Sequence record: OR992645.1
Source of the DNA: Escherichia phage EI-SP-GF
Reading direction: 5' to 3' (one strand)
DNA length: 64,000 bases
Shown here: positions 1-64,000 of the stretch, one piece after another
Numbering within the stretch: the stretch's first letter is position 1
How the letters are laid out: every line of letters starts with the position of its first letter
Translations under genes and position numbers: made by a program
The notes under the pieces: model-generated
Database searches by the model: none
Told to the model about the DNA's origin: nothing
The model's input: the letters and a program-made list of their open reading frames with translations, nothing else

Positions 1-92
1 GACATGCAGCTGCCTGAAAATGGCGGGGCAAGACTAGCGACCTTGCCCGAACATGAACGACACAATTCGAATGGGAGCAGATAGACTATCTG

Positions 93-1181
93 ATGTCTCG
101 TCTGCGATCTCAGTCAAAGTATCCATCAAGAATGGTTATCAGCTGTAACCCCGATTCAGAACACATGCTTGCCAAACTGGTTAGATGGTGGTTGGACGAT
201 GAAGGGTATCCAGATCCGGAGAAATGCGGTAAGAAAAGATATTTTATCCGACGCGACGGTGAATTTATCTGGGGAGACTCTAAAGAAGAGTTGATAGAGA
301 AATACACCACGGTTAACGGACTTGGCGTAGAGATCAAGCCAAGACCGTTGTCATTCTCGTTCATAGGCGCAACAATATTCGATAATCCTGTCTGTTTGAG
401 AGACAACCCAGAATACCTTGCTTTCCTCGAAGGTCTACCAGAGCTGGAAAAAGCTCAGCTTCTCCATGGTAACTGGTTTGCAAAGCCTGAGGGTGCAAAC
501 TATTTTCAAAGATCTTTCCTTCGTGATGCCGATAGAGTACCTCTTGGGTCAGTATCTTGCAGGGCATGGGATAAGGCAGGAACCGAGAGAACTTCCGGTA
601 ATAAATTTCCTGACTTTACTGCCAGTATTAAGGTAAGTAAAGATAGCGACGGCTTTTATTACCTGTCCGGTGATTATTGTCCTGAGAACGTGGATGACGG
701 GAGGTATTCCACAGGTCTGGAAGGCAAGTTCTGTAAAAAGGCTGGTGAACGAGATGTGATCATCAGGAAACAGGCGCAGTTCGATGGTGATGATTGCATA
801 ATCGTCTTCTCTGTGGACCCAGGGCAGGCAGGTAAGAGTGAGTTCTTAACCTCCTCCAGATCCTTGCTTGCCGAAGGGTTCAGGGTTGAAGAAGACCCAA
901 TGCCTTCCAACAAGTCTAAACTGACAAGGTTCTCACCTTTTGCCAATCTTGCCCAACAAGGAATGGTGAGGATTGTAAAATCCAGTTTCCATCCTGATAC
1001 TCTGGAAGCATTTCTGACTGAACTTGAAAAATTCAACGGGGAAAGATCAACATTTAACAGAAAAGACGACTGGGCCGACTGTGTAGCTTCTGCGATTAAT
1101 TTCCTAGAGAAAGAGGAGGTAGCACTTCCTTGTGTGATTCCATCAATCTCATCACCTTCTATGTTCAAGCGTTTTATCTAA
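93..1181 (+). CDS. terminase large subunit, C-terminal (nuclease-domain) portion; ATPase N-terminus not contained in this ORF
   Basis: 362-aa ORF directly upstream of the portal gene; product has no Walker A motif; a frame-1 ORF entering from the window start stops at 82-84 while this frame opens at 57, so the gene looks split or frameshifted. Confidence 0.5.
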   Translation: MSRLRSQSKYPSRMVISCNPDSEHMLAKLVRWWLDDEGYPDPEKCGKKRYFIRRDGEFIWGDSKEELIEKYTTVNGLGVEIKPRPLSFSFIGATIFDNPVCLRDNPEYLAFLEGLPELEKAQLLHGNWFAKPEGANYFQRSFLRDADRVPLGSVSCRAWDKAGTERTSGNKFPDFTASIKVSKDSDGFYYLSGDYCPENVDDGRYSTGLEGKFCKKAGERDVIIRKQAQFDGDDCIIVFSVDPGQAGKSEFLTSSRSLLAEGFRVEEDPMPSNKSKLTRFSPFANLAQQGMVRIVKSSFHPDTLEAFLTELEKFNGERSTFNRKDDWADCVASAINFLEKEEVALPCVIPSISSPSMFKRFI

Positions 1182-1184
1182 GTG

Positions 1185-1213
1185 TTGCCAATCTTAATTA
1201 GATGTGGTACAAT
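1185..1213 (+). promoter_or_regulatory. sigma70-like promoter (TTGCCA-N17-TACAAT, TGn extended -10) upstream of portal gene
   Basis: -35 ttgcca 1185-1190, 17-nt spacer ending tgg, -10 tacaat 1208-1213; member of a motif repeated 7 times in the structural block. Confidence 0.4.
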
Positions 1214-1231
1214 AAAGTAATTGGAGATACT

Positions 1232-1257
1232 AGCCCTCTGACGAGGGCTATTTTGTT
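1232..1257 (+). terminator. hairpin plus T-tract after terminase gene (lies in portal 5' leader)
   Basis: agccctc-tgac-gagggct stem-loop followed by attttgtt. Confidence 0.45.
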
Positions 1258-1281
1258 ATACTGTTTTGAGGGGTAAAGCTT

Positions 1282-2838
1282 GTGTCCAAAAAGAACCGCA
1301 GGAAACACAACGCCACAGCCAAAACTGTGAATAAATCTGGGAACGCAGGCGCACCAACTCATAATGTTCGTATGAGTGAGATCGGTTCTGGCGCACTTTC
1401 CCAAATTATGGCAGAATCGCAATCTATGATGGTTGAGGAATTGCGTTGGCCTCAGCTGATTGCCACAGTGGAGACTATGAAATGTGATTCCACAGTTGCT
1501 ACTGCCTTAGATACAAAATATGTTTTCATCACGAAAGCATTCAATGATTTTAAGATCCTTTATAATGTTAAAAGTGAAGACTCTAAGAAAGCTGCCGAGC
1601 TTATAGAGTATTCTTTGCGTAATTTGGCAAACCAACAAACTCTTCGAGATATTGCAAGAAGCGCAGCTACCTTTAACGAGTATGGTTTTTCACTGTTTGA
1701 GAAAGTATACCGCAGAGAGAAAGAAGGTAAATATGCCGGGATGCTTCTTATCGATAAAATTGCATTCCGACCTCAGGCCAGCCTGTCCAGATCAGAGCCG
1801 TTTGTTTTTGATAAGAATAGCAGAACACTGACAGGTATTTATCAGTCACCTAATGCATTTCTAAACACTCAGAATGCACGCTGGGCTGGACCTCTTGCTG
1901 CAATGCCTTCAAAAGGCTTTAATGAGCCTGAAATTTTCATCCCTGCTAAAAAGCTTATGCTCATGACCCTGTCAGGAACAGAATCTAACCCTGCAGGTGT
2001 GTCACCTATGATAGGTTGCTACAGATCTTTCCGTGAGAAAGTTCTGATTGAAAACCTTGAGGTTGTTGGCTGTTCCAAAGACCTTGGTGGTGTGCTTGAG
2101 CTGAAAATTCCTTCCAATATTTTGAACAAGGCCAGCATTGACCCGAATTCAATGGAAGGGAGAATGGTTGCAGACCTTATGCTTGACGCAGCAAACGCCC
2201 ATAGTGGTGAGCAAAGTTTCTTTATACTTCCGTCTGATAGAGATAAGTCTGGTAAAGAGCTTTACTCCATGACCCTGAAGGGGGTTGACGGTATGGGTAA
2301 GCAGTATTCCACTAAAGATTTGATTGATGCCCGTAAAAAGGCGATTCTTGACCGTTTCGGTGCTGGCTTTATTAACCTAGGTAACGATAACGTTGGATCC
2401 TTCTCTCTGTCTGAGTCAAAACAGTCTATCCATGGTCATTTTGTTCAGCGTGATATAGATATTATCACTGAGGCCTTCAATAAGGATCTTATTCCACAGC
2501 TTCTGGCATTGAATGGTATCATCCTTGAAGATGATGATATGCCTAAACTGAAACCTGGTCTGATTGAAGAAGTGGATATGGAGAGCTTCTCCAAGTTTGT
2601 CCAGAGGATCGGTGCTGTAGGTTACTTGCCAAAAACTCCTGCAGTAATTAATAAGATTCTTGAAGTAGGCGGGTTTGATGAAAGATTTGACGAGGACATG
2701 GATCAGGAAGAGCTGATGAAGCTCTTGGGCCAGGACATCAGTAGAGCTGGTGATGGAATGGCTGCAGGATCCACTGGCAACGGTACTTCTAAGATATCAT
2801 CAACCAGAGATAATTCCATATCCAACATGGAAAATTAA
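1282..2838 (+). CDS. portal protein
   Basis: 518-aa ORF, GTG start with gagggg RBS; size and position between terminase and scaffold/capsid genes. Confidence 0.6.
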   Translation: MSKKNRRKHNATAKTVNKSGNAGAPTHNVRMSEIGSGALSQIMAESQSMMVEELRWPQLIATVETMKCDSTVATALDTKYVFITKAFNDFKILYNVKSEDSKKAAELIEYSLRNLANQQTLRDIARSAATFNEYGFSLFEKVYRREKEGKYAGMLLIDKIAFRPQASLSRSEPFVFDKNSRTLTGIYQSPNAFLNTQNARWAGPLAAMPSKGFNEPEIFIPAKKLMLMTLSGTESNPAGVSPMIGCYRSFREKVLIENLEVVGCSKDLGGVLELKIPSNILNKASIDPNSMEGRMVADLMLDAANAHSGEQSFFILPSDRDKSGKELYSMTLKGVDGMGKQYSTKDLIDARKKAILDRFGAGFINLGNDNVGSFSLSESKQSIHGHFVQRDIDIITEAFNKDLIPQLLALNGIILEDDDMPKLKPGLIEEVDMESFSKFVQRIGAVGYLPKTPAVINKILEVGGFDERFDEDMDQEELMKLLGQDISRAGDGMAAGSTGNGTSKISSTRDNSISNMEN

Positions 2839-2905
2839 AAATTATCAACACAGGGGGTTGCAAAACCTCCTTTGGCGTGATAAAATAATCCACATGGGGA
2901 ATAAG

Positions 2906-3325
2906 ATGCCACAGGAAGAAATGATTTCCTACGAAATCATCTACGAGCCTGACACTAAAGATGCTCACGGTGAGTGGATGAGTAAAGACACCATCAAAAA
3001 GGCTAAAGATAACTGGGACGCAGCATACGCTGCAGGCCTAGTTTCTGAAAACCTTTTCCACTTGACCTCTACAGATGCTTTCACTATTGAAAAGACGTGG
3101 ATTCAAGAAGAGTTTGATGTTGTAGTAATTGGCACTGAGCAGGTCATCAAGGCTGGCTCTTGGGTTGCTAAAGTTAAATACAATAATCCTGAATTATGGG
3201 AAGCTAAGAAGGCTGGCATTGTTGGTGGCCTAAGCATTCAGGCAACAGGTAATGTTGATGAAGAAACTGGTGAAATTACCAACGTAAACTTCGGGATCAG
3301 TGTTGTAGAAGAGGGCAATGAATAA
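2906..3325 (+). CDS. head morphogenesis protein (possible prohead protease or scaffold-associated, XkdF-like guess)
   Basis: ORF in track begins 2750 but overlaps portal; in-frame ATG at 2906 (or 2894) after portal stop with GGGGA RBS; function inferred from position only. Confidence 0.35.
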   Translation: MPQEEMISYEIIYEPDTKDAHGEWMSKDTIKKAKDNWDAAYAAGLVSENLFHLTSTDAFTIEKTWIQEEFDVVVIGTEQVIKAGSWVAKVKYNNPELWEAKKAGIVGGLSIQATGNVDEETGEITNVNFGISVVEEGNE

Positions 3326-4302
3326 TGTCTGAAAAAACGATTACTATTAAAGAGAAGGGGATTGCCCTGTGCCATAAGGCGCAAGGCTATAGCGCTAACA
3401 ACAGACCTGTATCTCTTTTGATGAAGAGTGATCTTAAGCCTGAGCAGTTAACAGACGATATTGTTAAGGCACTTCGCCAAGTTACTGTGGAGCTTAGTTT
3501 TGAAGAATACCTGCGTCGTTTCTTCGATATGTGGTATGATGATGCTAAAGCACTTGCACACATGCTTGGTTTTGAGATTGAAGAGGAGGCTTGGGCTAAA
3601 GAGCATCCCGATTGGGAATGGGCGCAAGCTGACGCAGAGTCTTGTATTGCATGGCTGGAAGAGCGTTGTGATAACGTGACCATTCATAAGGCTGCAAAAG
3701 AAGGCAAGCAGCTTAGTGTGGTAGATCAGTACAGCCTGTTAAAAACACAACAGATTTTTGAACAAGTAACCGCTGATCTCTTCGATAAAGAAGGGAACCT
3801 GATCAAGGCGGTACAGGAACCTACTGAGGTAGATAAAACTACCGAGGTGGATGATGTTGCAAAATCCGCAAATACCGAGGAGAATCCGGTGGACGTAACC
3901 AAAACTAAAGAGTATCTGGATCTGCTGAAGCAAGTAGAAGAGCTGAAAGCAACCCAGAGTAAAGCTGAAGAGATCATCAAGGCCCAGGTTGAAGTTGAAA
4001 AAGCTAAAATGCTGACTAAGGCTCAAGCTTTAAGCTTTGTTGGTGAAGAAGATCACGCAACCCTGGTTGACTTCATGCTGGAAAAAGCTAACGAACCTAT
4101 CGTAGCTATGCTGGAGAAAGCTCAAGCAAAAATTGAAGAGCTGGAAGCAGAGGTGCATAAAACTAAAGAAGAGTTTGCCACCACTGAACATGGTAATGAT
4201 GGCGAACCTGTTGTGGATGATATTGCAAAATCCGCAGAAGAAATTCTTGCTGAAAACGTTGCAAAAGCACTTGCTCGTGCACGTGCAGAATCTAACAAAT
4301 AA
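3325..4302 (+). CDS. scaffolding protein
   Basis: 325 aa, very acidic and coiled-coil rich (EELKATQSKAEEIIKAQVEVEKAK...), located immediately upstream of capsid genes, start overlaps previous stop (TAATG). Confidence 0.55.
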   Translation: MSEKTITIKEKGIALCHKAQGYSANNRPVSLLMKSDLKPEQLTDDIVKALRQVTVELSFEEYLRRFFDMWYDDAKALAHMLGFEIEEEAWAKEHPDWEWAQADAESCIAWLEERCDNVTIHKAAKEGKQLSVVDQYSLLKTQQIFEQVTADLFDKEGNLIKAVQEPTEVDKTTEVDDVAKSANTEENPVDVTKTKEYLDLLKQVEELKATQSKAEEIIKAQVEVEKAKMLTKAQALSFVGEEDHATLVDFMLEKANEPIVAMLEKAQAKIEELEAEVHKTKEEFATTEHGNDGEPVVDDIAKSAEEILAENVAKALARARAESNK

Positions 4303-4322
4303 GACATTAACGGGGGAAATAA

Positions 4323-4712
4323 ATGATTACCGCTCAATATTCTGATATCGTGCTCGGCAAAGTTGATTCTAGCGATGCTGGCTACAATTTTAAAGAGATG
4401 GAAATTACACTGACAGAGCACCATCATGCTGGTACTGTTGTAACAAAAACTGGCACTATCGCTAACGATGATGGCTCAGATGTTTATGGTGTTCTTGTAG
4501 ACCGAGCTCTGGTAAAAGATGCAGGAAAAGTTCATCTTGCTGAGCCTCTGCAAACAGGTCAGAAATATAAACTGGTTGTTGCAGTTCACGGTGTTACCTT
4601 TGCAAAAGATAAGCTGCTGGGGTCTAACGGTGAAGCAGCTAAGCAGGCTGTCCTTGAAAAGCTGGAAGCTCTGGGTAACAAAGTCCACGTCCAGACTCTT
4701 GGTGAAGAGTAA
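4323..4712 (+). CDS. small capsid accessory protein (possible decoration protein)
   Basis: 129-aa ORF with GGGGGA RBS between scaffold and major capsid genes; assignment positional. Confidence 0.3.
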   Translation: MITAQYSDIVLGKVDSSDAGYNFKEMEITLTEHHHAGTVVTKTGTIANDDGSDVYGVLVDRALVKDAGKVHLAEPLQTGQKYKLVVAVHGVTFAKDKLLGSNGEAAKQAVLEKLEALGNKVHVQTLGEE

Positions 4713-4759
4713 GCCCTAAATTGTTCGGGAAATATTTAAGTTTTACTTTGGAGAAATAA

Positions 4760-5767
4760 ATGATTACTCGTAAAGATGAATTTGGCATTGTTGATTTAGG
4801 TGCTACTCTGGAACTTGTTCCGCGCCAATTCCGACTGATTACTGGTATGGATCTGTTCGAAACCCGTCTCGGCACCTCAACGATTGCTCAGATCGAGCGT
4901 GTTGATGAAGTTGTAACCGACATTCCGGCACGCCGTCGTGGTGGTGAGCGTAACTACGTTGGTAGTGAACGTGCCCAGGTTAAAAACCTGAACATCCCGT
5001 TCTTCCCTCTGGACAAAGGCATCACTGCCGCAGATGTTCAGAACTTCCGTCGTTACTTCACCCCTGATGCTCCGAAAACTGTTCAGGACGTAGTAACCCG
5101 CGTTGTTCGCCGTATCCGTGTTTCTCATGAAGCACTGCGTGAGAAAGCACTGTTCCAGGCTATTCTGGGTAAATCCTATGCACCTGGTGACACCACCTGT
5201 CAGTATGACTACTACACTCTGTGGGGTGTGTCTCAGAAGTCTGTTGAGATCGACCCTGCAAAAGCAGATCAGGATCCTATGGAGGTTCTGGAAGAAGCTC
5301 GTCTGCACATCGCACTGCAAGCTGGTGATAACGCAGCTGGCTATCGTATTGTAGCTCTGTGCTCACCAGAGTTCTTCAGTGCTATTACCCATCACCCGCT
5401 GGTAGAACTGGCATACACCTATTACGGCTCTGCTCAGGAACCTCTGCGTCGCCGTCTGGGTGCTGGCGGTCAAGACAGCGTATACCGTGTGTTTGAACAT
5501 AAAGGTATCACCTTTATCGAAGATATTTCTGGCAATATTCCTAAGAAAGAGGCTCGCATCCTGCCGATGGGTATTGATCAGATGTTCCAGCTGCACTTTG
5601 CTCCGGCAGACGATGTTAACGAAGCAAACACTCCAGCACAGGAACTGTACATGTGGTACAAACACTCTGCATACCTGCGTGAAGAGAAGATTGAATCTGA
5701 AACTTCCATGCTGGCAGTTAACACCCGTCCAGAGCTGGTTGTTAAAGCAACTCTGAAAGGTGAATAA
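4760..5767 (+). CDS. major capsid protein
   Basis: 335-aa ORF after scaffold, strong RBS, strongly biased codon usage (CGT/CTG/GGT/AAA rich) typical of highly expressed genes, followed by strong terminator. Confidence 0.65.
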   Translation: MITRKDEFGIVDLGATLELVPRQFRLITGMDLFETRLGTSTIAQIERVDEVVTDIPARRRGGERNYVGSERAQVKNLNIPFFPLDKGITAADVQNFRRYFTPDAPKTVQDVVTRVVRRIRVSHEALREKALFQAILGKSYAPGDTTCQYDYYTLWGVSQKSVEIDPAKADQDPMEVLEEARLHIALQAGDNAAGYRIVALCSPEFFSAITHHPLVELAYTYYGSAQEPLRRRLGAGGQDSVYRVFEHKGITFIEDISGNIPKKEARILPMGIDQMFQLHFAPADDVNEANTPAQELYMWYKHSAYLREEKIESETSMLAVNTRPELVVKATLKGE

Positions 5768-5791
5768 TCACTAAGGTGATTCATCCCATAT

Positions 5792-5824
5792 GGGGAGGGG
5801 GTTCTCCCCCTCCCCTTTTTATTT
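5792..5824 (+). terminator. rho-independent terminator after major capsid gene
   Basis: ggggaggggg-ttct-ccccctcccc perfect 10-bp stem followed by tttttattt. Confidence 0.75.
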
Positions 5825-5848
5825 ATTAGGGTTTAACAGGAGTGTCCC

Positions 5849-6676
5849 GTGAATAGAGCCGTGTATCCAGTCGAGTATGATCCTCTATTAAGAGTTTTCA
5901 ACAATCAGTTAAGTTTTTATCAATTTTTAGCACAATACAATCCAGAAATCAATGTTGGTTTATCAGCCCTACTGCCACCAACAGAATTCGTTATTGGCAG
6001 TGTCCACTATCCGTGCAGAACGATTGTAGACTTCTTCGAGAAGATTGCAAAACACACAGGCCTGCCAATTGATACTGGTATTTCAACTATCCGTATGGGT
6101 GTTATTCTTCTGTTCTTCACAGAGAACCTTGATGAAAGCACTTTAACACTGCAAAGCGGTGATGTCAATATCACACTCACCCCGTCAGTGTTTAAAGAGG
6201 TAGATGCGGCTTTCCAAGTTTCCGTGGCAGAGGGCCATCTATGGGACCCTGTAGGGATGCCTAAAAAAGTGACCATAAACGATGAGCAATGCAACATTGT
6301 TTATGAAGAAGATACCCAAACTTTCACCATTGAGTGGCCTAAGAAACGTTCTCAGGTTGTAAATCTTGGACTGGTGTCTACGATAGCTCCACCGCCTGAA
6401 CCAGAGCCGGAGCCGCCTGTAGGTCCTACTGAACCTGGTGGTGACGGTGAAGTTACTGTAGCAGATCCGCAAGATGTGACTGTATCCTCTTCCTCATTTG
6501 TAGCCGTTGAGAATAAGGATGAAATCCTTAAACAGGCCGCAGCTCTTAACAACGAAGATGACAAAAGTGGTTCAAAAGATGCACTCCAAACCTTCGCTAA
6601 AGAGTACGGTGTTACCTTAAGTAAGGCAAAAACTTTCCAAAATATGATGAAAGATTTTGAGGCTGCACTGGCATAA
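5849..6676 (+). CDS. hypothetical virion protein with Pro/Glu-rich linker
   Basis: 275-aa ORF, GTG start with AGGAG RBS; contains PPPEPEPEPPVGPTEPGGDGE linker. Confidence 0.5.
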   Translation: MNRAVYPVEYDPLLRVFNNQLSFYQFLAQYNPEINVGLSALLPPTEFVIGSVHYPCRTIVDFFEKIAKHTGLPIDTGISTIRMGVILLFFTENLDESTLTLQSGDVNITLTPSVFKEVDAAFQVSVAEGHLWDPVGMPKKVTINDEQCNIVYEEDTQTFTIEWPKKRSQVVNLGLVSTIAPPPEPEPEPPVGPTEPGGDGEVTVADPQDVTVSSSSFVAVENKDEILKQAAALNNEDDKSGSKDALQTFAKEYGVTLSKAKTFQNMMKDFEAALA

Positions 6677-6685
6677 TTTTGTTAA

Positions 6686-6720
6686 GGCCCCTTCCAAATC
6701 AGGAATGGGGCTTTATTTTT
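6686..6720 (+). terminator. weak hairpin plus T-tract
   Basis: ccccttcc-aaatca-ggaatgggg followed by ctttattttt. Confidence 0.35.
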
Positions 6721-6735
6721 ACGAGGTATTTTCAA

Positions 6736-7356
6736 ATGGCATGGTATGAAGATGAAGAGATTATCCCGTCACCGCCTAACCATGATGGTGTAGTCGATAC
6801 CCCAGAAGAACCACCAAAAGAAGATCCTGTGCCTCCGGAACCTGATCCAGACCAACCTCTTATTGATATTATGAGGTTATTGCTTGGCAATGTTGATGAG
6901 GAAACTCTCCCTGATGAGGTAATTAAAACATTCCTTGACATGGAGAAGTTGAAACTAAATTATCCGGCAGATCCTGATAAGCTACCTCTGCTTAAGTACA
7001 ATGTGCTTGTGCAACTTGTGCGGTGGCTGATGATGCAGGAAGTGTCCAGTGGTAATGCAAGTATAACTTCCCGTCTGGAAAAAATAGGTGATGAGACCAT
7101 AGAGATTCGTGGTGGATCTTCCTACGCCCAATGGAAGGATTTTCTTGATTGGCTGCTGGCACACCCAGACTATGTAGATTCTGAGTTAGATGCTTACAGC
7201 AGAATGATTATCATTGGTGGTGTTCGTGTAGACGAAGGAATTCGGGTTAAATTTAATGAAAACAGCAACGGACCGTTCGATGTCCAGGGGATTACACCTA
7301 TTAGTGGTCTAAATAATCAACCTCCTCGCCACCCAAGACGCAAACGCAGTTTTTAA
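6736..7356 (+). CDS. hypothetical structural protein (head-tail region)
   Basis: ORF frame opens 6679 but first 57 nt contain the terminator hairpin; in-frame ATG at 6736 (MAWYEDEE...) chosen. Confidence 0.45.
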   Translation: MAWYEDEEIIPSPPNHDGVVDTPEEPPKEDPVPPEPDPDQPLIDIMRLLLGNVDEETLPDEVIKTFLDMEKLKLNYPADPDKLPLLKYNVLVQLVRWLMMQEVSSGNASITSRLEKIGDETIEIRGGSSYAQWKDFLDWLLAHPDYVDSELDAYSRMIIIGGVRVDEGIRVKFNENSNGPFDVQGITPISGLNNQPPRHPRRKRSF

Positions 7357-7362
7357 AAATTG

Positions 7363-7391
7363 TTGCTTTTGATGTATCTTTGTGGTAAAAT
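7363..7391 (+). promoter_or_regulatory. sigma70-like promoter TTGCTT-N17-TAAAAT with TGn extended -10
   Basis: ttgctt 7363-7368, 17-nt spacer ending tgg, taaaat 7386-7391; RBS gaggaa and ATG 7410 follow. Confidence 0.45.
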
Positions 7392-7409
7392 ACATTAGTG
7401 AGGAATATA

Positions 7410-7868
7410 ATGCTAAAGGTTAAATGTCAAACAAGGTTCAACCTAAAGCGTTTAGATCGCTTTTATAAAGACCTTGTGAAACTTGAAAGCAAAACAATAA
7501 CCTACGGCTTTTATGATGAACCTCACCCGTCAGGCTTAAATATGGCAACATTGGCAGCTATTCACAACTTCGGTTGGAACGGGCTGCCTGTTCGCAATTT
7601 CATGGAGACGGCCTTTGCATTTCACAGCACGCAACTACAGACCTTGACAGAAAAATTGTTGAGAGCTATGGCTAGAGGATCAAGTGCAGAGGCTGTTCTT
7701 AGACAGATGGGGGACACAGGGGCCAAAGCTATCCAGTTTGTTATTGAGGCTGGTCAGTTTAGTAACCCTACTGTTAGTGAGCAGTGGGCACAAGAGAAGG
7801 GCTTCAACGAGGCTATGCGGCATTACGATGTGCTGCTTGAATCTGCAACCTTTAAAATTGGACAGTAA
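7410..7868 (+). CDS. head-tail joining / neck protein (hypothetical)
   Basis: ORF in track starts GTG 7398; ATG 7410 has better RBS spacing; position between head and tail genes. Confidence 0.45.
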   Translation: MLKVKCQTRFNLKRLDRFYKDLVKLESKTITYGFYDEPHPSGLNMATLAAIHNFGWNGLPVRNFMETAFAFHSTQLQTLTEKLLRAMARGSSAEAVLRQMGDTGAKAIQFVIEAGQFSNPTVSEQWAQEKGFNEAMRHYDVLLESATFKIGQ

Positions 7869-7882
7869 AATAAGGGGGTTGA

Positions 7883-8308
7883 GTGGCAGCAGGTTATAAG
7901 CTGATAGGAAAGAACAGGCTAATACCTCGTAAAACATTCAAAGGTCGCCACAGAGTGTATAACAAAACAGTTGGTGGTCCTTTTGCTAACGAGGGGTTAG
8001 AACTTGAGTATGAAGAGTTTGATGTCTTAGAGTGTGTTGTGCAGCCGTTGACAGGAAGGGCAGCTAAAGATTACTCCTCTCAAATAAATCCTGAGGGTGA
8101 CAGACAGTACGAGGCTTTTACAGTTTACTCCTCAACCAAGTTGTATAGTCCAGACGAAGGAACATATGCAATGGCTGATCAAATTCAACTGCCTGACATC
8201 CGTGGTGACCTGAAGTGGTTTACCGTTTTAAAATGTGATGCTTATGTCACGTCTGGTGGTGGAAGATATAGATTTTTTGTGGTAGAAGAGCCTGAAGGAG
8301 AAAACTGA
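7883..8308 (+). CDS. head-tail joining protein (hypothetical)
   Basis: 141-aa ORF, GTG start with AAGGGGG RBS. Confidence 0.45.
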   Translation: MAAGYKLIGKNRLIPRKTFKGRHRVYNKTVGGPFANEGLELEYEEFDVLECVVQPLTGRAAKDYSSQINPEGDRQYEAFTVYSSTKLYSPDEGTYAMADQIQLPDIRGDLKWFTVLKCDAYVTSGGGRYRFFVVEEPEGEN

Positions 8309-8859
8309 TGGAAGCTTTCGAAAAAGTTTTTTCTGATCTTGAAACAACCATCGCTAAGCTTGTCAAGGTTGCCACAGGAAGAACTGTAGTTCTGGCAGAA
8401 AGCTCTACCATACCGAAGCCGGAAGGTGAGTTTGTACTTTTGCAAACCCTGGCGATCAATCCCACCACTTGGGAAGATAATGAGTTTCAAGATGCGGAGG
8501 GTAATGCTTACGTCACCCACAGTTATACTGTTACTTATCTGTTAACAGCTTATCGCGGCAGGGCATATGCTGCACTTAGCAGAGTATTGCAAGCAATAAA
8601 CCTTCCAATGTTTTATGACAAGTATTTCCCTCTGGGATCGTGCTTTGCCTACTCTAACAATTCAACAATTTCACCTCAAAGGGTGCCGTTGAATAAGCAG
8701 ACGTATGAAAATAGAGCCACCGTAATGCTGACATTTAACGTAAGGTTTGTTGAGACAGACATTGGGGCTTTTGAGGATCTTCAGGGAATTAAGGCTGAAA
8801 TAACCACACACTTCCCTTCACCCAATTCTGGTAAAGCGGTTACAGACAGTGGTCAGTAA
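8308..8859 (+). CDS. tail completion / neck protein (hypothetical)
   Basis: 183-aa ORF, start overlaps previous stop (TGATGG), immediately upstream of sheath-like gene. Confidence 0.45.
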   Translation: MEAFEKVFSDLETTIAKLVKVATGRTVVLAESSTIPKPEGEFVLLQTLAINPTTWEDNEFQDAEGNAYVTHSYTVTYLLTAYRGRAYAALSRVLQAINLPMFYDKYFPLGSCFAYSNNSTISPQRVPLNKQTYENRATVMLTFNVRFVETDIGAFEDLQGIKAEITTHFPSPNSGKAVTDSGQ

Positions 8860-8874
8860 TCGTTATAATTGTGT

Positions 8875-8891
8875 AGTGTAATGATTACACT
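8875..8891 (+). promoter_or_regulatory. perfect 8-bp inverted repeat AGTGTAAT-g-ATTACACT downstream of a TATAAT box (8864-8869)
   Basis: palindrome read directly in the intergenic region before the sheath-like gene; candidate operator or RNA hairpin. Confidence 0.3.
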
Positions 8892-8931
8892 GCGTGTTTG
8901 ATATCCGTGCACAGATATTAAGAGGAAACAA

Positions 8932-10308
8932 ATGCCATATTTAGATAAAGTGGTAGATGTTACAGTTAACCTCGGAACCCAACCTATTGACACTGTAGGT
9001 TTCGAAACTCCCCTGTTCATCGCTATCCACAACAACTTTACTGAGCGAGCTCGCGTATATGCGGAGCTGGATCAGATGGTGGAAGATGGTTTCGCACAAG
9101 GCTCTGCAGCGTATGAGTTTGCAGCAAAAGCTTTTGGTGGTGTATTCCCTCCACAATATGTTATGATCGGCAGACAGGCCAAAGAAAAAACCACTGTAGA
9201 TTTTAAAGGTATTGCTGCCGCAGCTGATACTGATGTCGTAATGACTATTGCAAAAGGTGGCTACAATACCTCTCTGATAGTGCCTATCTCTGGTGGAACA
9301 GGTGCAACTCAGATTGCAGAGTCAATGAAGACTAAAATCGAAGCAGATGATAATTTGGACGGTATCACTGTAGAGGCTGAAGAAGGTGTTATCACCATCA
9401 CTGGTGACTGCACTGTTGGTTATCATACTGGTAACTATACAATCAAAAATATCGCCAATTCTGAAAAACCTTCTACAATAGTTGATAAGATCAATGCTGA
9501 GCGGGACAATTGGTACTTCCTGTGCCATGAAGACCACACCGACATTGAAGCATGTGCTAAGTGGGCTCAGGCCAACTACAAGCTGCACGTCTACTCTACT
9601 GCAGAAGATGTGACTGGCAAAGACAGTAACATCGCTACCAAACTGAAAGCTGCACAATATGACAGTGTTGGCATGTACGATCCTCGTGCAGATAAGGACT
9701 TCCCGGAGGGTGGTATCATAGGTGCTATGGCATCCAACGATCCGTCCTACGGTGACAGCTTGCACTTAAAACAGATGCCAGGTGTGATTGCACCATCTCT
9801 GACTTTAACTCAGCGTATGGCGATTTGGGAAAACCACGTTAACTTCTACAGAATGATTAACGGTGTTGGCGCTTTCTGGGAAGGTAAGTGTGCTTCAGGT
9901 CAGTATGCAGACGCTATTCGTTTTGCACACTGGATCAAGTTCAGATCTGAAGAATCCATGTTTGGGTACATGCATCGCCGCTCCAACATGGGTTTAAGCA
10001 TGAAGATGTCTGATGATGATCTTCCGGTTATCAAGTCTGTTCTGATGAACAACCCGATCAATACTGGCATTAAGAATGGCGCGATCCTGACAGGTTTTGA
10101 CGAAGACAACAATGTGTTCTACGACCCGATCATCACAGTTCCTAAACGTGCAGAGATCCCAACCAATCAGTTGGCTGCTCGTGTTCTGGAAGGTGTGAAA
10201 GTAGAACTGGTGTATAACAACGCCCTGCACTTCGTTCGTATCCGGATCAACGTCCTTCTGGACAAGGTTGGTTCTAAATCCACCAATGCTGTTGCAATGA
10301 CTGAATAA
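8932..10308 (+). CDS. tail sheath-like major tail protein
   Basis: 458-aa ORF followed by a 157-aa tube-sized protein, chaperones and tape measure; baseplate spike/wedge genes downstream support a contractile tail. Confidence 0.5.
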   Translation: MPYLDKVVDVTVNLGTQPIDTVGFETPLFIAIHNNFTERARVYAELDQMVEDGFAQGSAAYEFAAKAFGGVFPPQYVMIGRQAKEKTTVDFKGIAAAADTDVVMTIAKGGYNTSLIVPISGGTGATQIAESMKTKIEADDNLDGITVEAEEGVITITGDCTVGYHTGNYTIKNIANSEKPSTIVDKINAERDNWYFLCHEDHTDIEACAKWAQANYKLHVYSTAEDVTGKDSNIATKLKAAQYDSVGMYDPRADKDFPEGGIIGAMASNDPSYGDSLHLKQMPGVIAPSLTLTQRMAIWENHVNFYRMINGVGAFWEGKCASGQYADAIRFAHWIKFRSEESMFGYMHRRSNMGLSMKMSDDDLPVIKSVLMNNPINTGIKNGAILTGFDEDNNVFYDPIITVPKRAEIPTNQLAARVLEGVKVELVYNNALHFVRIRINVLLDKVGSKSTNAVAMTE

Positions 10309-10318
10309 GGAAGACTAG

Positions 10319-10792
10319 ATGGAAACTCAAATTTTAACTCCTTATGCTTATGACCCTAAAAAGGTCAAACTGTATCTGATGCAGCAGCGTGTCACTGGCT
10401 TCGCTGCTGACACCAAGATCGTTGTTTCAAGAAATGAAGACAACATCTACCCTCACGTTGGTGTGGATGGCGAAATGTCTGCGGCTCTGTCTCGTAACCA
10501 ATCTGGTGTTATGACTGTATCTTTGCAGAACACTTCTGTATGGAACGCCTACCTTTCCGACTGGCAGAAACAGGCATCAATTACTGGTCTGGTATTCTTC
10601 CCTGTTCTGCTGGAAGGTAGCCAGGGCCCTGGTATTGCCACAATCGGTTGGATCCAGAAACAGCCTGACCTGACTTATGGAACCGAAGTAGGTCAGCTGG
10701 ATTGGGATATCGGTATCCTGGATGCATGGCTCAACCGTGACAACATCACTGGTGCTCTCACTGGCCTCGCAGGTCTTGCAGGTATTATCTAA
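10319..10792 (+). CDS. tail tube protein
   Basis: 157-aa ORF between sheath-like gene and tail assembly chaperones, AAGGA RBS. Confidence 0.55.
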   Translation: METQILTPYAYDPKKVKLYLMQQRVTGFAADTKIVVSRNEDNIYPHVGVDGEMSAALSRNQSGVMTVSLQNTSVWNAYLSDWQKQASITGLVFFPVLLEGSQGPGIATIGWIQKQPDLTYGTEVGQLDWDIGILDAWLNRDNITGALTGLAGLAGII

Positions 10793-10810
10793 GAGCACAC
10801 TTCAGCATAA

Positions 10811-10841
10811 GCCTCACCTTCTGGTGGGGCTTTTTGCTTTT
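10811..10841 (+). terminator. rho-independent terminator after tube gene
   Basis: gcctcacc-ttct-ggtggggc stem-loop followed by tttttgctttt. Confidence 0.65.
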
Positions 10842-10882
10842 ATGGTTCTGACACACGTTCTTGAATTGCTTGAAAGGTTAAA

Positions 10883-10911
10883 TTGACAATGCACCATAAT
10901 CATGGTAAAAT
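10883..10911 (+). promoter_or_regulatory. sigma70-like promoter TTGACA-N17-TAAAAT with TGn
   Basis: ttgaca 10883-10888, spacer 17 nt ending tgg, taaaat 10906-10911. Confidence 0.5.
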
Positions 10912-10954
10912 ACACAAATATGGTGCACAACATGACTAATAAGGATGCTATAAA

Positions 10955-11428
10955 ATGGCTATAAACTTTAGACCTACAACAGAGATTGACTTAGCAGGGC
11001 ACAACTTCGTGATCACCCACTGGGGGCCGATGAAGGCAATGAAAAATATGCCTAAGATTGGCAAGATTGTGGCTGTCCCGTTAGGTGCTATCGGTGGATC
11101 TATTATCTCAGGTGGTCAGAATATGGCTGAGGTTCTTCCTACTGCTCTGGCCTACCTGTTCCAGGAGCTTGATGACAACTCTATTGAAGAGTTGTTTAAA
11201 ATCTTGTTCGAAGATATTACTGTAGACGGTGTGGATAGGCTTAATCCAGATGTTGTGTTTGCAGGGCATCTGCTGGAGATGATTAAACTGGCAGGTAAGG
11301 TTCTGGAGGTTAACTACGGCTGTTTTTTCACACAAGACGGTTTAGGAAGCCTTCTGGAGATGTTACAGCAGATGGGTATGATTCAGCAGGTGAACAATCT
11401 GGATCAGACTCCGGAAGAGCAGGAATAA
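10955..11428 (+). CDS. tail assembly chaperone (short form)
   Basis: 157-aa acidic ORF between tube and tape measure genes. Confidence 0.6.
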   Translation: MAINFRPTTEIDLAGHNFVITHWGPMKAMKNMPKIGKIVAVPLGAIGGSIISGGQNMAEVLPTALAYLFQELDDNSIEELFKILFEDITVDGVDRLNPDVVFAGHLLEMIKLAGKVLEVNYGCFFTQDGLGSLLEMLQQMGMIQQVNNLDQTPEEQE

Positions 11429-11688
11429 GCAAAGTTGTTGTGAGAGCCAGTGAGTGGGCAGCTAAGAACAGCTCACTTAACTGGTTCGACTTTCTTTGGT
11501 GTAGGGTGCTCAAGAACTTTAAAGGGGAAAATTTTGAATCGCTTAATCTTGCAGATATGGCGTATTTCCTCAAGCTGTGTGAGTATCTTGATATCGAAGA
11601 ATTCCTAGATACCGTCCAAAACAGGGAAATGGAGCGGGAGCAGAAGGCTGCCGCAGCTGCTGCGAAAGCTAAGCGCAGGAGAGGATAA
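10955..11688 (+). CDS. tail assembly chaperone, predicted -1 frameshift fusion product
   Basis: overlapping -1 frame ORF (track ORF 11440-11688 extends upstream to 11287) ends with a Lys/Arg/Ala-rich tail; classic G/GT-like arrangement upstream of tape measure. Confidence 0.4.
11323..11329 (+). other. candidate -1 programmed ribosomal frameshift slippery heptamer T_TTT_TTC
   Basis: 0-frame codons tgT TTT TTC in the chaperone ORF; the -1 frame is open from 11287 to 11688. Confidence 0.45.
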
Positions 11689-11693
11689 TCTAA

Positions 11694-11730
11694 GGGCCGG
11701 ATTCCTTTTCTGGGATCTGGCCCTTTTTAT
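11694..11730 (+). terminator. imperfect hairpin plus T-tract
   Basis: gggccggattcc ... gggatctggccc followed by tttttatt. Confidence 0.4.
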
Positions 11731-11742
11731 TATGAGGAAAAC

Positions 11743-14082
11743 ATGGCTACAAATAAGATAGTTGCCACAACAGTCAACAAGATTGGCTTTGAGATAGAGA
11801 ACTCCTCCTACAAAAAAGCTGTAGAGAAAATTCGCAGTATCGGGAAGGAGTTCAGGAAACTGGGCGAGGATTTTAACTCAGCCAACCCTATGAGCAGATG
11901 GCAGGCAGTGGCTGTTAAAACTCAGCAGACAATGCAACGTGTTGCCAGACAGCAATCCCAAGCAAATGCTAAACTGCACAGGGAGAGCGTTGCTCAGGCC
12001 AAGAAAGAGGCTGCAGTAAAGGCTGCAATAGAGCGCAGGGAGAATGCAAGACGTAAGCAAGCTGTAGGCAATATTACCGCCAAAAACCCAGAGATGGCTA
12101 GGATGCGTAAGTTCTACCAGCAGCAAGCTAAAGAGGCCAAAAAAGCTGCCAAATCTGCACCAGTATCCTATGGTGGTTATAAGGCACCTAAGGCAAGAGT
12201 TCTTGCTAACGCCAAGTCTTTCAGATATATCCCAGGCAACCCTAACATGGGTGGGGTGGCTTCAGATCCTAATCTTGTGAAAGCCCAGACTGCTGCCATG
12301 AACCGTTATCACAGACAGTTAAGAAGGGACAGCAAAGCTGGGATGGATAATAGGCTTATGGCAGATCGTGAGGCAAGGAGAACCCACCTCTACAACTCTG
12401 CGATAAGACTTTCTGCCAAATATGGTGCCGGATTCCGTGGTAGTCTGTCTGGATATTCGGAGTTGGAGTCCAGATTTGCTCGCGGGGAAATGAGTAAGTC
12501 AACCTTTAACGCCCACCTGTCTGCGTTGCAGTCTGGGTTTAAAAGTGCCACCAGCCAAACTCTGACCCTCGGTGATGCTATGAGGGATTTGCGTAGATCT
12601 GTAATCAACGCTACAGCTGCGTATACCGCTTTTTCTGGATTTGCTGCAGTTAACAGATCCGGTCATATGATGGAGGGGGCAAGTGCTGCTCTTACTGCTG
12701 TTACTGGAGATCCAAACAAAGCCAACAGTGAAGTTGCGTTTGTCCAGCAGGAGGCTATGCGTCTTGGTTTTGACCTCAAGTCTGGTCTTCAGGGTTATTC
12801 TCAGATGGCGGTGAACGCCAAAAATCAGATGACAAACCAAGAGGTGCATGAGCTATTCTCTGCATACTCGCAGTATGCTGCTGCTTACGGTGCCGATGAG
12901 GTAAAATACCAGCGCGGTATTATGGCAATCCAGCAAATGCTCGGTAAAGGGCAAGTAATGTCCGAAGAACTGAAGCAACAACTTGCTGAAGCATTACCTG
13001 GTGCATACGAACCTTTTATCAAAGCTACCCAAGAGGCTTTTGGTCTTGCTGAGCTCTCCATGGATCAGTTCATGGATATGATGAAAAAAGGTGAAGTTAA
13101 AACAGCCAAGATCATGAAGTATGTGGCTAAGTACATGAATGAGGCATCTGCAGCTGGTTATGAAAGAATGCAGAAGTCTAACGTACTGGCAGAAAACAGA
13201 CTGAAAACCTTTATTGAACTGTCCCGTCAGAAACTGTTCACACGTTGGGCAGATGAGCTGACAGAGTTCTACTACACCTTAATCCGCACAGGTGAGACCC
13301 TGCAATTTGTGTGGGATGCCGCTGGTGATTTTGTTAGCGGGTTTGTGAGAGGTTTGAACTGGGTTGTTGGTGAACTAAACAACACTATAGTTAAGATCCG
13401 TTTGTTTTTCCTTGAATGGGGAATTAAATGGGGTATCATAACTGCTAAGACGAAGGAATATTCCGAAGAGATACATGACACCTTTAGCATGGCTAAATGG
13501 GCAGGGTATGCTGCTGCAATCATGCTGGTAGTGAACGCCCTTACCAAAGGGTTTGTTATGGCATCCATGCTTGTAAAAACATTTAAGTTCCTCAGCAACC
13601 TGAGAGGTGCAGCTGGAGCTGCAGGTGCTGGTGCAGTAACCGCAGACGGCTCTGGAGGAGGAGCAGCCGGAAAAGGTGGTGGAGGCATTAAGACGCCTGG
13701 CGGTAAAGTTGGCATTCTTGGCAAACTAGGTATCATTGGCACAATACTGAGTGCCGGAGAACTATTTAATGACCGTTTCAACCCGCTGAGTGAAAGAAAT
13801 CAACAGCTGGATACCATCAGCGATATGATTCGTAAAGACATCATATCTGGAGGTAACGGGTTTGTTGATCCTCTAAGCACCTTGCCGGGAGGTACTCTTC
13901 CGTTACCAGGTGGTCCTGGTTTTGCTTCTCAATTAAGAACCATGGAAATGCTACCTTTAGAGATCAGTGATGGTAAAATCACGATTTCAATAGATGAGGG
14001 TGAGTTTAGCAAAATATTTGATGCAAAACTTGAGTGGGAGAACAGTAAAGATATCAACTTTATGTCCACAGACCTTTGGTAA
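11743..14082 (+). CDS. tail tape measure protein
   Basis: 779 aa, long alpha-helical N-terminal half, Gly-rich segment GAAGAAGAGAVTADGSGGGAAGKGGGG, position after chaperone pair. Confidence 0.8.
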   Translation: MATNKIVATTVNKIGFEIENSSYKKAVEKIRSIGKEFRKLGEDFNSANPMSRWQAVAVKTQQTMQRVARQQSQANAKLHRESVAQAKKEAAVKAAIERRENARRKQAVGNITAKNPEMARMRKFYQQQAKEAKKAAKSAPVSYGGYKAPKARVLANAKSFRYIPGNPNMGGVASDPNLVKAQTAAMNRYHRQLRRDSKAGMDNRLMADREARRTHLYNSAIRLSAKYGAGFRGSLSGYSELESRFARGEMSKSTFNAHLSALQSGFKSATSQTLTLGDAMRDLRRSVINATAAYTAFSGFAAVNRSGHMMEGASAALTAVTGDPNKANSEVAFVQQEAMRLGFDLKSGLQGYSQMAVNAKNQMTNQEVHELFSAYSQYAAAYGADEVKYQRGIMAIQQMLGKGQVMSEELKQQLAEALPGAYEPFIKATQEAFGLAELSMDQFMDMMKKGEVKTAKIMKYVAKYMNEASAAGYERMQKSNVLAENRLKTFIELSRQKLFTRWADELTEFYYTLIRTGETLQFVWDAAGDFVSGFVRGLNWVVGELNNTIVKIRLFFLEWGIKWGIITAKTKEYSEEIHDTFSMAKWAGYAAAIMLVVNALTKGFVMASMLVKTFKFLSNLRGAAGAAGAGAVTADGSGGGAAGKGGGGIKTPGGKVGILGKLGIIGTILSAGELFNDRFNPLSERNQQLDTISDMIRKDIISGGNGFVDPLSTLPGGTLPLPGGPGFASQLRTMEMLPLEISDGKITISIDEGEFSKIFDAKLEWENSKDINFMSTDLW

Positions 14083-14091
14083 TTAAACTAT

Positions 14092-14120
14092 GTGGGGGCT
14101 TCTGGCCCCCTTTATTTTAT
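14092..14120 (+). terminator. rho-independent terminator after tape measure gene
   Basis: gggggc-ttctg-gccccc followed by tttatttta. Confidence 0.65.
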
Positions 14121-14125
14121 CAGTG

Positions 14126-14154
14126 TTGTAAAAACGGCTATTTTATGATACAAT
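14126..14154 (+). promoter_or_regulatory. sigma70-like promoter TTGTAA-N17-TACAAT with TGn
   Basis: ttgtaa 14126-14131, 17-nt spacer ending tga, tacaat 14149-14154. Confidence 0.4.
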
Positions 14155-14187
14155 ATCTAAATGGTATCGGAGTGTCCTGGAGAGGTT

Positions 14188-15072
14188 ATGCCAAGTAATA
14201 TAGTTGATGAAAAAGACCTGTACAAGCCTCAAGAGGTTAAATCTCCAAAGGCTGAAAAGGCAGAGCAGCAAACTGAAAGTGATGTAAAGTATACTATGTT
14301 TGTCAGCGGTCTTAACTACGGCGGTCGCAATATAGAGATGAAGGGTAAAAACTTCACTAACGACCTTGCCATTATCTTCGATCAGGTTGAGAATTATTCT
14401 TTTAAACAAACGGTCGATAAGTCAGATTTTGCAGTAGAAGATAAGTCTACCCTGTCAGACCATGCGGTGGTTAAGGATGGGGTATTTTCTTTCACTGGTC
14501 GGGTAAATACATCTCCTCATATAATTTATGAGCAAAACTACATTGATAGAAATACTGACTCCAAAAACCCTGCAGCGTCTATGCGACCTGGTGCGGCATT
14601 AGAAGCTTTGACAGAGATCATTAATAAGCGACAGTTGGTTTCTTTAGTTACCGAGGAGAGACTCCTTGAAAACTACATTATAACCAGTCTTTCTGCCAAC
14701 AAGTCTGTTGGTGAAGGTGCTGCAATGGTGTTTGATGTGGAACTTACAGAATTCCGCACATTCTACTTGAACAAGGTTGTTAATGCAACTGTATACAGCA
14801 ATCCTAAGAAGGTCGGTAAGACTCAACAAAAAGGTGCTGTCAACGATTGCAAGAATGGTAGTAACGTAGGTAACAAGAGAGACACAGGGGCATTTGCAGA
14901 CACCGCGTCCACAAATGCTGCAGAAGAGTGGCAGCCATACAAATCCATGATGTGGACAGATGAAAACGGTGTTACCCAATCAGCTGCAGATTGGTACTAT
15001 CAGGAATATGGAAGACCTTCCACCATAGTCCCATCTGAGCAGGGGAACTACAACAAAGTTAACGGAAAATAA
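14188..15072 (+). CDS. tail/baseplate assembly protein (post-tape-measure), function unknown
   Basis: ORF frame opens at 14161 but promoter -10 sits 6 nt upstream of that ATG; ATG 14188 has GGAG RBS. Confidence 0.45.
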   Translation: MPSNIVDEKDLYKPQEVKSPKAEKAEQQTESDVKYTMFVSGLNYGGRNIEMKGKNFTNDLAIIFDQVENYSFKQTVDKSDFAVEDKSTLSDHAVVKDGVFSFTGRVNTSPHIIYEQNYIDRNTDSKNPAASMRPGAALEALTEIINKRQLVSLVTEERLLENYIITSLSANKSVGEGAAMVFDVELTEFRTFYLNKVVNATVYSNPKKVGKTQQKGAVNDCKNGSNVGNKRDTGAFADTASTNAAEEWQPYKSMMWTDENGVTQSAADWYYQEYGRPSTIVPSEQGNYNKVNGK

Positions 15073-15084
15073 GGGGAGCGTGTA

Positions 15085-15465
15085 ATGGAGCTTAAAGATT
15101 GGTGCATAATCACCTTTGTGTGGGACATTGACGGCTTTCCTGATCAGACCATGCGTGTGGTTTTAGATAATGAAACCTATGAAATGCGTATGCAATGGAA
15201 CGAGAGGGATGAGTCCTGGTGGTTATCTCTTGGTCCAGTAGGCGACAGTCCTTTAGTAACCAGAAAAGTAACAGCTTGTCAAGACATTTTAGACGGACTG
15301 CATTACAGAGACGATTTACCGAAGGGTAGGCTGATGGCCCTGTCGTTTAAAGACGATCAATATTGGGGCAGGGTTGGAAGATACAACCTTGGGGCCAGAT
15401 CTGAGCTACAACTTGTATACGGCACCCCAGTTGATCTTTACAAGGAACAGCAAGGGTTAGCATAA
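15085..15465 (+). CDS. small tail/baseplate protein
   Basis: 126-aa ORF with RBS, in baseplate gene run. Confidence 0.45.
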   Translation: MELKDWCIITFVWDIDGFPDQTMRVVLDNETYEMRMQWNERDESWWLSLGPVGDSPLVTRKVTACQDILDGLHYRDDLPKGRLMALSFKDDQYWGRVGRYNLGARSELQLVYGTPVDLYKEQQGLA

Positions 15466-16469
15466 TGGCAGAGTATAGACGTAGAACATGGCGATTATTG
15501 TTTGGTCGCCCTGTAGAACATGGCGGAAAATCAAAAACCAATATCCCAAAATCTGTTGAAAAGAAAGGAGAAAGTGATTCTGGCGTTTATGAGATTAGCT
15601 CAGACACAGGTGCTGCCAATATAGAGTTCGACATACAAAAGGATAACACCAAAGAGCCAAACAAAGGCTATGTGATAGTTTACAACCTGTCTGACGATAC
15701 GGTTAACTATCTGGACATGCACCAGGCTGATGCTCTTGCGGTGATGTTTGAGGCTGGCTATGATAATGAGAACCAGTTGATATTCTCCGGAACTGTAGAG
15801 TTTGTTGAAGACAGGTGGGAAGGTCCGACTAGGAAAACTAAGTTCATCTTTGGAGATGGCACTGAGAACATCATTAAGTGCCAAAGCACCAGATCTTATC
15901 AGAAAGGTACACCTCTGGACTCTGTGCTTAATGACCTCCTGAAGGATATGAACTTACCAAAAGGTAGGGTTGTTGGTTTTGGAAACCAAACTTTGCAATA
16001 CTCCATGGCTTTCTCGGGGAATACTGCAGAGAACCTCCGCAGATTTGCAAGACTGACCAACTCAACATTTAGCGTTCAGGATGGGGCTTTATATTGGACC
16101 AAGGTTGGAAAAAGGTTCAAGGACTCTGTGTTTGAAATTAGTGCAGAGTCTGGGATGCACGGATCGCCCACCCCTAAAAACCCAGAGCCTGCGAGAAAAC
16201 GGAAAGCTAAAGCTGCTGCAAAAGGCGGTTCAACATCTAAAAAGAAAAAGAAAAACCCGAAAGAGGACGTTGGTCTTACCGTGACCACATGCCTTAACGG
16301 GGCTATCCTCCCAGAGTCAACCATCTATCTTAAGAGCAGACAATATACAGGCTTCTACAAGGTGATCACAGTGCACCACAAAGGCACCATCGAAGGAGGT
16401 GATTACATTACAGAGCTTGGACTTGGGGAAGCTGTTGGTGGGATTGTTGACAAAACTGAGGAGGTATAA
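15465..16469 (+). CDS. baseplate hub-like protein (P2 gpD / XkdQ-like, tentative)
   Basis: 334 aa, start overlaps upstream stop, immediately upstream of gpV-like spike; internal Lys-rich segment. Confidence 0.4.
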   Translation: MAEYRRRTWRLLFGRPVEHGGKSKTNIPKSVEKKGESDSGVYEISSDTGAANIEFDIQKDNTKEPNKGYVIVYNLSDDTVNYLDMHQADALAVMFEAGYDNENQLIFSGTVEFVEDRWEGPTRKTKFIFGDGTENIIKCQSTRSYQKGTPLDSVLNDLLKDMNLPKGRVVGFGNQTLQYSMAFSGNTAENLRRFARLTNSTFSVQDGALYWTKVGKRFKDSVFEISAESGMHGSPTPKNPEPARKRKAKAAAKGGSTSKKKKKNPKEDVGLTVTTCLNGAILPESTIYLKSRQYTGFYKVITVHHKGTIEGGDYITELGLGEAVGGIVDKTEEV

Positions 16470-17146
16470 TGGCAATAAACAGGAAAGATGCTGCTGTAAG
16501 ATCCTTTATAGAAAAAATAATGAGGGACTACCACACCAGTATTAGAGCCAGAGTTGTCAGTGTAGATTACAGTATCCCCTCTGCAGCCGTGCAGCCAATA
16601 GCCGAAACCATGTTTGACGATGGGGATGTAGAAAGGTACCCTCTTATCTATGATGTTCCAATCCAGGTGATGTCTGCAAACGGTGGGAAGGCAAGGTTAA
16701 CGCTTCCTATTAAAGCTGGTGATGTTGTAGGGCTGCAATTTTCAGAGAGAAATGAAAACAATAACGATGACCAGCAAACCCACGGCCTGTTTCCAGGATG
16801 GGCTATCACCTCTGTTCATTCAGACTCGAATGCTTTGCAGATCGATCCTGATAATGTAGAGTTATGGAATGATAGGGTTTATTTTAAGCTAACACCTTCT
16901 GGTGATTTTGAGCTTCAAACACCTGGTGGGACATTACGGTGCGACAGTAGCGGGGAGTTTTCTTTCACCAACGGGGCTGCCAATTTACGAGCTGCTGTGG
17001 ATGGAAATATCAGAATGAATGGTGCCACAATAGACCCATCAGGTAGAATTATAACGGCTGCTGGTGTGGATTTGGACTCATTCTATGCAGAATATAAAGG
17101 TCATACCCACTCTTGCCCTGATGGCGAGACAAGTGGACCGCACTAA
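16469..17146 (+). CDS. baseplate central spike protein (P2 gpV-like)
   Basis: 225 aa ending ...YKGHTHSCPDGETSGPH, resembling the His-containing apex motif (HTH..PGD.GGTTG.P) of gpV-type spikes. Confidence 0.65.
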   Translation: MAINRKDAAVRSFIEKIMRDYHTSIRARVVSVDYSIPSAAVQPIAETMFDDGDVERYPLIYDVPIQVMSANGGKARLTLPIKAGDVVGLQFSERNENNNDDQQTHGLFPGWAITSVHSDSNALQIDPDNVELWNDRVYFKLTPSGDFELQTPGGTLRCDSSGEFSFTNGAANLRAAVDGNIRMNGATIDPSGRIITAAGVDLDSFYAEYKGHTHSCPDGETSGPH

Positions 17147-17158
17147 TAGAGGGCTTGA

Positions 17159-17875
17159 ATGGCTACGCTTTATAGTGATATATTGATGGACCCACAGACA
17201 GGTGATTTGGCGATAGACAAAGGTCTTGAGTTGATAGATTCAAACCAAGTAAGTCTGCGCCAGCGCCTGTGGATGAGGTTTAATACATGGAAGGGGAGCT
17301 GGTACTTTGATGAGTTGTTTGGCTTCCCTTATATGGACTTTCTCAGTAAGAAGGTCATGAAGACTGTTCTTGATAACAAGATTATGGAAGTGGCAAGACA
17401 AGAGCCAGATGTGCTAAACATCATAAACTTCCAGTCTACTATGGATCGAAGATCGAGAACATACCAAGCGTTCTTTGAGGTTGTTACCAAGGAGAACGAG
17501 ATTGTAAGGCTGGCTTTCGTAGGTCTTGATCAGTTTACCTACCCACAGCCTGATGACGGGGCAACCTCTCTTTGTGATGATGAAGGTTGGATTAAGTGGG
17601 CTAATAAACTGTACTACCTGATCAACTTCAGATTGCCTAGAACTGGAGATGCTACGTGGTGGAACCAGTATGCTGGTCCTGAGATGGAAAACCCGATTCC
17701 TGTAGGTTCTCTGTTGACTCAGAATAAAGATCTGTTGATGACTGATGCAGAACAAACCATTAACCGCAATACCTGGACGCTTGCTCCAGATGAGCGCGAA
17801 TATTCTGGTGTTATTGCTACCTCTAATGATGAGGCTATTGCCAACCAGTCTGGTCGTGCTATCGATGTTAACTAA
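17159..17875 (+). CDS. baseplate wedge protein (gpW/gp25-like N-terminal domain)
   Basis: N-terminal region GDLAIDKGLELIDSNQVSLRQRLWMRFNTWKGSWYFDELFGFPY...EPDVLNI fits gpW/gp25 pattern. Confidence 0.5.
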   Translation: MATLYSDILMDPQTGDLAIDKGLELIDSNQVSLRQRLWMRFNTWKGSWYFDELFGFPYMDFLSKKVMKTVLDNKIMEVARQEPDVLNIINFQSTMDRRSRTYQAFFEVVTKENEIVRLAFVGLDQFTYPQPDDGATSLCDDEGWIKWANKLYYLINFRLPRTGDATWWNQYAGPEMENPIPVGSLLTQNKDLLMTDAEQTINRNTWTLAPDEREYSGVIATSNDEAIANQSGRAIDVN

Positions 17876-17884
17876 GGAGAAATC

Positions 17885-18553
17885 ATGGCTGTAGCTTATC
17901 CTACAATACCAATCCCAGATCTTGAAGATGCAGAAACAGTCTTGAGTGATGACTTCTTGGTTGTCAACCAGACTGACGGGACAAGAAAGGCTAAGATTGA
18001 TGATGTTGTCAATGATCTTAGCATTACTAAAATAGTTTATTTCACAGAGGGCGGTTATCTTAAGAGCAAGAAGGATTTTGCTTATGATCCGGAAACTAAG
18101 CGCTACTACACATGGAATGGAGATTATCCTAAAATAATCCTCCCAGATTCTACTGTAGAGGGTGCCGGAGGTGTGTCTGCAAAAGCATGGTCTGTTTTTG
18201 GAGAGCTTGCTGCAACTTCTTCAGGTAGGATAGTTGATTACGGCTCTATTGGTGGTCAACTTGACATGGATCTTGACGTTGCAGACACGTTTAAAGTTCG
18301 GCTCACTTCAAACACTACAATCTCTTTTGAAAATCAAACAGAAGGGCTCGACGGAGTGGCAAGAACTATAACTGTATGCATAACGCAGACCTCGGGTGGT
18401 AACAAAGTTTATTGGCCTGACAATGTTAAATGGGCCTACGGGAGAGATCCTATCCTAACATTTACAGCTGGTGCAACAGACATTTTCAAGTTGGAAACAT
18501 ATGATAATGGACTAACTTGGTACGGGGCACTGATCATCGCAGGAGCTATCTAA
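17885..18553 (+). CDS. tail fibre/tailspike N-terminal anchor-domain protein
   Basis: 222 aa; N-terminus (DDFLVVNQTDGTRKAKIDDVV...FTEGGYL...DFAYDPE) is paralogous to the N-terminus of the 1268-aa fibre at 21188. Confidence 0.55.
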   Translation: MAVAYPTIPIPDLEDAETVLSDDFLVVNQTDGTRKAKIDDVVNDLSITKIVYFTEGGYLKSKKDFAYDPETKRYYTWNGDYPKIILPDSTVEGAGGVSAKAWSVFGELAATSSGRIVDYGSIGGQLDMDLDVADTFKVRLTSNTTISFENQTEGLDGVARTITVCITQTSGGNKVYWPDNVKWAYGRDPILTFTAGATDIFKLETYDNGLTWYGALIIAGAI

Positions 18554-18554
18554 G

Positions 18555-21152
18555 ATGCGTATTCAACACAACATTGATAACGTATTTCAGATGATCGAGG
18601 GGCACAGGAAGTGCCTCGATAACAACACAGGTATTACCAATCTCCCTACACAGAACAAACTGGTAAACCAGGATGGACTTATAGCGTCAGGTTGGTCAGG
18701 AAGTAAGATAAATAATGATTGGGCAATGCATGAGTCCCAAGCCGTGTTGATTCTGGGATACATTGAGGCATACAGGGCATCAAAAAGCGATTTTTATCTA
18801 GACAGGGCCAAAGAGGCTTGGGAAGCCTACAACAGTCATCTTCTGGGAGTATATGCAGTAGAAAGTAAAATGCAAAGATTGTCCCACTACCCGTTATCCA
18901 CAGATGGAGTTCCATCACATGGTGGGTTTAAAGATGTGGTTGTGTCTTTTAACAAAGGTAGAGGAAAAATCCCAGCAGGATCCCCGACATGGGGAGAATA
19001 CTTGGACAAGGCTTTTCAGGCGTATAACGGTGTTTTAGGAAGAAACACTGTAGACTCTGATGTTTACGGCGGCACAGATGCTAATCCTAATTGGACAACT
19101 TCCGGATTAAGTTGGTGGGTTGAGTGGTATATAGCATGGGATGGTAACCGCTATTGGGCCAACGGTAGCATAGCCGACAGTGGTCATACGTCTGCAGAGT
19201 TCGGCACAATCCAACTGCAAGATAAGGGTGTTACAGGCAACCACAAGGTTACCTATTGTGTGAGATTGCCTAAAGAGCAGGGAGGATCGGTGATACCTGC
19301 TGGATCCCCTGTAATTGTAAATCCTATAAACGTGGTTGCAGACAATCAAGCCCCAGAGTTAGACGGGGAAGAGATGTGGTGTGACGCTTGTTATCAACTC
19401 TACACCTTGACAGGTGAGGAAAAGTATTACACCGCGTTTAAGCAGTCTTACAATAAGTTGCTTAATTTTAGTGATATAAATGCCTACGACAAGCTGTTCA
19501 GAAAGACCACGTTGATTAAGGCCCCGTTCACAGATGGCACTTGTCTAGTTGCAGGAACAGTACCTGTCATGAGTAGGGATAGTGACGGATATATCAATTT
19601 TAGAATGAACGCACGCCAGCCTTGCGAAATAATCCAAAAAGGGACTACATACAAAATAGGCAGAGATGCTGAAATTGTTATGAATTTCGGAGGAGAAGGG
19701 GTTCTGTTCCAGCCACATTTCATCCTTAATGATGGCAACAATAACAAAAAACAGTACAGAATAGGTGTACCTTTTGGAGGGGCAGAGGTAACAGAAACAG
19801 TTGCCAAGGTTACTGATTTTGTAGAGGTGGTTGGTAAAGACGGTAACCCGTATCTCTTGCCAAAAGAGGAAAACATTGCCGTAAGCGGTGGCGCTAGTGT
19901 TAGTATGCAGTATGATACCGACATTTACAACCACTCTGACAACTTCACCCGTTGCAACATAGTAAGAGGCAAGGTAACTTTCAATTTTGGAAGAGAGATT
20001 TCTTTAAACTCAGTGACTTATCGGTCAGATGATGAGATGGTAAGGGTCAAATTTCTTGACAAAGACCGTTGGTTATGGTATGCTGATCTATATGCTACTA
20101 ACGGGCAATGGATAACAGAAACTCTTACCCTGGGCGATTTTAAACTAGACCCAACACAACCTCATCACACAGAAGATGAGATTAAACCTTTCTTTGCTAA
20201 CCCTAAAGGAATTACCTCTGTAGATTTCAGTCTGAGCGACAGGCAGATAGGCAATGGCTTGTTCGATCTGTATTGCGTCAACACGCTGCCGCAATTTTAT
20301 GTTGCAGATAGGGATGCTTATCTGATCTGGTTTAGTGTATGGATGGCAAGCAAGACAGAATCAACCGCCAAGGTTGGTGATTGCTATGTCAGAAACTACA
20401 AGCAAGGAGCATACAGACACACTCCTGGTGTGTTCCCTGCTGGGAAGGTGATAGATAAGGAAAACTATCTCTTAGAGGAAAAGCCAAATTGGCCCTATCC
20501 TGGCATGCAATACCCAGCAGTCTACTGCATGGGTGCAGAAAACATAGATCGCCATAGATTGTCAAATACAATAGGCTTTCTGTACGACTCTCAAGTCTGG
20601 TATAATAATACATTTAAGACAGAGGGTCCAGTTGCCTCACGTTATGTATGGCAAAGAGGTAATGAAGGGTTGACTGGTTGGTGGGAGATGGTAGATAACT
20701 CTAAGCTCCAGTCAAGATCTTTTGTTGCTGCGTGCCGCACAATATATGAGCTCAAGAAACATAAAGAACCTGTTGATGAAAGACTGTTCCTGTTCTGCCA
20801 GAAATGGGCATGGTTCCTCAACAGATTCCAGTCATCTCATTCAGGAAATCTACCTACAGACTTTAACACCTCTGGAGGATACTCTTATCAGGACAGAGGA
20901 GACAGGATGTGGGTGGTAGGTGAATGGCTTGCAGGTTGCTGCTGGCTAGGTCTTTGCGGGTATTCAGAGACAATACCTCAAATAGATATTGTTGTAGAGG
21001 CCTGTATGAAGTTACTGCAAAAGCACCACTTCATTAACGGGGATAATGTTTTAAACGGCTGCTGGGCAGTTTCTGATCCGGTAGGCTATCACTCTGGCGA
21101 AATCCTTCGCGGTCTGGGACTTTATGCTCAATACCGTGGATTGTACCTTTAA
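18555..21152 (+). CDS. large tail-associated protein, putative carbohydrate-active enzyme (depolymerase candidate)
   Basis: 865-aa ORF starting 1 nt after the anchor-protein stop with AGGAGC RBS; Trp/Tyr-rich, no fibre repeats; enzymatic role is inference. Confidence 0.4.
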   Translation: MRIQHNIDNVFQMIEGHRKCLDNNTGITNLPTQNKLVNQDGLIASGWSGSKINNDWAMHESQAVLILGYIEAYRASKSDFYLDRAKEAWEAYNSHLLGVYAVESKMQRLSHYPLSTDGVPSHGGFKDVVVSFNKGRGKIPAGSPTWGEYLDKAFQAYNGVLGRNTVDSDVYGGTDANPNWTTSGLSWWVEWYIAWDGNRYWANGSIADSGHTSAEFGTIQLQDKGVTGNHKVTYCVRLPKEQGGSVIPAGSPVIVNPINVVADNQAPELDGEEMWCDACYQLYTLTGEEKYYTAFKQSYNKLLNFSDINAYDKLFRKTTLIKAPFTDGTCLVAGTVPVMSRDSDGYINFRMNARQPCEIIQKGTTYKIGRDAEIVMNFGGEGVLFQPHFILNDGNNNKKQYRIGVPFGGAEVTETVAKVTDFVEVVGKDGNPYLLPKEENIAVSGGASVSMQYDTDIYNHSDNFTRCNIVRGKVTFNFGREISLNSVTYRSDDEMVRVKFLDKDRWLWYADLYATNGQWITETLTLGDFKLDPTQPHHTEDEIKPFFANPKGITSVDFSLSDRQIGNGLFDLYCVNTLPQFYVADRDAYLIWFSVWMASKTESTAKVGDCYVRNYKQGAYRHTPGVFPAGKVIDKENYLLEEKPNWPYPGMQYPAVYCMGAENIDRHRLSNTIGFLYDSQVWYNNTFKTEGPVASRYVWQRGNEGLTGWWEMVDNSKLQSRSFVAACRTIYELKKHKEPVDERLFLFCQKWAWFLNRFQSSHSGNLPTDFNTSGGYSYQDRGDRMWVVGEWLAGCCWLGLCGYSETIPQIDIVVEACMKLLQKHHFINGDNVLNGCWAVSDPVGYHSGEILRGLGLYAQYRGLYL

Positions 21153-21187
21153 CATAGGGGGCTGTTTGCCCCCTTTCAGGAGAAAGA

Positions 21188-24100
21188 ATGGCTGATATTA
21201 AAGTTGTCAGAATTGAATCTCTTCCTGCCACTACCGCAGTGACAGAGGATGATTACCTGGTTGTTCAACAACCAGACCTGACCCGTCGTGTAAAAATTGG
21301 CGATGTTGTCCATGTGGATGGGACTGTTTCTCATGTAATCTCCTTTAAGGAAGGTGGTAAGTTAAACGGCCCAATGGATTTTGCCTACTTCGAAGAGGAA
21401 GATCTATACCTGCGTTGGAAAGGCGAATTTCCACACACTGTCCCTGCACTGTCTTCACCATATTCTGACGGTGGTATTACTGACGCTGCGTGGATGGTAT
21501 ATACAGATCCGTCCTTAAGGGAGGAGCTGGAGTCTACCATTGGCGCATCTATGATCATGACAGCCGAAGGGCAGTCTGTCCAAGATGTAATGGATGTTAC
21601 TGTTCAGACAGCCAACGATGCTAAAGCACTTGCACAGCGGGTAGATTTTGGCACAGTGCATACTGTAGGCGATGTTATTCACCTTGTCAACTTTGTTGGT
21701 CCTGCAGTTATTGAAGAGGGAAGAACTACTAACTACCCTTCTGAAGCGGCGGGTGAAAAATTTCTGAACGGTGTGGTATCTCGTCGTGATACTACAACTG
21801 TTGATGGCATTTTCCGTGGCGCTACCTCCGGAGCCATGTATACCATTGCAGTAACCAACGGTGTAGCAACAACAAAAAGAATAGCACTTCGTGACGAATT
21901 TAAACGCCTGGAGGCAAACAACCCAACAAGAACAGTTATCCGTGCCGGAGATGATTTAAACACAGCAGGGTACTTGCAGCTTGATGCAACAGGCCGTTGG
22001 GGTATGTGGAACCAACAAACAGCTTCGTGGCAACCTCTTGCTATAGAGCAAGGCGGCACAGGGGCCAGAGATGCCGCAGGTGCACGCATTAATTTAGGGG
22101 CTTTCTATAAGCAACGTGCAGCCCTTGAGTCAAATTTTAATATCAATAACTTGACTGGTAATCAGGATGGTATATACTACCAGCCGATGACTGCTTATGC
22201 AACTGAGGCAAATGGTTACCCTGCAGGTTCTGGTGCTGGTCACTTGATTGTCTGGCAGAACAATGCTAACGGCGGTACAGGTTGTCGTCAGGAATACTAT
22301 CCATTCTCTAACGTAGATGTTTGGTATTTGAGAACCTATCAGGCCAACACAAATCAGTGGACTGCATGGCAGCCAATGGTCAGACCCCGTAACGATGAGA
22401 CCTTTAGATCGCACATCGGTCTTGGGTCTAGGAATTCTCCTACCTTCGGGCACCTTTACCTGTCTCAAAGCTCGGCTGATGTTAAGTCGGCATCAGGTAT
22501 TGTTAACGGGGACAAATACAGCGCTGACGGTGTCCTTGAGCATGGGTATAGGATCTACTCTGAGGTAAGAAACGACAATAAGGCTTGGTTGACAATCCAC
22601 CTGCACAAAGGCGCAAAAGGATCTGAAACTCATAGATATTTAGGCTTCCGCGAGGATGGGGTCTTAGATTGTCCTAAATATATGCAGGTTGGTGATCTGA
22701 ACGGTCAGCTGGCAAACTGGGGACTTGGAGAATGGATCCGCAGTTCAGGAGCAGAAAGAGGTTTCTGGGGATCTAAGAAAGCCGCCAAGATGGTTATCTG
22801 GGATGGCGGTATGGACGAGCAAGGTGAAGGAACGCTTGAGTGGGGTGTTTATAACAACCGGAAAGCCAAATGGGAACCACTACCGATAGCTTGTGGTGGT
22901 ACCAGTGCCAGGACTGTAGGGGATGCTCAAGCACAATTCAGAATCCCTCTGGCATCAGGCGCTAGACCATATGTAAACCTGCCTAGAACTGCAGCTATGC
23001 AGGACGGTAAGTATTATCCTATTATCGTCAGAACTGACCCCAACTTTGCAGCAACTATCGGGACAGATTTAACCATTGTCACCAGATCTTCTTCTGGCGG
23101 CGACCCAATGAACTGTGCTACACTACAGTGTCACTACAGAACTGGTGGCTGGACAGACAGAGGTGATTCTTTCCAAGGGGTTATTAATTTCTACCAAAAC
23201 GAGAGAGCAATCCTCGGATGTGTATCTCCAACCAGAGGTAAGCAGGAGTATGTTGCATTCTATGTAGAGGCACGTGCATTCCCTGTTACAGTATATGCTG
23301 GCGCTACTGTAATAGAAGTGTCAACCAGGGAGGCTGATTGGCAAGTAGGCAACGTGACAGGTAACCAAGATGGTGTCAAGTTCTGTGCTCCTCTGGAATC
23401 TGCAGATTTGAGTCTTGCAATCAAAGGTGATGATGTAACAAACACCAGACCTCTGGTTGAGTTCAAAGGAACATCAGGTTTCTACACTGGTGGTGGAACT
23501 ATGTGGCACTACCTGGGGACTCCTGAACGCTATGCAGTGATGAGCAAAACGAACATGCCTAAAGTCGAGCTGTGGGCAGACGGTCTTGACTATTTGTGCT
23601 ACGGCGGTCCTAGAAAGGCATTATTCTCTAACGCGGGATTCCAGTGTGCATCTGACGGAACAGAGGATCTAACTAACGGCACGTTTACCTCTAAATGTGG
23701 TAATGGTGCTGGCCTTAAAGGCCAAGCAGAGTTCAGGTCTACTCCAGAAGCTGGTCAAGTTATTGTTCGAGATGTTGTGGGAACAGCTCATAGATTCTAC
23801 AACTTCAACAAAGATGGTACTTTCTCAGCCCCAGGTGGTTTTGTATGTCATACTGGTGGAGACTGGAACAACCAGTTCGGGCCTAATAACCCGTCAAAAA
23901 TAATGGCTGGCAACGTCAACGGACCAGAAGGTTCGATGGTTGTTGGTGGGTTGTCTGTGGCGTTTTCTGGAAACTATGCCTTCCAAATGGCTGGTCGCCT
24001 TGATCAGTTATACACCAGATCTATTGAGGGTGGTAACCACAGGGCGTGGAACAAAGTTATTCAGCACCGTGGTCAAGGTCTGGGGACAGAAGACCTTAAT

Positions 24101-24994
24101 GCCTACGATGGTAGCCGTGAAGGTTTCTATCACCAAGGTTCAAACGCTGACGCACTTGTAATAGATCGCCACTACCCTGCTCCGTACGCTGGTACACTGC
24201 TTGTTTACAAAAACACAGCTAACAGACCTCAAGGTTGTGTGCAGGAATATATCACCTATTTTGGTGACAGATATACTCGTGCTGGTAACTACGTTGGCGA
24301 TGTCTTTACTTGGGAAGAATGGAGACACGATGCTGGTAAAGGCATTCAGTTAAGACCTAATTACACTTTTGGTGAAACCAGTAATCAACTGGAAATTCAT
24401 GTCGGTGCTAATAGTCTTTCTAGCAACGCCGATAACTTACCTACCAATACAGGTAGAATGTTCTATTGGGGTAACGCAGACAGGAAGAACGTGCTTGAGT
24501 TTCAGGTAAACGACAACGCTGCATCTGCTAGCTGGGTATTCCACTGTGGCACTAGGTCAGACGAGGCTAAGTCAAGATATTTTGCTGTCAACGGTGTAGT
24601 AGAGTGCACCACTGTGAGCCAGAGCTCTGATAGAGACCTGAAGGACAATATAGAGGTTATTCCTAACGCGCTGGAAGCTATCCGTAAGATGAAGGGCTAT
24701 ACCTACACTTTAAAAGAGAATGGTATGCCTCACGCGGGGGTAATTGCTCAAGAGGTCATGGAAGCATTGCCAGAGGCAGTAGGGTCTTTCGTGAAAAGGA
24801 AGGAAATCCCAAACCCTGATCAAGATGGAACTCCTTTGATAACAGAAGAAAGGTTCTATAACGTTGACTACGCAGCTGTAACAGGCTTGCTTGTCCAGGT
24901 TTGCAGGGAACAGGACGATAAAATAACCGCCCTTGAGGAGCAGGTTAAAAAATTGACAGAGGTTGTTACTGGGTTGCAAGAGAAACTGAAGTAA
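21188..24994 (+). CDS. tail fibre/tailspike with C-terminal intramolecular chaperone (peptidase S74-like)
   Basis: 1268 aa; N-terminal anchor domain; GGTGARDAAGARINLG and GGTSARTVGD fibre motifs; C-terminus SDRDLKDNIEVIPNALEAIRKMKGYTYTL...GVIAQEVMEALPEAV matches S74 autoproteolytic chaperone signature. Confidence 0.75.
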   Translation: MADIKVVRIESLPATTAVTEDDYLVVQQPDLTRRVKIGDVVHVDGTVSHVISFKEGGKLNGPMDFAYFEEEDLYLRWKGEFPHTVPALSSPYSDGGITDAAWMVYTDPSLREELESTIGASMIMTAEGQSVQDVMDVTVQTANDAKALAQRVDFGTVHTVGDVIHLVNFVGPAVIEEGRTTNYPSEAAGEKFLNGVVSRRDTTTVDGIFRGATSGAMYTIAVTNGVATTKRIALRDEFKRLEANNPTRTVIRAGDDLNTAGYLQLDATGRWGMWNQQTASWQPLAIEQGGTGARDAAGARINLGAFYKQRAALESNFNINNLTGNQDGIYYQPMTAYATEANGYPAGSGAGHLIVWQNNANGGTGCRQEYYPFSNVDVWYLRTYQANTNQWTAWQPMVRPRNDETFRSHIGLGSRNSPTFGHLYLSQSSADVKSASGIVNGDKYSADGVLEHGYRIYSEVRNDNKAWLTIHLHKGAKGSETHRYLGFREDGVLDCPKYMQVGDLNGQLANWGLGEWIRSSGAERGFWGSKKAAKMVIWDGGMDEQGEGTLEWGVYNNRKAKWEPLPIACGGTSARTVGDAQAQFRIPLASGARPYVNLPRTAAMQDGKYYPIIVRTDPNFAATIGTDLTIVTRSSSGGDPMNCATLQCHYRTGGWTDRGDSFQGVINFYQNERAILGCVSPTRGKQEYVAFYVEARAFPVTVYAGATVIEVSTREADWQVGNVTGNQDGVKFCAPLESADLSLAIKGDDVTNTRPLVEFKGTSGFYTGGGTMWHYLGTPERYAVMSKTNMPKVELWADGLDYLCYGGPRKALFSNAGFQCASDGTEDLTNGTFTSKCGNGAGLKGQAEFRSTPEAGQVIVRDVVGTAHRFYNFNKDGTFSAPGGFVCHTGGDWNNQFGPNNPSKIMAGNVNGPEGSMVVGGLSVAFSGNYAFQMAGRLDQLYTRSIEGGNHRAWNKVIQHRGQGLGTEDLNAYDGSREGFYHQGSNADALVIDRHYPAPYAGTLLVYKNTANRPQGCVQEYITYFGDRYTRAGNYVGDVFTWEEWRHDAGKGIQLRPNYTFGETSNQLEIHVGANSLSSNADNLPTNTGRMFYWGNADRKNVLEFQVNDNAASASWVFHCGTRSDEAKSRYFAVNGVVECTTVSQSSDRDLKDNIEVIPNALEAIRKMKGYTYTLKENGMPHAGVIAQEVMEALPEAVGSFVKRKEIPNPDQDGTPLITEERFYNVDYAAVTGLLVQVCREQDDKITALEEQVKKLTEVVTGLQEKLK

Positions 24995-25001
24995 CTGTTT
25001 T

Positions 25002-25030
25002 GCCCTCGCTTCGGCGGGGGCTTTTTGTTT
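25002..25030 (+). terminator. rho-independent terminator (UUCG-loop hairpin)
   Basis: gccctcgc-ttcg-gcgggggc followed by tttttgttt. Confidence 0.7.
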
Positions 25031-25033
25031 GTA

Positions 25034-25062
25034 TTGCGTATTAACTCAAAATCTGGTAAAAT
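25034..25062 (+). promoter_or_regulatory. sigma70-like promoter TTGCGT-N17-TAAAAT with TGn
   Basis: ttgcgt 25034-25039, 17-nt spacer ending tgg, taaaat 25057-25062. Confidence 0.45.
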
Positions 25063-25093
25063 AACTATCATGATTGTTTAACCTGGAGGCACA

Positions 25094-25684
25094 ATGTTTT
25101 TATGGGAAAGGCCTAGATACCTTCCAGATATTAGATTGGAGCTGCTGGCAGATATTGTTACGTTTAAAAGTCCGTTTACAGGTAAAACGCAAAAAGTGAC
25201 CTATGCCACACCTAACTGGAAAGGCACTTTGACGGTTTCCAATATCAGCGAGTCACAGTTGCTAGAGCTTAAGAGCTTTGTTGATCAGGTGTATAAAGAC
25301 GGGAACATTTTTCTTATTAAAACGTACGGTCACTCAGTAACAGCTAATGAGCCAATCGCCCTTGGGCCTACCGGTAACGACGATTTTTTGAAGACGGTCG
25401 GATGGGAGCCAAACAGAGACATAGCCAGAGCTGGGGATAAAATATCTGTTAACGATGAATTGAAAGTGGTAACAGCTCCAGTGCGCAGCGATGGTGTTGG
25501 GTCTGCTGTTATAAGCATATCTCCAAGACTTAGAAAACCTATTGCCGCAGGGGACACTATGAAGATAATAACTCAATCCCCAAAGGGTAGGTTTCATATC
25601 AGAGATATTTATAAAATTAAGCAAAAAGTCGATGCTATGCAAAAAGGTGATAATATAGTTATCAACTTCTTTGAGGATTTCTAA
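25094..25684 (+). CDS. tail tip assembly protein (lambda gpM / GTA g12 position, tentative)
   Basis: 196-aa ORF with GGAGG RBS, first gene of a four-gene run ending in the lambda J-like protein. Confidence 0.4.
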   Translation: MFLWERPRYLPDIRLELLADIVTFKSPFTGKTQKVTYATPNWKGTLTVSNISESQLLELKSFVDQVYKDGNIFLIKTYGHSVTANEPIALGPTGNDDFLKTVGWEPNRDIARAGDKISVNDELKVVTAPVRSDGVGSAVISISPRLRKPIAAGDTMKIITQSPKGRFHIRDIYKIKQKVDAMQKGDNIVINFFEDF

Positions 25685-25685
25685 G

Positions 25686-26237
25686 ATGATTAGAGCGCCA
25701 TTAGATAATTTATTTCTTGAAAAGCTGGAGCTTGATAGTGTTGAGATCTTAATTGCTGCAAAGCTAGAGCTACCAACAGGGACTGTCAGGGTGTGCTCAG
25801 GAACTGGTGTTGTGGTGATTGAGGGGCAACATTTTATAGGGATAGGTGGATCAGCAACATTGACTGCTGTGTCTGAGAAAGATGCTACCAACTTCGGATC
25901 TGTGGTAGCAACATTGAACGGATTTGATCCCAAGTATGTAGGTGATCTGCTGAAGACAGAGTATTCGGGTTGTCGTGCCACGTTGTATATCACAGCTATG
26001 GAGAATGGTTTACCTGTTACAACCAATGGCTTGTTTGACGGCCTTATAACAGACATGGCTATTCAGACAGGGGAGAATAGTGCTTTGTCCATATCCATAT
26101 CTTCCATCTTCAACAGCTGGTTAAGAGGTTTTCCTTATCGATACACAGAGGAGAGCCATAGCTCAAGAAACGATAATGACAGATTTTTTAAATATGTGGA
26201 TCAGGTGGCAAGCCGCCCGATCATTTGGGAGGTTTAA
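25686..26237 (+). CDS. tail tip protein (lambda gpL / GTA g13 position, tentative)
   Basis: ORF frame opens 25671; ATG 25686 follows upstream stop; position-based call. Confidence 0.4.
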   Translation: MIRAPLDNLFLEKLELDSVEILIAAKLELPTGTVRVCSGTGVVVIEGQHFIGIGGSATLTAVSEKDATNFGSVVATLNGFDPKYVGDLLKTEYSGCRATLYITAMENGLPVTTNGLFDGLITDMAIQTGENSALSISISSIFNSWLRGFPYRYTEESHSSRNDNDRFFKYVDQVASRPIIWEV

Positions 26238-26662
26238 TGAGCACACACCCTCGTTTAGTAGACTGGCAAGAAAGATTGTGGAAAGTGTTTGACGAAGAAG
26301 CTACCGTCCAGTTTGAATGGGGATTCCACGATTGTTGCACTTTTGCGGCTAAATGTGTTGATGCCCAATATGGAACAGATTTTCTTTCTAACTTTGAAGG
26401 AACGTATAAAACAGAGTTGGAAAGCAAGAGATGGTGCATGCTCCGTTTCAAAACCACCCACCTGCCTACTATTTTTGATCTCTTTTTGACTCGACTGGAT
26501 ACTCCTAAACAGGTTCAGCGTGGCGATATTGTTATTTTCGAAGGTCTGAACGGGCTCACCGCTGGTGTGTTCTGGAACAACCAGATTTGGGCGAAAGGTG
26601 ATAAGGGGATCTTTATGTTCGACATGAAAGATTCTATCGTTGTTGATGTCTGGAGGTATTAA
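26237..26662 (+). CDS. NlpC/P60-like tail tip protein (lambda gpK C-domain / GTA g14-like)
   Basis: EWGFHDCCTFAAKCV (Cys-containing motif) and RGDIVIFEG; catalytic His not evident; located directly upstream of J-like gene. Confidence 0.4.
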   Translation: MSTHPRLVDWQERLWKVFDEEATVQFEWGFHDCCTFAAKCVDAQYGTDFLSNFEGTYKTELESKRWCMLRFKTTHLPTIFDLFLTRLDTPKQVQRGDIVIFEGLNGLTAGVFWNNQIWAKGDKGIFMFDMKDSIVVDVWRY

Positions 26663-29600
26663 TGCCAATTGCAATGATTGATAACATCGTTGCTTCTGCA
26701 AGATCTTCGAGCTATGACTGGAACGCATCCAAGGCAGCTCTGGCTGACAGCCTGAACACTGTTACCACCAGAACCCTGGATAAGATTTTCGAAGGTAACA
26801 AATCTTACAGAAGTCAGCAAGATAGACAAAAGCTTCTCAGATCTTCTGCTGCACCTTGCTCTGTAGTGTATGGGAAGACACGCACATCTGGATTGCTTGC
26901 GTTTTTGGAGCAGGACAGGGACAGAACCCTTCATTGTGCTATTGTTCTTGCCAATCATCCCTTGGAAGGTATAGAAGATATACTTATCGACGGTAATCCT
27001 ATTTCCTCGTATGGGGATTTGGTATCGTGGGAGTTACATAACGACAGGAAAACCTCTGATCCTTTCATGGGTACACACTGCCCTTCGTGGTCACCAGACA
27101 TGATAGGTAGAGGGATCAGTTGGCTACGTGCCAGCTTTAAGTTTGACCCTAACAAGTTTCCTTTTGGGTTGCCAAACGTTACACTCGTCAAGGTTGGTAA
27201 AAAATGTTATGATCCTCGTATCAGTAAAGAGGTGTATACCAATAACGCTGCCTTGGTGATTCTGGACTACCTAAGAACGTACCTTAAATGTCCTGACGAA
27301 ACCATCAACTGGGAGTCCTTCAAGGAAGCTGCCAACATATGCGATGAGGCTGTAAAAAACGCGGACGGAACCAGTGAGCGCCGTTACACCATTAATGGCG
27401 AGTTCGACATGGATGAAGCACCAGCAAGCATTATGGCAGAGATGCTGAAAGCTTGTGGTGCAGACCTTAGCTATGTAGCTGGCAAATATGGTCTGCTGGT
27501 AGGTGCATACTATGGCCCGGCAACAATGACACTTAGCGAGAACTGTGTTTGCGGTGAGGTTAAGATCTATCCTGAAGCCTCCTTCGACAAAAGATCCAAC
27601 ACAATAACTGGCAGATTCACTAGTCCGGCCAAAGGGTATTCTGAAACAGATTTTCCATCAGTGTTTGTCCCAGAGTGGGTAGAGAAGGATGGAGAAAGAA
27701 AGATAATCGATATAGATTATCGCTTTGTTACCAGTCCTTATCAAGCTCAGCGTGTTTCTGCAATCTTCTTAAGACGTGCCAGAGCTGGTAGGATTATTGA
27801 AGTAACCTGCAATATGCGGGGTTTTAAATTTAAGCCTGGGCGTTACGTTACGATGGACCTCCCAAGTATTGGTATAGTGGGCCAAGAAATGAGGGTTCTT
27901 GAATGGGAGTTCACCAAAAAGGGCGGTGTCAAGGTAAAACTCCGTCAAGATGCTAAAGAGTGGAATGATGCCACAGGGCAACTTCCGGATTCTGGAGATG
28001 TGGATATTCCGATATCCCCGTCCGGCGTAGCTCAACCGCAAAACTTCAGATACTCTGTTCTTCAAGCTGGGGAAGTAACTCATGGTGTTTTGGCTTGGGA
28101 CAACGTTGGAACTTATGCTCAAAATATTGTGCAGGTAAGAAAGAACGGAGAGATTATTTGGACAGCACAGACAGTTGAGCAGTTTGTCCGCGTAGAAGGA
28201 TTGACCAAAGGGTCATACACAGCAACCGTGGTTGCAACATCTTATAAAGGTGGTGTATCTCCAGAAGCTTACTGCGAGTTTAACATTCAAGCACCTGAAG
28301 CTCCTGTTTCTGTAGAAGTTAAGCAGGGATACTTTGCTATCACCTTGATTCCGCACAGCAGGGACTTAGCAAGTGTAAGCACCCAGTATGATTTTTGGAC
28401 ATCTGGTATGACAAGGTTGCCGGACACAAGTGATGCAACCGTTACTTCAAAAGCCACCCGTATGGGTGTTGGTTCAACTTGGACATCTGAAGGTCTGCAG
28501 AACGATAAGATTTATTATTGGTATATTCGAACCACAAACGCTTTTGGTAGTTCTCAGTTTGTAGAATGCGCTGCACGCTGCTACACCTCTATTGAAGATT
28601 TGATGCCTCAGATAGATGCTGAATTTAAAAAGACAGAAACTTATAAAGAGTTGATGAGCACTTTAGATTCCTCTATCGAGGAGGTTGAAAATCGTGTCAC
28701 AGAGCTTAACAAGTACATGGACGGAAGGGTAGATGAGGCATTCCAACAACTTGGAGATAGGATAGGTGCGGTAGTTGCAGAGACAACTCAGAAGTTTGAG
28801 GATGTCAATGGTAATATCACAGCTCTGGATAGGAAACTTGTTGCTGCACAGAACAAGTTCACCAACGATCTGAACACTGAAAGTGGAAGACTGGCATCCC
28901 TGATCGAGACAACCAATAAAGCAACCACTGATCTTCTGAACAAAAAGACAGAGGCTTTAGACGAGAAATTGGTTGCAGCCAAAGGGGAGTTGGTAGAACA
29001 AATAAGTGGTGTGGAGAGCGGATACCTTGCCGGAGATAAAACTCTAGATGGCAAGATCAATACCCAGAGAACGGAACTTGATGCAAGCATCTTAAGCACC
29101 AACCAGGCGACAGTGGATCTTCTCAACAGGACATCTGAAACTTTGGATCAAAAGATCAGTCAGACAAACGCGACGGTATCTAAGAACTATACCACCCTTG
29201 ATGGTAAGATAACTACCGCAAAAACTGATCTCAATACCTTGATTGCCAATACCAACAAGGCCACCACAGATTTGTTGAATCAGAAAACCTCTGCACTGTC
29301 GGAGCAGATAACTTCTGCACGTGGAGAAATTTCTACCAACAAACAGGCGATTAAGGATTTGGATGGTAAGCTGACCTCCACAAAAACAGCACTGGACGCT
29401 ACAATCTCCGATACCAACAAAGCAACCGTGGATCTTATTAACGGCACAGCGTCAGCTATTCGTCAAGAACTTGCTGTTGCTAAGCAGGAGATCATTGATG
29501 ATGTCGGTGATGTGTCAGAGCTTAGAGCTGCAGTAGCTACAACATCTAAGGCTGTGACAGACTTAGAGGGCAAAGTAACTGCTCAATGGGGCACAAAAAT

Positions 29601-30501
29601 ACAGGTAGACTCCGCAGGGAATAAGTATGTGGCAGGTATCCAATTGGGCATGGAAGGCTCTGGAGGCCAAGTTCAATCATACTTCATGGTTAGTGCAAAC
29701 AACTTTGCGGTATACAACCCCGGAAATGGAACAGCAACCCTTGCTTTCGCAATCAAGAACAACCAAGCATTCTTGAAAGATGCTTTTATAGAGAACGGGA
29801 CGATCTCTTCTGCCAAGATTGCACAAGAAATTTCGTCTAACAACTACGATGGCAACGGGTACCATAAATACGGTTGGTATATTAACAAGAACGGACACGC
29901 CCAGTTTATGGATGTGTGGGTGAAAGGTAACATCAACGCTAGTGCAGGTAACTTCACAGGGGCAGTTAACGCTACCAGTGGCACTTTCCGTGGGGATGTT
30001 TATGCCAATAATGGTAGCTTTAGAGGCACCATAGATGCAACAGGAGGTACATTCCGTGGACGTGTAGAAGCTTCCGTTATCCGTGCTAACCAGTTCGAAG
30101 GTGCAATCGTTGCACATAGGACCTATGGTGACTGTCCTCCGGTATATAACTCGCAGCAGAGGGTTTGCCGTTGGAGGTGGAGATATGTGGACAACGTTTC
30201 AGGGCAAGGTAAGAACGTAACATTCTTCTTTAAACTAAACGGAACCTTGTCTGGCTCCCAGCTCAACGTTTGGATAGCCGGACATCAAATCCTTGCAGGT
30301 AAGAAGTACGGAAACGACAACAACGGCATGTGTGCGGTAGGGATAACTGGTCTCGGTGAACAAACCATAGACATTATCGTCGAGATATACACACCATGGT
30401 CAACGTCAAGCGTGACAGGAGTTACAATATCTTGTCCAACCGTAATAGTTAGTCGTTCAAACTCTAGCTTCCAGGGACCTTGGAACGAGTCTCATGACTA
30501 A
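26662..30501 (+). CDS. lambda gpJ-like host specificity / central tail fibre protein
   Basis: 1279 aa; FN3-region motifs PEAPVSVEVKQGYFAITLIPH...FW...YYWYIRTTNAFGSSQFVE and VQSYFMVSANNFAVYNPGNG...NNQAFLKDAFI closely parallel lambda J ([21 protein letters not shown]...YYFYIRSVNTVGKSAFVE; LSQFLVAANRIAFIDPANG). Confidence 0.8.
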   Translation: MPIAMIDNIVASARSSSYDWNASKAALADSLNTVTTRTLDKIFEGNKSYRSQQDRQKLLRSSAAPCSVVYGKTRTSGLLAFLEQDRDRTLHCAIVLANHPLEGIEDILIDGNPISSYGDLVSWELHNDRKTSDPFMGTHCPSWSPDMIGRGISWLRASFKFDPNKFPFGLPNVTLVKVGKKCYDPRISKEVYTNNAALVILDYLRTYLKCPDETINWESFKEAANICDEAVKNADGTSERRYTINGEFDMDEAPASIMAEMLKACGADLSYVAGKYGLLVGAYYGPATMTLSENCVCGEVKIYPEASFDKRSNTITGRFTSPAKGYSETDFPSVFVPEWVEKDGERKIIDIDYRFVTSPYQAQRVSAIFLRRARAGRIIEVTCNMRGFKFKPGRYVTMDLPSIGIVGQEMRVLEWEFTKKGGVKVKLRQDAKEWNDATGQLPDSGDVDIPISPSGVAQPQNFRYSVLQAGEVTHGVLAWDNVGTYAQNIVQVRKNGEIIWTAQTVEQFVRVEGLTKGSYTATVVATSYKGGVSPEAYCEFNIQAPEAPVSVEVKQGYFAITLIPHSRDLASVSTQYDFWTSGMTRLPDTSDATVTSKATRMGVGSTWTSEGLQNDKIYYWYIRTTNAFGSSQFVECAARCYTSIEDLMPQIDAEFKKTETYKELMSTLDSSIEEVENRVTELNKYMDGRVDEAFQQLGDRIGAVVAETTQKFEDVNGNITALDRKLVAAQNKFTNDLNTESGRLASLIETTNKATTDLLNKKTEALDEKLVAAKGELVEQISGVESGYLAGDKTLDGKINTQRTELDASILSTNQATVDLLNRTSETLDQKISQTNATVSKNYTTLDGKITTAKTDLNTLIANTNKATTDLLNQKTSALSEQITSARGEISTNKQAIKDLDGKLTSTKTALDATISDTNKATVDLINGTASAIRQELAVAKQEIIDDVGDVSELRAAVATTSKAVTDLEGKVTAQWGTKIQVDSAGNKYVAGIQLGMEGSGGQVQSYFMVSANNFAVYNPGNGTATLAFAIKNNQAFLKDAFIENGTISSAKIAQEISSNNYDGNGYHKYGWYINKNGHAQFMDVWVKGNINASAGNFTGAVNATSGTFRGDVYANNGSFRGTIDATGGTFRGRVEASVIRANQFEGAIVAHRTYGDCPPVYNSQQRVCRWRWRYVDNVSGQGKNVTFFFKLNGTLSGSQLNVWIAGHQILAGKKYGNDNNGMCAVGITGLGEQTIDIIVEIYTPWSTSSVTGVTISCPTVIVSRSNSSFQGPWNESHD
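28860..29480 (+). repeat. in-frame tandem repeat region encoding repeated T-x-NKATTDLLN-x-KT/ TLDGKI coiled-coil units inside the J-like gene
   Basis: protein segments TNKATTDLLNKKTEALDEK / TNQATVDLLNRTSETLDQK / TNKATTDLLNQKTSALSEQ / TNKATVDLINGTASAIRQE recur about every 40 aa. Confidence 0.5.
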
Positions 30502-30507
30502 CAGTAA

Positions 30508-30536
30508 AGCCCCGCTTCGGCGGGGTTTATTTTTAT
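30508..30536 (+). terminator. rho-independent terminator (UUCG-loop hairpin)
   Basis: gccccgc-ttcg-gcggggt followed by ttatttttat. Confidence 0.7.
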
Positions 30537-30543
30537 GCTCAGA

Positions 30544-30572
30544 TTGACTATTGTTACAAAATTTGGTAAAAT
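30544..30572 (+). promoter_or_regulatory. sigma70-like promoter TTGACT-N17-TAAAAT with TGn
   Basis: ttgact 30544-30549, spacer 17 nt ending tgg, taaaat 30567-30572. Confidence 0.5.
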
Positions 30573-30605
30573 ACCTTGTAGAGATTTTCATACCGGAGGA
30601 GTGAC

Positions 30606-32096
30606 GTGGCTAAGTATGGATTGACAGAGGCTGGTTTCGTTATACCAACCCTAAATGACCTAATCGTTGAAACTAAGCAAAGCCTGATCCGTGCTTTTGG
30701 CGAAAACTTCAACGTACAGAGTAACTCCGTTGCAGATAAGCTGACCACTATCTTCAACGAGCGAGAGTATCAACTTATTCTTATGGCAGCATCTGTATAC
30801 GCATCGCAGACGCTGTATGGGGCAGAAGGTATTTACCTGGATGAGCTTCTTGGAAGACAGGGTATTTACCGAAGAGGCCGTTCTAAATCATCAGGTACCT
30901 GCCAGTTGACAATCAACACAACTGTGCCGTACAATATGATTTATGATTCCAAAACTTATACGCTGGACAGTGGCAACTTTGTTCTTAGCAACGATGTGCA
31001 GGTGGCGGGAAATCTTATTGCTCACAGAATAAACGCTCCAGACCTAAGAATTGGGAAATACAACTTTCAAATTACCAACCAGACAGACGGAAGTATCAAA
31101 ACAAAAAGTCTGGTTTTAACAGATAAGGCTCTGGACTCTTCTGATTTGCCAAGCTTTTACGGCGAGATTAAGCAATTCATTGTCGATAATACAACCCTGC
31201 TGAATGATGATTTAATTCAGATAGATATGTTGACAGGGACGTTGTGGATAGGGTACAATTCGAATCTTGATCAAGTTGGACTTAATAGCAGGGTAGATTT
31301 CAGAGTATCCCCGATTGTAGGGGAAAGAACTATCACCCTAGATGTTATCGCTAACGAGGCTGGTGAGCTGTCAAGAGAGGCAGAAACCGTGACAACAATG
31401 TCACCTACTCCCAGTGGATTTATCAAGCTTACCAACCGAGAAAGATTCAATGAGGGTAGGGATGTTGAGAAAGACTCTGAGTATCGCTTAAGAGCTTCCA
31501 GCACTAAACAGCTGACATCTAAAGCTACCCGTCCTGCAATCCTTAGCGCTGTAAGCGAGGTGAAAGGTGTTGAGAAAGTAAGAGTGTTCTCCAACAACAC
31601 CGATAAAACGGATGCGAAAGGTATACCACCTTATAAGTTTCAAGTGGTGGTGTTTGGTGGTGCAACAGAGGATATCTGTCAGGCGCTGTATCAAACCATA
31701 GCTTGCACAAACAGAACTTATGGGAATATCTTCTACGATATTACCACATCAGACGGTCAGACTGAAAGGATTTATTACTCCAAGGCAAATACCTACCGCC
31801 TAGATGTAAGAATTACCTACTCAGGTGCTGCGCTTTCCACAACCGAAAAAGATGCCATTGTAGAGGCTCTTTTACAGGTTGTTAACGGACTGGATGTTGC
31901 AGATACGTTGTACAATATCCAATTGGTTGGTGCTGCATCAGCTGCTGTGTCAATAGGCAGATTTAACAGACTTGTGATTCAAGTAAAACCTGTGGGAGCC
32001 TCTGATGAAGCTTACACTACAAACGATATTGTTGCAAACATGACTGAGGTGTTTGACCTAGACGAAAGTAATATAACTTTCCAACAAACTATTTAA
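30606..32096 (+). CDS. baseplate J-like wedge protein (P2 gpJ / T4 gp6 family, tentative)
   Basis: 496 aa, GTG start with GGAGG RBS; C-terminal half shows the same pattern as P2 gpJ (alternating hydrophobic strands, ...YNIQLVGAA...); followed by gpI-like gene. Confidence 0.45.
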   Translation: MAKYGLTEAGFVIPTLNDLIVETKQSLIRAFGENFNVQSNSVADKLTTIFNEREYQLILMAASVYASQTLYGAEGIYLDELLGRQGIYRRGRSKSSGTCQLTINTTVPYNMIYDSKTYTLDSGNFVLSNDVQVAGNLIAHRINAPDLRIGKYNFQITNQTDGSIKTKSLVLTDKALDSSDLPSFYGEIKQFIVDNTTLLNDDLIQIDMLTGTLWIGYNSNLDQVGLNSRVDFRVSPIVGERTITLDVIANEAGELSREAETVTTMSPTPSGFIKLTNRERFNEGRDVEKDSEYRLRASSTKQLTSKATRPAILSAVSEVKGVEKVRVFSNNTDKTDAKGIPPYKFQVVVFGGATEDICQALYQTIACTNRTYGNIFYDITTSDGQTERIYYSKANTYRLDVRITYSGAALSTTEKDAIVEALLQVVNGLDVADTLYNIQLVGAASAAVSIGRFNRLVIQVKPVGASDEAYTTNDIVANMTEVFDLDESNITFQQTI

Positions 32097-32107
32097 GGCG
32101 GTGAGAT

Positions 32108-32794
32108 ATGGCAGAGATTAAGTCGGATGTCAACCACATCCACACTCTGCCAGATTTTGTTCAGGGAGGTCTTGATTACCTGCCTGGAGATTTTCTGGCT
32201 GAGAAGGTTAATTTAGTCACATTCTTAACCGTGTACCTTAAAAGGTTGGAGGATGTTGATAAAATGCTGGTAGGCTTGGCTGAAGGAAGATTGCTTAACA
32301 ATGCCAGCGGGAGATACCTTGACGAAGTTGGTAATCAACTCGGTATTCTTCGGAATGGGCTTTCAGATGCGGATTTTCGTGCTACCCTGGTTATTCAGCA
32401 AGCAGCAGCATCAAGGGGTGGGACTCGCGAAGATGTCATCTCCACCTTGCGACAATTGTTCGGAAGAGACAATTTCGATACGTGGAAAGGTGACAATTTC
32501 AGGTTTGACATAAACATTAGAAAAACTTGCTTTGACATATTGCAGTCTATCGACCAGATCTTAGATATGCTGCCATTGCCTTGTCATTTGCGTCTTACGG
32601 AGTCGCAAGGGCAAGCTTTTGGTTTTGAAGGGGACTCTACAGCTCTCGGCTTCGGATCAGTGTGGGAAGAAAACCAGTTCGGGGTTGGTGGGCTGGCTAC
32701 TTTGTTATATGTTCCTGACGTAAGACCTGATTGGGATACCACAACTATTTATTGTGAAAGTATTACAGTAAACGCAACTAGACAGGAGGGTTAA
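32108..32794 (+). CDS. baseplate wedge protein (P2 gpI-like, tentative)
   Basis: 228-aa ORF immediately after baseplate J-like gene. Confidence 0.4.
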   Translation: MAEIKSDVNHIHTLPDFVQGGLDYLPGDFLAEKVNLVTFLTVYLKRLEDVDKMLVGLAEGRLLNNASGRYLDEVGNQLGILRNGLSDADFRATLVIQQAAASRGGTREDVISTLRQLFGRDNFDTWKGDNFRFDINIRKTCFDILQSIDQILDMLPLPCHLRLTESQGQAFGFEGDSTALGFGSVWEENQFGVGGLATLLYVPDVRPDWDTTTIYCESITVNATRQEG

Positions 32795-34866
32795 TGGCAA
32801 CAGCTGTTTTTAAACCTTACCGTGATTACTCTACAATGGCTGCACGGTTTCATTACCGCACAGTTCAGGATACTGCAGTTCCGGGTAGGGATTATGATCA
32901 TGTTGAGGGCGATGTAACTATCCCGGTTGGGGCAACCAGTATTGAGATCCCTGTAGAAATTGTTGACAAATTGCCAAACAGGTTGCCAAGAAGCTTCTTT
33001 ATGGAGTTTTCATCAAACTCCCAAGGGGTTATGATTGGAACACAAAGAGCGAAATGTACAATAGTTTCAGATGAGAATCTTGACAGAATATCTTGGGATA
33101 CCGTTGAGGAGAGAATGTTTCACCCAAGATACTGGGTTACAACCACACAGCAGACTGAAAGCACCTGTATTGTTGCGGATAATAACTGCTGTATTAACCG
33201 TTTAGTGTCAAGAACATATGGGGGCATGGCTGGGTGCATTTGGGAAACAGTTGACAAGTATGACCATTTCGGCATTGGATTTGATGATCACTACGAGATG
33301 AGAAACACCAAGCTTTGGTTCAGAATGTCAATAACCAATGCCAGCAACTTCTCCACCCCTGAAAAGATGATTATGACTGTAGACCTTGTTGATGGTACAA
33401 TCATCTATGTTCCTTTAGCTCAATATGCTGTCAGCATCTCAGAGGATAAGAATGTTGCAGAAATTCATATTGATTTCGAGGACTGCGTCGGGATGGACCA
33501 GAACAACAACATGATGGGTGTTGATCCTCGGCAGGTGAGAAGGATTCTAATACCACTTATGCCTAAAGATTGGGTAGGTAATAGCACAGACCCGAGAACG
33601 GAAAATGTAGAGTGTGAGTTGCGTCTAGATCTTCTTCAGCCGGACACAGGCTGGAAAATGATGCAACTTAACAATATTCAGGTGAAAGAACACGATGTTG
33701 GGATCTGCACAGCATATGACGATATGTGGAACGTATCCCCTTTAAGGGTGTTGAGCAATATCAAGCGTCTGGGCTATACAGGAACCATAAACCATTATGT
33801 TGGTATGAGCCATTATTATGACTACACATGGTCAGGAACCCAATGGTCTATAAACAAAACAGGAGCTCTAAACGCTGCAGCTTATAAATGGCATGATGAT
33901 TTTATGTACAATGCCAAACGACATGACTTCGACGTTATGCAGTCTGTAAGCTTTGAGCTTTATAGCGATGCCTGTCCGTTGGAATGGACCCAGAGAGACT
34001 GGAACGATAACTATGCTAAAACAGGCTATACGCCTTGTAGTTACCTCCTGTCTCCAACCATTGAAGAGGGCATGAATTTCCTTACTGCAGTATTTAAGAA
34101 TTTTGCATCAGCCGCTATGAGAAACAACCTGCCAGTGATTATGCAGATTGGTGAACCGTGGTGGTGGTTCAATACCGATACTCGTAAGCCTTGTATTTAT
34201 GACTACCCTACAAAGCAGGCGTTTTATGATGAGACTGGTGAATATGCACTAGACATTGGGACTATTGACGATCCTAAAACTGGCGGTGTTTATGACAAGT
34301 ATGTAGCATTTTGTCGTGGTAAGCTTGGCGCTCGTATTGCAGCCATTTCAAAGGCAATAAAAGCACACGCTGCATCGGCTCAGATGACAGCTTTACTGTT
34401 TTTCCCCACTATTATGGAAACCGAGCTTACGCAAAAACTGAACCTTGCTGACCAATATAAAAAGGAAGCAGGTGCTCTTGATTTCTTCTGCACTGAGTGC
34501 TACGATTGGGTGATGCAGGGAGGTATTGAAAAGGCAAAAGAGTCTGTAAACATACCTATCGTTAAGTTAGGTTGGAAACCGTCTGAAATACAATACCTTG
34601 CAGGGTTCGTTCCTAGCAAAGAGCTTGCTCCGGTATATGGCTACGACCCAACCAGGAATTACCAAGAATTTTTATGGAGATGTATTTGCGGAAACATGGC
34701 AACCATAGAGTATAGATACCCTGAGGTAAAACAGTATGTGTGGGCATACCCGCAAGTAATGTCTGACAGCATCACTGTTACCGCCAGAGATTCTACTGTT
34801 CTGCATATGGGGCAGGTTGCTCTGAAAGGGTATGTAGAAGATGTTGTTCCGCCAGACTTCTCATAA
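32794..34866 (+). CDS. tail-associated protein with N-terminal Calx-beta-like domain and large C-terminal domain (possible glycoside hydrolase / TIM-barrel)
   Basis: N-terminus VPGRDYDHVEGDVTIPVGATSIEIPVEIVD resembles Calx-beta motif; C-terminal region Trp-rich (GEPWWWF); enzymatic role is inference. Confidence 0.45.
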   Translation: MATAVFKPYRDYSTMAARFHYRTVQDTAVPGRDYDHVEGDVTIPVGATSIEIPVEIVDKLPNRLPRSFFMEFSSNSQGVMIGTQRAKCTIVSDENLDRISWDTVEERMFHPRYWVTTTQQTESTCIVADNNCCINRLVSRTYGGMAGCIWETVDKYDHFGIGFDDHYEMRNTKLWFRMSITNASNFSTPEKMIMTVDLVDGTIIYVPLAQYAVSISEDKNVAEIHIDFEDCVGMDQNNNMMGVDPRQVRRILIPLMPKDWVGNSTDPRTENVECELRLDLLQPDTGWKMMQLNNIQVKEHDVGICTAYDDMWNVSPLRVLSNIKRLGYTGTINHYVGMSHYYDYTWSGTQWSINKTGALNAAAYKWHDDFMYNAKRHDFDVMQSVSFELYSDACPLEWTQRDWNDNYAKTGYTPCSYLLSPTIEEGMNFLTAVFKNFASAAMRNNLPVIMQIGEPWWWFNTDTRKPCIYDYPTKQAFYDETGEYALDIGTIDDPKTGGVYDKYVAFCRGKLGARIAAISKAIKAHAASAQMTALLFFPTIMETELTQKLNLADQYKKEAGALDFFCTECYDWVMQGGIEKAKESVNIPIVKLGWKPSEIQYLAGFVPSKELAPVYGYDPTRNYQEFLWRCICGNMATIEYRYPEVKQYVWAYPQVMSDSITVTARDSTVLHMGQVALKGYVEDVVPPDFS

Positions 34867-34878
34867 TCAGGAGATAAA

Positions 34879-35919
34879 ATGTCAAAACCTAGTTTTCCAT
34901 TAGAGATTTGGGCAGAGGAGGATCAGGTTCTGCCTAACACCCACAGACAGAACAGGCTACGCCCGATTGATGATTTGTGGAGAAAAGGTTGGGATCTTGG
35001 TCAAAAGCCGTCATGTGAAGAACTTAACTATATTTTCAATATGCTCGGGACTTGGGCAAAATATATTGCTGACGAGCAGATCCCCGCCCAAGAGGGCCGT
35101 TATCTGGTACGTGATAATAACCTGAGCGATCTTCTGAACATTCCTGTCGCCCGTAGAAACCTTGGGATTATTACTAAGGAAGAGGCAGACGCCAGGTATG
35201 TAAAAGTTACAGGAGATACAATGACAGGCCCCTTAGGTTTGCAGCGTATCAACTTTAAAGCTGCCGAGACAGATAAGGCTTGGATAGAGACAACTATTGG
35301 TCCAGATAAGACAACTCTCGACTTTGGGTTAAGTGATAACACTGGGGCGTTTGATGATGGTGGCACATCTACAGTAGATGCGTTTCGTTGGAGATTCCAG
35401 CCAACTCAGCCAGACATTAATCCAGAGTTCACTTTGATGTACCTGAACGCGATCACGGCTAACCGTGCGCTGTTGAAAGTGGTAGGTAATGTTGAAGTTG
35501 TCGATAACATGCGGTGTAACAACCTTACCATCAGCAGCACAGCAACATTCACCAACTGTAATGTGGCTAGTCAGTTGACAGCTGGGTCCGTATATGTTAA
35601 TGGCGGCGCAAGTTGTGACAGTATGGTTGTAAGAAGCCAGCATTGTGTTGTCGGTAACAGAAATGTGGTGCGCTCTGTGAATGGAGTGACGGCTAACGGT
35701 AACGGCGATGTAACGATCACCATCCCGCAGACAGGGGTACAGGATATCAGAATCGGTGCAAGACTTGTTGATGGTGTTTCTGAATCTCCAGTTCGCAACG
35801 GCTACGTTGTCACAGGTTGGCATTTTGGTGATAAAAAAGAGATGCGTGGTTCAACCTACTGGGCAGGACCTTTACAAAAACTTGTAAATGGTCAATGGAT
35901 CACTGTTAATTATGCGTAG
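34879..35919 (+). CDS. tail fibre protein (short fibre, copy 1)
   Basis: 346 aa; TGDTMTGPL fibre motif; paralogous to 36935-37978; followed by Tfa chaperone. Confidence 0.7.
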   Translation: MSKPSFPLEIWAEEDQVLPNTHRQNRLRPIDDLWRKGWDLGQKPSCEELNYIFNMLGTWAKYIADEQIPAQEGRYLVRDNNLSDLLNIPVARRNLGIITKEEADARYVKVTGDTMTGPLGLQRINFKAAETDKAWIETTIGPDKTTLDFGLSDNTGAFDDGGTSTVDAFRWRFQPTQPDINPEFTLMYLNAITANRALLKVVGNVEVVDNMRCNNLTISSTATFTNCNVASQLTAGSVYVNGGASCDSMVVRSQHCVVGNRNVVRSVNGVTANGNGDVTITIPQTGVQDIRIGARLVDGVSESPVRNGYVVTGWHFGDKKEMRGSTYWAGPLQKLVNGQWITVNYA

Positions 35920-35933
35920 ATCGGAGGACTAGC

Positions 35934-36518
35934 ATGAAAATACTTCAAGAGTTTAAACTTTACCAACCGGGATCTGGCGAATACTACACCAACAAGGAGA
36001 CCAAGGAGCTGACTCCTCAGGAGGTTGAGGATTACACAGCATACACTGGATATTTTTTACGTAATGATGATGGCGATTGGTATGTGCAATCACGAACACT
36101 GCGACAAGAAAATCCCGGCTGTATCTTCTTACTTGTTGACGAGAAGGGTATTCTTAAGACATCTACAGAAGAACCTGATGCCTTGTGGCCTGCTCCAGGT
36201 CTTCGTGTGGTTATCGCCAAAAAAGAAGAGGTACCAGAAAACATTATGCTCCACCACGACGCTTTGCGTTTAGTTGGTGATGAATTTGTCACAGACAATG
36301 AATTCTTTGTTCAACAGGCAGAGGGTGTCATAGAGACAGAACTTGCTTGGGCTACTGCTAGAATTGGTGCCTATCAAGACATGATTGACCTTGAATACGA
36401 TCTTACTGATGACCAAAAACGCAACATCAGAGATTTGAAAATGTACAGGGTAAAACTTCTTGAAATAGATACATCTAAAGCCCCTGACATTTTCTTCCCG
36501 GAACGACCTACCCTCTAA
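35934..36518 (+). CDS. tail fibre assembly protein (Tfa / P2 gpG-like chaperone)
   Basis: C-terminal motif QKRNIRDLKMYRVKLLEIDTSKAPDIFFPERP matches the conserved Tfa C-terminal signature (..YR..L..vDts.APdI.WP..P). Confidence 0.75.
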   Translation: MKILQEFKLYQPGSGEYYTNKETKELTPQEVEDYTAYTGYFLRNDDGDWYVQSRTLRQENPGCIFLLVDEKGILKTSTEEPDALWPAPGLRVVIAKKEEVPENIMLHHDALRLVGDEFVTDNEFFVQQAEGVIETELAWATARIGAYQDMIDLEYDLTDDQKRNIRDLKMYRVKLLEIDTSKAPDIFFPERPTL

Positions 36519-36529
36519 GAGGAGGTGTT

Positions 36530-36844
36530 GTGGAGTTGGATTTGGCGGCATTGTACGGTATCTGCATGGGTACCGTTGTCCCGATCTGTGTATGGGCTTT
36601 CAACCAGTGGCACACCAAATGGAAAGGTATTTCCAAGAGGTTGGATGAGCTGGAGAAAGACCTCATTTTAGTGAAAAATAGCATGGTTACAAAAGATAGA
36701 CTTGATTCCATTATCGAGACCCGGTTAAGTAAGCTAGAGGCCGATATTAACGACCTTAAGCAAGATGTCAGGACAGATGTCTCCGGTATCCGAGCTGATG
36801 TACAAAAGATTTTGCACATGCTTGTAGAGCATAGTAAAAGGTAA
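36530..36844 (+). CDS. small membrane protein with N-terminal TM helix and coiled coil (holin/spanin-like candidate)
   Basis: 104 aa, GTG start with AAGAGGAGG RBS; hydrophobic LAALYGICMGTVVPICVWAF then charged coiled-coil. Confidence 0.4.
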   Translation: MELDLAALYGICMGTVVPICVWAFNQWHTKWKGISKRLDELEKDLILVKNSMVTKDRLDSIIETRLSKLEADINDLKQDVRTDVSGIRADVQKILHMLVEHSKR

Positions 36845-36874
36845 ACAAAGGTAAGAACGGTAAGGATGCCGTTC

Positions 36875-36903
36875 TTGCATTTTGTTCTCTAAAGTGTTAA
36901 AAT
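36875..36903 (+). promoter_or_regulatory. sigma70-like promoter TTGCAT-N17-TAAAAT with TGn, overlapping a weak upstream hairpin (36855-36874)
   Basis: ttgcat 36875-36880, 17-nt spacer ending tgt, taaaat 36898-36903. Confidence 0.45.
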
Positions 36904-36934
36904 AGTCCTTAAGGAATTTTCTCAGGAGAATGTG

Positions 36935-37978
36935 ATGACTAAACCAGTTATCCCTCTCGATATTTGGGCCAATCAGGATGTTGTGCTTGAAAATACAGGA
37001 GAGTTGAACAAGTCTCAACCGAACAAAGAAGAGAGATTGAAAGGTTGGGATATGACACAAAGGATAGCATGTGAAGTTGTTAACTTTGAACTCCACATGC
37101 TCTCTGCGTGGCTAAAGCATTTAACAGAAGATGTTGTCCCTGGATGGGATAATAGATTCTTAAGGGTCACTAATAATCTGGCAGACGTTCCAGACAAAGC
37201 TGCTGCACGTAAAGTCCTCAATGTATACTCGCCTGAAGAAATGGATGACCTGTATGTTGACAAGACTGGGGACACAATGACCCAGACTCAAACTTTGGGT
37301 CTTCAAAGAATCGAGTTTGCATCCGCGTCAACAGACAATGCAGCGATATACACCACCATAACTCCAGACAAAACGATGATGGATTTCTGGATTATGGACA
37401 ACATCGGCGGCGCTGACGGCACAGACCTTGATGATCCTTCTCACCAAATAGACGGTTTCCGTTGGAGATTTCAACCTTCTGGTGGGCAGCCTGTGTTTTC
37501 GGCTATGAAGCTTAATGCTATAACTGCCAACCGTGCAAGACTGGCTATCCAAGGGAATCTTGAATGCAATGATGCAAAAAGCTCCTCTGCAAATGCTAAT
37601 GCGGTAACGATACCAAGAGCCACTGTTAATGGACAACAATCCTGCGGCAGCGCTCAAATAGGTGGAAGAGTGGATTGTAACGATAACACCGCCAGGGGTC
37701 AATATGCAACAGTTGGTGGGAGAAACGTGGTCCGCAGGGTAAATGGTAGTAGCGCAGATAGCAGTGGTAACCTTACTATTCCTATGCCTAGTAGGGGTGT
37801 TGAAGATGTAAGGATAGCAAACCGTTTCAGAACCACCTACAGAGAATCAAGAGTATACCCTGGGCATGTAATGTGCTCCGGCAATTACGCCTATAAACAC
37901 CCGTATCAAGGCGACTATTGGACTGGTGCCATTCAAAAATTTGTAAACGGTCAATGGATCACTATATCTTATGCTTAA
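36935..37978 (+). CDS. tail fibre protein (short fibre, copy 2, paralog of 34879-35919)
   Basis: N-terminus PLDIWANQDVVLEN / KTGDTMTQTQTLGLQRIEF and C-terminus ...FVNGQWITISYA align with copy 1 (...LVNGQWITVNYA); ATG 36935 preferred over GTG 36932. Confidence 0.7.
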   Translation: MTKPVIPLDIWANQDVVLENTGELNKSQPNKEERLKGWDMTQRIACEVVNFELHMLSAWLKHLTEDVVPGWDNRFLRVTNNLADVPDKAAARKVLNVYSPEEMDDLYVDKTGDTMTQTQTLGLQRIEFASASTDNAAIYTTITPDKTMMDFWIMDNIGGADGTDLDDPSHQIDGFRWRFQPSGGQPVFSAMKLNAITANRARLAIQGNLECNDAKSSSANANAVTIPRATVNGQQSCGSAQIGGRVDCNDNTARGQYATVGGRNVVRRVNGSSADSSGNLTIPMPSRGVEDVRIANRFRTTYRESRVYPGHVMCSGNYAYKHPYQGDYWTGAIQKFVNGQWITISYA

Positions 37979-37987
37979 AGAGGGTAA

Positions 37988-38254
37988 ATGAAATTAACTC
38001 AGTTTTTATGGGGGTTGGTTGCGGCATCGGATGACCCTACGAAAGTGTCCCAATCTAAGCTATGGTCAAACATAGGCATGGCAGTGATGACTGGGGTGTT
38101 TATTCATATGGGGTACAATGATACGCTTCCTGAATGGTATGCGTGGATATACGCACCTTCAGTAGCCTGCCCCCAGCTTATTAGCAAATTCATCTCGCTC
38201 CGGTGGGGTTGCCAGCACCCTGACCACGTTAAAAACGAAGAGCAAAAAGCTTAA
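37988..38254 (+). CDS. small hydrophobic membrane protein (possible holin-like)
   Basis: 88 aa with at least two hydrophobic segments (FLWGLVAAS; NIGMAVMTGVFIHMGY; WYAWIYAPSVA). Confidence 0.4.
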   Translation: MKLTQFLWGLVAASDDPTKVSQSKLWSNIGMAVMTGVFIHMGYNDTLPEWYAWIYAPSVACPQLISKFISLRWGCQHPDHVKNEEQKA

Positions 38255-38263
38255 GGAGAAATC

Positions 38264-40009
38264 ATGGCGCAAGACATGACAAGCTTCGAGCAGGCGGTAG
38301 ATCAAGTAATTGTTGATTCTGAACGTTTGCACTTGGTTGTCAACGGTAACGCTGTGGATGAAGTTGTCGTAGAGGATGGGACCACTATCCCTACGGTACG
38401 AAAAGCCATGCTTGACAACCTTTATTTTAAAACGCCACCGATCCCTTGGGCGTATGGTGCATCCACAACAGTTTTTAACCAGCTGTATGAGTTTAAAGGA
38501 GATACAGGCCCTCAGTGGTGGTACGCTCCAGCAGCGTCAAAATCTAACCCGGTTAGGATGCCAGCAGATCCTTCACAATCTCCGAACTGGAGATTATACA
38601 CCGACTCTGCAGTAATGGCAAAATACTACGCAAAACTTAACAGCCCAAGGTTCGAAGGTGACCCGAGAGTACCTACACCTCCAATGGATGATAAGTCCGA
38701 GTCTATAGCAAACACAGAGTTTGTTGTTGACTATGTGGATAGCATATTTAAAGCCATGGAGGGGATGAAAGTTACTGTAGGATCTTTGGTGGTAAAAGGT
38801 CTTACAGAACTTGCTAACACTATAGTTGGGGGTACCCTTACCTTACACGGACCTGTTAATGGAGCAGATTCTACTGCACGCTTCAGGAACCTAATCCTTA
38901 CGGCAAATACTTCTACACTGACTTTTGCGTGGAGCGATCCTAAGCATGCAGACTGGAGAAGCACAGAGCTGCAACCTCATGAAGTATCAACTCACAGAGT
39001 TATAGCTGACACTATAACTTCTGGGAAACCAGTGGCTAATAACAACGATGTGCATTTTGATGGTCTAGGTAATAACTTTTTTGACTACGTGTACATTCGC
39101 GGTAATGCCATGAAGGCAGCCACCGAACCGACATTGCAGGTTGATGGGACCACCAGGGTTAAGAACCTTGAGGTGACAGGCACCGTTACAGGGATAACCT
39201 ACTCTGTAGATGGCACCATGATCTACCCTAGCTATATTGAAAGCACGGGAGATGCACTGATCAATGGAGATTTAGAGGTTGGCGGATCTATAGTCATTCG
39301 TGGCACAGCATCTGTCCAGAACATATCTTTAAATACTCTGAGGGTGAATGAGCGTGCCACTTTTGAAGGAGAAGGGCTTACAGCCAACAAAGGTGTAATT
39401 ACCGAGCTGACAACCACCACTTTAACTGCAACAACTGCAAACTCTGAAAACTGCAACGTTACCAGAAACTTGCAGGTAAATGGAGATGTTAGTTTAAACG
39501 CAGCAGGGACTGGCACCACCTACCTTCACAACCTTGAAATATCAGGTACAGTGACTGGGTGGCTGCCAGACTTCTCTAATGTCAACTTTGTCTGTAATGG
39601 CATTAACTCCAGTGGCAAGATAACCACCTCTCAAGAAATTGAAGCTGGTAAAACTATTACTGCCCCTGCTTTCCATGCAGGGAAGGTGGAGTTTGACTTA
39701 GAGGAGGCTGACGCATCTAGTGGGACATGGACACCTAACGGGCAGGCCAATATGTATGTTGTCCACGCGAAAGGGGACTTTACAATAGGGCAATGGCCTG
39801 GAACATCGGCTGAAGATAAACCTTACCCGTTCACTGCAATCATCTATGTCATTCAGGATGCTGTAGGCCACAACGTGACTTTACACGATAAATATGCCAT
39901 ACTGTCGGCTACTCCTGTTATTAACAACAAAGCCAACAGTGTCACCTTGCTACAATTGACATATTGTGGTGTTGGTGATATTGTGGATGTGGTTATTGCA
40001 CAACGTTAA
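38264..40009 (+). CDS. tail fibre protein with beta-helix-like repeats
   Basis: 581 aa; N-terminus MAQDMTSFEQAVDQVIVDSERLHLVVNG typical of fibre N-termini; repetitive T/G/N-rich beta-strand segments. Confidence 0.6.
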   Translation: MAQDMTSFEQAVDQVIVDSERLHLVVNGNAVDEVVVEDGTTIPTVRKAMLDNLYFKTPPIPWAYGASTTVFNQLYEFKGDTGPQWWYAPAASKSNPVRMPADPSQSPNWRLYTDSAVMAKYYAKLNSPRFEGDPRVPTPPMDDKSESIANTEFVVDYVDSIFKAMEGMKVTVGSLVVKGLTELANTIVGGTLTLHGPVNGADSTARFRNLILTANTSTLTFAWSDPKHADWRSTELQPHEVSTHRVIADTITSGKPVANNNDVHFDGLGNNFFDYVYIRGNAMKAATEPTLQVDGTTRVKNLEVTGTVTGITYSVDGTMIYPSYIESTGDALINGDLEVGGSIVIRGTASVQNISLNTLRVNERATFEGEGLTANKGVITELTTTTLTATTANSENCNVTRNLQVNGDVSLNAAGTGTTYLHNLEISGTVTGWLPDFSNVNFVCNGINSSGKITTSQEIEAGKTITAPAFHAGKVEFDLEEADASSGTWTPNGQANMYVVHAKGDFTIGQWPGTSAEDKPYPFTAIIYVIQDAVGHNVTLHDKYAILSATPVINNKANSVTLLQLTYCGVGDIVDVVIAQR

Positions 40010-40018
40010 TATATCTGA

Positions 40019-40043
40019 CCGCTCCTGACGGGGCGGTTTTCTT
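40019..40043 (+). terminator. rho-independent terminator
   Basis: ccgctcc-tgac-ggggcgg followed by ttttctt. Confidence 0.65.
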
Positions 40044-40057
40044 ATCTGGAGAACACA

Positions 40058-40834
40058 ATGCTTCCAATCCCTTTGCTAAAACTTGGTCGTCATTTCCTCG
40101 ATAAGAGGGGTGGAGTTAAGGAACTTGCTGTTCTGTCATACCCAATAGACAACAGTGACGGTACAAGCACTACAGTAGCCTATGTAAATAGCTTAGCTAT
40201 ACTTTTTGACGATGGTCAGCTTAATATTACTGGCTATAACAAGTTCGGGGAGTGTCGCACTGGGGATCGTAACCCTATAAACTACCCGAGCGAGACGGCC
40301 TGGAATGTTGATCATGTGTGGAGAGCAGACCGTGCGTTTGTGATCCGGACTTTTGATAACCAGTTTTTCTACATCGGCTGCACTGCAGGTCTTATCGGAT
40401 CCACTGCGGCAGGTGGTAACGATGTTTGCGTAAACGAGTGGACACCTCTTCCGGAACAGATTGTTAAAGGATTGCACCTTGACACCCACCCAGAGCGCCT
40501 TATTGAGGTAATGGGAGGTATTAACAACACTGTCTGGGTTATTGCAGAGGCAGAAGGTACTGGCATACTGAACCTGTATGGGTCTGGTAACAACACCTAC
40601 GGATCTTTACATGTAGATAAAAACCAGCATGCAACTCCTGTAAAGATTGGTGAAACATCAGAAAATCCTGAAACAGGCCCTTGGAAAAACCCAAGTATCA
40701 ACTGCGAGGTGCATGACAACTCTGTTATTTTCGGTGGGCCTAGAGGTTTTTGGATTGCTGGATACGACTTTCTGAGAAACAACAGTAGAAACGACCTTGT
40801 TTGGCCCCTGCTCAGATTACTCGCAACGATTTGA
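40058..40834 (+). CDS. RCC1-like beta-propeller repeat protein (possible N-terminal part of the following giant protein)
   Basis: 258 aa with GxNxxGxLG-like repeats (YGSGNNTYGSLHVD); ORF ends inside the start region of the 1626-aa ORF in another frame. Confidence 0.5.
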   Translation: MLPIPLLKLGRHFLDKRGGVKELAVLSYPIDNSDGTSTTVAYVNSLAILFDDGQLNITGYNKFGECRTGDRNPINYPSETAWNVDHVWRADRAFVIRTFDNQFFYIGCTAGLIGSTAAGGNDVCVNEWTPLPEQIVKGLHLDTHPERLIEVMGGINNTVWVIAEAEGTGILNLYGSGNNTYGSLHVDKNQHATPVKIGETSENPETGPWKNPSINCEVHDNSVIFGGPRGFWIAGYDFLRNNSRNDLVWPLLRLLATI

Positions 40835-40869
40835 AAGGCATTCCTGCAGATGAGGAGTGGAAAGGATTC

Positions 40870-43800
40870 ATGTGTGGTCCGAACGGGGCGATAATTGCAA
40901 CGCAGAGGATGCACAAGCCTAATGATCAGCAACTTGTTAACGTATTCTACGGGCAAGATGTCTGGGGAGATGATACATGGCGTTCCTTAAATATTACCTA
41001 CACCCATGAAGTAATAATGGCTCGTGGGTACGGAACAAGTGGCATTTTCTTCAATAATGGTACTAAGCAGTATCGCGGATTCTCTCGCAACCTGTGCAAC
41101 GATATTGGAGCACAATCTGCAAACAATAATCCTCGCGCCAATTTTATCCATTATCAAGCTCTTGCTACAGCCAAGTATGTTGAGCAACGACTGCCAGTTA
41201 GCTGGACAGAGAGTGTTTACTTCCAGGGTATTCATAGAGAAGGTTTTTTAGGGACCTTTACCGTTGTTAATGGCAAACTTTGGTGGTCAGGCATCCCAAG
41301 GGGAAGTTTTGCAGGATCTAATAACCTGTTTGGCGGCAGACTTAACAGCCAGGGGTTCACAGAGGTTCCTGAGAATTGGTATAAAAATGTCCCAGTAGAT
41401 AGTTGGGATATTGATGATATTTTTGACGTTAACGGTGTTAGCAGTGTTAGCAATATTTACATCGGTGACACGGTCAAGATGAAATTGAAGCCTCAACCAG
41501 AGGGGGCCACGTTCATTATTGACAAGATTGAACTGGTAAATGCTGCAGGCACGGTTGTTACAGATGCAAATTACCAATTCTCCACCAACTGGAACCACGG
41601 CGGGGCCAACGAGGTTGTTGTTACTCAGTATAACAGAAATGTTAACAGACGCGGTCTGTACTCTGTAAAAATAACCTATCATGACAAGCATGGCACGGGC
41701 AGAACTCACACAACAAGGACTTTGAACTGGAACACTATAGTTCCTGCGTATCCGTCTGATGGTAAATGGCACACTGTAGGCAGAAACAAACAGTTCCATG
41801 TTAACGATACTGTGTACTTTGGGCTTAACGCTGCTCAGCCAGCTCCAGAAAGCGATACAGCGTATATGGTTCGGCTGCACAGGCAAGATGCTGGGTCTGT
41901 TACCTACGATGTGACCCAAGAGATCTACAATCAGAGACGCTCCACGTATGACAATATTGTGAAAACACAAGCCTTGTGGGAGTTCAACCCTAACGGCAAA
42001 GGTGGTAAAATGTTGCAGGTTAACGAGCAAAACGGAACATCGTTAACTGTCCACGAACACCCAGACCCTTGGCCTGACCCTGGTAAACCTAACTCAGGTG
42101 CTCGCACACTGCAAGTTGTCAGTCATGATGTAGGCTATTTTGGGATACGTTGGGAGGCCACAGTAAAATATGCCGATGGGACAACAAACAACATAGGGAT
42201 TACGCTTGGTGGCACTAGTGAGAGTAACTCGCTGAAAATTGCCTACACTCCTAGAGGTATCTCTATTGACAACATGGATATAGTCCGTAACGGTTACGGA
42301 GATGTAAACATCAAAGTTACTCTTGGTGAGCATCTTGGCGGAGAAAGGATCATTATGTATGCCTTTGATCATGACCCTCGAACCAACGGAACTTATGCAA
42401 ATCAGGCCTGGAGTTACCTGATAAGTGCACCTGAGCCGAATACTAAAGAATTCTACTACGGTATGAAGCGAGATGTGTGCAAGAAAACAGGAACACACGA
42501 CTGGATTGCTATCTGTGTTAAAGATGAGAGAACAGCTTGGGATGAGCCTGTTAACCGCTGGTTCATAGGTATTCCCACCAGAAGTGATAAATACGTTGAA
42601 GAATATATTGTATGTATGGGCGGCACCAACCTCAACATGTGTTGGAACGAGGACGCAAACAAATATTCTGATTATGACTATATGAGGGACTACTCTTGTA
42701 ATCAATGGTTCAACCAATCCGGGTATGCTAATAGACAGTCAAGGGTAAACCCTGCAATCTTCACAGATACGCAGGTTTTCTTGACAAAACAGGCCAACGA
42801 GGTTCAGACCTTCAAGAACAACTATGATCCTAACAAGTGGTTCTACAACTGTTCCGGAGCAATATTCTGGGGGCCTGGTGAACTGCCTGATAGTGGTTCT
42901 TGCTTCGAGGCTGCAACCTATGGCAGTGACTATATTATGGGGCAGGTCAAGAAGTACAAGATGATTCCAGGACCTGAAACTTTAGGTAATGCTGTTGACC
43001 CGTACATAAATTTCGCAGCTATACATGCTAATATGGATGGAGAGAGATATCCGTTTGTTGTTCCGTTAACTTGGGGGTACAAACGTGTCGTGATGATTAT
43101 TAAATGCGATCTGATCGGGAAGCAAGTTCTTGCAGAAAATGGAACATCCACACACCCTTTTGAAGTTGCTCTGCACTACCAGTTTGCAGACTCACCATAT
43201 GCAGGGGATAAAAGAATATCCGACACAGACTCTAAGCGCTGTAAGAAAGTTTTACTTGGAGCCGGGTGGTGGTGGTACGAGTTTGATTTGACAGATAAGT
43301 TCACAGATGATACCAAAACTCTCACAGGTATCCGTCTGGACCTTGGTGAGAACATGCATAAAAGTGTTTGTGATGGTACCTACGGTGACCCTACGGTATA
43401 TCTAAAGTATGTTTCTCTTGAGCATCGCGAAGAGGATGTTTACGGTCCAAAACTGAGATTGTTTGGCGCATGGATTGCCAAAGACAGAGTAGGTATGGGT
43501 AAGAAGGTGAGAGGCTTCTTGATAGATGTAGGGACAGAGGACATGCTGGTTAATGCAGTATGGCCTGAATTACCCGGAACTCAGTGGAACAACTCTGCCA
43601 AATCTATAAACTGGTACAATATTCACAGAGCTATGTGGACCACTAACTGCTACTTGTGGAGAGAGCTTAACGATCAGGCCTTTGGCTTTAGTAACGGCAG
43701 AAGGATGGCGATCATTTGCTGGACAACATTGCAAAGATGTTATGACCATGACTATGAGATTGGTGGTAGGGCATGGAAAGATATCAGGGACAGAGTTATA

Positions 43801-45681
43801 TACAATTTTGCAGACGATAATGGTGGCGGGGCATATAACTTTGGCACAAGCCGACTTATCCATTTGAACGGATCCTCAGCCTACAAGAAAGAGGGTTACT
43901 CTGGGTCTATGATTGAGTGGGGTCTGGTGAAAGATGCTCGCGTATTGATGGGTCAACAACTTGCTGCTGCAATAGGACCTAGCGCAGTGCAGTCGGTTAA
44001 ACCAGCGTGGTTCGATATCCCAATATGGTCATCTGGAACACCAGGAACTGCGGCAATTAACCCTACCACCGGAGATTTGGAAATCTCTTGGGAGGACTTA
44101 AAGCAGGTCGGTGGCTGGGATAAGACTGGGTACCAGGTGCAATGGTGGAGATCTGACGGATCGTTAGCGGCTGATGAGTTTGTTAAGGACAATTTCTACA
44201 CCATGTCCTCTGCAAAAGCACAACAATTGTTTGGTCAGGCCACCCCGTCAACGATCACTATGTCCATGTGCTGTAAAGACAACAGGACGGGAGCTCTGGG
44301 ACCAAGGGTTGCTAAAGTTTTCTCAGGTATTAAATGGAATCTCCCTGTTCAAAGTGTTTCATGGAAGCAAATAGGTGATAACAAGCTGCTGGTTACTCCT
44401 GCCTGTCAGTTCAACGCAACTCTTAACGTTGATCCTGCTGTTGCGGCAAACTCAGCTAAAGCTTCTGACTTCTCTGTGTCTAACACTGCTATGGCAGATG
44501 TGAGGAAGATTGACACACTGAACGCCAGAATTACCTGTAAAAACACTTATGGCACATTCCAGATCATCAACAACTTCACAGATGCTGATTCTAAGGTAGT
44601 AAGGACAGCAAGCCAGACTATGCAGTTGGGCACTCTGGCATACTCTGCCCTGATCACTGAACAATCTCCTACTCTTCAGGGTGGGGGTGTTGGTAAGTTG
44701 ATCACAACACCTGTGTGGAAGCCAAATGAGTGGGTTGTGTTTGATTTGACTGTAGACTTCTCCAGTGACAATAACTGGACATGGGTAAGGAATTGCTTGC
44801 CACAGTTGATGGGCGGTCCAAATTCCGTTAGTGATAGCCACGACTCTACCGATCCGAGCGTGTTCCAGGTGGGGAAAACTCACCCAGAGACTGGGGAAAC
44901 GTTGCCTGACAGGAAGTATGCTTTAGTTTGCATCTCCAACGGCAAGGCAGATATAACCTTCTCGGGGATACACTCGTATAACGGCACTTACAACTTCTCT
45001 AAAAAGTACAGCCTCAAGGCAGGTAACATTATAGACGAAGTTGGTCCGTTATATAACCCAGGTAACGGTATTGGGATTGTAACTGGTATTCTTCCTATGC
45101 AGGAGCCTTCTATAACCCCAGCCAACGTGCCTGGTATCAGAAAAACTTGGGAAAGTAGCAATACCAATATTGCAACAGTGGATGCTACCACAGGACTGGT
45201 AACATTTAAGGCTACCGGGAATGTCACCATAAGGTTTGTAGTTACAGATGATGCAGGCCGCAAAACGTCTTCAACATCGTTTACTGTCAAACAGATGGCA
45301 CCTCAGTGGTTTATTTGGGAAGGAAATCCTCTTGACGGGGCTTACCCTAGACCTGCAGGAACGTCTAATATGAGGGTCTTTACCGGTCCAGTCATGGACA
45401 ATCCAACCACAACCACCAACCCTGCATTTTTTGGTGCTTACATACCTGAAATTATTGGCCTACCAAGGAACCAAATACAATTGCTTTTCGGGGCAGGCGT
45501 TGATGGTCTAGCCACTTTCGGGTACAGTGACAACATTGATGCAGCCAGAAGCTCGGGTTGGATTGGATTTAAGTTCCAGTGGAACCCTGGTGGTAGAACA
45601 TTAGGTCTTGCAAGTGTAGGTGTTATGCTGCCTGGCAACCAGCAATACCATCTCGAAGCTTATACAAACTTCCCTAGTTAA
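40870..45681 (+). CDS. giant virion-associated protein with propeller-like repeats and C-terminal Ig-like (BIG2-like) domain
   Basis: frame open from 40789; track start is TTG 40801 without RBS, first ATG 40870; BIG2-like segment NVPGIRKTWESSNTNIATVDATTGLVTFKATGNVTIRFVVTDDAGRKT near C-terminus. Confidence 0.6.
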   Translation: MCGPNGAIIATQRMHKPNDQQLVNVFYGQDVWGDDTWRSLNITYTHEVIMARGYGTSGIFFNNGTKQYRGFSRNLCNDIGAQSANNNPRANFIHYQALATAKYVEQRLPVSWTESVYFQGIHREGFLGTFTVVNGKLWWSGIPRGSFAGSNNLFGGRLNSQGFTEVPENWYKNVPVDSWDIDDIFDVNGVSSVSNIYIGDTVKMKLKPQPEGATFIIDKIELVNAAGTVVTDANYQFSTNWNHGGANEVVVTQYNRNVNRRGLYSVKITYHDKHGTGRTHTTRTLNWNTIVPAYPSDGKWHTVGRNKQFHVNDTVYFGLNAAQPAPESDTAYMVRLHRQDAGSVTYDVTQEIYNQRRSTYDNIVKTQALWEFNPNGKGGKMLQVNEQNGTSLTVHEHPDPWPDPGKPNSGARTLQVVSHDVGYFGIRWEATVKYADGTTNNIGITLGGTSESNSLKIAYTPRGISIDNMDIVRNGYGDVNIKVTLGEHLGGERIIMYAFDHDPRTNGTYANQAWSYLISAPEPNTKEFYYGMKRDVCKKTGTHDWIAICVKDERTAWDEPVNRWFIGIPTRSDKYVEEYIVCMGGTNLNMCWNEDANKYSDYDYMRDYSCNQWFNQSGYANRQSRVNPAIFTDTQVFLTKQANEVQTFKNNYDPNKWFYNCSGAIFWGPGELPDSGSCFEAATYGSDYIMGQVKKYKMIPGPETLGNAVDPYINFAAIHANMDGERYPFVVPLTWGYKRVVMIIKCDLIGKQVLAENGTSTHPFEVALHYQFADSPYAGDKRISDTDSKRCKKVLLGAGWWWYEFDLTDKFTDDTKTLTGIRLDLGENMHKSVCDGTYGDPTVYLKYVSLEHREEDVYGPKLRLFGAWIAKDRVGMGKKVRGFLIDVGTEDMLVNAVWPELPGTQWNNSAKSINWYNIHRAMWTTNCYLWRELNDQAFGFSNGRRMAIICWTTLQRCYDHDYEIGGRAWKDIRDRVIYNFADDNGGGAYNFGTSRLIHLNGSSAYKKEGYSGSMIEWGLVKDARVLMGQQLAAAIGPSAVQSVKPAWFDIPIWSSGTPGTAAINPTTGDLEISWEDLKQVGGWDKTGYQVQWWRSDGSLAADEFVKDNFYTMSSAKAQQLFGQATPSTITMSMCCKDNRTGALGPRVAKVFSGIKWNLPVQSVSWKQIGDNKLLVTPACQFNATLNVDPAVAANSAKASDFSVSNTAMADVRKIDTLNARITCKNTYGTFQIINNFTDADSKVVRTASQTMQLGTLAYSALITEQSPTLQGGGVGKLITTPVWKPNEWVVFDLTVDFSSDNNWTWVRNCLPQLMGGPNSVSDSHDSTDPSVFQVGKTHPETGETLPDRKYALVCISNGKADITFSGIHSYNGTYNFSKKYSLKAGNIIDEVGPLYNPGNGIGIVTGILPMQEPSITPANVPGIRKTWESSNTNIATVDATTGLVTFKATGNVTIRFVVTDDAGRKTSSTSFTVKQMAPQWFIWEGNPLDGAYPRPAGTSNMRVFTGPVMDNPTTTTNPAFFGAYIPEIIGLPRNQIQLLFGAGVDGLATFGYSDNIDAARSSGWIGFKFQWNPGGRTLGLASVGVMLPGNQQYHLEAYTNFPS

Positions 45682-45690
45682 CAGGAGACA

Positions 45691-45724
45691 AATAAAAAGG
45701 GGCCAAACGGCCCCTTTCTTTTTA
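45691..45724. terminator. bidirectional rho-independent terminator between convergent blocks
   Basis: A-tract aataaaaa, ggggcc-aaac-ggcccc hairpin, T-tract tttcttttta. Confidence 0.75.
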
Positions 45725-45727
45725 TAG

Positions 45728-45928
45728 TTAGTAATACTCCCAACATGCCCCATCTTCAGACGGCTTGACTCGCTTACCCTTGTGGTCCACATAAGTGTAA
45801 CCGCAACCTTCGCAGATAACAGGTGCCGCATAACCTTCCTTCCACTGATCTTCTGTGATCAGTCCTTCCAGATCTCTGCAGTCAAAACCAAACAACTCTT
45901 CAGAACAATTTTTGCAAAAATCAGCCAT
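45728..45928 (-). CDS. small zinc-ribbon protein
   Basis: 66 aa with CKNC ... CEGC pairs. Confidence 0.5.
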   Translation of the reverse strand: MADFCKNCSEELFGFDCRDLEGLITEDQWKEGYAAPVICEGCGYTYVDHKGKRVKPSEDGACWEYY

Positions 45929-45931
45929 TTC

Positions 45932-46339
45932 TCAGTCCTCGCATTTAACAAATTTTTCTACAGATCCACCAAGCACAGCTTGTTGTTTGATGGCACTTTC
46001 TTCATCATAGTGGATAGACTTATGTTCCGTACCTCCGAACTTACCTGTGTGGAAGGTGTGCACCCAAATCTCTTTGGGAAGGGATTTATTCTCTTCTTCC
46101 ACCAATTCCCACATACCCCACAAGTGATCTGTGATATCTTTGATGAAATATCCCTCGCCGAGGTTTGTATTCACACTATAGGCCGATTCGTGATCTCCGT
46201 GAATATAACGGAAGGCAGTATACTCTTTCCCTGGCGTGAAGTGGGTATCCATCAGTATAGCTGTTAGAGAATTAGGGTCTCGAAAGCCCAAGAACTTTAG
46301 TTTAACAATTTCGACGTTCACACTTGCAAGATTATCCAT
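45932..46339 (-). CDS. hypothetical His-rich protein
   Basis: ORF in track begins at TTG 46414; ATG 46339 (MDNLASV...) has GAGGAG RBS; contains HGDHE and HTFHTGKFGGTEH. Confidence 0.45.
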   Translation of the reverse strand: MDNLASVNVEIVKLKFLGFRDPNSLTAILMDTHFTPGKEYTAFRYIHGDHESAYSVNTNLGEGYFIKDITDHLWGMWELVEEENKSLPKEIWVHTFHTGKFGGTEHKSIHYDEESAIKQQAVLGGSVEKFVKCED

Positions 46340-46502
46340 GACAATCTCCTCTGCTTGGTTGATGAGATAATCATATATAAATCTGGTGTTGATGTCAAGC
46401 TTAATTTTAAGCAATTTGAGAGGGTATTTTATTTAGAGAGGTAATCACACAGAGGTAGGCAGTTTATGAAGGCACAGGCCTCGTTTGAGGCCTTAAAACA
46501 GA

Positions 46503-46883
46503 TTATGACGATTTGACGTAGCGCTCTGACAAAGCTGGGAAGCCAAAAGCAGCACCTACACTACCGTACGCTATCCACCATTGAAGTTCATCGTGACACC
46601 ATTTTCCGATCAGAAAGGTGCTGGGGTAGCGAGTCAGTATTTTGGCATAAGCTTTAGGGTCTGCATCCTCTGGGATAATGATGCTTGGAACATCTTTGTT
46701 ATGACCACAGCAGCAGTTTAGAGTTTTCAATCCTGCCGCCCATAGACTCATGATAGGTTTAGCCATGCACTTATCAAGGCACACACGTTTTTTGCCGTCA
46801 CGGAGCTTTTTAGGCACATCAACGATAACATTTGGATGCTTGGCACCTTTCACTTTCCAATTATAAGATTTACACTTGCACAT
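46503..46883 (-). CDS. Cys-rich putative zinc-binding protein
   Basis: 126 aa with CKCK, CLDKC and CCCGH clusters; GGAGA RBS. Confidence 0.5.
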   Translation of the reverse strand: MCKCKSYNWKVKGAKHPNVIVDVPKKLRDGKKRVCLDKCMAKPIMSLWAAGLKTLNCCCGHNKDVPSIIIPEDADPKAYAKILTRYPSTFLIGKWCHDELQWWIAYGSVGAAFGFPALSERYVKSS

Positions 46884-46913
46884 TTAGTCAGTCTCCATCT
46901 AGAAAGCCATACT

Positions 46914-47084
46914 TTACTTAAAGTCTTTGTCACCTATTACGATTGCACGAATCCACTCATTGTGATGCTCAATGGATGTAAGGTGTAACATAATGCAGTG
47001 ATTGTCATTACCGAACACGGCTCGATAAGCCTTAGCAGCACCATGATATAACTTCCACATCACGTAATGGTATCTTCGTTTCAT
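46914..47084 (-). CDS. small hypothetical protein (56 aa, below ORF-track cutoff)
   Basis: ATG at 47084 overlaps the TGA stop of the HAD gene (ATGA coupling); translated by hand. Confidence 0.3.
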   Translation of the reverse strand: MKRRYHYVMWKLYHGAAKAYRAVFGNDNHCIMLHLTSIEHHNEWIRAIVIGDKDFK

Positions 47085-47554
47085 GGTTCTTTCTCCGGTT
47101 CAGGATCTGGGTAATCTTCAATAATAAAGGGCCATCCGTTACGCTTAGCGTCAGACTTATACTCAATCTCCTTCATTGCAAACTCTAACTGATTCTTAGC
47201 CGGAATGCAAGCTGGAGAGTCATCAACCCAGATGTCTGGGTAGATATCAAACTGCGCCAGATAAGCGGCCTTCTGAACGCCTCCAGTATAAAACACTCCA
47301 ACATCGAGCTCCTTGCGCCAGTATTCGATGTCCACGTTGTCTTGAGTGATGAATCGGGAAGTCACAAGATAGACTGTCCACCCTTCCTTCTTCAGGTCCT
47401 TAATAAGGCGGGAGAAGATGAAAGGGCTCGCATTAAACGTTCCATCAAAGTCAATAGCAATGATGTGTGTGCCGTGACGAGTCTCATATGGATTACTCGT
47501 GGTGAGATTGCTGTAGTTAAAAGGTACTTCTTCTCCGCAGTAGCTGTAGTCCAT
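47081..47554 (-). CDS. HAD-superfamily phosphatase (nucleotidase-like)
   Basis: motif I IIAIDFDGTF (DxDGT), motif II VYLVTSR, motif IV DIWVDDSP; ATG 47554 preferred over GTG 47560. Confidence 0.65.
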   Translation of the reverse strand: MDYSYCGEEVPFNYSNLTTSNPYETRHGTHIIAIDFDGTFNASPFIFSRLIKDLKKEGWTVYLVTSRFITQDNVDIEYWRKELDVGVFYTGGVQKAAYLAQFDIYPDIWVDDSPACIPAKNQLEFAMKEIEYKSDAKRNGWPFIIEDYPDPEPEKEP

Positions 47555-47556
47555 AT

Positions 47557-47832
47557 TCACACCTTCTCGTTGATAAATTTACGGGCGGTTTGGTGAGTTG
47601 TTTCTGCTGTCTTCAGAATGATATTAATTTTATTGTCAAGATCATTCATCTCAGCAGTTAATTCAGGAATCTCTCCAGCATGCATGGTGAAATCATACAT
47701 AGACATACCCAGGATCTCATTGATGCGGCGGTTGCATTCTGCAGCACGCTGGTTCATTTTCCAAGCTAACACCAAAGCCTCCTGCGTAGCCTCCAGTGCA
47801 AAGTCTAATACGTCAGCTTCTTCTTTCGTCAT
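47557..47832 (-). CDS. hypothetical protein
   Basis: 91-aa ORF, tightly packed in leftward block. Confidence 0.45.
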   Translation of the reverse strand: MTKEEADVLDFALEATQEALVLAWKMNQRAAECNRRINEILGMSMYDFTMHAGEIPELTAEMNDLDNKINIILKTAETTHQTARKFINEKV

Positions 47833-47888
47833 CTCAGTCTCTCTTGTTGTATTGTTGATAGGTGTATGAATGCTTTATAACTCACCTT

Positions 47889-48455
47889 TTATTCAAACTG
47901 CAATAGCAAATCCACTACCGCGCTAGGTCTGTCAACAAATTCCCCAGGCCCACATGCCCACAGAGGGTATCCGTCTACATACCGCCAAATCCAACCTGCA
48001 GTGTGGAGTTCTAGCAGGGCAGTACCGTCTTTACTGTCAACCACTCTTTCCCACAGTGTTGGGCAGCGAAGCTTGAGGATCGGATCCCCTCCCTTATACC
48101 CATCCATGTAGATACCCATCGCAAAGTTTAACATCATCTTTTTGTGCACTGACCTCTTACTGAGGGTGCTCATCACTTCCTCTTTGTGAATGTTTGTAAG
48201 CTTCTCCTTGGCTACCCGCAGATCGTTGCAGCCATTGTTCAGAAGATCTTCCAGACACTTGATCCGAAGGTCGTGAATATCTTTGTCGTGCACCGTTGGT
48301 ACAGGGTCGTAGCGATAGAGCACCGTTGATACAAGGTTGCTCGGGTGTGGGTCTGACAGCAACCCATAACCCCAATACTCCTCTGTATCTGAAAGGACAA
48401 GACACCCAATGTCTCTGTCAAGCTTTCCTGTGTTGTAAGCCACATTGACCGCCAT
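47889..48455 (-). CDS. hypothetical protein
   Basis: 188-aa ORF with GGAG RBS. Confidence 0.5.
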   Translation of the reverse strand: MAVNVAYNTGKLDRDIGCLVLSDTEEYWGYGLLSDPHPSNLVSTVLYRYDPVPTVHDKDIHDLRIKCLEDLLNNGCNDLRVAKEKLTNIHKEEVMSTLSKRSVHKKMMLNFAMGIYMDGYKGGDPILKLRCPTLWERVVDSKDGTALLELHTAGWIWRYVDGYPLWACGPGEFVDRPSAVVDLLLQFE

Positions 48456-48457
48456 GA

Positions 48458-48703
48458 TTATAGCTCCACTAGCAAAGTGCTCTCAAAATGCCTCTCATGC
48501 AGACCGTTATAAGGAACCACTTCCACAACACCGTCGCGGATGTATGGAGCCATCATGGTGACATAATCACCGAACGGGTTGACATTATCACTAACCACGA
48601 CCACATGCTGGCCCTCCTTGGCAGAGTGCCAGATAGATCTGCACTTCATCATGTGTTCGAGAGCGCCAGGTAAAATCTTGTTACGTTCTTTACGGGTCTT
48701 CAT
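48458..48703 (-). CDS. hypothetical protein
   Basis: 81-aa ORF; start overlaps upstream stop (ATGA). Confidence 0.45.
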   Translation of the reverse strand: MKTRKERNKILPGALEHMMKCRSIWHSAKEGQHVVVVSDNVNPFGDYVTMMAPYIRDGVVEVVPYNGLHERHFESTLLVEL

Positions 48704-49149
48704 AACAGATATAGCTCCTTATGAAAGTGGGCTTTCAATTTCTCACCGAGAAACTTCTTGATACCTTCCTCTAAAGTGTTTTCGATGTAGTCCAACTTAA
48801 CTGCTTCGATGGACATATCATAGATCGCCAGCTCTAAGCTGTCAAGTCCCATCATAGCATGAACCATAAGATTTTCATCTTCAGATACATTCAGGGGACT
48901 TCCTATAACATCTGGAGGTAGAATAGTTTCCCAATTATTCTGGGCGGTAGATCTCCCGCCATCCACCTTACGTCTCAGCTCGAATGTATTCTTAGTGTAG
49001 AACACTTCATAAGAAACGATACGACTGTCACTCTCATAATGGACGAAGTTCAAGTAGGAGCCCAGCCGTAGTCGGCAAACTTCTACCCCAAACCATTGTT
49101 TCTTATAAGAATTCAGGCTAATGCTGTCGCATTCACGTTTGCTCAACAC
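48700..49149 (-). CDS. hypothetical protein
   Basis: 149-aa ORF, GTG start with AAGGAGAG RBS. Confidence 0.5.
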   Translation of the reverse strand: MLSKRECDSISLNSYKKQWFGVEVCRLRLGSYLNFVHYESDSRIVSYEVFYTKNTFELRRKVDGGRSTAQNNWETILPPDVIGSPLNVSEDENLMVHAMMGLDSLELAIYDMSIEAVKLDYIENTLEEGIKKFLGEKLKAHFHKELYLL

Positions 49150-49165
49150 GGCTCTCTCCTTCTTG

Positions 49166-49399
49166 TTAATCTTCGTAAATAATGATTTCTGCTTTAGGTT
49201 TTCGTGCTTTCAGGTCCAGCTCTATCCAGTGCACCATCGCTGTTTCAAGAAAAACAGCCTGGATGCATCCGTCTTCAGCGTGCCCTACCAGCATAACAAG
49301 ATCTTCACATTCATCATCTGCATCACGGACATACAAGATCTCTCCAGATTCAAAGTCTTTCACAACCTGATTGCTGGATAATTTACGAATTTTTGCCAT
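49166..49399 (-). CDS. hypothetical acidic protein
   Basis: 77-aa ORF with RBS. Confidence 0.45.
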   Translation of the reverse strand: MAKIRKLSSNQVVKDFESGEILYVRDADDECEDLVMLVGHAEDGCIQAVFLETAMVHWIELDLKARKPKAEIIIYED

Positions 49400-49400
49400 A

Positions 49401-49664
49401 TCAGAAACCCTCTAAAAAGCTCTTGTAGAAAATAATCTCAGTATCCACACCAGTCACGATCTTGTCGTTCCTGATTTCATCTGTAAGATAGGTGTCAAAA
49501 CGCAGCACCTGTGTGGTATTGTCACACATCCACTCGGCTGTGACCATGGCAAAAATCTTGGCATCTTCATTATCTGGTGTGAATGTTACCACCTCACCGC
49601 ATTTAAACTTTTCGATAGGTTGCGTGTTAGCTTTTGGTTCTGCAATGGTGATTTTTGTAGTCAT
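49401..49664 (-). CDS. hypothetical protein
   Basis: 87-aa ORF with GGAGGA RBS; start overlaps upstream stop. Confidence 0.45.
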   Translation of the reverse strand: MTTKITIAEPKANTQPIEKFKCGEVVTFTPDNEDAKIFAMVTAEWMCDNTTQVLRFDTYLTDEIRNDKIVTGVDTEIIFYKSFLEGF

Positions 49665-49930
49665 TACTCTTCCTCCATAGTTTCACCAAATACTTCGATA
49701 CGAGCGTCAAGCTCTGTTGCTTTCAGCTCCCCGACAAAATCTTTCAGTTCTTTCTCGTCAAGATCGTATGCCCACACACAAGATGAGCATGCAGATTTCA
49801 CGATTAGCAGTGTAGATACACGGCCTGACTCTGTAATCATGCTCACAATGGTTCCTACAGGGAACGTGTTGATAGCTTTTTTAACTGGGCGTTCAGCTTT
49901 AATTACTACCTCTGTTGCCATAAATACCAT
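49664..49930 (-). CDS. hypothetical protein
   Basis: 88-aa ORF. Confidence 0.45.
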   Translation of the reverse strand: MVFMATEVVIKAERPVKKAINTFPVGTIVSMITESGRVSTLLIVKSACSSCVWAYDLDEKELKDFVGELKATELDARIEVFGETMEEE

Positions 49931-49936
49931 CCTCTC

Positions 49937-51397
49937 TTACTTAGCATACTCGATTAATTCCACAGTTTTCCCAAAGCTCGGGATATAATTTTTATTATAC
50001 CCTTCAGTGAGAACCCATAAAGTATCGTACTTTTTCCACTTGTTGTCAACAGCCTTTTGTTCAAAGTTATGCTCAAAGTAGAGGTCGGTAAGGACGATGA
50101 CATCTTTTGCATTCGGTATGTTAGCATCCAGATACTCGAACACGCAGGCGGCTGTTGTGCCCCATGTTGAGTGGACCTCATAGTTGATCATCTCATCGAT
50201 GTTACCGCGAGTGTATACTTTAACCTCTCCAACCTCGGTTGACCAACAGAACATCGTAACCTTAAACTCTTTATACAAATTGCACAACCCGGTGATCTCA
50301 TTGAACATTTTCTTTAAAGTTCTTTGCGAGATCGATCCAGAAACGTCCAAAGCCACTACAATATCTATGGTGTTTTCCGGATTACGACCAGGAACAATAA
50401 TGTGTTGATTCTTGTTTATAGCTCTAACTTTTCGCATTGTGGTGGTCAAAGACCCAGATCGGCGACCAGGTTTTCTGTAGGTTAGCTCGGCCTTTCGTTT
50501 AGACAACATACGTTGCTTAATAATATCTATATAGTTGATTACAGGCTTGCCTCTGTTTTTGACAAACTCGCGCACCGCCTCAGGGCAACGACCTCCTGAA
50601 GCTTGCATTGCTGCTTCCAACATGTCACCAGAGTCCTGCATGGCCTGATCTTTATCAGATTGACTGATTACTGGTTGCGGCTGATCATACCCCATAGCCT
50701 TTCCAAGATCATCACTAGTGCCACCGTTCCCGCTCATGTGATCATCGGTTTGTCGTTTATCTCCTTGGGAGTTCTCGCCTTTACCATTCTTACTTTTACC
50801 GCTATTCTGATCTCTTTGTTTATCAAGAACTGCATAGACGTTCTCAGCAATCCATCCATGAAACTTCATGTCGCAGTAGCAATTAGCTAAGAAGCCAAAA
50901 GGCTTACCTTTTACGAACTCAGTGCTTTTCCCCTTCGGGAAGAAAACACAAGGAGGCTTGCTAAAGTCAACCACAAGACCTGTGTTGATAACGTGATCAC
51001 AAGCAATATTGAACAGTTCCGGCTCAAAGCTTTTACCACGGACCAGATGATCACAGATAATATGCCCCACCTCATGTGACAGAAGGAAGGCCACCTCTTT
51101 CACAGATTTTGGGGAATAGAAAACCTCAGCCATCTCAAACTGCTTGTCAGTCAGAGATGCTTTAAGAATGGTTTTACGCTCATCTGCCAACCCCATAATG
51201 AACTCAGGGCTGTAGTAGATGCGTTTATGGTCTGTTGCCATAGTGGAGCACCATGTGTGGTTTTCTACGAACTGCAACCCTGACAACAGTGTGCCATAAA
51301 ACGGCAGCTTTTCAAGAAGGTACATGCGAGCGGCCTGCAGCATTCGCAAGGCATCATCTTTTTGTGCGGTAATGATTTCTGAACTTCTGCTATCCAT
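49937..51397 (-). CDS. VWA-domain protein with N-terminal HExxH metallopeptidase-like domain (DUF2201-type)
   Basis: HExxH motif in LLSHEVGHIICDH; MIDAS motif DxSxS in VVALDVSGSIS; ATG 51397 with GGAG RBS preferred over 51418. Confidence 0.7.
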   Translation of the reverse strand: MDSRSSEIITAQKDDALRMLQAARMYLLEKLPFYGTLLSGLQFVENHTWCSTMATDHKRIYYSPEFIMGLADERKTILKASLTDKQFEMAEVFYSPKSVKEVAFLLSHEVGHIICDHLVRGKSFEPELFNIACDHVINTGLVVDFSKPPCVFFPKGKSTEFVKGKPFGFLANCYCDMKFHGWIAENVYAVLDKQRDQNSGKSKNGKGENSQGDKRQTDDHMSGNGGTSDDLGKAMGYDQPQPVISQSDKDQAMQDSGDMLEAAMQASGGRCPEAVREFVKNRGKPVINYIDIIKQRMLSKRKAELTYRKPGRRSGSLTTTMRKVRAINKNQHIIVPGRNPENTIDIVVALDVSGSISQRTLKKMFNEITGLCNLYKEFKVTMFCWSTEVGEVKVYTRGNIDEMINYEVHSTWGTTAACVFEYLDANIPNAKDVIVLTDLYFEHNFEQKAVDNKWKKYDTLWVLTEGYNKNYIPSFGKTVELIEYAK

Positions 51398-51430
51398 TAA
51401 AACTCCAGAAGGGGCCATTGGCCCCTGTCA

Positions 51431-52420
51431 TTATTTAACGTGCTTGAAAATACCAGCCAACTCGGTCATTGTCATGCGAGTGGTCTTCATAAGGTCTGTC
51501 ATAGCCTTCTCCATGATTGGAGATACTACCATGAAGTTACCTTTGGTGAAACCTTTGTTCCAGTCGGTAACTAATAGGGGTTTAAGTCCGGCACCGAGAC
51601 GTTCACCAGTTAAAGCACAACATTTTCGAATGTATGTGCTCTTAAACTGGCTGAATGACAGATCAACTTTCATACCTGCATCGTAGAACGTCTGGCAATA
51701 GAAAGTGTAAGCTTTGGCAATCTCAACATCGTCAGGCAGTGCAGGAACCTCTTCTGTAAGCTCTTCTTCGACCCCTTGAGGCTCTTTTTCCTCTTCGTAA
51801 GCCTGTTGCGTCATCTCTTCAATCTCCTCTACTACAGGCTCGTTTACAATGTCAGAAATGTGCTTGTTGGCTCCACGATTAGCCATGAAGTTTTTAAAAT
51901 CCTGCATTGGTGACATATCTTCCTCCCATTCTTCGTCAAAGAGTGCTAGTTTATCCTCTTCCGTTCCATATTGCAAGATGAAATCTTCAAAAGTGTAATC
52001 ACCTTTCAATTTCTCCATACGCTCTTCGCTCAGGTGGAGCATCATCTGCTGGACAATTTTTCGATCAGTTTTATCTTTAATCAGGACTGCGGTCTTTTTA
52101 TCTACCAGACAATCCTTTAGAGAGTTGCATCTCAATCCCACCACACAACAGTTATCAACCGCATAAGGACCTTCATCATCTATCCGCTCTAGAGATGGGT
52201 AGAAAGGATTTCCCAGTCCGTTTTCATCTGTGTGCATGTCGAAAGGTATAAGGGTATAGTCGCATACCCCCTCTCCTAAAAGTTTTTTACCAAATAGGAG
52301 ATATTCTTCCCATGACAGGTTGAACTCTATATCTCGTTTCCGTGCATTATTCTGTTTGCGTCTGTATTTTTTGAGCAAGCGCTCTAACTCTTCTGGTGTA
52401 TAATATTTTTCAAGATTCAT
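51431..52420 (-). CDS. HNH_3-like domain protein (degenerate HNH/AP2-type, two related modules)
   Basis: SLERIDDEGPYAVDNCCVVGLRCNSLKD and LVTDWNKGFTKGNFMVVSPIMEKAM both fit the ..ID..G.Y...N..VV.....N..K pattern; ATG 52420 with AAGAGA RBS preferred over TTG 52486; central acidic linker. Confidence 0.4.
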   Translation of the reverse strand: MNLEKYYTPEELERLLKKYRRKQNNARKRDIEFNLSWEEYLLFGKKLLGEGVCDYTLIPFDMHTDENGLGNPFYPSLERIDDEGPYAVDNCCVVGLRCNSLKDCLVDKKTAVLIKDKTDRKIVQQMMLHLSEERMEKLKGDYTFEDFILQYGTEEDKLALFDEEWEEDMSPMQDFKNFMANRGANKHISDIVNEPVVEEIEEMTQQAYEEEKEPQGVEEELTEEVPALPDDVEIAKAYTFYCQTFYDAGMKVDLSFSQFKSTYIRKCCALTGERLGAGLKPLLVTDWNKGFTKGNFMVVSPIMEKAMTDLMKTTRMTMTELAGIFKHVK

Positions 52421-52451
52421 GAGTTGTCTCTTGTTCTCTGTGGGTGGAGAA

Positions 52452-52480
52452 ATCTTACCAAGCGCCTGGGGAGATGTCAA
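52452..52480 (-). promoter_or_regulatory. leftward early promoter TTGACA-N17-TAAGAT
   Basis: on minus strand: -35 ttgaca (52480-52475), 17-nt spacer, -10 taagat (52457-52452). Confidence 0.5.
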
Positions 52481-52493
52481 CCTCAAAAACGTG

Positions 52494-52522
52494 TTGACTT
52501 TACTCTAAATCTCCGATATAGT
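52494..52522 (+). promoter_or_regulatory. rightward early promoter TTGACT-N17-TATAGT
   Basis: ttgact 52494-52499, 17-nt spacer, tatagt 52517-52522; AGGAG RBS and ATG 52563 downstream. Confidence 0.5.
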
Positions 52523-52562
52523 GCACCCATTCGAAAGAAAACTAACATAGGAGCACTTATTC

Positions 52563-53462
52563 ATGGCAAATCTTAACAGTTTTAGCACCAGGTGGCAACA
52601 GGATATAACAACCAATCTTTCAGCTGGAGATATCCTTTCTGCAATTTACGAGGCTTTGGATGATAAAGCTACTTCAAGATCGGTTTGTACTAATCCGCTA
52701 ATTCCTATGGTGATGAAGGTAATTGAGCGGAGGTTGGTATCTGGGTCCGATAAGTGGACATACCTTGATAATGGAGGGCATACTTACTCCAACGGATATG
52801 TTGATATAAAAGTGGAATACGCAGTATCATACCGCCGGAGCGGTTCTGTAACTTTCAACTTCTCTGGAGGTTTCCGATCTCTGGCAACTTCACCTTTTGT
52901 TTCCTCAGAGGAGAAGTATGAGCTGCCATTTCTTTGGATGATGGCTAACGCGACAGGAAAAACCCCCGTTAGCATCCGAGTAAAATACAACTACAACGGA
53001 TCTAGTAAGATCTATGCCGAGAGTGTCTCAGCAAGTTTTTATTTTGTGATGGGGGATGGAATCCTCAAACATATAAAGATGTGCGATATGCATGATGTTA
53101 TAAATGAAGTGACTGATAAGAATGTCCTAGTGAAAGACCTCAATAATTTTTATACACCTGGAGACTATTACGTCAACCGCCCACTGTGCATCTTTAATGC
53201 CGCACACCCTTTAGGTGAGTATTTGATCGCCAATAGCGATATTGCCAATAATCGCTTCGAGGTAGCAAGAGTACAGAATGAGGTGTTGACATCTTGCAAG
53301 AGCGGTGATAAGTTTACCGAAGAAGAGATGGGTGTTTTAGAGATGATGGGATATAAGTGTAGCCTTTGGGTAGATGAGGTGTTTAATGACGGCATCTATG
53401 GACAGGATATTTACCCACTAAAGAAGTATACTGATTCCAGTTTAATTTACGCGGAGATTTGA
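52563..53462 (+). CDS. hypothetical protein (first gene of rightward block)
   Basis: 299-aa ORF with AGGAG RBS. Confidence 0.5.
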   Translation: MANLNSFSTRWQQDITTNLSAGDILSAIYEALDDKATSRSVCTNPLIPMVMKVIERRLVSGSDKWTYLDNGGHTYSNGYVDIKVEYAVSYRRSGSVTFNFSGGFRSLATSPFVSSEEKYELPFLWMMANATGKTPVSIRVKYNYNGSSKIYAESVSASFYFVMGDGILKHIKMCDMHDVINEVTDKNVLVKDLNNFYTPGDYYVNRPLCIFNAAHPLGEYLIANSDIANNRFEVARVQNEVLTSCKSGDKFTEEEMGVLEMMGYKCSLWVDEVFNDGIYGQDIYPLKKYTDSSLIYAEI

Positions 53463-53464
53463 CT

Positions 53465-53737
53465 ATGATGAAGTCATGTGGTAGTGTATATTATGTTGGT
53501 GAGAATGTTCAGGCAGATAGTGTGTGGAAATCCATTAAGTCCACCACCGATGATGCCTTCTTGAGCGGGTTATGTTTCCCCAATCCTGGGGACATTCTCC
53601 CTCACCCTGGGGATTTTGTTGTCAACAAGACAGACGGTTATACCGTGTGCCTGATGGTTGAAAAAATCTTTTTAGACACTAGACACAATCACCGTCTTGT
53701 GCTAAAATTTCAAGAATGTAAAATGACAGTTGCCTAA
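53465..53737 (+). CDS. hypothetical protein
   Basis: ORF in track starts TTG 53459; ATG 53465 with GGAG RBS. Confidence 0.45.
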   Translation: MMKSCGSVYYVGENVQADSVWKSIKSTTDDAFLSGLCFPNPGDILPHPGDFVVNKTDGYTVCLMVEKIFLDTRHNHRLVLKFQECKMTVA

Positions 53738-53749
53738 GGAGGCCTATCA

Positions 53750-54106
53750 ATGTCTAAAGTTACTTATCGTGCAGCTATTTACTGCAATGAGCAACCAATC
53801 AATAGTGATGGTCACTGCTTTTTTAAAGAAAATCAGTTGGGCTGTATTGCCCTCCCTGATGAAGGGGAAGGTTATATGATTGCATTGACAGGGTTTGAGC
53901 CTGAAGCCTTGGAAGCCAATCTGGACTACCTAGTAGAGAAGGGTGCTGCAGACTTGGTTGCCAATGGCCTCTCCATAAGCCTTGAAGAAGTGGAGCGCTT
54001 CATGGGCAATTACCGTGTAGTGCGTGAGTTCACTATCGAGGTGGAAACTCCAGAGTGGGGTAGCACTGAAACTAATGCTGAAGAAAAAGAAGAGGGGGTA
54101 GAATAA
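53750..54106 (+). CDS. hypothetical acidic protein
   Basis: 118 aa, AGGAGG RBS. Confidence 0.5.
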   Translation: MSKVTYRAAIYCNEQPINSDGHCFFKENQLGCIALPDEGEGYMIALTGFEPEALEANLDYLVEKGAADLVANGLSISLEEVERFMGNYRVVREFTIEVETPEWGSTETNAEEKEEGVE

Positions 54107-54363
54107 TGAAAGTGCAGATCTTGACTAATGCCGAGAAGATGTTTATCGAAGATACGCCTTTTGAAACTGGTGAGCTACAGTTTGTATATTTTGTTGACTT
54201 AGATAAGGTTTTTCCTGCGCTGAATCTGGGTTTGGAGAAAGTACCTTATAAAACTCTATGCCAGGTTGTCCGTGCCTTAGCAGCAGATGGAGAGTTCCAC
54301 ACCCTTGAAGATATCCAGACCTATGGGTATCTTGAACTGCAACGAGAAGAAGAGGTAGACTGA
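54106..54363 (+). CDS. hypothetical acidic protein
   Basis: 85 aa, start overlaps previous stop. Confidence 0.45.
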   Translation: MKVQILTNAEKMFIEDTPFETGELQFVYFVDLDKVFPALNLGLEKVPYKTLCQVVRALAADGEFHTLEDIQTYGYLELQREEEVD

Positions 54364-54365
54364 TA

Positions 54366-54746
54366 ATGGCCCAGTGGAAGACAACAGTTGACCTTCATGA
54401 TCAGTGGTTAGGACGCATAACTGAAGACGGGAAACTGGTAGAGTGGGACAACAAGCATGTTAGCGAGTTGGCAAGTATTGTGGCTGGCAAGTTACGCTCC
54501 AAGTTCCCTGAACAACTGGATCCTGATAATTCAAAGTTCGATCCTGAGTTGGAGGATGTTGTATACTACTTCGATACCGTGGATGACTACGATGCGTGGC
54601 TTGCAGCACGGAATCTTTACCCGCAAGGCTCTGCTATGCGCCAGATGGAAGAAGATTATCCTCCGTGTGAGCAATTCAATAGCGCAATGACTTGCCTCTA
54701 TGATTGGGCAGATAAGAACCTTGTCTGGATTCGAACTGCATTCTAG
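54366..54746 (+). CDS. hypothetical protein
   Basis: 126 aa. Confidence 0.5.
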   Translation: MAQWKTTVDLHDQWLGRITEDGKLVEWDNKHVSELASIVAGKLRSKFPEQLDPDNSKFDPELEDVVYYFDTVDDYDAWLAARNLYPQGSAMRQMEEDYPPCEQFNSAMTCLYDWADKNLVWIRTAF

Positions 54747-54761
54747 TAGGTGGTGGCAGGG

Positions 54762-55055
54762 ATGCCGCTTAGAAGAGTAATAAACATGTTATACCAGAAA
54801 CACGAACTTTGTGCAGAAAAAGAGTTAAATTTTGACAAAGTTATCCACAGATATTGTTACGGGAAAACCGGAAGATACCTAAAAAGGTGGACTCCAGCAT
54901 TCTTTCACCCCAGCAGGAGACTAAGCCCTGAAGAAGCAACAGCAGAAAGGGTTGCATACAACTGGGAAGTTGTGTACGATATTGACAGATCCGATGTGAC
55001 ATCTGTTTTGGAAAACTTTGAAAACACTTACACACAAGTAGAGGACTTTTACTAA
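54762..55055 (+). CDS. hypothetical protein
   Basis: ORF in track starts GTG 54750; ATG 54762 with GGTGG RBS. Confidence 0.45.
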   Translation: MPLRRVINMLYQKHELCAEKELNFDKVIHRYCYGKTGRYLKRWTPAFFHPSRRLSPEEATAERVAYNWEVVYDIDRSDVTSVLENFENTYTQVEDFY

Positions 55056-56239
55056 TGTCAAGAAACGTATTTGAAAGTGGTCAAATCACTGTCCGTGAGT
55101 TGCCAGCTATTATTCAGTTTGCCCAGCGTCATAACCGATCTGTCCTGATTTTAGGACCAATGGGCGTGGGTAAGAGCCAGGTGATGAAGCAGATTGCCGA
55201 TAATATGTTCGGTGAGCGAGATGACAACCTGGTTGACGTGCGACTGTCAGATAAAGATCCTGCCGACTTATCTGGGCTACCTATCCCTGTAGAAGCGGAT
55301 GGAACTACACGTACAGTGTTTGCAATTCCAGAATTTTGGCCTTCGGATCCGGACTGGAGCGGAATTATCTTTCTGGATGAGCTTACTCATGCAGATAATT
55401 ACCTGCAAAAGGTTGCAATGCAGATTATGCTCGACCACAAGTGCGGCACCTATGCATTCCCTAAAGGCTCTGTTTTTGTGGCTGCGGGTAACCGTTCTAC
55501 AGATGGTGCGGTTCTTTCGGCGCTCGAAGCTCCTCTGGCTAACCGCTTTATCATTGTAGAGGTTACAAGCAATGCAGAGGTGTTTATTGAGGACTACGCA
55601 TTCCTTAATGGGGTGCATTCCTCTGTAATTGGATATCTGAAAAGAGTTCCATCAGCTATCGATAATTATGAGGCTATGGCTGAGATTAATTGTCCATCTT
55701 TTGCCACACCGCGATCTTGGGTTGCTGCATCTGATATCTTGCACGATTTTGACAGCGGTATTATTTCTGACGCTATGGCCCGTGTTCTTCTGCAAGGTGC
55801 TATTGGTCACACTGCAGCGGTAGAGATCTGGACCTACCACACCAAGAAACGCAACTTACCGGAAATCGGTCGGATTATGGCAGGTGGTTGCAAAGAATAC
55901 GTAGGTCCTAAGCAGCCAGACATCTTGTGGATTCTTGGATCTGAAGGTTGTATCGCTATTCGTAATATGATGGAAAATGCAAGTATCTCTGACGAAGATC
56001 TTGTCAGCTGCGTGGCAAACTTCCTCGATTTCCTTTGGGAAAACTTCAAGGACGAGAACCGAGATTTTGTATTCTCAGTCTTTATGGCGATGATGAAACC
56101 TAACGCCTTAGGAAATGCCTTGCTTATCGGTAAAGGGCGTGACAAGATCGTTGCTCAACTGATCAAAGCGTACCCAAACCTGATGAAGATTGTAAAAGAG
56201 TTTGGTGAAGAGTTTAGCGCCATTTTAGCTAAAGCTTGA
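55055..56239 (+). CDS. MoxR-type AAA+ ATPase
   Basis: Walker A GPMGVGKS, Walker B IIFLDEL, sensor-1 AAGN and Arg-finger-like ANRF. Confidence 0.75.
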   Translation: MSRNVFESGQITVRELPAIIQFAQRHNRSVLILGPMGVGKSQVMKQIADNMFGERDDNLVDVRLSDKDPADLSGLPIPVEADGTTRTVFAIPEFWPSDPDWSGIIFLDELTHADNYLQKVAMQIMLDHKCGTYAFPKGSVFVAAGNRSTDGAVLSALEAPLANRFIIVEVTSNAEVFIEDYAFLNGVHSSVIGYLKRVPSAIDNYEAMAEINCPSFATPRSWVAASDILHDFDSGIISDAMARVLLQGAIGHTAAVEIWTYHTKKRNLPEIGRIMAGGCKEYVGPKQPDILWILGSEGCIAIRNMMENASISDEDLVSCVANFLDFLWENFKDENRDFVFSVFMAMMKPNALGNALLIGKGRDKIVAQLIKAYPNLMKIVKEFGEEFSAILAKA

Positions 56240-56248
56240 GGAGGTTGT

Positions 56249-56629
56249 ATGGCTAAAGTAGGTAAGCGGGGAAACTACTTGGTGGTATTGACCGAGGAGC
56301 CGGAGAAGGAGTACGAATGCAGCTCCACTTGTGTGATCGATATCCGAGAAAAAGATGTGGATGAAATCTGGTTTAAAATACTGGACGCTTGCGACAGCAG
56401 TGACTATTTCTTCATCTATGTCAACGATAAAGCTGGGTTCTTCCATGACGATGGGGAATTACCGTATGAAATTTATGAACTTGTAGAGGCTTGCCATCGT
56501 GGAGATGCGGAGTTGTTTGGTCTACGGCTGAAAAGCGGTAAATTCTTCTATCAAGATGAATGCATGAATCTTCACAACTTCGTAGAGGGGACTTGCAACG
56601 ATGGAGAGATTTTGGCACACTACGATTAA
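56249..56629 (+). CDS. hypothetical protein
   Basis: 126 aa, GAGGAGG RBS. Confidence 0.5.
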   Translation: MAKVGKRGNYLVVLTEEPEKEYECSSTCVIDIREKDVDEIWFKILDACDSSDYFFIYVNDKAGFFHDDGELPYEIYELVEACHRGDAELFGLRLKSGKFFYQDECMNLHNFVEGTCNDGEILAHYD

Positions 56630-56643
56630 TTTCTAAGACACAC

Positions 56644-56671
56644 CCCCGCTTCGGCGGGGATTTTCTATTTG
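56644..56671 (+). terminator. rho-independent terminator (UUCG-loop hairpin)
   Basis: ccccgc-ttcg-gcgggg followed by attttctattt. Confidence 0.6.
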
Positions 56672-56679
56672 GAGCTATT

Positions 56680-57180
56680 GTGAAAATTAAAATCTTTGCT
56701 ATTATTTTGAGCGCATTTTTATCGCTGCCTGTTGTTGCAGCACCAAAACAAAAAGTATATCACACTTGCAAGCCGTCGGATACTAAGGAAAACATTCTAG
56801 CATGCAATATCTACAGGGAGGCTAGAGGGGATGGCACGATGGGTATGCTGGCATCCGGATTTGCCACACTAAACAGGAAATCCCACCCCAAATACCCAGA
56901 CACTATAAGAAAGATTGTCTACCAACCTAACCAGTTTTCGTGGACAAACCACGGCAAAACTTTTAAGGTGACAGAAAAAGATTCATGGGATCACGCTAAA
57001 AGTCTTGCAAAGATGCTTCTAAAGGTCTATAATAACAACCATGTTGCATACATGGCTATGGATATAACAGGTGGAGCAACACACTACCATACAACAAAAG
57101 TACGACCGAAATGGGCAAAAAAGATGCAGAGGACAGCTCAATTCGGGAGTCATATCTACTACAAGGAGCGCAATAAATGA
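56680..57180 (+). CDS. endolysin, SleB-like cell wall hydrolase (Hydrolase_2) with N-terminal signal peptide
   Basis: GTG 56680 with GGAG RBS (upstream part of track ORF contains terminator hairpin); signal-like MKIKIFAIILSAFLSLPVVAAP; CNIYREARGDG...NQFSW motifs of SleB-type hydrolases. Confidence 0.65.
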   Translation: MKIKIFAIILSAFLSLPVVAAPKQKVYHTCKPSDTKENILACNIYREARGDGTMGMLASGFATLNRKSHPKYPDTIRKIVYQPNQFSWTNHGKTFKVTEKDSWDHAKSLAKMLLKVYNNNHVAYMAMDITGGATHYHTTKVRPKWAKKMQRTAQFGSHIYYKERNK

Positions 57181-59159
57181 TTGTAAACAGCAATGAAACT
57201 AAAGCGGTGCTAACTGGGAATATGGAGGTAACCCGGGGATCAATTTCTCTGAACAAAGAGACTTTTGGGCTAATCATCAAAGGGATTTATGAAGATAAGG
57301 TACTGGCAAGCTGCCGTGAACCGATCTTCAATGCTGTGGACTCCCATGTTGAGTCTGGACGGGGTGATGTTCCGATCATCATTCACTCTCCTACAGACCT
57401 TGAACCATACTTCTTTGTGCAGGACGTTGGATTAGGCATGTCAGAAGAGATGGTCCGCAACACCTTCATGAACCTCGGAGAGTCAACCAAGCGCAACAGC
57501 AACGCTCTGGTAGGCAATAAAGGTGTTGGTTCAAAGGCCCCGTTCAGTATGGTGGACACTTTCGATGTAATCAGTGTGCACAACGGTGTGGAAAGCACAT
57601 ACCTATTGTTCTTAGACCAGGGTATCCCAAATGTCACCAAGATCCGTGAGCGGAAGACTGAAGAGCACAATGGGGTAAAAGTTCAGTTTCATGTTAAGAA
57701 AGAGCATGTTCTGAAATATCGTACCGCTATTGCATCATGCCTGCGCTATGCAAAATTTCCGTTCACTGTCACCGATCCGATGACGAGCAAGATGCTGGAG
57801 GGGGACAAAGTAGAGGCGCAGTATCGCTACGAGAAAGATGGTTGGAAAATGACTATCCTGAAAGGTTATACCAGCTCTGATGAGAGCCGTGTTGTGATGG
57901 GTCACCAACCTTACCGCTCTAAGTTCCTGGAGACATTGACCGATTACCCTGCAATCTGCGTGGAAATTCCTATTGGGGATTGCAATATTAACCCTGGGCG
58001 TGAATGGACCATAGAGGGCCATGACGACGGTGGATTCCAGGATCGCCTGGAGGCCTTTGTCAAAGAAGGTATACGTCTTCGCGGGGCAGAAGTTGTTGCA
58101 GAACTGGAGACGGCAAAAACCTCCGCAGAAGCACGTGAAATGATGAAGAATAGTGGGGTGTTCGGACACATCTTCGGTAAAAACTTTATGTGGAACCGTT
58201 GGGAAGAAACAGGACTTGGAGACTTAGGCGATTGTGAAATTTTCGCTGGCGGCTTAAATAAAGGCCGCATAGGCTATGCTCGTTATGGAAAGTCAGAGTT
58301 CTTACGGGGAGTCTATTTAGTATTTAACGACGGAGACGGCAAATATAACCGAAATAAGTGTAACTACTTAAGCGAGATCACCGGACGCAACGTTTTCTAT
58401 TGCCGTAACACGGATCTGGTGGAAGAGTTTAAAGAAGCGGCACACCACCCGTTCTTTGCAGATACGGTCAAATTGTTATCAGAGCTCCCTCGCCGACCTG
58501 TCAAGAAAGGTGAAACAAAAACTCGTTATGAGCCAGGCTATTGGGTTAAAAAACTTGAGAAGGATGGTTACTTCCGCCGTGAACGTATTACTAAGGCAGA
58601 GTTCCGGAAGATTAAACACTGCATCCCTTATGAGGGTGATATCCAACGTGGAAGTTGTTGGCTGGGGCAGATGAGTAACATCTACCAGCAAGATTATGAC
58701 CGTGTACGTGCGGCACTTCAGATTCCTGAAGGTGAAGATCTGTATCTGGTATCTGAATCTCGTCTGCTTTGGACTGATCCTGATTGCCAGTATGTTACAG
58801 AGAAGAATGTGGAGCACCTGTTGAAAGAGGATGCTTGGAAATTCTTACTGACCCGTGCAGCAAATGAGACTTCTTATGACAGCCTGTATAGACAATTAGG
58901 GAAAATTATTCCCATGCAAGATTTTGGAAATTATCGGCCACATTTCCACAAGTGGGAAGGTAACACCACGTGGAAGCACAGTGAGCTAAATCATCGTGCC
59001 AAAATCTTAATCGCCAACCGAGTTAAATGCGGGAAGGCCTATATTGCAAGATTGGAAAAGAAATACCCACTTTTGAAGCATGTAGGCTTGAAATATTGGG
59101 ACACCCCTGCTATGATTGAATACCGTGAGCTGATTGATACAAAGAATAACACCAAATAA
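57177..59159 (+). CDS. rIIA-like protein with N-terminal GHKL (histidine-kinase-like) ATPase fold
   Basis: N box EPIFNAVDS, G1 box VQDVGLGMS, G2 box GNKGVGSKAPF; 660 aa; ATGA overlap with endolysin stop. Confidence 0.5.
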   Translation: MIVNSNETKAVLTGNMEVTRGSISLNKETFGLIIKGIYEDKVLASCREPIFNAVDSHVESGRGDVPIIIHSPTDLEPYFFVQDVGLGMSEEMVRNTFMNLGESTKRNSNALVGNKGVGSKAPFSMVDTFDVISVHNGVESTYLLFLDQGIPNVTKIRERKTEEHNGVKVQFHVKKEHVLKYRTAIASCLRYAKFPFTVTDPMTSKMLEGDKVEAQYRYEKDGWKMTILKGYTSSDESRVVMGHQPYRSKFLETLTDYPAICVEIPIGDCNINPGREWTIEGHDDGGFQDRLEAFVKEGIRLRGAEVVAELETAKTSAEAREMMKNSGVFGHIFGKNFMWNRWEETGLGDLGDCEIFAGGLNKGRIGYARYGKSEFLRGVYLVFNDGDGKYNRNKCNYLSEITGRNVFYCRNTDLVEEFKEAAHHPFFADTVKLLSELPRRPVKKGETKTRYEPGYWVKKLEKDGYFRRERITKAEFRKIKHCIPYEGDIQRGSCWLGQMSNIYQQDYDRVRAALQIPEGEDLYLVSESRLLWTDPDCQYVTEKNVEHLLKEDAWKFLLTRAANETSYDSLYRQLGKIIPMQDFGNYRPHFHKWEGNTTWKHSELNHRAKILIANRVKCGKAYIARLEKKYPLLKHVGLKYWDTPAMIEYRELIDTKNNTK

Positions 59160-59169
59160 GGAGACAGTT

Positions 59170-60375
59170 ATGATTTTCATCTACGAACACTTCAAAACTC
59201 GTAAAGAAGCACGCGACCGCCGTGCAGAACTTGAGAAGAAGGGTTTCACATGTGCCATTGAGAAAGGTGACACAACCTGGACACTGGCAGTTGGTGCCCC
59301 AGAGTTGTTCGATCCTGACCGTGACAGCGTCTGCTACACCCGTGAGGATTTTGAAACCCGCGAAGAGGCCCGTTTATTTCGATACGGTCTGGAAGATAAC
59401 GGTAAGTACGCTATGATCTTAGATTTAGGCGAAGGTTCCGTTAAACGTTGGGGCGTGGTATACCCACTGTGTGTTGTTCACGGTGTGGGGTTCACTGGGG
59501 TAGCAATCAAGTCAGAAGAACCTTTAGTAGAAGTCAAAGATCCGGTGCTGGAGGTGGTGAGCAGTGTGTCTCAGCAACAGACTCGAAGCATCGAGCCTTT
59601 GGTGGTTATTTGCGGGGAACTCCTCCAGATCACCTGCAACGAAGGCATTTTTGAAATTCGCCGCAGTGAAAGTGAGGAAGTTTACCAGAAAGTCTTCGAC
59701 CATATCTCTGTTCAGGAATATGACGAGGCAATTGGTGAAATCCTTGTCTGGCTGGAACGCAAGAATGAGTTCACCACACTTGCAGACAACCTGATCATGA
59801 AAGATGGTAAGCTCTACTACTACGGTGTAGAGATGCGATCCACCATTGCAAAGAAAATTGAGAAAGATTATGCAGACGGAACACTGGATGACCGCTATGT
59901 GAAATTCCTCGTTCGCCTGCTACGCAATCCTTCTGCAAAATCTGTAAACATGCTCTACGATTTTATGCAGGCAAACGACATTCAGATTGCAGAAGATGGT
60001 CGAATCATTTGCTACAAAGGGGTTCAGTTTAACGGCGACAAGTGGGTGGATTGGCACAGTGGTAAAGTCCCACAATACCAGGGGGCTTTTGTATCCATGC
60101 CTCGTAACTTTGTAGAGGATGATCCGGAAGCTGCATGCTCTTATGGCCTGCACTGTGCCAGCAAAGAGTATGCAAAGAGCTACGGAACTGTGATGACGGT
60201 TATGGTTGACCCTGCCGATGTAGTTAGTGTACCTTACCAACACAACAGCGCCAAGTGTCGTGCATGCCGCTACGAAATCGTAGTAGCTCCAGAATCACGC
60301 AAAGATGGCGACCCAATTGAGTACGTGGTTGACCGCGACGGTAATACTATCGACATTATCTACGAGGAGGCGTAA
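59170..60375 (+). CDS. hypothetical protein (possible rIIB-like partner)
   Basis: ATG 59170 with TAAGGAGA RBS; adjacency to rIIA-like gene is the only basis for rIIB suggestion. Confidence 0.3.
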   Translation: MIFIYEHFKTRKEARDRRAELEKKGFTCAIEKGDTTWTLAVGAPELFDPDRDSVCYTREDFETREEARLFRYGLEDNGKYAMILDLGEGSVKRWGVVYPLCVVHGVGFTGVAIKSEEPLVEVKDPVLEVVSSVSQQQTRSIEPLVVICGELLQITCNEGIFEIRRSESEEVYQKVFDHISVQEYDEAIGEILVWLERKNEFTTLADNLIMKDGKLYYYGVEMRSTIAKKIEKDYADGTLDDRYVKFLVRLLRNPSAKSVNMLYDFMQANDIQIAEDGRIICYKGVQFNGDKWVDWHSGKVPQYQGAFVSMPRNFVEDDPEAACSYGLHCASKEYAKSYGTVMTVMVDPADVVSVPYQHNSAKCRACRYEIVVAPESRKDGDPIEYVVDRDGNTIDIIYEEA

Positions 60376-61745
60376 TGGAAAAAGGGCAGTACGATGTAGG
60401 CACAGATGCTGCCCTTGTTGCAATCATGAGTGGTGAGAATGTCTTCGTAAGTGGACCTGGTGGAACCGGGAAGACATATCTTATCAACATGATCCAGTCC
60501 ATGTATGGAGACTCTTGCATAACGGTTGCCCCGACAGGGGTAGCCGCTTTAAACGTTAATGGAGCAACAGCGCACCGAACTTTCGATCTTGCCGCAGGTG
60601 TGAGCATGGAGTCAGACTGGACAGCAATAAGGGCAAAAACAGCAAAGCCTCTGAAAAGCAAGGCATTTACCATCCTAATTATCGATGAAATTTCTATGAT
60701 CCGTGCTGACAAGTTCATAGAGATGGATAGAAAACTCCGCTTTCTTCGGAAAAATGACAAACCTTTCGGGGGCATTCAGGTGTTATTGTTTGGAGATTTC
60801 TACCAAGCACCTCCGGTTGTCTCTTCTATGGAGAAGGAAGCCTACTTCAACTTCTACCACACAGATCTGTGTTGCTATACAGAGTCTTGGGAGGATCTTA
60901 ATCTTCACAATATAGCTTTAGTAGACCAGTTCCGTCAGGAATCTGTTCGCTTCGCCACAATGTTGAACTGTGTTCGTGAAGGTCGTCGCATAAAAGAGGT
61001 TGTAGCAGAGCTTAACACTCGTTGCTATCATGGTGGTGTCCCAACCGATGCCTTGACCATCTGTGCCACCAATAAGCAAGCAGAAGAGGTGAACAGACGT
61101 TTCTATGATGCCATCAAGGCCCCAGAGAAGACCTACATTGGTAAAATGAAAGGTAAGTTCCCCTCCACACTACCTGTGGAGCAGGAAATGAGGCTGAAGA
61201 TAGGGATGAAGGTTATGATAACCTCAAACGATGTTGACCCGACACACAAAGTTCCGTACTATGTCAACGGGACACGCGCCACAGTGGTAAAATTCAAGAC
61301 CAAGTCTGTGGTGGTTGAGCTGGAAGACGGGACACAGGTTGAAATCGAGCCGAGATTGTGGGAGAATAACGAGTACAAACCTTCCCAGAGGTACAATATT
61401 GCCGAAAGGAAGATGGAGAAGTTCATAGAGAGGGTTGTGATCGGGTCTTATGAGCAACTTCCTTTGAAATCTGGGTACGCAGTAACATCGCATAAAAGTC
61501 AAGGACTTACGTTAGATTGTTACAACCTAGACCTCGGAAAGAACGGAGCTTTCTCTCCCGGAATGACGTATGTTGCCTTGAGTCGGGTTAAGACGATACA
61601 AGGAATAAACTTGTTGCGTCCATTAAGAGAGGTGGATATTATTGTTGACCCGAGAGTCGTAGAGTTTTATAATACAACTTTCCCTGGCTTAGACGAGAAA
61701 GTCAGGAAAGATTTTGAAACTAGAGCAGAAAAGGGGGACGTATGA
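60375..61745 (+). CDS. SF1B DNA helicase (Dda / PIF1 / RecD-like)
   Basis: Walker A VSGPGGTGKT, Walker B ILIIDEISM, C-terminal YAVTSHKSQGLTLD motif. Confidence 0.75.
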   Translation: MEKGQYDVGTDAALVAIMSGENVFVSGPGGTGKTYLINMIQSMYGDSCITVAPTGVAALNVNGATAHRTFDLAAGVSMESDWTAIRAKTAKPLKSKAFTILIIDEISMIRADKFIEMDRKLRFLRKNDKPFGGIQVLLFGDFYQAPPVVSSMEKEAYFNFYHTDLCCYTESWEDLNLHNIALVDQFRQESVRFATMLNCVREGRRIKEVVAELNTRCYHGGVPTDALTICATNKQAEEVNRRFYDAIKAPEKTYIGKMKGKFPSTLPVEQEMRLKIGMKVMITSNDVDPTHKVPYYVNGTRATVVKFKTKSVVVELEDGTQVEIEPRLWENNEYKPSQRYNIAERKMEKFIERVVIGSYEQLPLKSGYAVTSHKSQGLTLDCYNLDLGKNGAFSPGMTYVALSRVKTIQGINLLRPLREVDIIVDPRVVEFYNTTFPGLDEKVRKDFETRAEKGDV

Positions 61746-62083
61746 GTTTGTGGAGAAATATAGTTAACTACGTGTGCGGTAATCCAAATCCTGAAGAGAA
61801 GGATGTTGTGATTCACGATTTTACTAAAAGATCTCGTGAAAAAGACCTCCTGCTAACAAAGGTGATCGATAAAGACCCTGCAGTAGGAGATTGGGCAGGT
61901 TTTGCGTTTACATCTGACAAATACACCTTTAACAAAGGTGACTACCTTGTTGTGGATTTTAACGAAGACATCGAGGGTGCTGAACCTTACTATCAGACCC
62001 TTATCGTTGCAGAGTGTGTTGAGCTCTCTGCAAACATGCACAGTTTGATTCTTTTTGAGCTTGACTCTGAAGACCTTCAGTAG
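61742..62083 (+). CDS. hypothetical protein
   Basis: 113 aa, ATGA overlap with helicase gene. Confidence 0.5.
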   Translation: MSLWRNIVNYVCGNPNPEEKDVVIHDFTKRSREKDLLLTKVIDKDPAVGDWAGFAFTSDKYTFNKGDYLVVDFNEDIEGAEPYYQTLIVAECVELSANMHSLILFELDSEDLQ

Positions 62084-62143
62084 TAAGATGTGAGTCTAAA
62101 GGGGAGGCACTCCTCCCCACAAAAACTAAGGAAGCACTAAACG

Positions 62144-62446
62144 ATGAAACGTTATAAACCATACACTTTTGAAATCGATTTCGAACTTGACGATATGTTT
62201 ACTGTGGAAGCTCAGGCAGTTGTCCAGTTGCCAGACCCGGAGTGCCGTGATTCTGATGTTGACTATTACGGATTTAGACAAATTACCGATGTGCATGTTT
62301 ACCACAACGGTGAAGAGGTGAACTTCCACCAACTGCCAAACGATATGCGCCACTCAATTTACAAACGTGCAGCCCGTGAACTAGAGTCCTATCTGGATGC
62401 AGCGACGACAGCAGCTGCGTTTGCGGAAGAAGTAGGAGGTTTCTGA
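62144..62446 (+). CDS. hypothetical protein
   Basis: 100 aa, AAGGA RBS. Confidence 0.5.
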   Translation: MKRYKPYTFEIDFELDDMFTVEAQAVVQLPDPECRDSDVDYYGFRQITDVHVYHNGEEVNFHQLPNDMRHSIYKRAARELESYLDAATTAAAFAEEVGGF

Positions 62447-62841
62447 TGATTACAGGTGTGAAGATTATCCAATACCACTTAACCAAATTGGAGGATGCTG
62501 AAAAAGAGCTTGCAGAAGTTCTGAATAGTGGATATACTTTGCTATCATGCGCCTGCTCAGACACCTACGCTGTGTGGACACTTATCCGGAAGGAAGAGCC
62601 TGCGGGGATCTTGGTGCCAAACCCTAAGATCATTAGTGAGGTGGATGACTACGCTCAGGACGGCCTTCCAGAAGGCTGGGAAGTATGGGAAGGTGGTGAA
62701 AACCCTGCGCCAGGTAAGTGGGTAAAATACAAACTACGTAGCGGTGCACAGCACGCTGGATACTCTGATAACCTGGACTGGAGTCATTCTTCACCGGAAT
62801 CATTGGTAAGTGCATATGATATCATAGCTTTTAAGGAATAA
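62446..62841 (+). CDS. hypothetical protein
   Basis: 131 aa, start overlaps previous stop. Confidence 0.5.
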   Translation: MITGVKIIQYHLTKLEDAEKELAEVLNSGYTLLSCACSDTYAVWTLIRKEEPAGILVPNPKIISEVDDYAQDGLPEGWEVWEGGENPAPGKWVKYKLRSGAQHAGYSDNLDWSHSSPESLVSAYDIIAFKE

Positions 62842-62853
62842 GGAGAAGGCGGT

Positions 62854-63336
62854 ATGTCAGATTTTATGTGGAAAGTGGGTTATGCCTCTCCTGAAATGTG
62901 CGAGGCTTGCTTTGTAAAAATAGGCCGCGAGGATATTGACAAAGTAATCTTTAAGTTTCGTGATGTATCTGTGATCGGCAACCGAGTGCTTAAGCACTTA
63001 AAGAATCTGAAGCTCACCAAAAAGAAGTTCTTCGGACTTTTCGAAGAGAAAGTTGATGCTTGGACCCATTGCATTCAGGAAGCTAAATCTCACTACAGTG
63101 CTATCGTTACCCCAGAACGGGTAGCCAAGATGGAAGGATTCATCAACAGCACAGAGTTTGAGTGCCTAAAGGCTGCCCTTGATAGCTATCCAAAGTGCCT
63201 CAAACACCTTGACAAGTATGTAGAAAAGGATGGTGAAATGTATCTCACTCTGGACGCATACTATGAGATGCAAGAAATTTTAAATTTAGATTTGACATTG
63301 GTATCCACCGAGTATACAATAGGTATCCGGGTTTAA
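62854..63336 (+). CDS. hypothetical protein
   Basis: 160 aa, AAGGAGAAGG RBS. Confidence 0.5.
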   Translation: MSDFMWKVGYASPEMCEACFVKIGREDIDKVIFKFRDVSVIGNRVLKHLKNLKLTKKKFFGLFEEKVDAWTHCIQEAKSHYSAIVTPERVAKMEGFINSTEFECLKAALDSYPKCLKHLDKYVEKDGEMYLTLDAYYEMQEILNLDLTLVSTEYTIGIRV

Positions 63337-63342
63337 CACTAG

Positions 63343-63369
63343 GCCCTGCCCGAAAGGGTGGGGCTTTTT
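63343..63369 (+). terminator. hairpin with GNRA (GAAA) loop plus T-tract
   Basis: ccctgccc-gaaa-gggtgggg (with G-U pairs) followed by ctttttg. Confidence 0.45.
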
Positions 63370-63387
63370 GCATTAGGAGACAGCAAA

Positions 63388-64000
63388 TTGAAATTTATCT
63401 ACAAAGACCACTACCACAAAGGTGTTGTGTGGAGTCTATTTGACGGGTCTGGTGGTGCAGTTATTGACTGGGCAAAAGCTGGGTACCTGTGCCTGTGCTT
63501 TAATGCAGAAGGTGCTGACCACGGTAGTTATGCAGAGGTGATAACCGATCATCCCAATATTCACTATGTGGATTATTGGATTGACCCATGGTTCCCTCAG
63601 GAAACTTTTTGCATGTACCCAGCTCCAGACTTTATTCTTGCATTTCCTCCGTGCACGCATTTAGCGGTGTCGGGTGCTGCACATTTTAAGAAAAAGCTGG
63701 CTAAGGACCCCCTGATCCAAATTAATGCTGTAAAGGATGCTCGGGTTGCGGAAGAGCTGGGAGAGATTTACGATTGCCCGTGGCATGTAGAGAATCCTGT
63801 TGGTGTTATGTCCACACTGTGGCGCAAACCTGATTACCGTTTTCATCCTTCTGACTATGGCGGGTATTTACCGGAGGATGATGTAAACCCCTGGTTTCCT
63901 GAATTTATAGCTCCACGTGATGCCTATCCAAAAATAACTTGCGGCTGGATAGGTAATGGATTTATAATCCCGGCCACAAAACCTGTCCCGCAAATAGTTG
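63388..64000 (+). CDS. DNA cytosine-C5 methyltransferase-like protein (5' partial, continues past window end)
   Basis: hand-translated from TTG 63388 after AGGAGA RBS: motif I SLFDGSGGAV (FxGxGG), motif IV AFPPCTHLAVSGA (PC catalytic Cys), motif VI HVENPVGV (ENV); no stop before window end. Confidence 0.5.
   Translation, partial: MKFIYKDHYHKGVVWSLFDGSGGAVIDWAKAGYLCLCFNAEGADHGSYAEVITDHPNIHYVDYWIDPWFPQETFCMYPAPDFILAFPPCTHLAVSGAAHFKKKLAKDPLIQINAVKDARVAEELGEIYDCPWHVENPVGVMSTLWRKPDYRFHPSDYGGYLPEDDVNPWFPEFIAPRDAYPKITCGWIGNGFIIPATKPVPQIV

Follow-up and report, generated by a model that had tools for sequence, protein, structure and literature searches.

The DNA analyzed here (the window; sequence record OR992645.1, 64,000 nt) comes from a Vequintavirus, an rV5-like phage of Escherichia coli, and carries the Vequintavirus version of the gp24/gp25-type module of phage N4: a MoxR-class ATPase and a partner that combines an HExxH domain with a VWA domain. 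Our preferred reading, held with moderate confidence, is that the module is accessory and host-dependent and probably targets bacterial anti-phage defense. The gene pair itself is an already known, annotated feature. GenBank labels the two genes “MoxR ATPase” and “metallopeptidase/VWA-like,” and a MoxR plus metallopeptidase-vWA pair was reported earlier in jumbo phages (Iyer et al. 2021, PMC7824862). The pair also corresponds to the N4 core genes gp24/gp25 (PMC4193335). Both open reading frames named by the first-pass annotation of this DNA are confirmed at the same coordinates and on the same strands, and the features discussed below are as follows.

49937..51397, minus strand: zincin-like (DUF2201_N) plus VWA/MIDAS adaptor, 486 amino acids; homolog of N4 gp25 and ortholog of bas54_0055
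50798..51397, minus strand: putative N-terminal metallopeptidase domain, residues 1–200
50714..50800, minus strand: low-confidence (pLDDT < 50) linker rich in Gly, Asp, Ser, and Asn, residues 200–228
49940..50380, minus strand: VWA domain with complete MIDAS, residues ∼340–486
52409..52562, no strand: divergent intergenic region
55055..56239, plus strand: MoxR-class AAA+ ATPase, 394 amino acids; homolog of N4 gp24 and ortholog of bas54_0063

A Divergent MoxR-Class ATPase

The plus-strand protein carries a complete set of AAA+ motifs, comprising Walker A (GPMGVGKS, residues 34–41), Walker B (FLDE, residues 106–109), sensor 1 (N146, in AAGN), the Arg finger (R164, in ANRF), and sensor 2 (R220, in ATPR), all of which are invariant among 50 homologs. 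In its predicted structure (pLDDT 84.4), a helix-2-insert hairpin follows β2 at residues 75–90 (strands 75–81 and 84–90), a short pre-sensor-1 hairpin is predicted at residues ∼128–134, and a C-terminal helical extension occupies residues ∼300–394. The best 15 Foldseek matches of this model in the PDB are all to the MoxR proteins NorQ and CbbQ2 (lowest E, 6.7e-8; TM-scores relative to the target, 0.59–0.66), and the sequence profile matches the AAA modules of midasin at E = 1e-11. From the motifs, the structural matches, and the midasin match, the ATPase belongs to the MoxR class (helix-2-insert clade), and it is presumably hexameric.

Profile searches, proposed in the first-pass annotation as a check on this class assignment, uphold it in part. 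Relatives at E∼1e-45 bear PF07726/PF07728, and the midasin match stands; the single sequence, however, falls short of every Pfam AAA gathering cut-off (AAA_5 reaches 16.7 of the required 22 bits), and AAA_3 gives no match. The NCBIfam search returned nothing meaningful, and the sequence-profile search no characterized MoxR protein at E < 0.001. These sub-threshold scores indicate that the ATPase is a divergent branch of MoxR.

A Putative Zincin-like Domain Joined to a VWA Domain

The longest reading frame of the minus-strand gene reaches 51418; the start at 51397, which yields 486 residues, follows the GenBank orthologs. Its product had been described as an HExxH protein with a VWA MIDAS, and matches to Pfam PF13203 (DUF2201_N; E = 1.8e-28; score 100.4 bits, cut-off 23.2) and to the VWA-like DUF2201 family PF09967 (E = 3.5e-11), together with the HEVGH motif and a complete MIDAS, bear this out. 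All 29 homologs match PF13203, and the E-values put the family matches of both window proteins far above chance level.

The N-terminal domain comprises a three-stranded sheet and then a helix (residues 99–118) bearing H108-E109-x-x-H112-x-x-x-x-H117, in which HEVGH spans residues 108–112 (HExxH codons, 51062–51076). H108 and H112 are invariant in the 29 homologs and E109 is at least 90% conserved, with one member reading HAVCH. The helix that follows carries the invariant residues N130, A132, D134, and N138, and the candidate third metal ligands are D134 and H117, the latter at least 90% conserved. The sole matches of the domain profile are M48 peptidases (3c37, Ste24p, BepA), which are non-significant (E = 0.36–1.5) and cover the active-site helix alone. 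Sub-threshold Pfam matches are to M48, SprT-like, and M78 families, and structure searches with the whole protein listed VWA matches and no peptidase match. Pfam family membership, motif conservation, and the non-significant M48 matches suggest a putative zincin-like fold for this domain.

The linker joins the N-terminal domain to the C-terminal half and is analogous by position to the disordered linker of NorD (PMC13036017). Beyond it lies a VWA (Rossmann-like) fold whose nearest solved structures are the VWA domains of NorD and BchD. Its MIDAS is formed by DVSGS at residues 351–355 (D351, S353, and S355; codons 50333–50347), T414, and D438, and all five positions are invariant in the 29 homologs. 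The HNH endonuclease label (PHROG 1314, RefSeq) is a propagated mis-annotation, as 0 of 29 members match an HNH family even at E ≤ 1.

With NorQ, CbbQ, and the NorD/BchD VWA domains as nearest solved structures, the pair could be read as a chaperone for metal-cofactor insertion or enzyme activation, of the NorQD, CbbQO, or CobST type, whose client would be a metalloenzyme of the phage or of its host, for example in nucleotide metabolism. In N4 and in three further loci (L003–L005), the pair indeed adjoins genes for dCTP deaminase, thymidylate synthase, and a 5′-3′ exonuclease. We consider this reading unlikely: metal-insertion adaptors lack the conserved HExxH domain, no client enzyme is consistently linked to the pair across lineages, the rV5-like neighbors being different, and the requirement described below is host specific and maps to a cloned defense system.

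Gene Order among Relatives

The two genes lie on opposite strands, 3,658 bp apart with seven genes between them. The divergent intergenic region lies between the block that holds the VWA gene (minus strand) and the one that holds the ATPase gene (plus strand). It contains back-to-back σ70-like sites (52480→52452, minus; 52494→52522, plus), which are consensus matches only, the count of such sites not exceeding that in shuffled sequence. The pair lies in the early/replication-side region by rIIA/rIIB and a helicase gene, outside the structural module.

The separation of the pair across this divergent region, first remarked in the earlier annotation, holds and proves unusual. In all 59 distant viral loci whose sequence extends far enough downstream to tell, the gene next after the ATPase gene is the VWA (DUF2201) gene, on the same strand and across a gap of 89–1032 bp, and the pair is adjacent and co-directional in N4 as well; L003–L005 likewise have the order ATPase→DUF2201 on one strand. 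Among the relatives sampled, the split is restricted to the rV5-like clade. The DUF2201 gene is divergent and 3.5–5.3 kb away in 10 of 11 rV5-like loci, as it is in L089 and L091–L093, and one relative has the two genes unlinked, at least 36 kb apart (about 98 kb in the contig), with both motif sets intact. Every rV5-like genome examined, including the unlinked case, keeps both genes with their catalytic and MIDAS residues intact.

By tblastn the module occurs in about 700–800 sequenced phage genomes, with N4-like podoviruses at one end of the range and jumbo myoviruses at the other. The ATPase is found in 812 phage records and the VWA protein in 678, with near-equal counts per host genus. Within the genus, the ATPase is at least 99% conserved in 101 records and the partner 95–99% in 113.

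Insertion Phenotypes of the Orthologs in Phage Bas54

The sole experimental data found on the module are those of the HIDEN-SEQ preprint (10.1101/2025.11.20.689424) on Bas54 (Escherichia phage MaxBurger), in which bas54_0063 and bas54_0055 are the syntenic orthologs of the window genes. They are identical to the window ATPase at 392 of 394 residues (99.5%) and to the VWA protein at 478 of 486 (98.4%), with no meaningful sequence difference. On E. coli K-12 both genes are scored “Non-essential,” with transposon insertions at 60 of 64 and 81 of 86 TA sites (∼94%); by contrast, the Bas54 genes for the head, the tail, and the prohead protease are essentially insertion-free (10.1101/2025.11.20.689424).

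These frequencies weigh against a virion-assembly chaperone coupled to a maturation protease, the role published for the homologous pair of group 2.2 jumbo phages (PMC7824862) and one that recalls the Acidianus two-tailed virus. In one jumbo contig the gene does lie among HSP20, ClpS, and ClpP genes, and such a role was the implicit expectation of the first-pass annotation, whose proposed read-outs, burst size and virion morphology, presuppose a core morphogenetic function at odds with insertions at ∼94% of TA sites. Position by rIIA/rIIB and the helicase gene, away from the structural module, argues the same way, as does the place of the N4 homologs among middle genes, beside nucleotide-metabolism genes (PMC4193335). 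We regard a virion-assembly role as very improbable, and in rV5-like phages it is largely refuted.

The picture changes in CFE311, a host with the two-gene defense system DS-28. Here bas54_0063 falls from 148.7 to 0.0 (log2FC −7.23, q = 0) and bas54_0055 from 219.7 to 47.2 (log2FC −2.20, ∼4.6-fold, q = 0.009), figures that come from this one DS-28 host and from a single preprint whose supplementary sheet is mislabeled and duplicated (10.1101/2025.11.20.689424). A clean bas54_0063 knockout is sensitive to cloned DS-28 (10.1101/2025.11.20.689424). Considered side by side, non-essentiality on K-12 and the requirement against DS-28 favor a host-dependent anti-defense remodeling module over a virion-assembly chaperone. 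A PADLOC search gave no match.

The place of the VWA partner in this phenotype is less clear-cut. Its depletion is far weaker than that of the ATPase, so genetic coupling of the two genes appears incomplete. Neither bas54_0054 and bas54_0053, immediately downstream in the same operon, nor the seven intervening genes are depleted in CFE311 (10.1101/2025.11.20.689424), and the effect on bas54_0055 is therefore not simply one of polarity or region. Depletion to this degree is nonetheless within the range of many other CFE311 genes, such as 0123–0129 (10.1101/2025.11.20.689424), and may be unconnected with DS-28 or the ATPase. Besides bas54_0063, the gene tied to DS-28 in the preprint is bas54_0140, which encodes a 99-residue protein, and not that of the VWA partner, which the preprint leaves undiscussed (10.1101/2025.11.20.689424).

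These results leave some room for functional uncoupling of the rV5-like proteins, with the ATPase acting against DS-28 alone or with another partner (bas54_0140, for example) and the VWA/peptidase protein having a separate, minor, host-dependent role. The very unlike phenotypes in CFE311, the naming of 0063 and 0140 but not 0055 as anti-DS-28 genes, the separate transcription units (unlinked altogether in one relative), and the better conservation of the ATPase within the genus all speak for uncoupling. We find it doubtful, since both genes persist with intact catalytic and MIDAS residues in all rV5-like genomes examined, their numbers per host genus are near-equal across the phage collection, and 0055, unlike its neighbors, shows significant depletion in the host that depletes 0063. 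Furthermore, in NorQ-NorD, and in CbbQ/O and RavA/ViaA as cited in the NorQ-NorD papers, the ATPase acts with a VWA partner (PMC13036017, PMC9976466).

A Proposed Remodeling Mechanism

Under the preferred reading of an accessory, host-dependent anti-defense module, the adaptor would be NorD-like, its zincin-like HExxH domain at the N terminus being joined by a disordered linker to a VWA domain whose MIDAS is intact. The mechanism we propose is modeled on NorQ-NorD, CbbQ-CbbO, and midasin: the VWA domain would dock onto the ATPase ring, and the MIDAS metal would bind an acidic residue on the target protein, which would then be remodeled through ATP hydrolysis and perhaps cut by the HExxH domain. 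The likeliest target would be a host component, specifically of bacterial anti-phage defense, rather than a phage component; the module is dispensable on K-12, and its ATPase is needed for escape from DS-28. We infer physical interaction of the two proteins, target choice through the MIDAS, the proteolysis at which the first-pass annotation hinted, and early expression of the module. In the common ancestor of the rV5-like phages, a rearrangement probably broke up an original ATPase→VWA operon, leaving one gene on each arm of a divergent early-gene region. Both genes were kept with intact catalytic residues, their genetic coupling now apparently just partial.

More tentatively, gp24/gp25-type modules may be general anti-defense machines in which the MIDAS recognizes host immune complexes and the ATPase drives their dismantling or cleavage, with the rV5-like motor having become partly autonomous after the operon broke up. 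Such machines, if real, would form a new mechanistic class of phage counter-defense that is active, ATP-driven, and proteolytic, unlike stoichiometric inhibitors and small-molecule sponges. Few phage gene pairs without a mechanism are as widespread as the gp24/gp25 homologs, which are core in N4-like phages and also occur in rV5-like and jumbo phages and in many uncultured ones. The need for the rV5-like ATPase against DS-28 provides an experimental handle on them, complementing the comparative findings of strict adjacency outside the clade, a split confined to it, and persistence of the two genes even without linkage. Should mutations in the VWA/peptidase partner, its HExxH motif, and its MIDAS residues phenocopy loss of the ATPase, an ATP-driven, MIDAS-targeted counter-defense machine would be established.

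Comparison with Known Systems

N4 provides a close counterpart. Its gp24 (AAA ATPase) is homologous to the window ATPase (hhalign probability 99.9%, E = 8.9e-37) and its gp25 (vWFA), which has an HELWH motif and a DTSGS MIDAS, to the window VWA protein (probability 100%, E = 7.5e-41). N4 and the window have in common the order ATPase … rIIA-rIIB … helicase; in contrast, gp24 and gp25 are adjacent and co-directional, whereas 3.66 kb and a change of strand separate the window genes. Both window proteins are longer, at 394 versus 352 residues for the ATPase and 486 versus 380 for the VWA protein. In the latter, the N-terminal sheet is followed by an insertion, the acidic/Gly linker is long, and an extra basic segment precedes the VWA domain. 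The N4 genes are core genes of N4-like phages (Schitoviridae; PMC4193335), with no function assigned in the literature (PMC4193335, PMC2784036). As a counterpoint, core status could mean a more basic role in those phages.

The group 2.2 jumbo phages (Iyer et al. 2021, Viruses 13:63) have the identical two-protein architecture, including the N-terminal metallopeptidase on the vWA partner, and jumbo phages, among them Escherichia phage UB with its adjacent genes, give tblastn matches to both window proteins. Virion assembly with proteolytic processing was proposed for the jumbo pair, but the Bas54 genetics lend no support to morphogenesis as an essential function of the pair in the rV5-like clade. 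The Acidianus two-tailed virus also encodes a MoxR ATPase and a VWA protein; as cited by Iyer et al., this archaeal virus pair is needed for viral tail assembly and has no peptidase domain (PMC7824862).

Among bacterial systems, NorQ-NorD and CbbQ-CbbO are only 16–22% identical to the window proteins. They are encoded in bacterial operons and serve metalloenzyme clients (cNOR and Rubisco), whereas the window pair consists of phage genes, and NorD and CbbO, unlike the window VWA protein, have no HExxH domain. The structures and mutagenesis of NorQ-NorD nevertheless supply the mechanistic template for the module (PMC13036017, PMC9976466).

Two genes on either side of a strand switch

The window derives from an E. 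coli rV5-like myovirus of the genus Vequintavirus, and the 8.5 kb around the gene pair align with 124 phage records at 90–99% nucleotide identity. The first-pass annotation described a MoxR-type ATPase and a VWA/peptidase protein (hereafter the partner), split across a divergent region rather than adjacent. Both ORFs are present with the coordinates and strands that it gave, on opposite strands and 3,658 bp apart, with seven genes and a strand switch between them.

Features of the locus and of the partner protein
49937–51397, minus strand: VWA/peptidase gene (partner), 486 aa
Partner residues 108–112: HExxH motif, HEVGH in the translation
Partner residues 200–228: linker between the two halves, modelled with low confidence, rich in Gly, Asp, Ser and Asn
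Partner D351-V-S353-G-S355, T414 and D438: complete MIDAS
52409–52562: strand switch between the ATPase and partner arms, with a sigma70-like site in each direction
52480 to 52452, minus strand: sigma70-like site from the promoter scan
52494 to 52522, plus strand: sigma70-like site from the promoter scan
55055–56239, plus strand: ATPase gene, 394 aa, P-loop protein

The divergent promoter pair is only suggestive, because the region holds 17 promoter-like sites against 12.9 ± 3.5 expected, no excess over chance. GC skew changes sign across the minus-strand block. A perfect GC-rich palindrome, AGGGGCCATTGGCCCCT (51410–51426), falls within the 33 bp separating the VWA/peptidase start from the minus-strand gene upstream of it, and could serve as a hairpin or attenuator. 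The gene at 51431–52486 (minus strand, annotated start about 52408) is annotated as an "anti-sigma factor"; it has no Pfam match, and among PHROGs it matches HNH endonuclease/endonuclease VII families as well as T4 Srd-like "decoy of sigma70" families. Its counterpart in phage Bas54 is non-essential and undepleted in the clinical isolate CFE311 (HIDEN-SEQ, 10.1101/2025.11.20.689424).

Directly 5′ of the ATPase is a small ORF (54750–55055, plus strand) whose stop overlaps the ATPase start (TAATG). It goes under "ATPase" or "MoxR ATPase" in some records and in phrog_13164, but has neither a P-loop nor a Pfam match, and its orthologue bas54_0062 shows no depletion in CFE311 (10.1101/2025.11.20.689424); the label is probably annotation spill-over. 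Window 49000–57500 also matches 16 unannotated "Campylobacter phage" records (MG0656xx, host C. jejuni), which share about 94.8% identity with E. coli Vequintavirus genomes across 8.5 kb, and their host attribution looks doubtful.

The ATPase is a divergent MoxR protein

As a single sequence, the ATPase falls below every Pfam AAA gathering threshold, and searches of Pfam, NCBIfam, PADLOC and the PDB return generic P-loop matches only, those to PDB sequences being confined to the Walker A region of the Clp ATPases ClpB and ClpC. Since these searches did not place it among MoxR proteins, profiles and structure were needed. Past close phage relatives, a search of 5.8 billion proteins recovers hundreds of ∼360-residue proteins (E ∼1e-45; about 35% identity over 85% of the length) that bear PF07726 (AAA_3) and PF07728 (AAA_5), with PF20030 in a few. 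A profile of 50 homologues matches the AAA modules of midasin/Rea1 (E = 1e-11) and no characterised MoxR protein at E < 0.001.

The AlphaFold model built from the same 50-sequence alignment (pLDDT 84.4, pTM 0.77) has a β-hairpin inserted after strand 2 (residues 75–90), the predicted helix-2 insert, and a short predicted hairpin preceding sensor 1. Its best 15 Foldseek matches in the PDB are to NorQ and CbbQ2, with E-values down to 6.7e-8 and TM-scores to the target of 0.59–0.66; the NorQ matches come from NorQ-NorD complexes released in March 2026, and CbbQ2 is described as "a MoxR AAA+-ATPase". This comparison places the ATPase directly beside NorQ/CbbQ, which is new here. The alignment shows no variation in Walker A (GPMGVGKS), Walker B (FLDE), sensor 1 (N146), the arginine finger (R164) or sensor 2 (R220), and from these motifs the protein is expected to be an active motor. 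The MoxR assignment made at first pass is thus upheld by profile, structure and motifs, with the refinement that the protein belongs to a divergent branch.

The partner joins a VWA domain to a zincin-like N-terminal domain in the model

The partner matches Pfam DUF2201_N, a "putative metallopeptidase domain" (E = 1.8e-28), and DUF2201, a "VWA-like domain" (E = 3.5e-11), and the presence of HExxH and MIDAS motifs in one protein, as first proposed, is borne out. An alignment of 29 homologues, the most distant at 23% identity, keeps H108, H112 and the five MIDAS residues without exception and E109 in at least 90%. The full protein has no match among PDB sequences. By structure its best Foldseek match is BatB, and its C-terminal half is unmistakably a VWA domain.

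Residues 1–200 are modelled at pLDDT >90 as a three-stranded sheet leading into the HExxHxxxxH helix, followed by a second helix with invariant N130, A132, D134 and N138, a predicted layout that resembles a minimal zincin. A profile of this domain alone finds only M48 metallopeptidases (3c37, Ste24p, BepA), weakly (E = 0.36–1.5) and over the active-site helix alone. Pfam scans of the individual homologues give sub-threshold Peptidase_M48 matches in 13 of the 29, along with SprT-like, M78 and two "putative phage/zinc peptidase" families, and the two structure searches with the whole protein list nothing but VWA matches. Because the low-confidence linker separates the two halves, the modelled architecture is three-part: N-terminal domain, disordered linker and VWA domain.

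PHROG phrog_1314 and the RefSeq re-annotations of phage N4 gp25 (L090, the N4 locus, 2165–3307) and of phage FV3 (NC_019517) instead label this family "HNH endonuclease". None of the 29 homologues matches an HNH family even at E ≤ 1, which marks the label as a propagated mis-annotation.

Adjacency is ancestral and the split is derived

The ATPase is homologous to N4 gp24 (hhalign E = 8.9e-37) and the partner to N4 gp25, a vWFA protein (E = 7.5e-41); gp24 and gp25 are adjacent, whereas their counterparts in the window are split. N4-like phages have 14 core genes, these two among them; both are transcribed as middle genes, and the literature assigns them no function (PMC4193335, PMC2784036). In a tblastn search of 50,697 phage genomes, 812 records contain the ATPase and 678 the partner, with nearly equal counts by host genus (Escherichia 213/213, Pseudomonas 108/104, Pectobacterium 26/26, Cronobacter 17/17, Achromobacter 17/17).

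For a census of arrangement, 80 viral-contig loci were retrieved by ATPase alignment and the partner was located with an hmmsearch profile. Of the 80, 68 are distant, at about 33% identity; 58 of these extend more than 470 bp downstream. In all 58, which include many closely related contigs and so represent fewer independent lineages, a DUF2201 gene lies directly 3′ of the ATPase on the same strand, after a gap of 89–1032 bp (mostly 95–175). A 149-kb Cronobacter-phage-like contig has the same arrangement. In 10 of 11 rV5-like loci (ATPase 44–73% identical), the partner instead lies 3.5–5.3 kb upstream on the opposite strand, and loci L089 and L091–L093 are split in the rV5 manner too. The exception is IMGVR_UViG_3300045988_163358, in which the ATPase stands at one end (locus L012) and an intact HELRH/DVSGS partner (L097) about 98 kb away; allowing for circular permutation of the contig, the separation is still at least 36 kb. 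There is no second ATPase nearby.

From this census, adjacency is ancestral and the split is derived in the rV5-like clade, with both genes retained even when unlinked. The counts themselves, namely strict adjacency outside the clade, the clade-specific split and one fully unlinked case with both genes intact, are a contribution of this analysis.

The exceptional contig is rV5-related and 136 kb long, with intact motifs in both genes, so L012 is not a natural partner-less variant. Upstream of its ATPase, large ORFs on the same strand (596 and 1658 aa) replace the usual early genes. The order MoxR ATPase, rIIA-rIIB, DNA helicase is common to the myovirus window (55055–59159 and beyond) and the podovirus N4, which suggests an old shared early/middle gene module. 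On a 578-kb jumbo-phage contig (L006/L007), a 465–484-residue ORF that weakly matches the ATPase profile precedes the DUF2201 gene, which sits amid HSP20, ClpS and ClpP-like genes in what looks like a proteostasis cluster.

Host-dependent requirement in Bas54

Transposon sequencing of Bas54 (Escherichia phage MaxBurger) has been reported in the HIDEN-SEQ preprint (bioRxiv 10.1101/2025.11.20.689424). The orthologues are syntenic: bas54_0063 is identical to the ATPase at 392 of 394 residues and bas54_0055 to the partner at 478 of 486. On K-12, 60 of 64 TA sites in bas54_0063 and 81 of 86 in bas54_0055 are hit, and both genes are classed "Non-essential". In CFE311, mean insertions in bas54_0063 fall from 148.7 to 0.0 (log2FC −7.23, q = 0). 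Those in bas54_0055 fall from 219.7 to 47.2 (log2FC −2.20, p = 0.0009, q = 0.009), a phenotype that we extracted from the supplementary table; all functional data are from this one preprint, and the bas54_0055 value is from the CFE311 comparison alone. Depletions of about −2.2 also occur at several other genes.

The seven intervening genes and those flanking the ATPase are undepleted in CFE311 (log2FC −0.08 to +0.79). So are bas54_0054 and bas54_0053, directly downstream of bas54_0055 in the same operon, which rules out simple polarity as the source of its depletion. Clean knockouts of bas54_0063 and bas54_0140 are each specifically sensitive to cloned DS-28, a two-gene defence system of CFE311 (10.1101/2025.11.20.689424); bas54_0140 encodes a 99-residue protein of unknown function beyond the window. 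The literature searched describes DS-28 as nothing beyond a small, uncharacterised, plasmid-associated two-gene family.

The same dataset contains other host-dependent genes on which the preprint does not comment: the DNA helicase bas54_0068, after rIIB, is non-essential on K-12 but strongly depleted in CFE311 (log2FC −6.32), as are bas54_0150–0152 (−6.2 to −7.2). In Extended Data Table 8, "Data S6" is titled "resampling_K-12_vs_CFE303", but the TRANSIT command line in it names the CFE311 library, and the following sheet has identical numbers, so that one of the comparisons seems to be absent or duplicated in the table as stored.

A candidate counter-defence remodelling pair

The gene pair is already known. 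Vequintavirus GenBank records name its members "MoxR ATPase" and "metallopeptidase" or "VWA-like domain-containing protein", and for the homologous jumbo-phage pair Iyer et al. suggested that it acts in virion assembly, with proteolytic processing, on the precedent of Acidianus two-tailed virus (PMC7824862). The first-pass annotation identified both proteins correctly, and its points about the split and a remodelling module hold, yet it presented as open a module already annotated and described as a family, for which genetics points away from virion assembly. With the Bas54 data against it, a morphogenetic role is highly improbable; cofactor insertion, the role that the NorQ and CbbQ2 likeness might bring to mind, is very unlikely. 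Both are less likely than cooperation or uncoupling of the two genes.

Since neither gene is needed on K-12, and the ATPase is indispensable only with DS-28, the genetics favours a host-specific target, namely an anti-phage defence, over a structural protein of the phage. We lean towards a reading in which ATPase and partner cooperate as an anti-defence remodelling pair. Their joint action is not established, because the partner phenotype is much weaker and the second DS-28 gene is bas54_0140, not bas54_0055. The same two observations favour functional uncoupling in the rV5-like clade, a possible but rather unlikely alternative; on the side of cooperation, relatives keep the catalytic residues of the MoxR motor, the MIDAS and HExxH of the adaptor and, in those sampled outside the rV5-like clade, the operon. 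More tentatively, and with rather low probability, this very widespread module may be an ATP-driven, MIDAS-targeted counter-defence machine.

By analogy with NorQ-NorD, the VWA protein would recruit a target through its MIDAS and the ATPase would remodel it; the zincin-like domain may then cut it. NorD has the same overall plan as the partner, an N-terminal domain, a disordered linker and a VWA domain. A finger-like extension of its VWA domain plugs the ATPase ring, and the MIDAS is dispensable for ATPase binding but required to act on the target, an acidic surface residue of which completes the metal coordination; ATP hydrolysis pulls on the adaptor linker (PMC9976466, PMC13036017).

Follow-up and report, generated by a model that had tools for sequence, protein, structure and literature searches.

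PacI is a bacterial restriction enzyme (PDB 3ldy/3m7k) and a homodimer, with one active site per subunit. Each subunit carries two Cys4 zinc sites. In this enzyme a tyrosine in the omega loop replaces the histidine that usually serves as general base, acting either as general base or as nucleophile; an Asp and an Asn serve as metal ligands (PMC5714182, PMC4081073). PacI has been classed together with HNH proteins of giant viruses as group 20 of the His-Me fingers (Jablonska et al. 2017, PMC5714182). Some His-Me fingers are inactivated. The Smad MH1 and ENPP nuclease-like domains keep the fold but have lost the His/Tyr and the metal ligands, and in Smad MH1 (group 16, PMC5714182) the HNH fold has been recruited as a DNA-binding domain.

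The other described system that bears on this study is Srd of phage T4 (NP_049634; PHROG 1400), the product of an early gene of a lytic E. coli myovirus. Srd is 248 aa long and has a single module followed by a helical C-terminal half. To our knowledge, it is the sole characterised relative of the protein described here. In the part of PMC13232886 that cites Qi 2015, Srd is described as binding the N-terminal half of RNase E and stimulating host RNA decay. We found no paper that ties Srd to HNH nucleases or to endonuclease VII, and none on the homologous protein of phage rV5. The gene is not named in a 2026 PNAS paper dealing with toxic early products of phages. No Pfam or NCBIfam model covers T4 Srd.

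The gene analysed here is a homolog of rV5 gp011. It lies in the window, a stretch of 64,000 nucleotides of Escherichia phage EI-SP-GF (OR992645.1) that is part of a Vequintavirus (an rV5/FV3-like E. coli myovirus) and is 99% identical to Vequintavirus genomes. The coding sequence occupies positions 51431-52420 on the minus strand (329 aa plus TAA), belongs to PHROG 3118 and matches the annotated gene bas49_0056 of EmilHeitz exactly. Its database labels are "anti-sigma factor", "HNH endonuclease" and "anti-termination". The surrounding region (51000-53000) shares 99% identity with phages ECO111 5-P and EmilHeitz (Bas49), and it is fully present in 117/117 matching records (megablast, each covering at least 80% of the locus).

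Upstream of the gene, on the same strand, lies a sigma-70-type early promoter at 52452-52480 (minus strand), with TTGACA, a 17-nt spacer and TAAGAT preceded by an upstream TG. A divergent promoter, TTGACT-17-TATAGT, serves the rightward genes (52494-52522, plus strand). The two stand back to back (52452-52522), about 14 bp apart, and each is a near-consensus sigma-70 promoter with 10/12 matches. A longer mechanical open reading frame opens at TTG 52486, within the promoter TTGACA-17-TAAGAT. Because this TTG falls inside the sigma-70 promoter (52480-52452), we take ATG 52420 as the start. Downstream of the divergent promoters, the gene is the first in a leftward block of small early-type genes, a placement that the sequence-only reading had recognised. 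GC skew flips sign across the same block. The rightward block opens with a gene annotated as a putative alpha-1,3-fucosyltransferase.

A GC-rich hairpin, GGGGCC-AAU-GGCCCC (51410-51426, minus strand), follows the stop codon and precedes the GGAG ribosome-binding site and ATG 51397 of the next gene. In its 49-nt context (51392-51440) it has a minimum free energy of -17.7 kcal/mol (z = -3.1), and 0/200 shuffled sequences fold as well. Within the early operon it could act in attenuation, RNA processing or RNA stability. The start of the next gene is placed at ATG 51418, inside the hairpin, by the list of open reading frames and at a later position by the EmilHeitz annotation. This next leftward gene (49937-51418, minus strand) encodes a DUF2201/VWA-like "metallopeptidase" protein, and a MoxR ATPase is encoded on the other strand about 4.5 kb to the right of the gene under study. 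Further along, at 49166-49930 (minus strand), three successive open reading frames of near-equal size (77, 87 and 88 aa) resemble small early paralogs arranged in tandem; the EmilHeitz counterpart has four genes of 237, 264, 264 and 264 bp.

The protein has two modules. The N-terminal PacI-type HNH module spans residues 8-112 (52085-52399, minus strand, as for all features of the protein below) and carries the motifs A..R29..F.L[ST] and C53-x-Y55-[TS]56. Its catalytic core, residues 76-103 (52112-52195), contains E78, R79, D81, Y86, N90, N99 and K102. A helical extension follows (residues 113-160, 51941-52084) with a near-invariant Y142; T4 Srd has this extension too, but PacI lacks it. A disordered acidic linker (residues 161-227, 51740-51940; net charge -18, pLDDT below 50) then leads to a degenerate C-terminal copy of the module (residues 228-329, 51434-51739) that retains C268, T271, D286 and N295. 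The two peptides quoted in the sequence-only reading were both found, at residues 76-103 and 283-307.

That reading described one protein with two related modules, and profile comparison bears this out. We aligned the N and C modules with hhalign using profiles built from 65 diverse two-module homologs (17-69% identity). The match has a probability of 97.4%, E=1e-11 and a score of 61.4. Controls were clean, scoring 9.7 for the reversed C profile, 10.9 for the middle region and at most 14.1 among 40 column permutations. An initial comparison with 12 close homologs was weak (E=0.002, probability 13%), and the result became decisive only with the 65 diverse sequences. Single-module relatives match the profile HMMs of both modules, in each case with the same residues; T4 Srd, for one, matches the N profile HMM at 2.7e-19 and the C profile HMM at 2.5e-7. 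AlphaFold2, run on a 12-sequence alignment, gives two well-defined domains (residues 1-160, pLDDT about 90; residues 228-329, about 89), with residues 165-227 disordered between them. The elements come in the same order in both domains, a long helix being followed by a short strand, another helix, a hairpin, two strands and a last helix. The pTM of 0.51 makes the geometry between the domains unreliable. From sequence comparison, the N and C modules are true homologs that arose by tandem duplication of a PacI-type HNH module.

The linker between them is acidic in this protein, as had been noted before, with 22 D/E against 4 K/R. Across the family the linker varies from 23 to 97 aa and its median net charge is only -2, so strong acidity is a trait of the lineage and not of the family. 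We therefore rejected the acidic linker as a family-wide feature, for example as a DNA mimic. DNA mimicry by the linker is possible within the gene's own lineage. The two domains themselves are mildly basic; across the family their net charges have medians of +3 and +4.

The fold was assigned through profiles, since domain libraries and single sequences gave nothing. With hmmscan, neither the whole protein nor either module alone matched any Pfam-A family at E<=10, an NCBIfam search had no match, and a single-sequence search of the PDB returned noise only. In PHROGs the full-length protein matches phrog_3118, "HNH endonuclease", at 5e-112. The N module matches PHROGs labelled endonuclease, endonuclease VII, "decoy of host sigma70" and "Srd anti-sigma factor" at 1e-10 to 1e-13, and the C module has a sub-threshold match in register to PHROG 4592, which belongs to the Srd family (E=0.27). 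When the 65-homolog family profile was compared with every PDB sequence, PacI was the sole match (E=0.0016), with the N module in register; no solved structure of a family member was found among the PDB sequences. A Foldseek search of viral models recovered rV5-type "anti-sigma factors", Srd of Acinetobacter phage 133 and giant-virus HNH proteins. The fold is a beta-beta-alpha-metal fold resembling that of PacI, and both modules belong to the HNH / His-Me finger superfamily.

Membership in this superfamily had been proposed from the sequence alone, under an HNH_3/AP2-like pattern. Profile searches upheld the HNH part, in its PacI-type form; AP2 and HNH_3 were absent from the Pfam matches, and that pattern does not hold. 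At the level of sequence profiles we rejected HNH_3, AP2, Endonuclease_7 and sigma-domain assignments, as Pfam and NCBIfam were empty. T4 endonuclease VII (PF02945) and the HNH_3 (PF13392) / AP2 homing endonucleases differ from this protein, which has no Pfam match at E<=10, no catalytic His, no CxxC pairs, no AP2 domain and no mobile distribution.

The active-site signature of PacI, [DE]-R-x-D...G-Y...N...N-x-x-K, aligns in register with the N module at an overall identity of only 11-14%. E78 corresponds to PacI D92 (E or D in 65/65 homologs), R79 to R93 (65/65), D81 to D95, Y86 to Y100 (65/65), N90 to N104 (65/65), N99 to N113 (63/65, the other two having His) and K102 to K116 (63/65). By this alignment, E78 and N99 are the predicted metal ligands and Tyr86 would lie in the omega loop. 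Neither module has a conserved His. The sequence-only reading took this as a sign that both modules are degenerate, which is right about the His and about the C module but not about the N module. PacI-clade enzymes use Tyr in place of His, so the N module is not degenerate on this account, and it keeps the PacI catalytic set in 63-65 of the 65 homologs. The omega-loop Tyr and the acid/Asn metal pair are accordingly present in the N module and missing from the C module. There, the catalytic positions are occupied by L283, V284, F291, E304 and M307, which are hydrophobic or variable across the family, and only C268, T/S271, D286 and the structural N295 remain.

A second difference from PacI lies in the zinc sites. 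The positions of the PacI Cys4 site (C63, C66, C109 and C112) are C53, T56, G95 and C98 here, and only C53 is conserved in the family; no structural Cys4 site is found. The proteins also differ in overall construction. PacI is a dimer of identical active subunits, whereas the phage protein is a single chain of two modules, of which only one looks intact, and adds the helical extension and the disordered linker. One is a bacterial restriction enzyme and the other the product of an early phage gene.

Exactly one catalytic-type motif is present in 162/172 retrieved proteins. P0170 (295 aa) begins with a CxxC ribbon and continues with a tandem of two intact PacI-type modules, and an intact tandem of this kind is a plausible ancestral state. 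P0128 (852 aa) and P0153 (827 aa) have four modules each, with Cys-rich segments between them and the motif SLER..N..GY..NC.L.A.EFN. These seem to be multi-module relatives, perhaps of giant-virus or eukaryotic origin. The inactivated Smad MH1 and ENPP domains offer a precedent for a binding-only role of the C module. They have no sequence relationship to it, and they differ in that the phage protein pairs its inactive copy with an apparently intact one in the same chain. We hold this structural and evolutionary description as a whole with high confidence.

The homology to T4 Srd is clear and is confined to about the first 160 residues. Srd aligns with residues 8-143 (BLASTP 9e-8, hhalign 1.3e-10; 24% identity over about 140 aa), and PHROG 1400 (Srd) matches residues 13-191 at 4.5e-10. 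The alignment takes in the N module and the helical extension with its conserved Tyr (Y142 here). Nothing corresponds to the stretch of Srd from about residue 160 to residue 248, so the two proteins are not colinear over their full length. Against the C-module profile, too, Srd matches by its N-terminal region only. T4 Srd (L002:3043-3786, minus strand) retains C45, Y47, S48, E64, R65, D67, Y72, N76 and N85. It thus shares the zinc-less C-x-Y-[ST] motif, with a single Cys (C45) at the former zinc site, as well as the E, R, Y, N and N of the active site. The EI-SP-GF protein differs from it in having the second, degenerate module and the acidic linker in place of the helical C-terminal half, and RNase E binding is known for Srd alone.

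Full-length homologs occur in 210 phage records, with identities from 100% down to 22%, in phages of Escherichia, Salmonella, Klebsiella, Cronobacter, Erwinia, Serratia and Aeromonas. All phage matches have gammaproteobacterial hosts, and these possess RNase E. Searched exhaustively with the HMM, a set of 1.84 billion representative proteins yielded 495 at E<=1e-10, and the best 150 of the 495 are mostly two-module proteins of 250-330 residues. In the Seunavirus PVP-SE1, a 38%-identical full-length homolog stands first behind an annotated promoter at a divergent junction, with a DUF2201/VWA homolog two genes downstream and a MoxR ATPase nearby. In two distant metagenomic phages the homolog is first or second in a block of small genes at a divergent junction; DUF2201 also lies near it in one distant metagenomic phage. 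Sixteen GenBank records (MG0656xx) named "Campylobacter phage", with C. jejuni given as host, are 92-97% identical to the locus, which suggests that their hosts are mislabelled or that coliphages were co-isolated.

A free-standing homing endonuclease, active or decaying and spreading among phage genomes, would fit the intact catalytic residues of the N module, and it would agree with the "HNH endonuclease" label in PHROG and RefSeq and with the one NCBI record that names a protein of this type "type II restriction endonuclease". The gene is neither sporadic nor mobile, however. Each of the 117 matching Vequintavirus-like records has it at this locus, PVP-SE1 has a full-length homolog in synteny beside the same DUF2201/VWA and MoxR genes, and the gene has diverged in step with the phages. 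A strong early promoter of its own precedes it, and the Pfam search found no NUMOD, AP2 or IENR DNA-binding modules. Fixed synteny and context across the Vequintavirinae indicate a vertically inherited early gene; they contradict the degenerate homing endonuclease that had been suggested from the sequence, and we regard any homing role as highly improbable. If both HNH folds instead only bind, the protein could be a DNA-binding regulator of early transcription, or else an anti-sigma or anti-termination factor. The loss of the zinc site from both modules, a clearly non-catalytic C module, the neighbouring divergent promoter region and the example of Smad MH1 all fit this idea, as do the GenBank labels "anti-sigma factor" (the label in most records) and "anti-termination". 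The first of these labels traces to a 1990s conjecture that T4 Srd is a decoy of sigma-70. A likeness to sigma-70 was rejected: the family profile compared with E. coli RpoD gives hhalign E=0.27, a BLASTP comparison gives E=0.52, the Pfam search found no sigma, HTH or AP2 domain, and neither Pfam nor NCBIfam recognised an anti-sigma domain. With two PacI-type folds, the first having all catalytic residues and the second none, the "anti-sigma factor" label is unsupported. Conservation of exactly the PacI catalytic residues in the N module (63-65 of 65) is also a poor fit to a pure DNA-binding regulator, and we consider such a role distinctly unlikely.

A closer contender is a functional orthologue of T4 Srd, a non-catalytic protein that would bind the catalytic N-terminal half of host RNase E, stimulate it and so speed early decay of host mRNA. 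The homology over the N module and helical extension points this way, as does an early gene under a sigma-70 promoter, like srd in T4, and a set of phage matches that all infect hosts with RNase E. The function of Srd is itself documented in the part of PMC13232886 that cites Qi 2015. But identity is only 24% over about 140 aa, and the C-terminal 90 to 100 residues of Srd are unrelated to the second module here. A pure adaptor would also leave the invariant metal-ligand and Tyr positions unexplained, and Srd itself keeps E64, R65, Y72, N76 and N85. We think this account possible but rather unlikely, and the specific connection to RNase E, drawn by analogy with Srd, is likewise doubtful.

On balance we lean, with moderate confidence, towards an early host-takeover gene of the Vequintavirus that encodes a PacI-type nucleic-acid enzyme of the Srd family, built as an asymmetric pseudo-dimer. 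The gene is an early one, driven by host sigma-70 RNA polymerase from its near-consensus promoter. Tandem duplication gave an N copy that lacks the Cys4 zinc but has the full PacI active site, and a C copy that keeps the fold only. The two flexibly tethered modules may cooperate on nucleic acid as a single-chain asymmetric pseudo-dimer, in which binding would fall to the mildly basic C copy, and a single metal- and Tyr-dependent phosphodiester cut to the N copy. The product would then be a nick, or a cut in single-stranded nucleic acid or RNA, and not a double-strand break. The likely role would be early shut-off or degradation of host nucleic acid, in parallel with T4 Srd, and this early attack could feed RNase E-dependent mRNA decay as described for Srd.

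The structural zinc site that PacI requires is absent, so the N module may be binding-only, its polar residues kept for contacts with phosphate. We rate catalytic activity of the N module as slightly less probable than its absence. A broader proposal, that the whole Srd family, T4 Srd included, consists of active zinc-less PacI-type Tyr-dependent nucleases, seems to us quite unlikely. The ends left by HNH-type cleavage carry a 5'-monophosphate, and RNase E enters preferentially at such ends. If this broader proposal were true, RNase E-dependent decay of host mRNA would start with the phage enzyme's own cuts, and the rV5-type proteins would be single-chain pseudo-dimers of an active and an inactive module specialised for single-strand cuts.

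The gene family is already in databases, loosely as HNH in PHROGs, and it is not a new kind of system. What appear to be undescribed are the family's place in the PacI Tyr-type clade, the combination of lost zinc and retained active site, the tandem architecture of an active and an inactive copy, and the conserved nuclease-type active site that this implies in T4 Srd. Every rV5-like phage, including several phage-therapy candidates, carries the gene, and its current labels, which lack evidence, can be replaced by a specific and testable architecture. An intact and an inactivated HNH fold in one chain make a clear example of a homodimeric nuclease turned into an asymmetric single-chain protein. 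The analysis also connects T4 Srd with an enzyme clade whose active site, unusually, relies on Tyr; Srd retains this site, and the mechanism of Srd-type host shut-off thereby becomes directly testable by point mutation.

Follow-up and report, generated by a model that had tools for sequence, protein, structure and literature searches.

Back-to-back sigma-70-type promoters at a divergent junction of rV5-like phages: selective conservation, membership of a genome-wide promoter class and fixed spacing across genera

The closest described counterpart of the locus studied here belongs to phage rV5, for which four transcriptional units have been proposed (Kropinski et al. 2013, Virol J 10:76, PMC3606486). 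Table S4 of that paper includes the promoters P010 and P011, both predicted from sequence alone (PMC3606486), and the RefSeq entry NC_011041 carries P11 as a regulatory feature. In our window, i.e. the whole stretch of 64,000 nucleotides that was analysed, we found a promoter pair with the same locus, flanking genes and architecture. The rV5 promoter P010, CAAAAACGTG-TTGACT-TTACTCTAAATCTCCGA-TATAGT-GCACCCA, is base for base the sequence at window positions 52484-52529. P011 shares TTGACA, the N17 spacing and TGn with the leftward promoter of the window but differs in reading TCTGTTGAGACAATTGA-TACGAT where the window has TCTCCCCAGGCGCTTGG-TAAGAT. Because the same pair was described in rV5 in 2013, the divergent promoters are a known and ordinary feature of rV5-like phages. 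Our search of the literature on Vequintavirinae found no start-site map, no RNA-seq or other transcriptome data and no reporter data.

Several other systems are comparable in part. In Salmonella phage PVP-SE1 (GU070616), a promoter with TTGACA-N17-GATAAT is annotated at the homologous position, before the 'anti-sigma factor' gene 218; this annotation is a sequence prediction, as is that of rV5 P011. Its divergent partner, TTGATT-N17-TATGCT, carries no annotation, and the two -35 hexamers are separated there by 3 bp, against 13 bp here. For Certrevirus, a putative early promoter consensus AAAA(N3-4)TGTTGAC(N17-19)TATAAT has been published (Buttimer et al. 2020, PMC7344957). The A-tract, the T at -2, the G at -1 and a TTGACA-type hexamer are common to this consensus, to the rightward promoter and to the genome-wide logo of phage EmilHeitz described below. 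The consensus was, however, defined in another genus on 13 sites per genome, and the leftward promoter of our pair has a T-tract in place of the A-tract.

Bacterial divergent promoters, back-to-back pairs included, were reportedly classified by Beck and Warren in 1988. Such bacterial pairs have, like the pair here, non-overlapping core promoters, outward transcription and common upstream DNA; in many of them a site for a regulator separates or overlaps the promoters, whereas none was detectable at our locus. The lambda PR/PRM switch likewise places divergent promoters within about 100 bp, but it has operators and a repressor, whereas this virulent phage shows no operator repeats and no repressor gene at the pair. 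Bidirectional promoters that arise from symmetry of the -10 element, with starts about 18 bp apart, are said to have been described by Warman et al. in 2021. These also initiate divergently from one short region. They share a single -10 region, however, whereas here there are two full promoters, with -10 hexamers 59 bp apart and predicted starts separated by 84 bp.

The window is Vequintavirus (rV5-like) phage DNA, about 97% identical to published phages. The 6-kb stretch around the promoter pair matched 121 phage records at 90-97% identity, nearly all of them Escherichia phages of the genus Vequintavirus (rV5, FV3, EmilHeitz, ECP26 and others). The 241 bases around the pair were 98.8% identical to EmilHeitz and 91.2% identical to rV5. 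The interval 52421-52562 (142 bp) exactly fills the space from the leftward ATG (52420) to the rightward ATG (52563), and it is the sole divergent intergenic region within the window. In annotated relatives its counterpart is also intergenic, with the homologs of rV5 gp11 and gp10 on either side.

Direct reading of the sequence and a consensus scan both bore out the two divergent promoters of the original prediction, with the same hexamers, N17 spacers and a 13-bp gap. On the minus strand, the leftward promoter (the homolog of rV5 P011) has its -35 hexamer TTGACA at 52480..52475 and, after a 17-nt spacer, the -10 hexamer TAAGAT at 52457..52452. Since the spacer ends in TGg (52460..52458), this is an extended -10 promoter. 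On the plus strand, the rightward promoter (identical to rV5 P010) has TTGACT at 52494..52499 and, again after 17 nt, TATAGT at 52517..52522. The 13 bp between the -35 hexamers, CCTCAAAAACGTG at 52481..52493, hold an A-tract and a TG that form the upstream part of the arrangement AAAA-N3-TGTTGAC of the rightward promoter. Against the sigma-70 consensus, the -35 hexamers matched at 6/6 (leftward) and 5/6 (rightward) positions and the -10 hexamers at 4/6, plus the TGn, and 5/6 positions respectively. Both promoters show a -35 match, a -10 match with A2 and T6, spacing within 16-18 bp and a position from which they read into a gene.

The usual distance of 7 nt past the -10 hexamer predicts a leftward start at 52445 (-), with a 24-nt leader to the ATG at 52420, and a rightward start at the A at 52529 (+), with a 34-nt leader (52529..52562) that contains the Shine-Dalgarno sequence AGGAG at 52549-52553. 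The distance from start to start would be 84 bp. A second leftward site, TTGCCA-N17-TGtTAAGAT (9/12), lies inside the coding start of gp10 at 52598..52570 and was rejected because its -35 hexamer differs in FV3 and ECP32.

We aligned the junction in 18 sequences: 14 of Vequintavirus type, the window included, and four contigs from metagenomes that belong to a sister clade. Protein identity to that clade was 64-67% for gp11 and 28% for gp10. Both -35 hexamers were unchanged in 18/18 sequences (12/12 columns), and both spacers measured N17 throughout the alignment. The leftward TGn was kept in all 18, as were T1, A2 and T6 of both -10 hexamers. The -10 hexamers varied, with TAAGAT, TACGAT, TAGTGT and TAATGT on the leftward side and TATAGT, TACAGT and TATTCT on the rightward side; in some relatives the leftward -10 is weak (TAGTGT, CAGAAT) and there reliant on the TGn. 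By contrast, the spacers had diverged, with 0/14 and 2/17 invariant columns among the 18 and with identities of 12% and 32% between the window and the sister clade. The A-tract in the gap between the -35 hexamers was kept in 18/18, the gap measuring 13 bp in 16 sequences and 14 bp in two. Conserved hexamers with diverged spacers are the footprint that would be expected of functional sigma-70 promoters, and its strength comes mainly from one diverged clade (4 sequences) and from more distant genera, since identity within the genus is 83-99%. From sequence and conservation together, the pair is real and very probably functional.

The leftward spacer (52458-52474) exists in two versions within the genus. 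A GC-rich one, TCTCCCCAGGCGCTTGG, is found in the window and in EmilHeitz (in ECP32 with one base different), and an AT-rich one, TCTGTTGAGACAATTGA, in the rV5-type phages; the -35 hexamer and the TGn are kept across this swap. The two versions could have arisen by replacement of this segment, or they could serve to tune the strength of the promoter.

Next to conservation, we quantified how often such sites occur by chance. At a threshold of at least 9/12 matches the scan gave 41 promoter-like sites in the window against 33.5 +/- 5.3 in shuffled sequence, which is barely an enrichment. At a threshold of at least 10/12 it gave 34 sites, against 16.1 +/- 4.1 expected from 200 dinucleotide-preserving shuffles. 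Just 4% of the shuffled 64-kb windows contained, at any position, two back-to-back sites separated by 40 bp or less. The promoter pair is not a chance occurrence.

The promoters were then set against the genome-wide distribution of such sites. For this, the complete EmilHeitz genome was assembled and scanned for sigma-70 sites with at least 10/12 matches. The non-structural blocks held 81 co-directional and 9 antisense sites (binomial p = 1.3e-15), about 0.9 per kb; the 47.7-kb structural block held 10 co-directional and 9 antisense sites. This strand bias is consistent with promoters for the host polymerase all along the early/middle half and with another mechanism for late transcription. The logo of about 80 co-directional sites showed a near-perfect TTGACA, frequently a TG before the -10 hexamer and, upstream of the -35 hexamer, an A-tract from -9 to -5, a T at -2 and a G or C at -1. 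It equals the Certrevirus consensus (PMC7344957). The rightward promoter fits this class fully (AAAA-ACG-TGTTGAC-T-N17-TATAGT), so the 13-bp gap supplies its upstream A-tract; the leftward one lacks the A-tract but otherwise conforms. Both are co-oriented with the downstream genes of a non-structural block, and both arms of the window hold further promoter-like sites. In a leave-one-out ranking by position weight matrix (PWM), the leftward promoter came 23rd and the rightward one 37th among the 81 co-directional sites. Both promoters are ordinary members of the class and not a master switch, and the idea that they form a special compact control region finds no support beyond the adjacency of two promoters.

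Taken together, we consider it quite likely that the divergent early junction consists of two independent, constitutive host sigma-70 promoters placed back to back. Host sigma-70 RNA polymerase would recognise both of them, and they would fire once the DNA enters the cell. The predicted leftward transcript would begin at about 52445 and run through the genes for the Srd-like and DUF2201 proteins and then about 14 small ones to the terminator at 45694-45719. The predicted rightward transcript would begin at about 52529 and take in gp10, the five small genes after it, the MoxR-like ATPase and a sixth small gene; past the MoxR region lie the terminator-like hairpin at 56644 and, presumably, additional internal promoters. 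Neither a dedicated repressor nor an operator would act at the pair, and if the promoters are silenced later, this would happen by a global route, either phage takeover of host transcription or mRNA turnover. Initiation itself, its start sites, its early timing and the extent of the transcripts are predictions of this explanation, whereas the sequence elements, their non-random occurrence, their selective conservation and their place in a strand-biased promoter class are seen directly in the sequences. That divergent sigma-70-type promoters start two opposite units, as had originally been proposed, is very probable from sequence and conservation.

On the leftward side, that proposal had a block of small ORFs transcribed. 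This stands for the later part of the unit, with about 14 small genes, but its first genes are larger, coding for the Srd-like protein of 329 aa and the DUF2201 protein of 486-493 aa. The first of them, the homolog of rV5 gp11 (51431..52420, minus strand), resembles Srd in its N-terminal part. Its label varies by record among 'anti-sigma factor', 'HNH endonuclease' (RefSeq) and 'anti-termination'. In PHROG, the best family was phrog_3118, labelled HNH endonuclease; there was also weak similarity to 'Srd anti-sigma factor' (E 4.5e-10, residues 13-191) and to 'decoy of host sigma70' (E 2.7e-12), the latter confined to N-terminal residues 13-107. No Pfam or NCBIfam family matched the protein, and a PDB profile search with the gp11 family came back empty. 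The family has invariant Cys/Asp/Tyr/Thr motifs (GxGxCDYT). The 'anti-sigma factor' label next to the promoters goes back to weak N-terminal similarity to T4 Srd. Passages in PMC13232886 and PMC4980113, citing Qi et al. 2015, give the demonstrated activity of T4 Srd as binding to RNase E together with stimulation of host mRNA decay. Such an activity would fit an early host-takeover gene and not a regulator of these promoters.

Between the gp11 stop codon and the start of the gp12 homolog there is a GC-rich hairpin with a 7-bp stem, AGGGGCC-AAT-GGCCCCT (51410..51426, minus strand). It has a weak T-tail on the transcribed strand, and some records start gp12 at an ATG in its loop; the hairpin could act in attenuation or affect the stability of the mRNA. 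The second leftward gene, the homolog of rV5 gp12 (49937..51397, minus strand), starts at 51397 after GGAG. Its Pfam matches were limited to DUF2201, namely the metallopeptidase-like DUF2201_N (E 1.8e-28) and the VWA-like DUF2201 (E 3.5e-11). The about 14 small genes with which the unit continues showed no recognisable domains, and the small ORFs had no Pfam family. The unit has at least one conserved internal leftward promoter, TTGACA-N17-TATGAT, which lies in an intergenic position at 46398..46370 (minus strand) and is the homolog of rV5 P025. Its hexamers are kept in rV5 and EmilHeitz while its spacer has changed, and no ortholog aligned in the FV3 locus. A bidirectional terminator hairpin at 45694..45719 ends both the leftward unit and the converging structural-gene unit.

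On the rightward side, the first gene is the homolog of rV5 gp10 (52563..53462, plus strand; 299 aa), labelled 'putative alpha 1-3 fucosyltransferase'. It matched neither a Pfam nor an NCBIfam family, and its PHROG, 12338, has no assigned function, so that the fucosyltransferase label is unsupported. gp10 evolves much faster than gp11, with 28% versus 67% identity in the sister clade. After gp10 come five small genes, the MoxR-like ATPase (55055-56239) and then a single small gene. At a distance of about 4.1 kb downstream from the rightward promoter, a consensus scan alone gave a terminator-like hairpin with a T-rich tail, CCCCGCTTCGGCGGGG (56644..56659, plus strand), between the MoxR-region genes and the hydrolase, rIIA and helicase genes. 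Beyond it lie the cell-wall hydrolase, rIIA, rIIB and helicase genes with several further promoter-like sites, and there is a strong terminator at 63341-63366. The rightward promoter had been thought to drive the whole block from MoxR to methyltransferase. This is tenable for the MoxR region, but because of the hairpin at 56644-56659 the promoter alone is probably not the driver of the entire block.

MoxR ATPases usually work with VWA partners. The MoxR-like AAA+ ATPase (55055-56239) and the DUF2201 VWA-like/metallopeptidase protein (49937-51397) lie on opposite arms of the junction. Because of the usual pairing, the divergent junction may co-express a two-part MoxR/VWA system.

The independence of the two promoters has one finding against it: the geometry of the pair is fixed across genera, which hints at some interplay. 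Roughly 200 Vequintavirinae genomes carry a gp11 homolog. In Seunavirus, Mydovirus, Henunavirus, Avunavirus and unclassified relatives, where this homolog is 37-47% identical, it is likewise preceded by a back-to-back pair. These distant junctions came from Seunavirus PVP-SE1, 4MG and EspYZU12, Mydovirus Seu621, Henunavirus Hena1 and SNUABM01, Avunavirus Av-05, TH18 and another 13 contigs from IMG/VR, several of them identical with genomes of phages already named. Their leftward promoters read TTGACA-N16/17-(TGn)nATAAT-like and their rightward ones TTGAnn-N16/17-TAnnnT, with just 3 or 4 bp between the -35 hexamers. The leftward -35 was TTGACA in 21/22 distant-genus junctions. The exception, TTGACT, came from Serratia phage Kashira, whose divergent junction is located elsewhere, not flanking the gp11 homolog, and has the core AGTCAA-CAC-TTGAAA. 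The distance from -10 to -10 was 48-49 bp at the Seunavirus, Mydovirus, Henunavirus, Avunavirus and unclassified loci examined and 59-60 bp in all 18 Vequintavirus-type sequences, one helical turn more. Where a distant genus had an N16 spacer, the -35 gap was usually 4 bp and not 3 bp. The fixed, helically phased spacing across genera is the only point here that goes beyond published work.

EmilHeitz has a second divergent junction outside the window (record positions 134700-134860), with RNA ligase leftward and polynucleotide kinase rightward and with the back-to-back core TGTCAA-CAC-TTGAAA. The rightward promoter there is rV5 P081, and a leftward partner, TTGACA-N17-TGgCAGGAT, is also present. 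The rV5 paper reported no bidirectional pair at the P081 junction (PMC3606486).

Such spacing raises the question of whether the two promoters form a coupled module, with a geometry that would let two polymerases bind on one face of the helix. Coupling could act by competition for shared upstream DNA or alpha-CTD contacts, by mutual activation through divergent negative supercoiling, by cooperative loading or by joint shut-off through one factor. The constancy of the two -10 distances with a one-turn difference between them speaks for it, as do the usual offsetting of an N16 spacer by a gap of 4 instead of 3 bp and the recurrence of the TGTCAA-CAC-TTGAAA core at the second EmilHeitz junction. 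The start-to-start distances point the same way, since the predicted values, 84 bp at this locus and about 74 bp in the other genera, would be 8 and 7 turns. Yet the 10-bp difference may be a single insertion that supplied the A-tract of the rightward promoter, i.e. one event on which no statistics are possible, and a short constant gap may just mirror the rarity of indels. Moreover, symmetry and conservation do not extend beyond the promoter-class consensus. We regard coupling as unlikely, if still worth keeping in mind. If it were true, it would synchronise the two early arms, of which one carries the MoxR ATPase and the other the VWA-like protein that is probably its partner, and a functional role of the fixed spacing would be a modest addition to what is known of divergent promoter coupling.

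Independent firing of the two promoters also has to be weighed against a regulated switch, for which the region was searched in several ways. Over 52380-52620, the search for direct and inverted repeats gave just two short two-copy matches and a palindrome within the gp11 coding sequence. The 9-11-mers of the junction region occurred elsewhere in the window 1.5-1.7-fold over the expectation from uniform composition, with no recurring motif and nothing clearly above chance. The 14-mer TGTCAACACTTGAA, which occurs twice in EmilHeitz (at the second divergent junction and inside a tail-fibre gene), was set aside as coincidence, because the window does not contain it even when 2 mismatches are allowed. 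Rfam returned no match at E<=1 over 51400-53600, and the leaders and the whole intergenic region fold no better than shuffled sequences (z = +1.05, -0.74, -1.01, -0.42). A Pfam search for DNA-binding domains recognised none in the 19 flanking ORFs.

In a switch, both promoters would be turned off or on jointly by a DNA-binding protein, from phage or host, whose gene lies outside the window, with either the inverted repeat of the -35 region, GTCAAC-N11-GTTGAC, or the rightward leader as operator. The repeat is indeed perfect over 6 bp, and with at most one mismatch it has 2 matches in the window against 0.17 expected; its symmetry is, however, fully explained by two copies of the class motif (G/C)TTGAC. 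The rightward discriminator and leader are invariant or nearly so within the genus, but the leader has diverged in the sister clade and is no better kept in the genus than the adjoining coding sequence. A 'putative transcriptional regulator', EmilHeitz bas49_0218, is encoded outside the window. Against this stand the k-mers of the region, not clearly above chance elsewhere in the window, the lack of repeats in the region and of DNA-binding domains in the flanking ORFs, and the virulent nature of the phage. Operator sites overlapping the promoters and an adjacent repressor gene, as in a lambda-like switch, were both lacking at the locus. We therefore hold a switch of this kind to be very improbable. 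The earlier statement that neither a repressor gene nor operator repeats accompany the pair agrees with these searches, in which no operator-like repeat beyond the -35 symmetry was found. A virulent myovirus has no need of a repressor at its early promoters, so that the lack of one is unremarkable, and the control from outside the window or by promoter competition that had been suggested instead is speculative.

That the consensus matches arose by chance and have no promoter function is scarcely credible, since the near-background count at 9/12 (41 sites versus 33.5 +/- 5.3) is outweighed by the rarity of back-to-back pairs in shuffled windows (4%), by the selective keeping of hexamers and spacing across genera while the spacers diverged, and by the 81:9 strand bias of the promoter class.

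The comparative evidence, lacking in the 2013 paper, confirms that two real host-type promoters, kept by selection, sit at the rV5-type junction. More broadly, the non-structural half of these therapeutic-candidate phages carries dense, directional host-type promoters. This may be of use for annotation, for strong phage promoters as parts and for the design of transcript mapping, although the practical weight is small.

Some observations concern the records and the surrounding genome. Sixteen 'Campylobacter phage' records (MG0656xx, host C. jejuni) were about 94.5% identical to the window over 6 kb, and six rows among the matches listed are records of this kind; the C. jejuni host label looks doubtful. 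In EmilHeitz, a 1035-bp putative N6-adenine methyltransferase gene, bas49_0070, sits between the homologs of the ORFs at 62144-62446 and 61742-62083, where the window has only a 60-bp gap (62083-62144). The EmilHeitz record also has about 2.4 kb devoid of annotated genes (94636-97081, outside the window) at the convergent junction of two large non-structural blocks, and this gene-free stretch is the counterpart of the 'non-coding' box on the rV5 genome map.

Follow-up and report, generated by a model that had tools for sequence, protein, structure and literature searches.

Phage Dcm-like enzymes are known triggers of the retron Ec86/Eco1, and the only one of them found to have experimental evidence of 5mC formation is the Dcm of the Drexlerviridae siphovirus K42, which is KarlJaspers strain Hzau42 (bioRxiv 10.1101/2023.08.16.553469). 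All K42 mutants that escaped retron Ec86 carried a disrupted 711-bp 'Dcm-like' gene, and expression of K42 dcm was toxic only when the retron was present (bioRxiv 10.1101/2023.08.16.553469). It was shown by LC-MS that the 5mC content of the msDNA is high in the presence of wild-type Dcm, but not with the C82A/E128A/K175A/K176A mutant (bioRxiv 10.1101/2023.08.16.553469). The specificity of the K42 enzyme for CCWGG was assumed from that of E. coli Dcm and is supported by mutation of the motif in the msDNA, although it was not directly mapped; msDNA mutations that keep the hairpin still abolish the response, and a duplex CCTGG stem is indicated by the data (bioRxiv 10.1101/2023.08.16.553469). The family thus holds at least one member with evidence of DNA C5-methylation in vivo, and the one effect demonstrated for any member, the triggering of retron Ec86, is costly to the phage. 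No Vequintavirinae are among the Ec86-sensitive phages listed in that study (bioRxiv 10.1101/2023.08.16.553469).

In the Vequintavirinae, a Dcm-like gene is annotated in more than 100 deposited Vequintavirus genomes and, with one member of its family characterised, can be regarded as already known. The genome paper of rV5 does not mention the gene, and a literature search for 5mC in Vequintavirus DNA retrieved no report. In the BASEL study, the Vequintavirinae were described as 'exceptionally susceptible' to the six tested restriction systems, which comprised types I, II and III, and no simple relation was seen between phage methyltransferase genes and resistance to restriction (PMC8594841).

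The stretch of DNA analysed here, hereafter the window, comprises 64,000 nucleotides of Escherichia phage EI-SP-GF (OR992645.1) and belongs to an rV5-like Vequintavirus, the last 7 kb being 94-95% identical to many rV5-like myoviruses of E. coli. At its end lies an open reading frame on the plus strand (63388..64000), which begins with a TTG codon at 63388 and stays open up to base 64000, giving 204 codons and one additional base. The TTG is preceded at a distance of 7 nt by the ribosome-binding site AGGAG (63376..63380, plus strand), which can be read directly from the sequence and is kept in phage Bas59. In annotated orthologs, the gene starts at the same TTG and has 765 nt, encoding 254 amino acids, so that around 50 codons of the gene should lie beyond the end of the window; if the gene is colinear with its relatives, it would end near position 64152. 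The protein is 99% identical to gp226 of rV5 (YP_002003728, named 'DNA methyltransferase' in RefSeq) and, over 204 residues, 99% identical to Bas59_0072 of the BASEL collection (QXV77766, 'Dcm-like C5 cytosine methyltransferase'). The Bas59 gene differs at 23 nucleotides, 22 of which are third codon positions, leaving a single amino acid change (D7E). Judged from its sequence, the gene is clearly expressed as a protein and under purifying selection.

We conclude, with a probability of roughly 0.8, that the open reading frame is the first four-fifths of an ortholog of rV5 gp226 and encodes a small AdoMet-dependent DNA cytosine-C5 methyltransferase of the phage-wide Dcm-like family PHROG 757. 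A first-pass annotation, made from the letters of the window, had proposed a C5-methyltransferase-like gene that is cut by the window edge; this proposal is borne out by homology, by the predicted fold and by the published work on the K42 relative. A profile search, which had been suggested there as a check, matched residues 2-202 of the protein to positions 5-177 of the 247-position profile PHROG 757 'DNA methyltransferase' with an E-value of 9e-68. In a tblastn search, the protein matched 1491 phage records, 115 of them with at least 95% identity and 28 with 99%, and 2312 relatives were found in a large protein database, which are 219-260 amino acids long among the matches listed. The match to PHROG 757, the relatives found by tblastn and the bias towards third codon positions together argue that the motifs described below did not arise by chance.

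Standard domain collections recognise the family poorly. The window protein has no match in Pfam or NCBIfam, including PF00145, and 17 of 35 aligned relatives match PF00145 weakly and each time only in the region of motifs I to IV; two of the 35 (P0074 and P0079) exceed the gathering cut-off of 22 bits. When the window fragment was searched against the sequences of the PDB, no significant match was obtained, and the family profile retrieved only M.HaeIII from the PDB sequences (E 0.94). Comparison of profiles with hhalign was more informative for motifs I to IV, which were aligned with DNMT3A at an E-value of 3.6e-4 and with a small profile built from HhaI, Dcm and DNMT3A at 5e-4. Against E. 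coli Dcm alone, the family profile matched motif IV only (E 0.18), and in global mode hhalign returned an end-to-end overlap without meaning. The canonical profile was shallow, as a database search with M.HhaI had yielded only relatives of 71-100% identity, and motifs VIII to X could therefore not be mapped with confidence. An AlphaFold2 model of the protein reached a pLDDT of 89.2 and a pTM of 0.89. When it was compared with known structures, Foldseek ranked DNMT3A and DNMT3B domains first (E 1.5e-6). In a listing of structural matches, M.HaeIII, DNMT1 and DNMT2 stood lower down, with generic Rossmann-fold dehydrogenases only below them. According to the model, the fold is that of a Rossmann-type class I methyltransferase and is closest to the DNA C5-methyltransferases.

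The first-pass annotation had also reported motifs I, IV and VI in the order and with the spacing of C5-methyltransferases, and all three could be located. Motif I, the FxGxG loop that binds AdoMet, reads FDGSGG (residues 18-23, 63439..63456, plus strand) and is aligned with SLFSGAGG of M.HaeIII, LFAGLGG of M.HhaI and SLFDGIATG of DNMT3A; its F, G and S are nearly invariant among 120 relatives. At position 41, 115 of these have D or E; hhalign pairs this position with E664 of DNMT3A, and it may thus represent the acidic residue of motif II that participates in AdoMet binding. Motif IV reads FPPCTH (residues 86-91, 63643..63660, plus strand) and contains the predicted catalytic cysteine, Cys89; P87, P88 and C89 are present in all 120 relatives, and the motif is aligned with GFPCQ of HhaI and GSPCND of DNMT3A as well as with the PC of HaeIII and Dcm. 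The family consensus is PPCTD, with an aspartate in 107 of the 120 sequences and a histidine, as found here, in nine. Motif VI, the ENV motif with Glu135, reads ENPV (residues 135-138, 63790..63801, plus strand); ENP is invariant (120/120), is followed by valine in 116 relatives and is aligned with ENVV of DNMT3A. The landmark residues F18, C89 and E135 of the window protein correspond to F18, C81 and E119 in M.HhaI, which illustrates the HhaI-like spacing. Further downstream, the segment PRDAYPKITCGWIGNGF (63913..63963, plus strand), which includes the strand formed by residues 184-189 of the model, resembles motif VIII. Its core, PK(K/I)TCxWxGN, is paired with HRARYFWGN of DNMT3A by MAFFT alone, and no significant profile match covers the region; an assignment to motif VIII is therefore tentative. 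K182 is found in 119 of the 120 relatives and W187 in all of them.

Between motifs II and III, the family possesses a near-invariant signature of its own, CFN-x-D-x-x-DHG-x-Y (residues 37-48, approximately 63496-63531), in which none of the 120 relatives deviates at N39, H45 or G46. No counterpart of this signature was recognised in HhaI, Dcm or DNMT3A.

The C-terminal part of the enzyme lies partly outside the window and was assessed in full-length family members, which have a median length of 231 amino acids (n=120). In full-length orthologs, about 35 residues separate the motif-VIII-like strand PKKTCLWTGNGF (GNGF) from the invariant sequence IRSLTPRG. The corresponding distance is about 100 residues in M.HhaI, and a target-recognition domain would be expected to span some 50 to 100 residues or more; in the phage proteins, this domain is thus reduced. 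The TPR motif (RSLTPRG) is followed by only 10-36 residues, with a median of 12, which leaves no room for the segment of about 45 residues that carries motif X in HhaI and DNMT3A, and a motif X of the form GN(A/S)V could not be recognised after the TPR motif in full-length orthologs. The first-pass annotation had considered that a full-length alignment lacking motifs VIII to X and a target-recognition domain would speak against a methyltransferase. Part of this was indeed found, namely a recognition segment shortened to about 35 residues and the lack of a recognisable motif X; however, the assignment stands, because the K42 enzyme makes 5mC in vivo with the same architecture.

Three registers were weighed for IRSLTPRG, namely motif IX, motif X of DNMT3A (GRSWSVP) and the recognition loop of DNMT3A. 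MAFFT placed the sequence against this loop (VRTITTRS), whereas hhalign paired IRSLTPRGFA, which is invariant in the orthologs and lies outside the window, with motif IX of HhaI (RKLHPRECAR). This pairing is part of a second, colinear hhalign piece with an E-value of only 0.13, which extends from GGKSxKTK to IRSLTPRGFA and corresponds to residues 256-281 of HhaI, where the recognition domain ends and motif IX lies. The motif IX register has the best support and is tentatively favoured because it is colinear in hhalign and because the terminal helix of the model comes next. The residual recognition segment occurs in two subtypes: 76 of 120 members, with the phage studied here among them, have 'GYSxQ', and 43 have 'NPGW', as do K42 and KarlJaspers.

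On the basis of these motifs, a catalytic cycle can be proposed by analogy with known C5-methyltransferases. Cys89 of the PPC loop would attack a flipped-out cytosine at C6 and Glu135 of ENPV would protonate N3; AdoMet, bound by FDGSGG and the acidic residue 41, would donate its methyl group to C5. The enzyme would thereby mark phage DNA, together with any other DNA present in the cell, wherever its short target sequence occurs. For the window protein itself, activity, the assumed target CCWGG and any benefit under restriction are extrapolations. The number of CCWGG sites in the window (98 versus 119 +/- 11 expected) indicates no notable depletion and is uninformative about specificity.

The first-pass annotation had further suggested that a methyltransferase encoded near a helicase protects the phage DNA from host restriction. 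Protection against enzymes that are blocked by the same methylation is plausible in principle; however, since the Vequintavirinae are so sensitive to restriction, any protection would be at most site-specific. Methylation by a Dcm-like enzyme would, in turn, expose phage DNA to methylation-dependent restriction. Knowledge of a Dcm-like gene in a therapeutic or typing phage therefore helps to predict host range.

Several alternative explanations were considered for the same observations. The first-pass annotation had read PPCTH as an intermediate between the PCQ of methyltransferases and the PCH of thymidylate synthase-like enzymes, so that the protein might act on nucleotides as a dCMP- or dCTP-C5-modifying enzyme of the thymidylate-synthase/dCMP-hydroxymethylase kind and bring about a global replacement of cytosine. 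The local likeness of PPCTH to the active-site string PPCH of thymidylate synthase is all that speaks for this reading, and it seems to be incidental, as the histidine is a minority variant (nine of 120, as opposed to 107 with aspartate). Structurally, the protein is matched best by DNA C5-methyltransferases and then by short-chain dehydrogenases, with no protein of the thymidylate-synthase fold among the matches listed. A global base replacement is countered by the sensitivity of the Vequintavirinae to restriction systems of types I, II and III (PMC8594841), and the related K42 enzyme modifies DNA that has already been made, the msDNA. A thymidylate-synthase-like identity was consequently rejected on the grounds of the methyltransferase fold and the non-conserved histidine, and a dCMP-modifying activity is hardly credible. 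It is also highly improbable that the enzyme resembles the carboxymethyltransferase CmoX and uses carboxy-SAM, provided by the host enzyme CmoA, to form 5-carboxymethylcytosine. The host does make Cx-SAM and the C-terminal motif of the family contains an invariant arginine, but the better sequence match places this residue, Arg228, in motif IX and not clearly at the position of N304 in HhaI. In addition, the CmoX signature SPPC is replaced by FPPC, the closest fold match, DNMT3A, is an ordinary AdoMet enzyme, and 5mC was the product detected by LC-MS for the K42 relative.

The missing target-recognition domain would suit an enzyme that methylates RNA, as the DNMT2-type tRNA m5C methyltransferases do, or single-stranded or replicating DNA instead of duplex sites. 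However, DNA methyltransferases outscore DNMT2 in the structural matches, and the K42 data indicate a duplex CCTGG stem in the msDNA as the substrate, which makes such a preference very unlikely. Somewhat less remote, but still quite unlikely, is a weak or catalytically inactive protein in rV5-type phages that serves another role, for instance in DNA binding or as a decoy like DNMT3L. The lack of motif X, the exchange of the residue equivalent to K176 for isoleucine and the fact that the Vequintavirinae are not protected against the tested restriction systems are consistent with a loss of activity; on the other hand, FxGxG, D/E41, PPC and ENPV are all kept under strong purifying selection, and relatives with the same shortened architecture, such as K42, are active. 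The preferred reading thus remains that of an AdoMet-dependent DNA cytosine-C5 methyltransferase. A more far-reaching version of it, according to which the family represents the smallest working form of a DNA C5-methyltransferase, takes its target choice from elsewhere for want of a proper recognition domain and of motif X, provides the restriction-sensitive rV5-like phages with a benefit other than classical antirestriction and perhaps recognises a target different from CCWGG, is rather unlikely. A target other than the assumed CCWGG is conceivable, since the recognition segment is not of the subtype seen in the studied enzyme. If this version were true, target choice might depend on dimerisation as in DNMT3, on a partner protein or on the structure of the DNA at replication forks.

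The genomic surroundings of the gene are those of rV5. Upstream of the methyltransferase gene, the window contains rIIA (57177-59159), rIIB (59134-60375) and a gene for a Dda-like helicase (60375-61745), as in rV5, as well as four small open reading frames of unknown function. In relatives, the methyltransferase gene reaches into the start of the primase/helicase gene that lies directly downstream, and a DNA polymerase gene comes next. The conserved synteny, together with 99% identity, establishes orthology with the annotated Vequintavirus genes.

Other observations were made in the same region. The open reading frames 61742-62083 and 62144-62446 are separated by a spacer of only 60 nt (62084-62143), as in Bas59, whereas an adenine methyltransferase gene of 1.3 kb (rV5 gp230) occupies this position in rV5 and many relatives. 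As the site of gp230 is empty in both the window and Bas59, the gene is subject to a presence/absence polymorphism among Vequintaviruses. An N6-adenine methyltransferase of Bas51 has been reported as a retron trigger (PMC12548924). The adjoining open reading frame (62144-62446, plus strand) encodes a protein of 100 amino acids that belongs to PHROG 4240, is of unknown function and weakly matches the C-terminal part of the profile PHROG 1573 'DNA methyltransferase' (E 1e-5); it borders on the site at which other phages have the adenine methyltransferase. Furthermore, approximately 39 records named 'Campylobacter phage' with the host C. jejuni, among them MG065654, MG065666, MG065661, MG065658 and MG065682, are 94-99% identical to this Vequintavirus region and would seem to be coliphage genomes that were mislabelled or arose from contamination.

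The methyltransferase gene is preceded by a promoter-like site of the sigma-70 type (63292..63320, plus strand), which consists of TTGACA, a 17-nt spacer and TACAAT, agrees with the consensus at 11 of 12 positions in the scan and is contained in the 3' end of the preceding open reading frame. The site is the annotated promoter P231 of the rV5 RefSeq record and has the identical sequence in Bas59. With a sigma-70-like promoter of its own and a place upstream of the primase/helicase and polymerase genes, the methyltransferase gene is probably expressed together with the replication genes. In the 5' leader of the gene, a terminator scan detected a G+C-rich hairpin with a run of T (63341..63371, plus strand), comprising 11 pairs, seven of them G-C, and a loop of 4 nt, for which an RNA folding energy of -22.8 kcal/mol was calculated (z = -2.2). 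The hairpin resembles an intrinsic terminator that would serve the block of genes upstream. The arrangement, in which a near-consensus sigma-70 promoter-like site precedes a strong terminator-like hairpin by around 20 nt, is peculiar in that transcripts from this promoter would reach the hairpin almost immediately. The entire leader of 107 nt is 100% identical to that of Bas59, while the neighbouring coding sequence differs by 3.8%. The hairpin might terminate transcription of the upstream genes and also serve as a 5' stabiliser or as an attenuator.

Among the known systems, the classical C5-methyltransferases differ from the phage enzyme in several respects. M.HhaI, M.HaeIII and E. coli Dcm, which belong to PF00145, are 327-472 amino acids long, whereas the phage proteins have 219-260; the classical enzymes possess a target-recognition domain of about 100 residues and motif X, in contrast to the approximately 35 residues of the phage family, which lacks GN(A/S)V, and the window protein stays below the Pfam threshold of PF00145. 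The catalytic domains of DNMT3A and DNMT3B share only 12-16% identity with the phage protein, retain motifs IX and X and around 45 C-terminal residues that are absent from the phage family, and act as an oligomer with regulatory domains. The likeness to DNMT3 is as likely to reflect convergence in size as a special relationship. In rV5 and Bas59, the gene has the same TTG start, promoter, hairpin, ribosome-binding site and neighbouring genes as in the window, and rV5 gp226 and Bas59_0072 show no substantial difference to the part of the gene inside the window, the last 50 codons being outside. The characterised relative in K42 is represented by Bas06_0055 of KarlJaspers (711 bp), which shows 54% identity to the window protein across 187 amino acids (E 4e-72) and has C82, E128, K175 and K176 exactly at the positions mutated in K42 Dcm. 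The window protein shares the minimal architecture of K42 Dcm, and C82, E128 and K175 of the latter correspond to C89, E135 and K182. In contrast, K176 of K42, a lysine in 105 of 120 relatives, is replaced by isoleucine (I183), and the recognition segment is of the 'GYSxQ' instead of the 'NPGW' subtype found in K42 and KarlJaspers. Owing to the isoleucine in place of the second lysine and to the other recognition subtype, activity and target of the rV5-type enzyme are extrapolated from K42 Dcm, with which it has the catalytic cysteine, the glutamate of motif VI and the first lysine in common.
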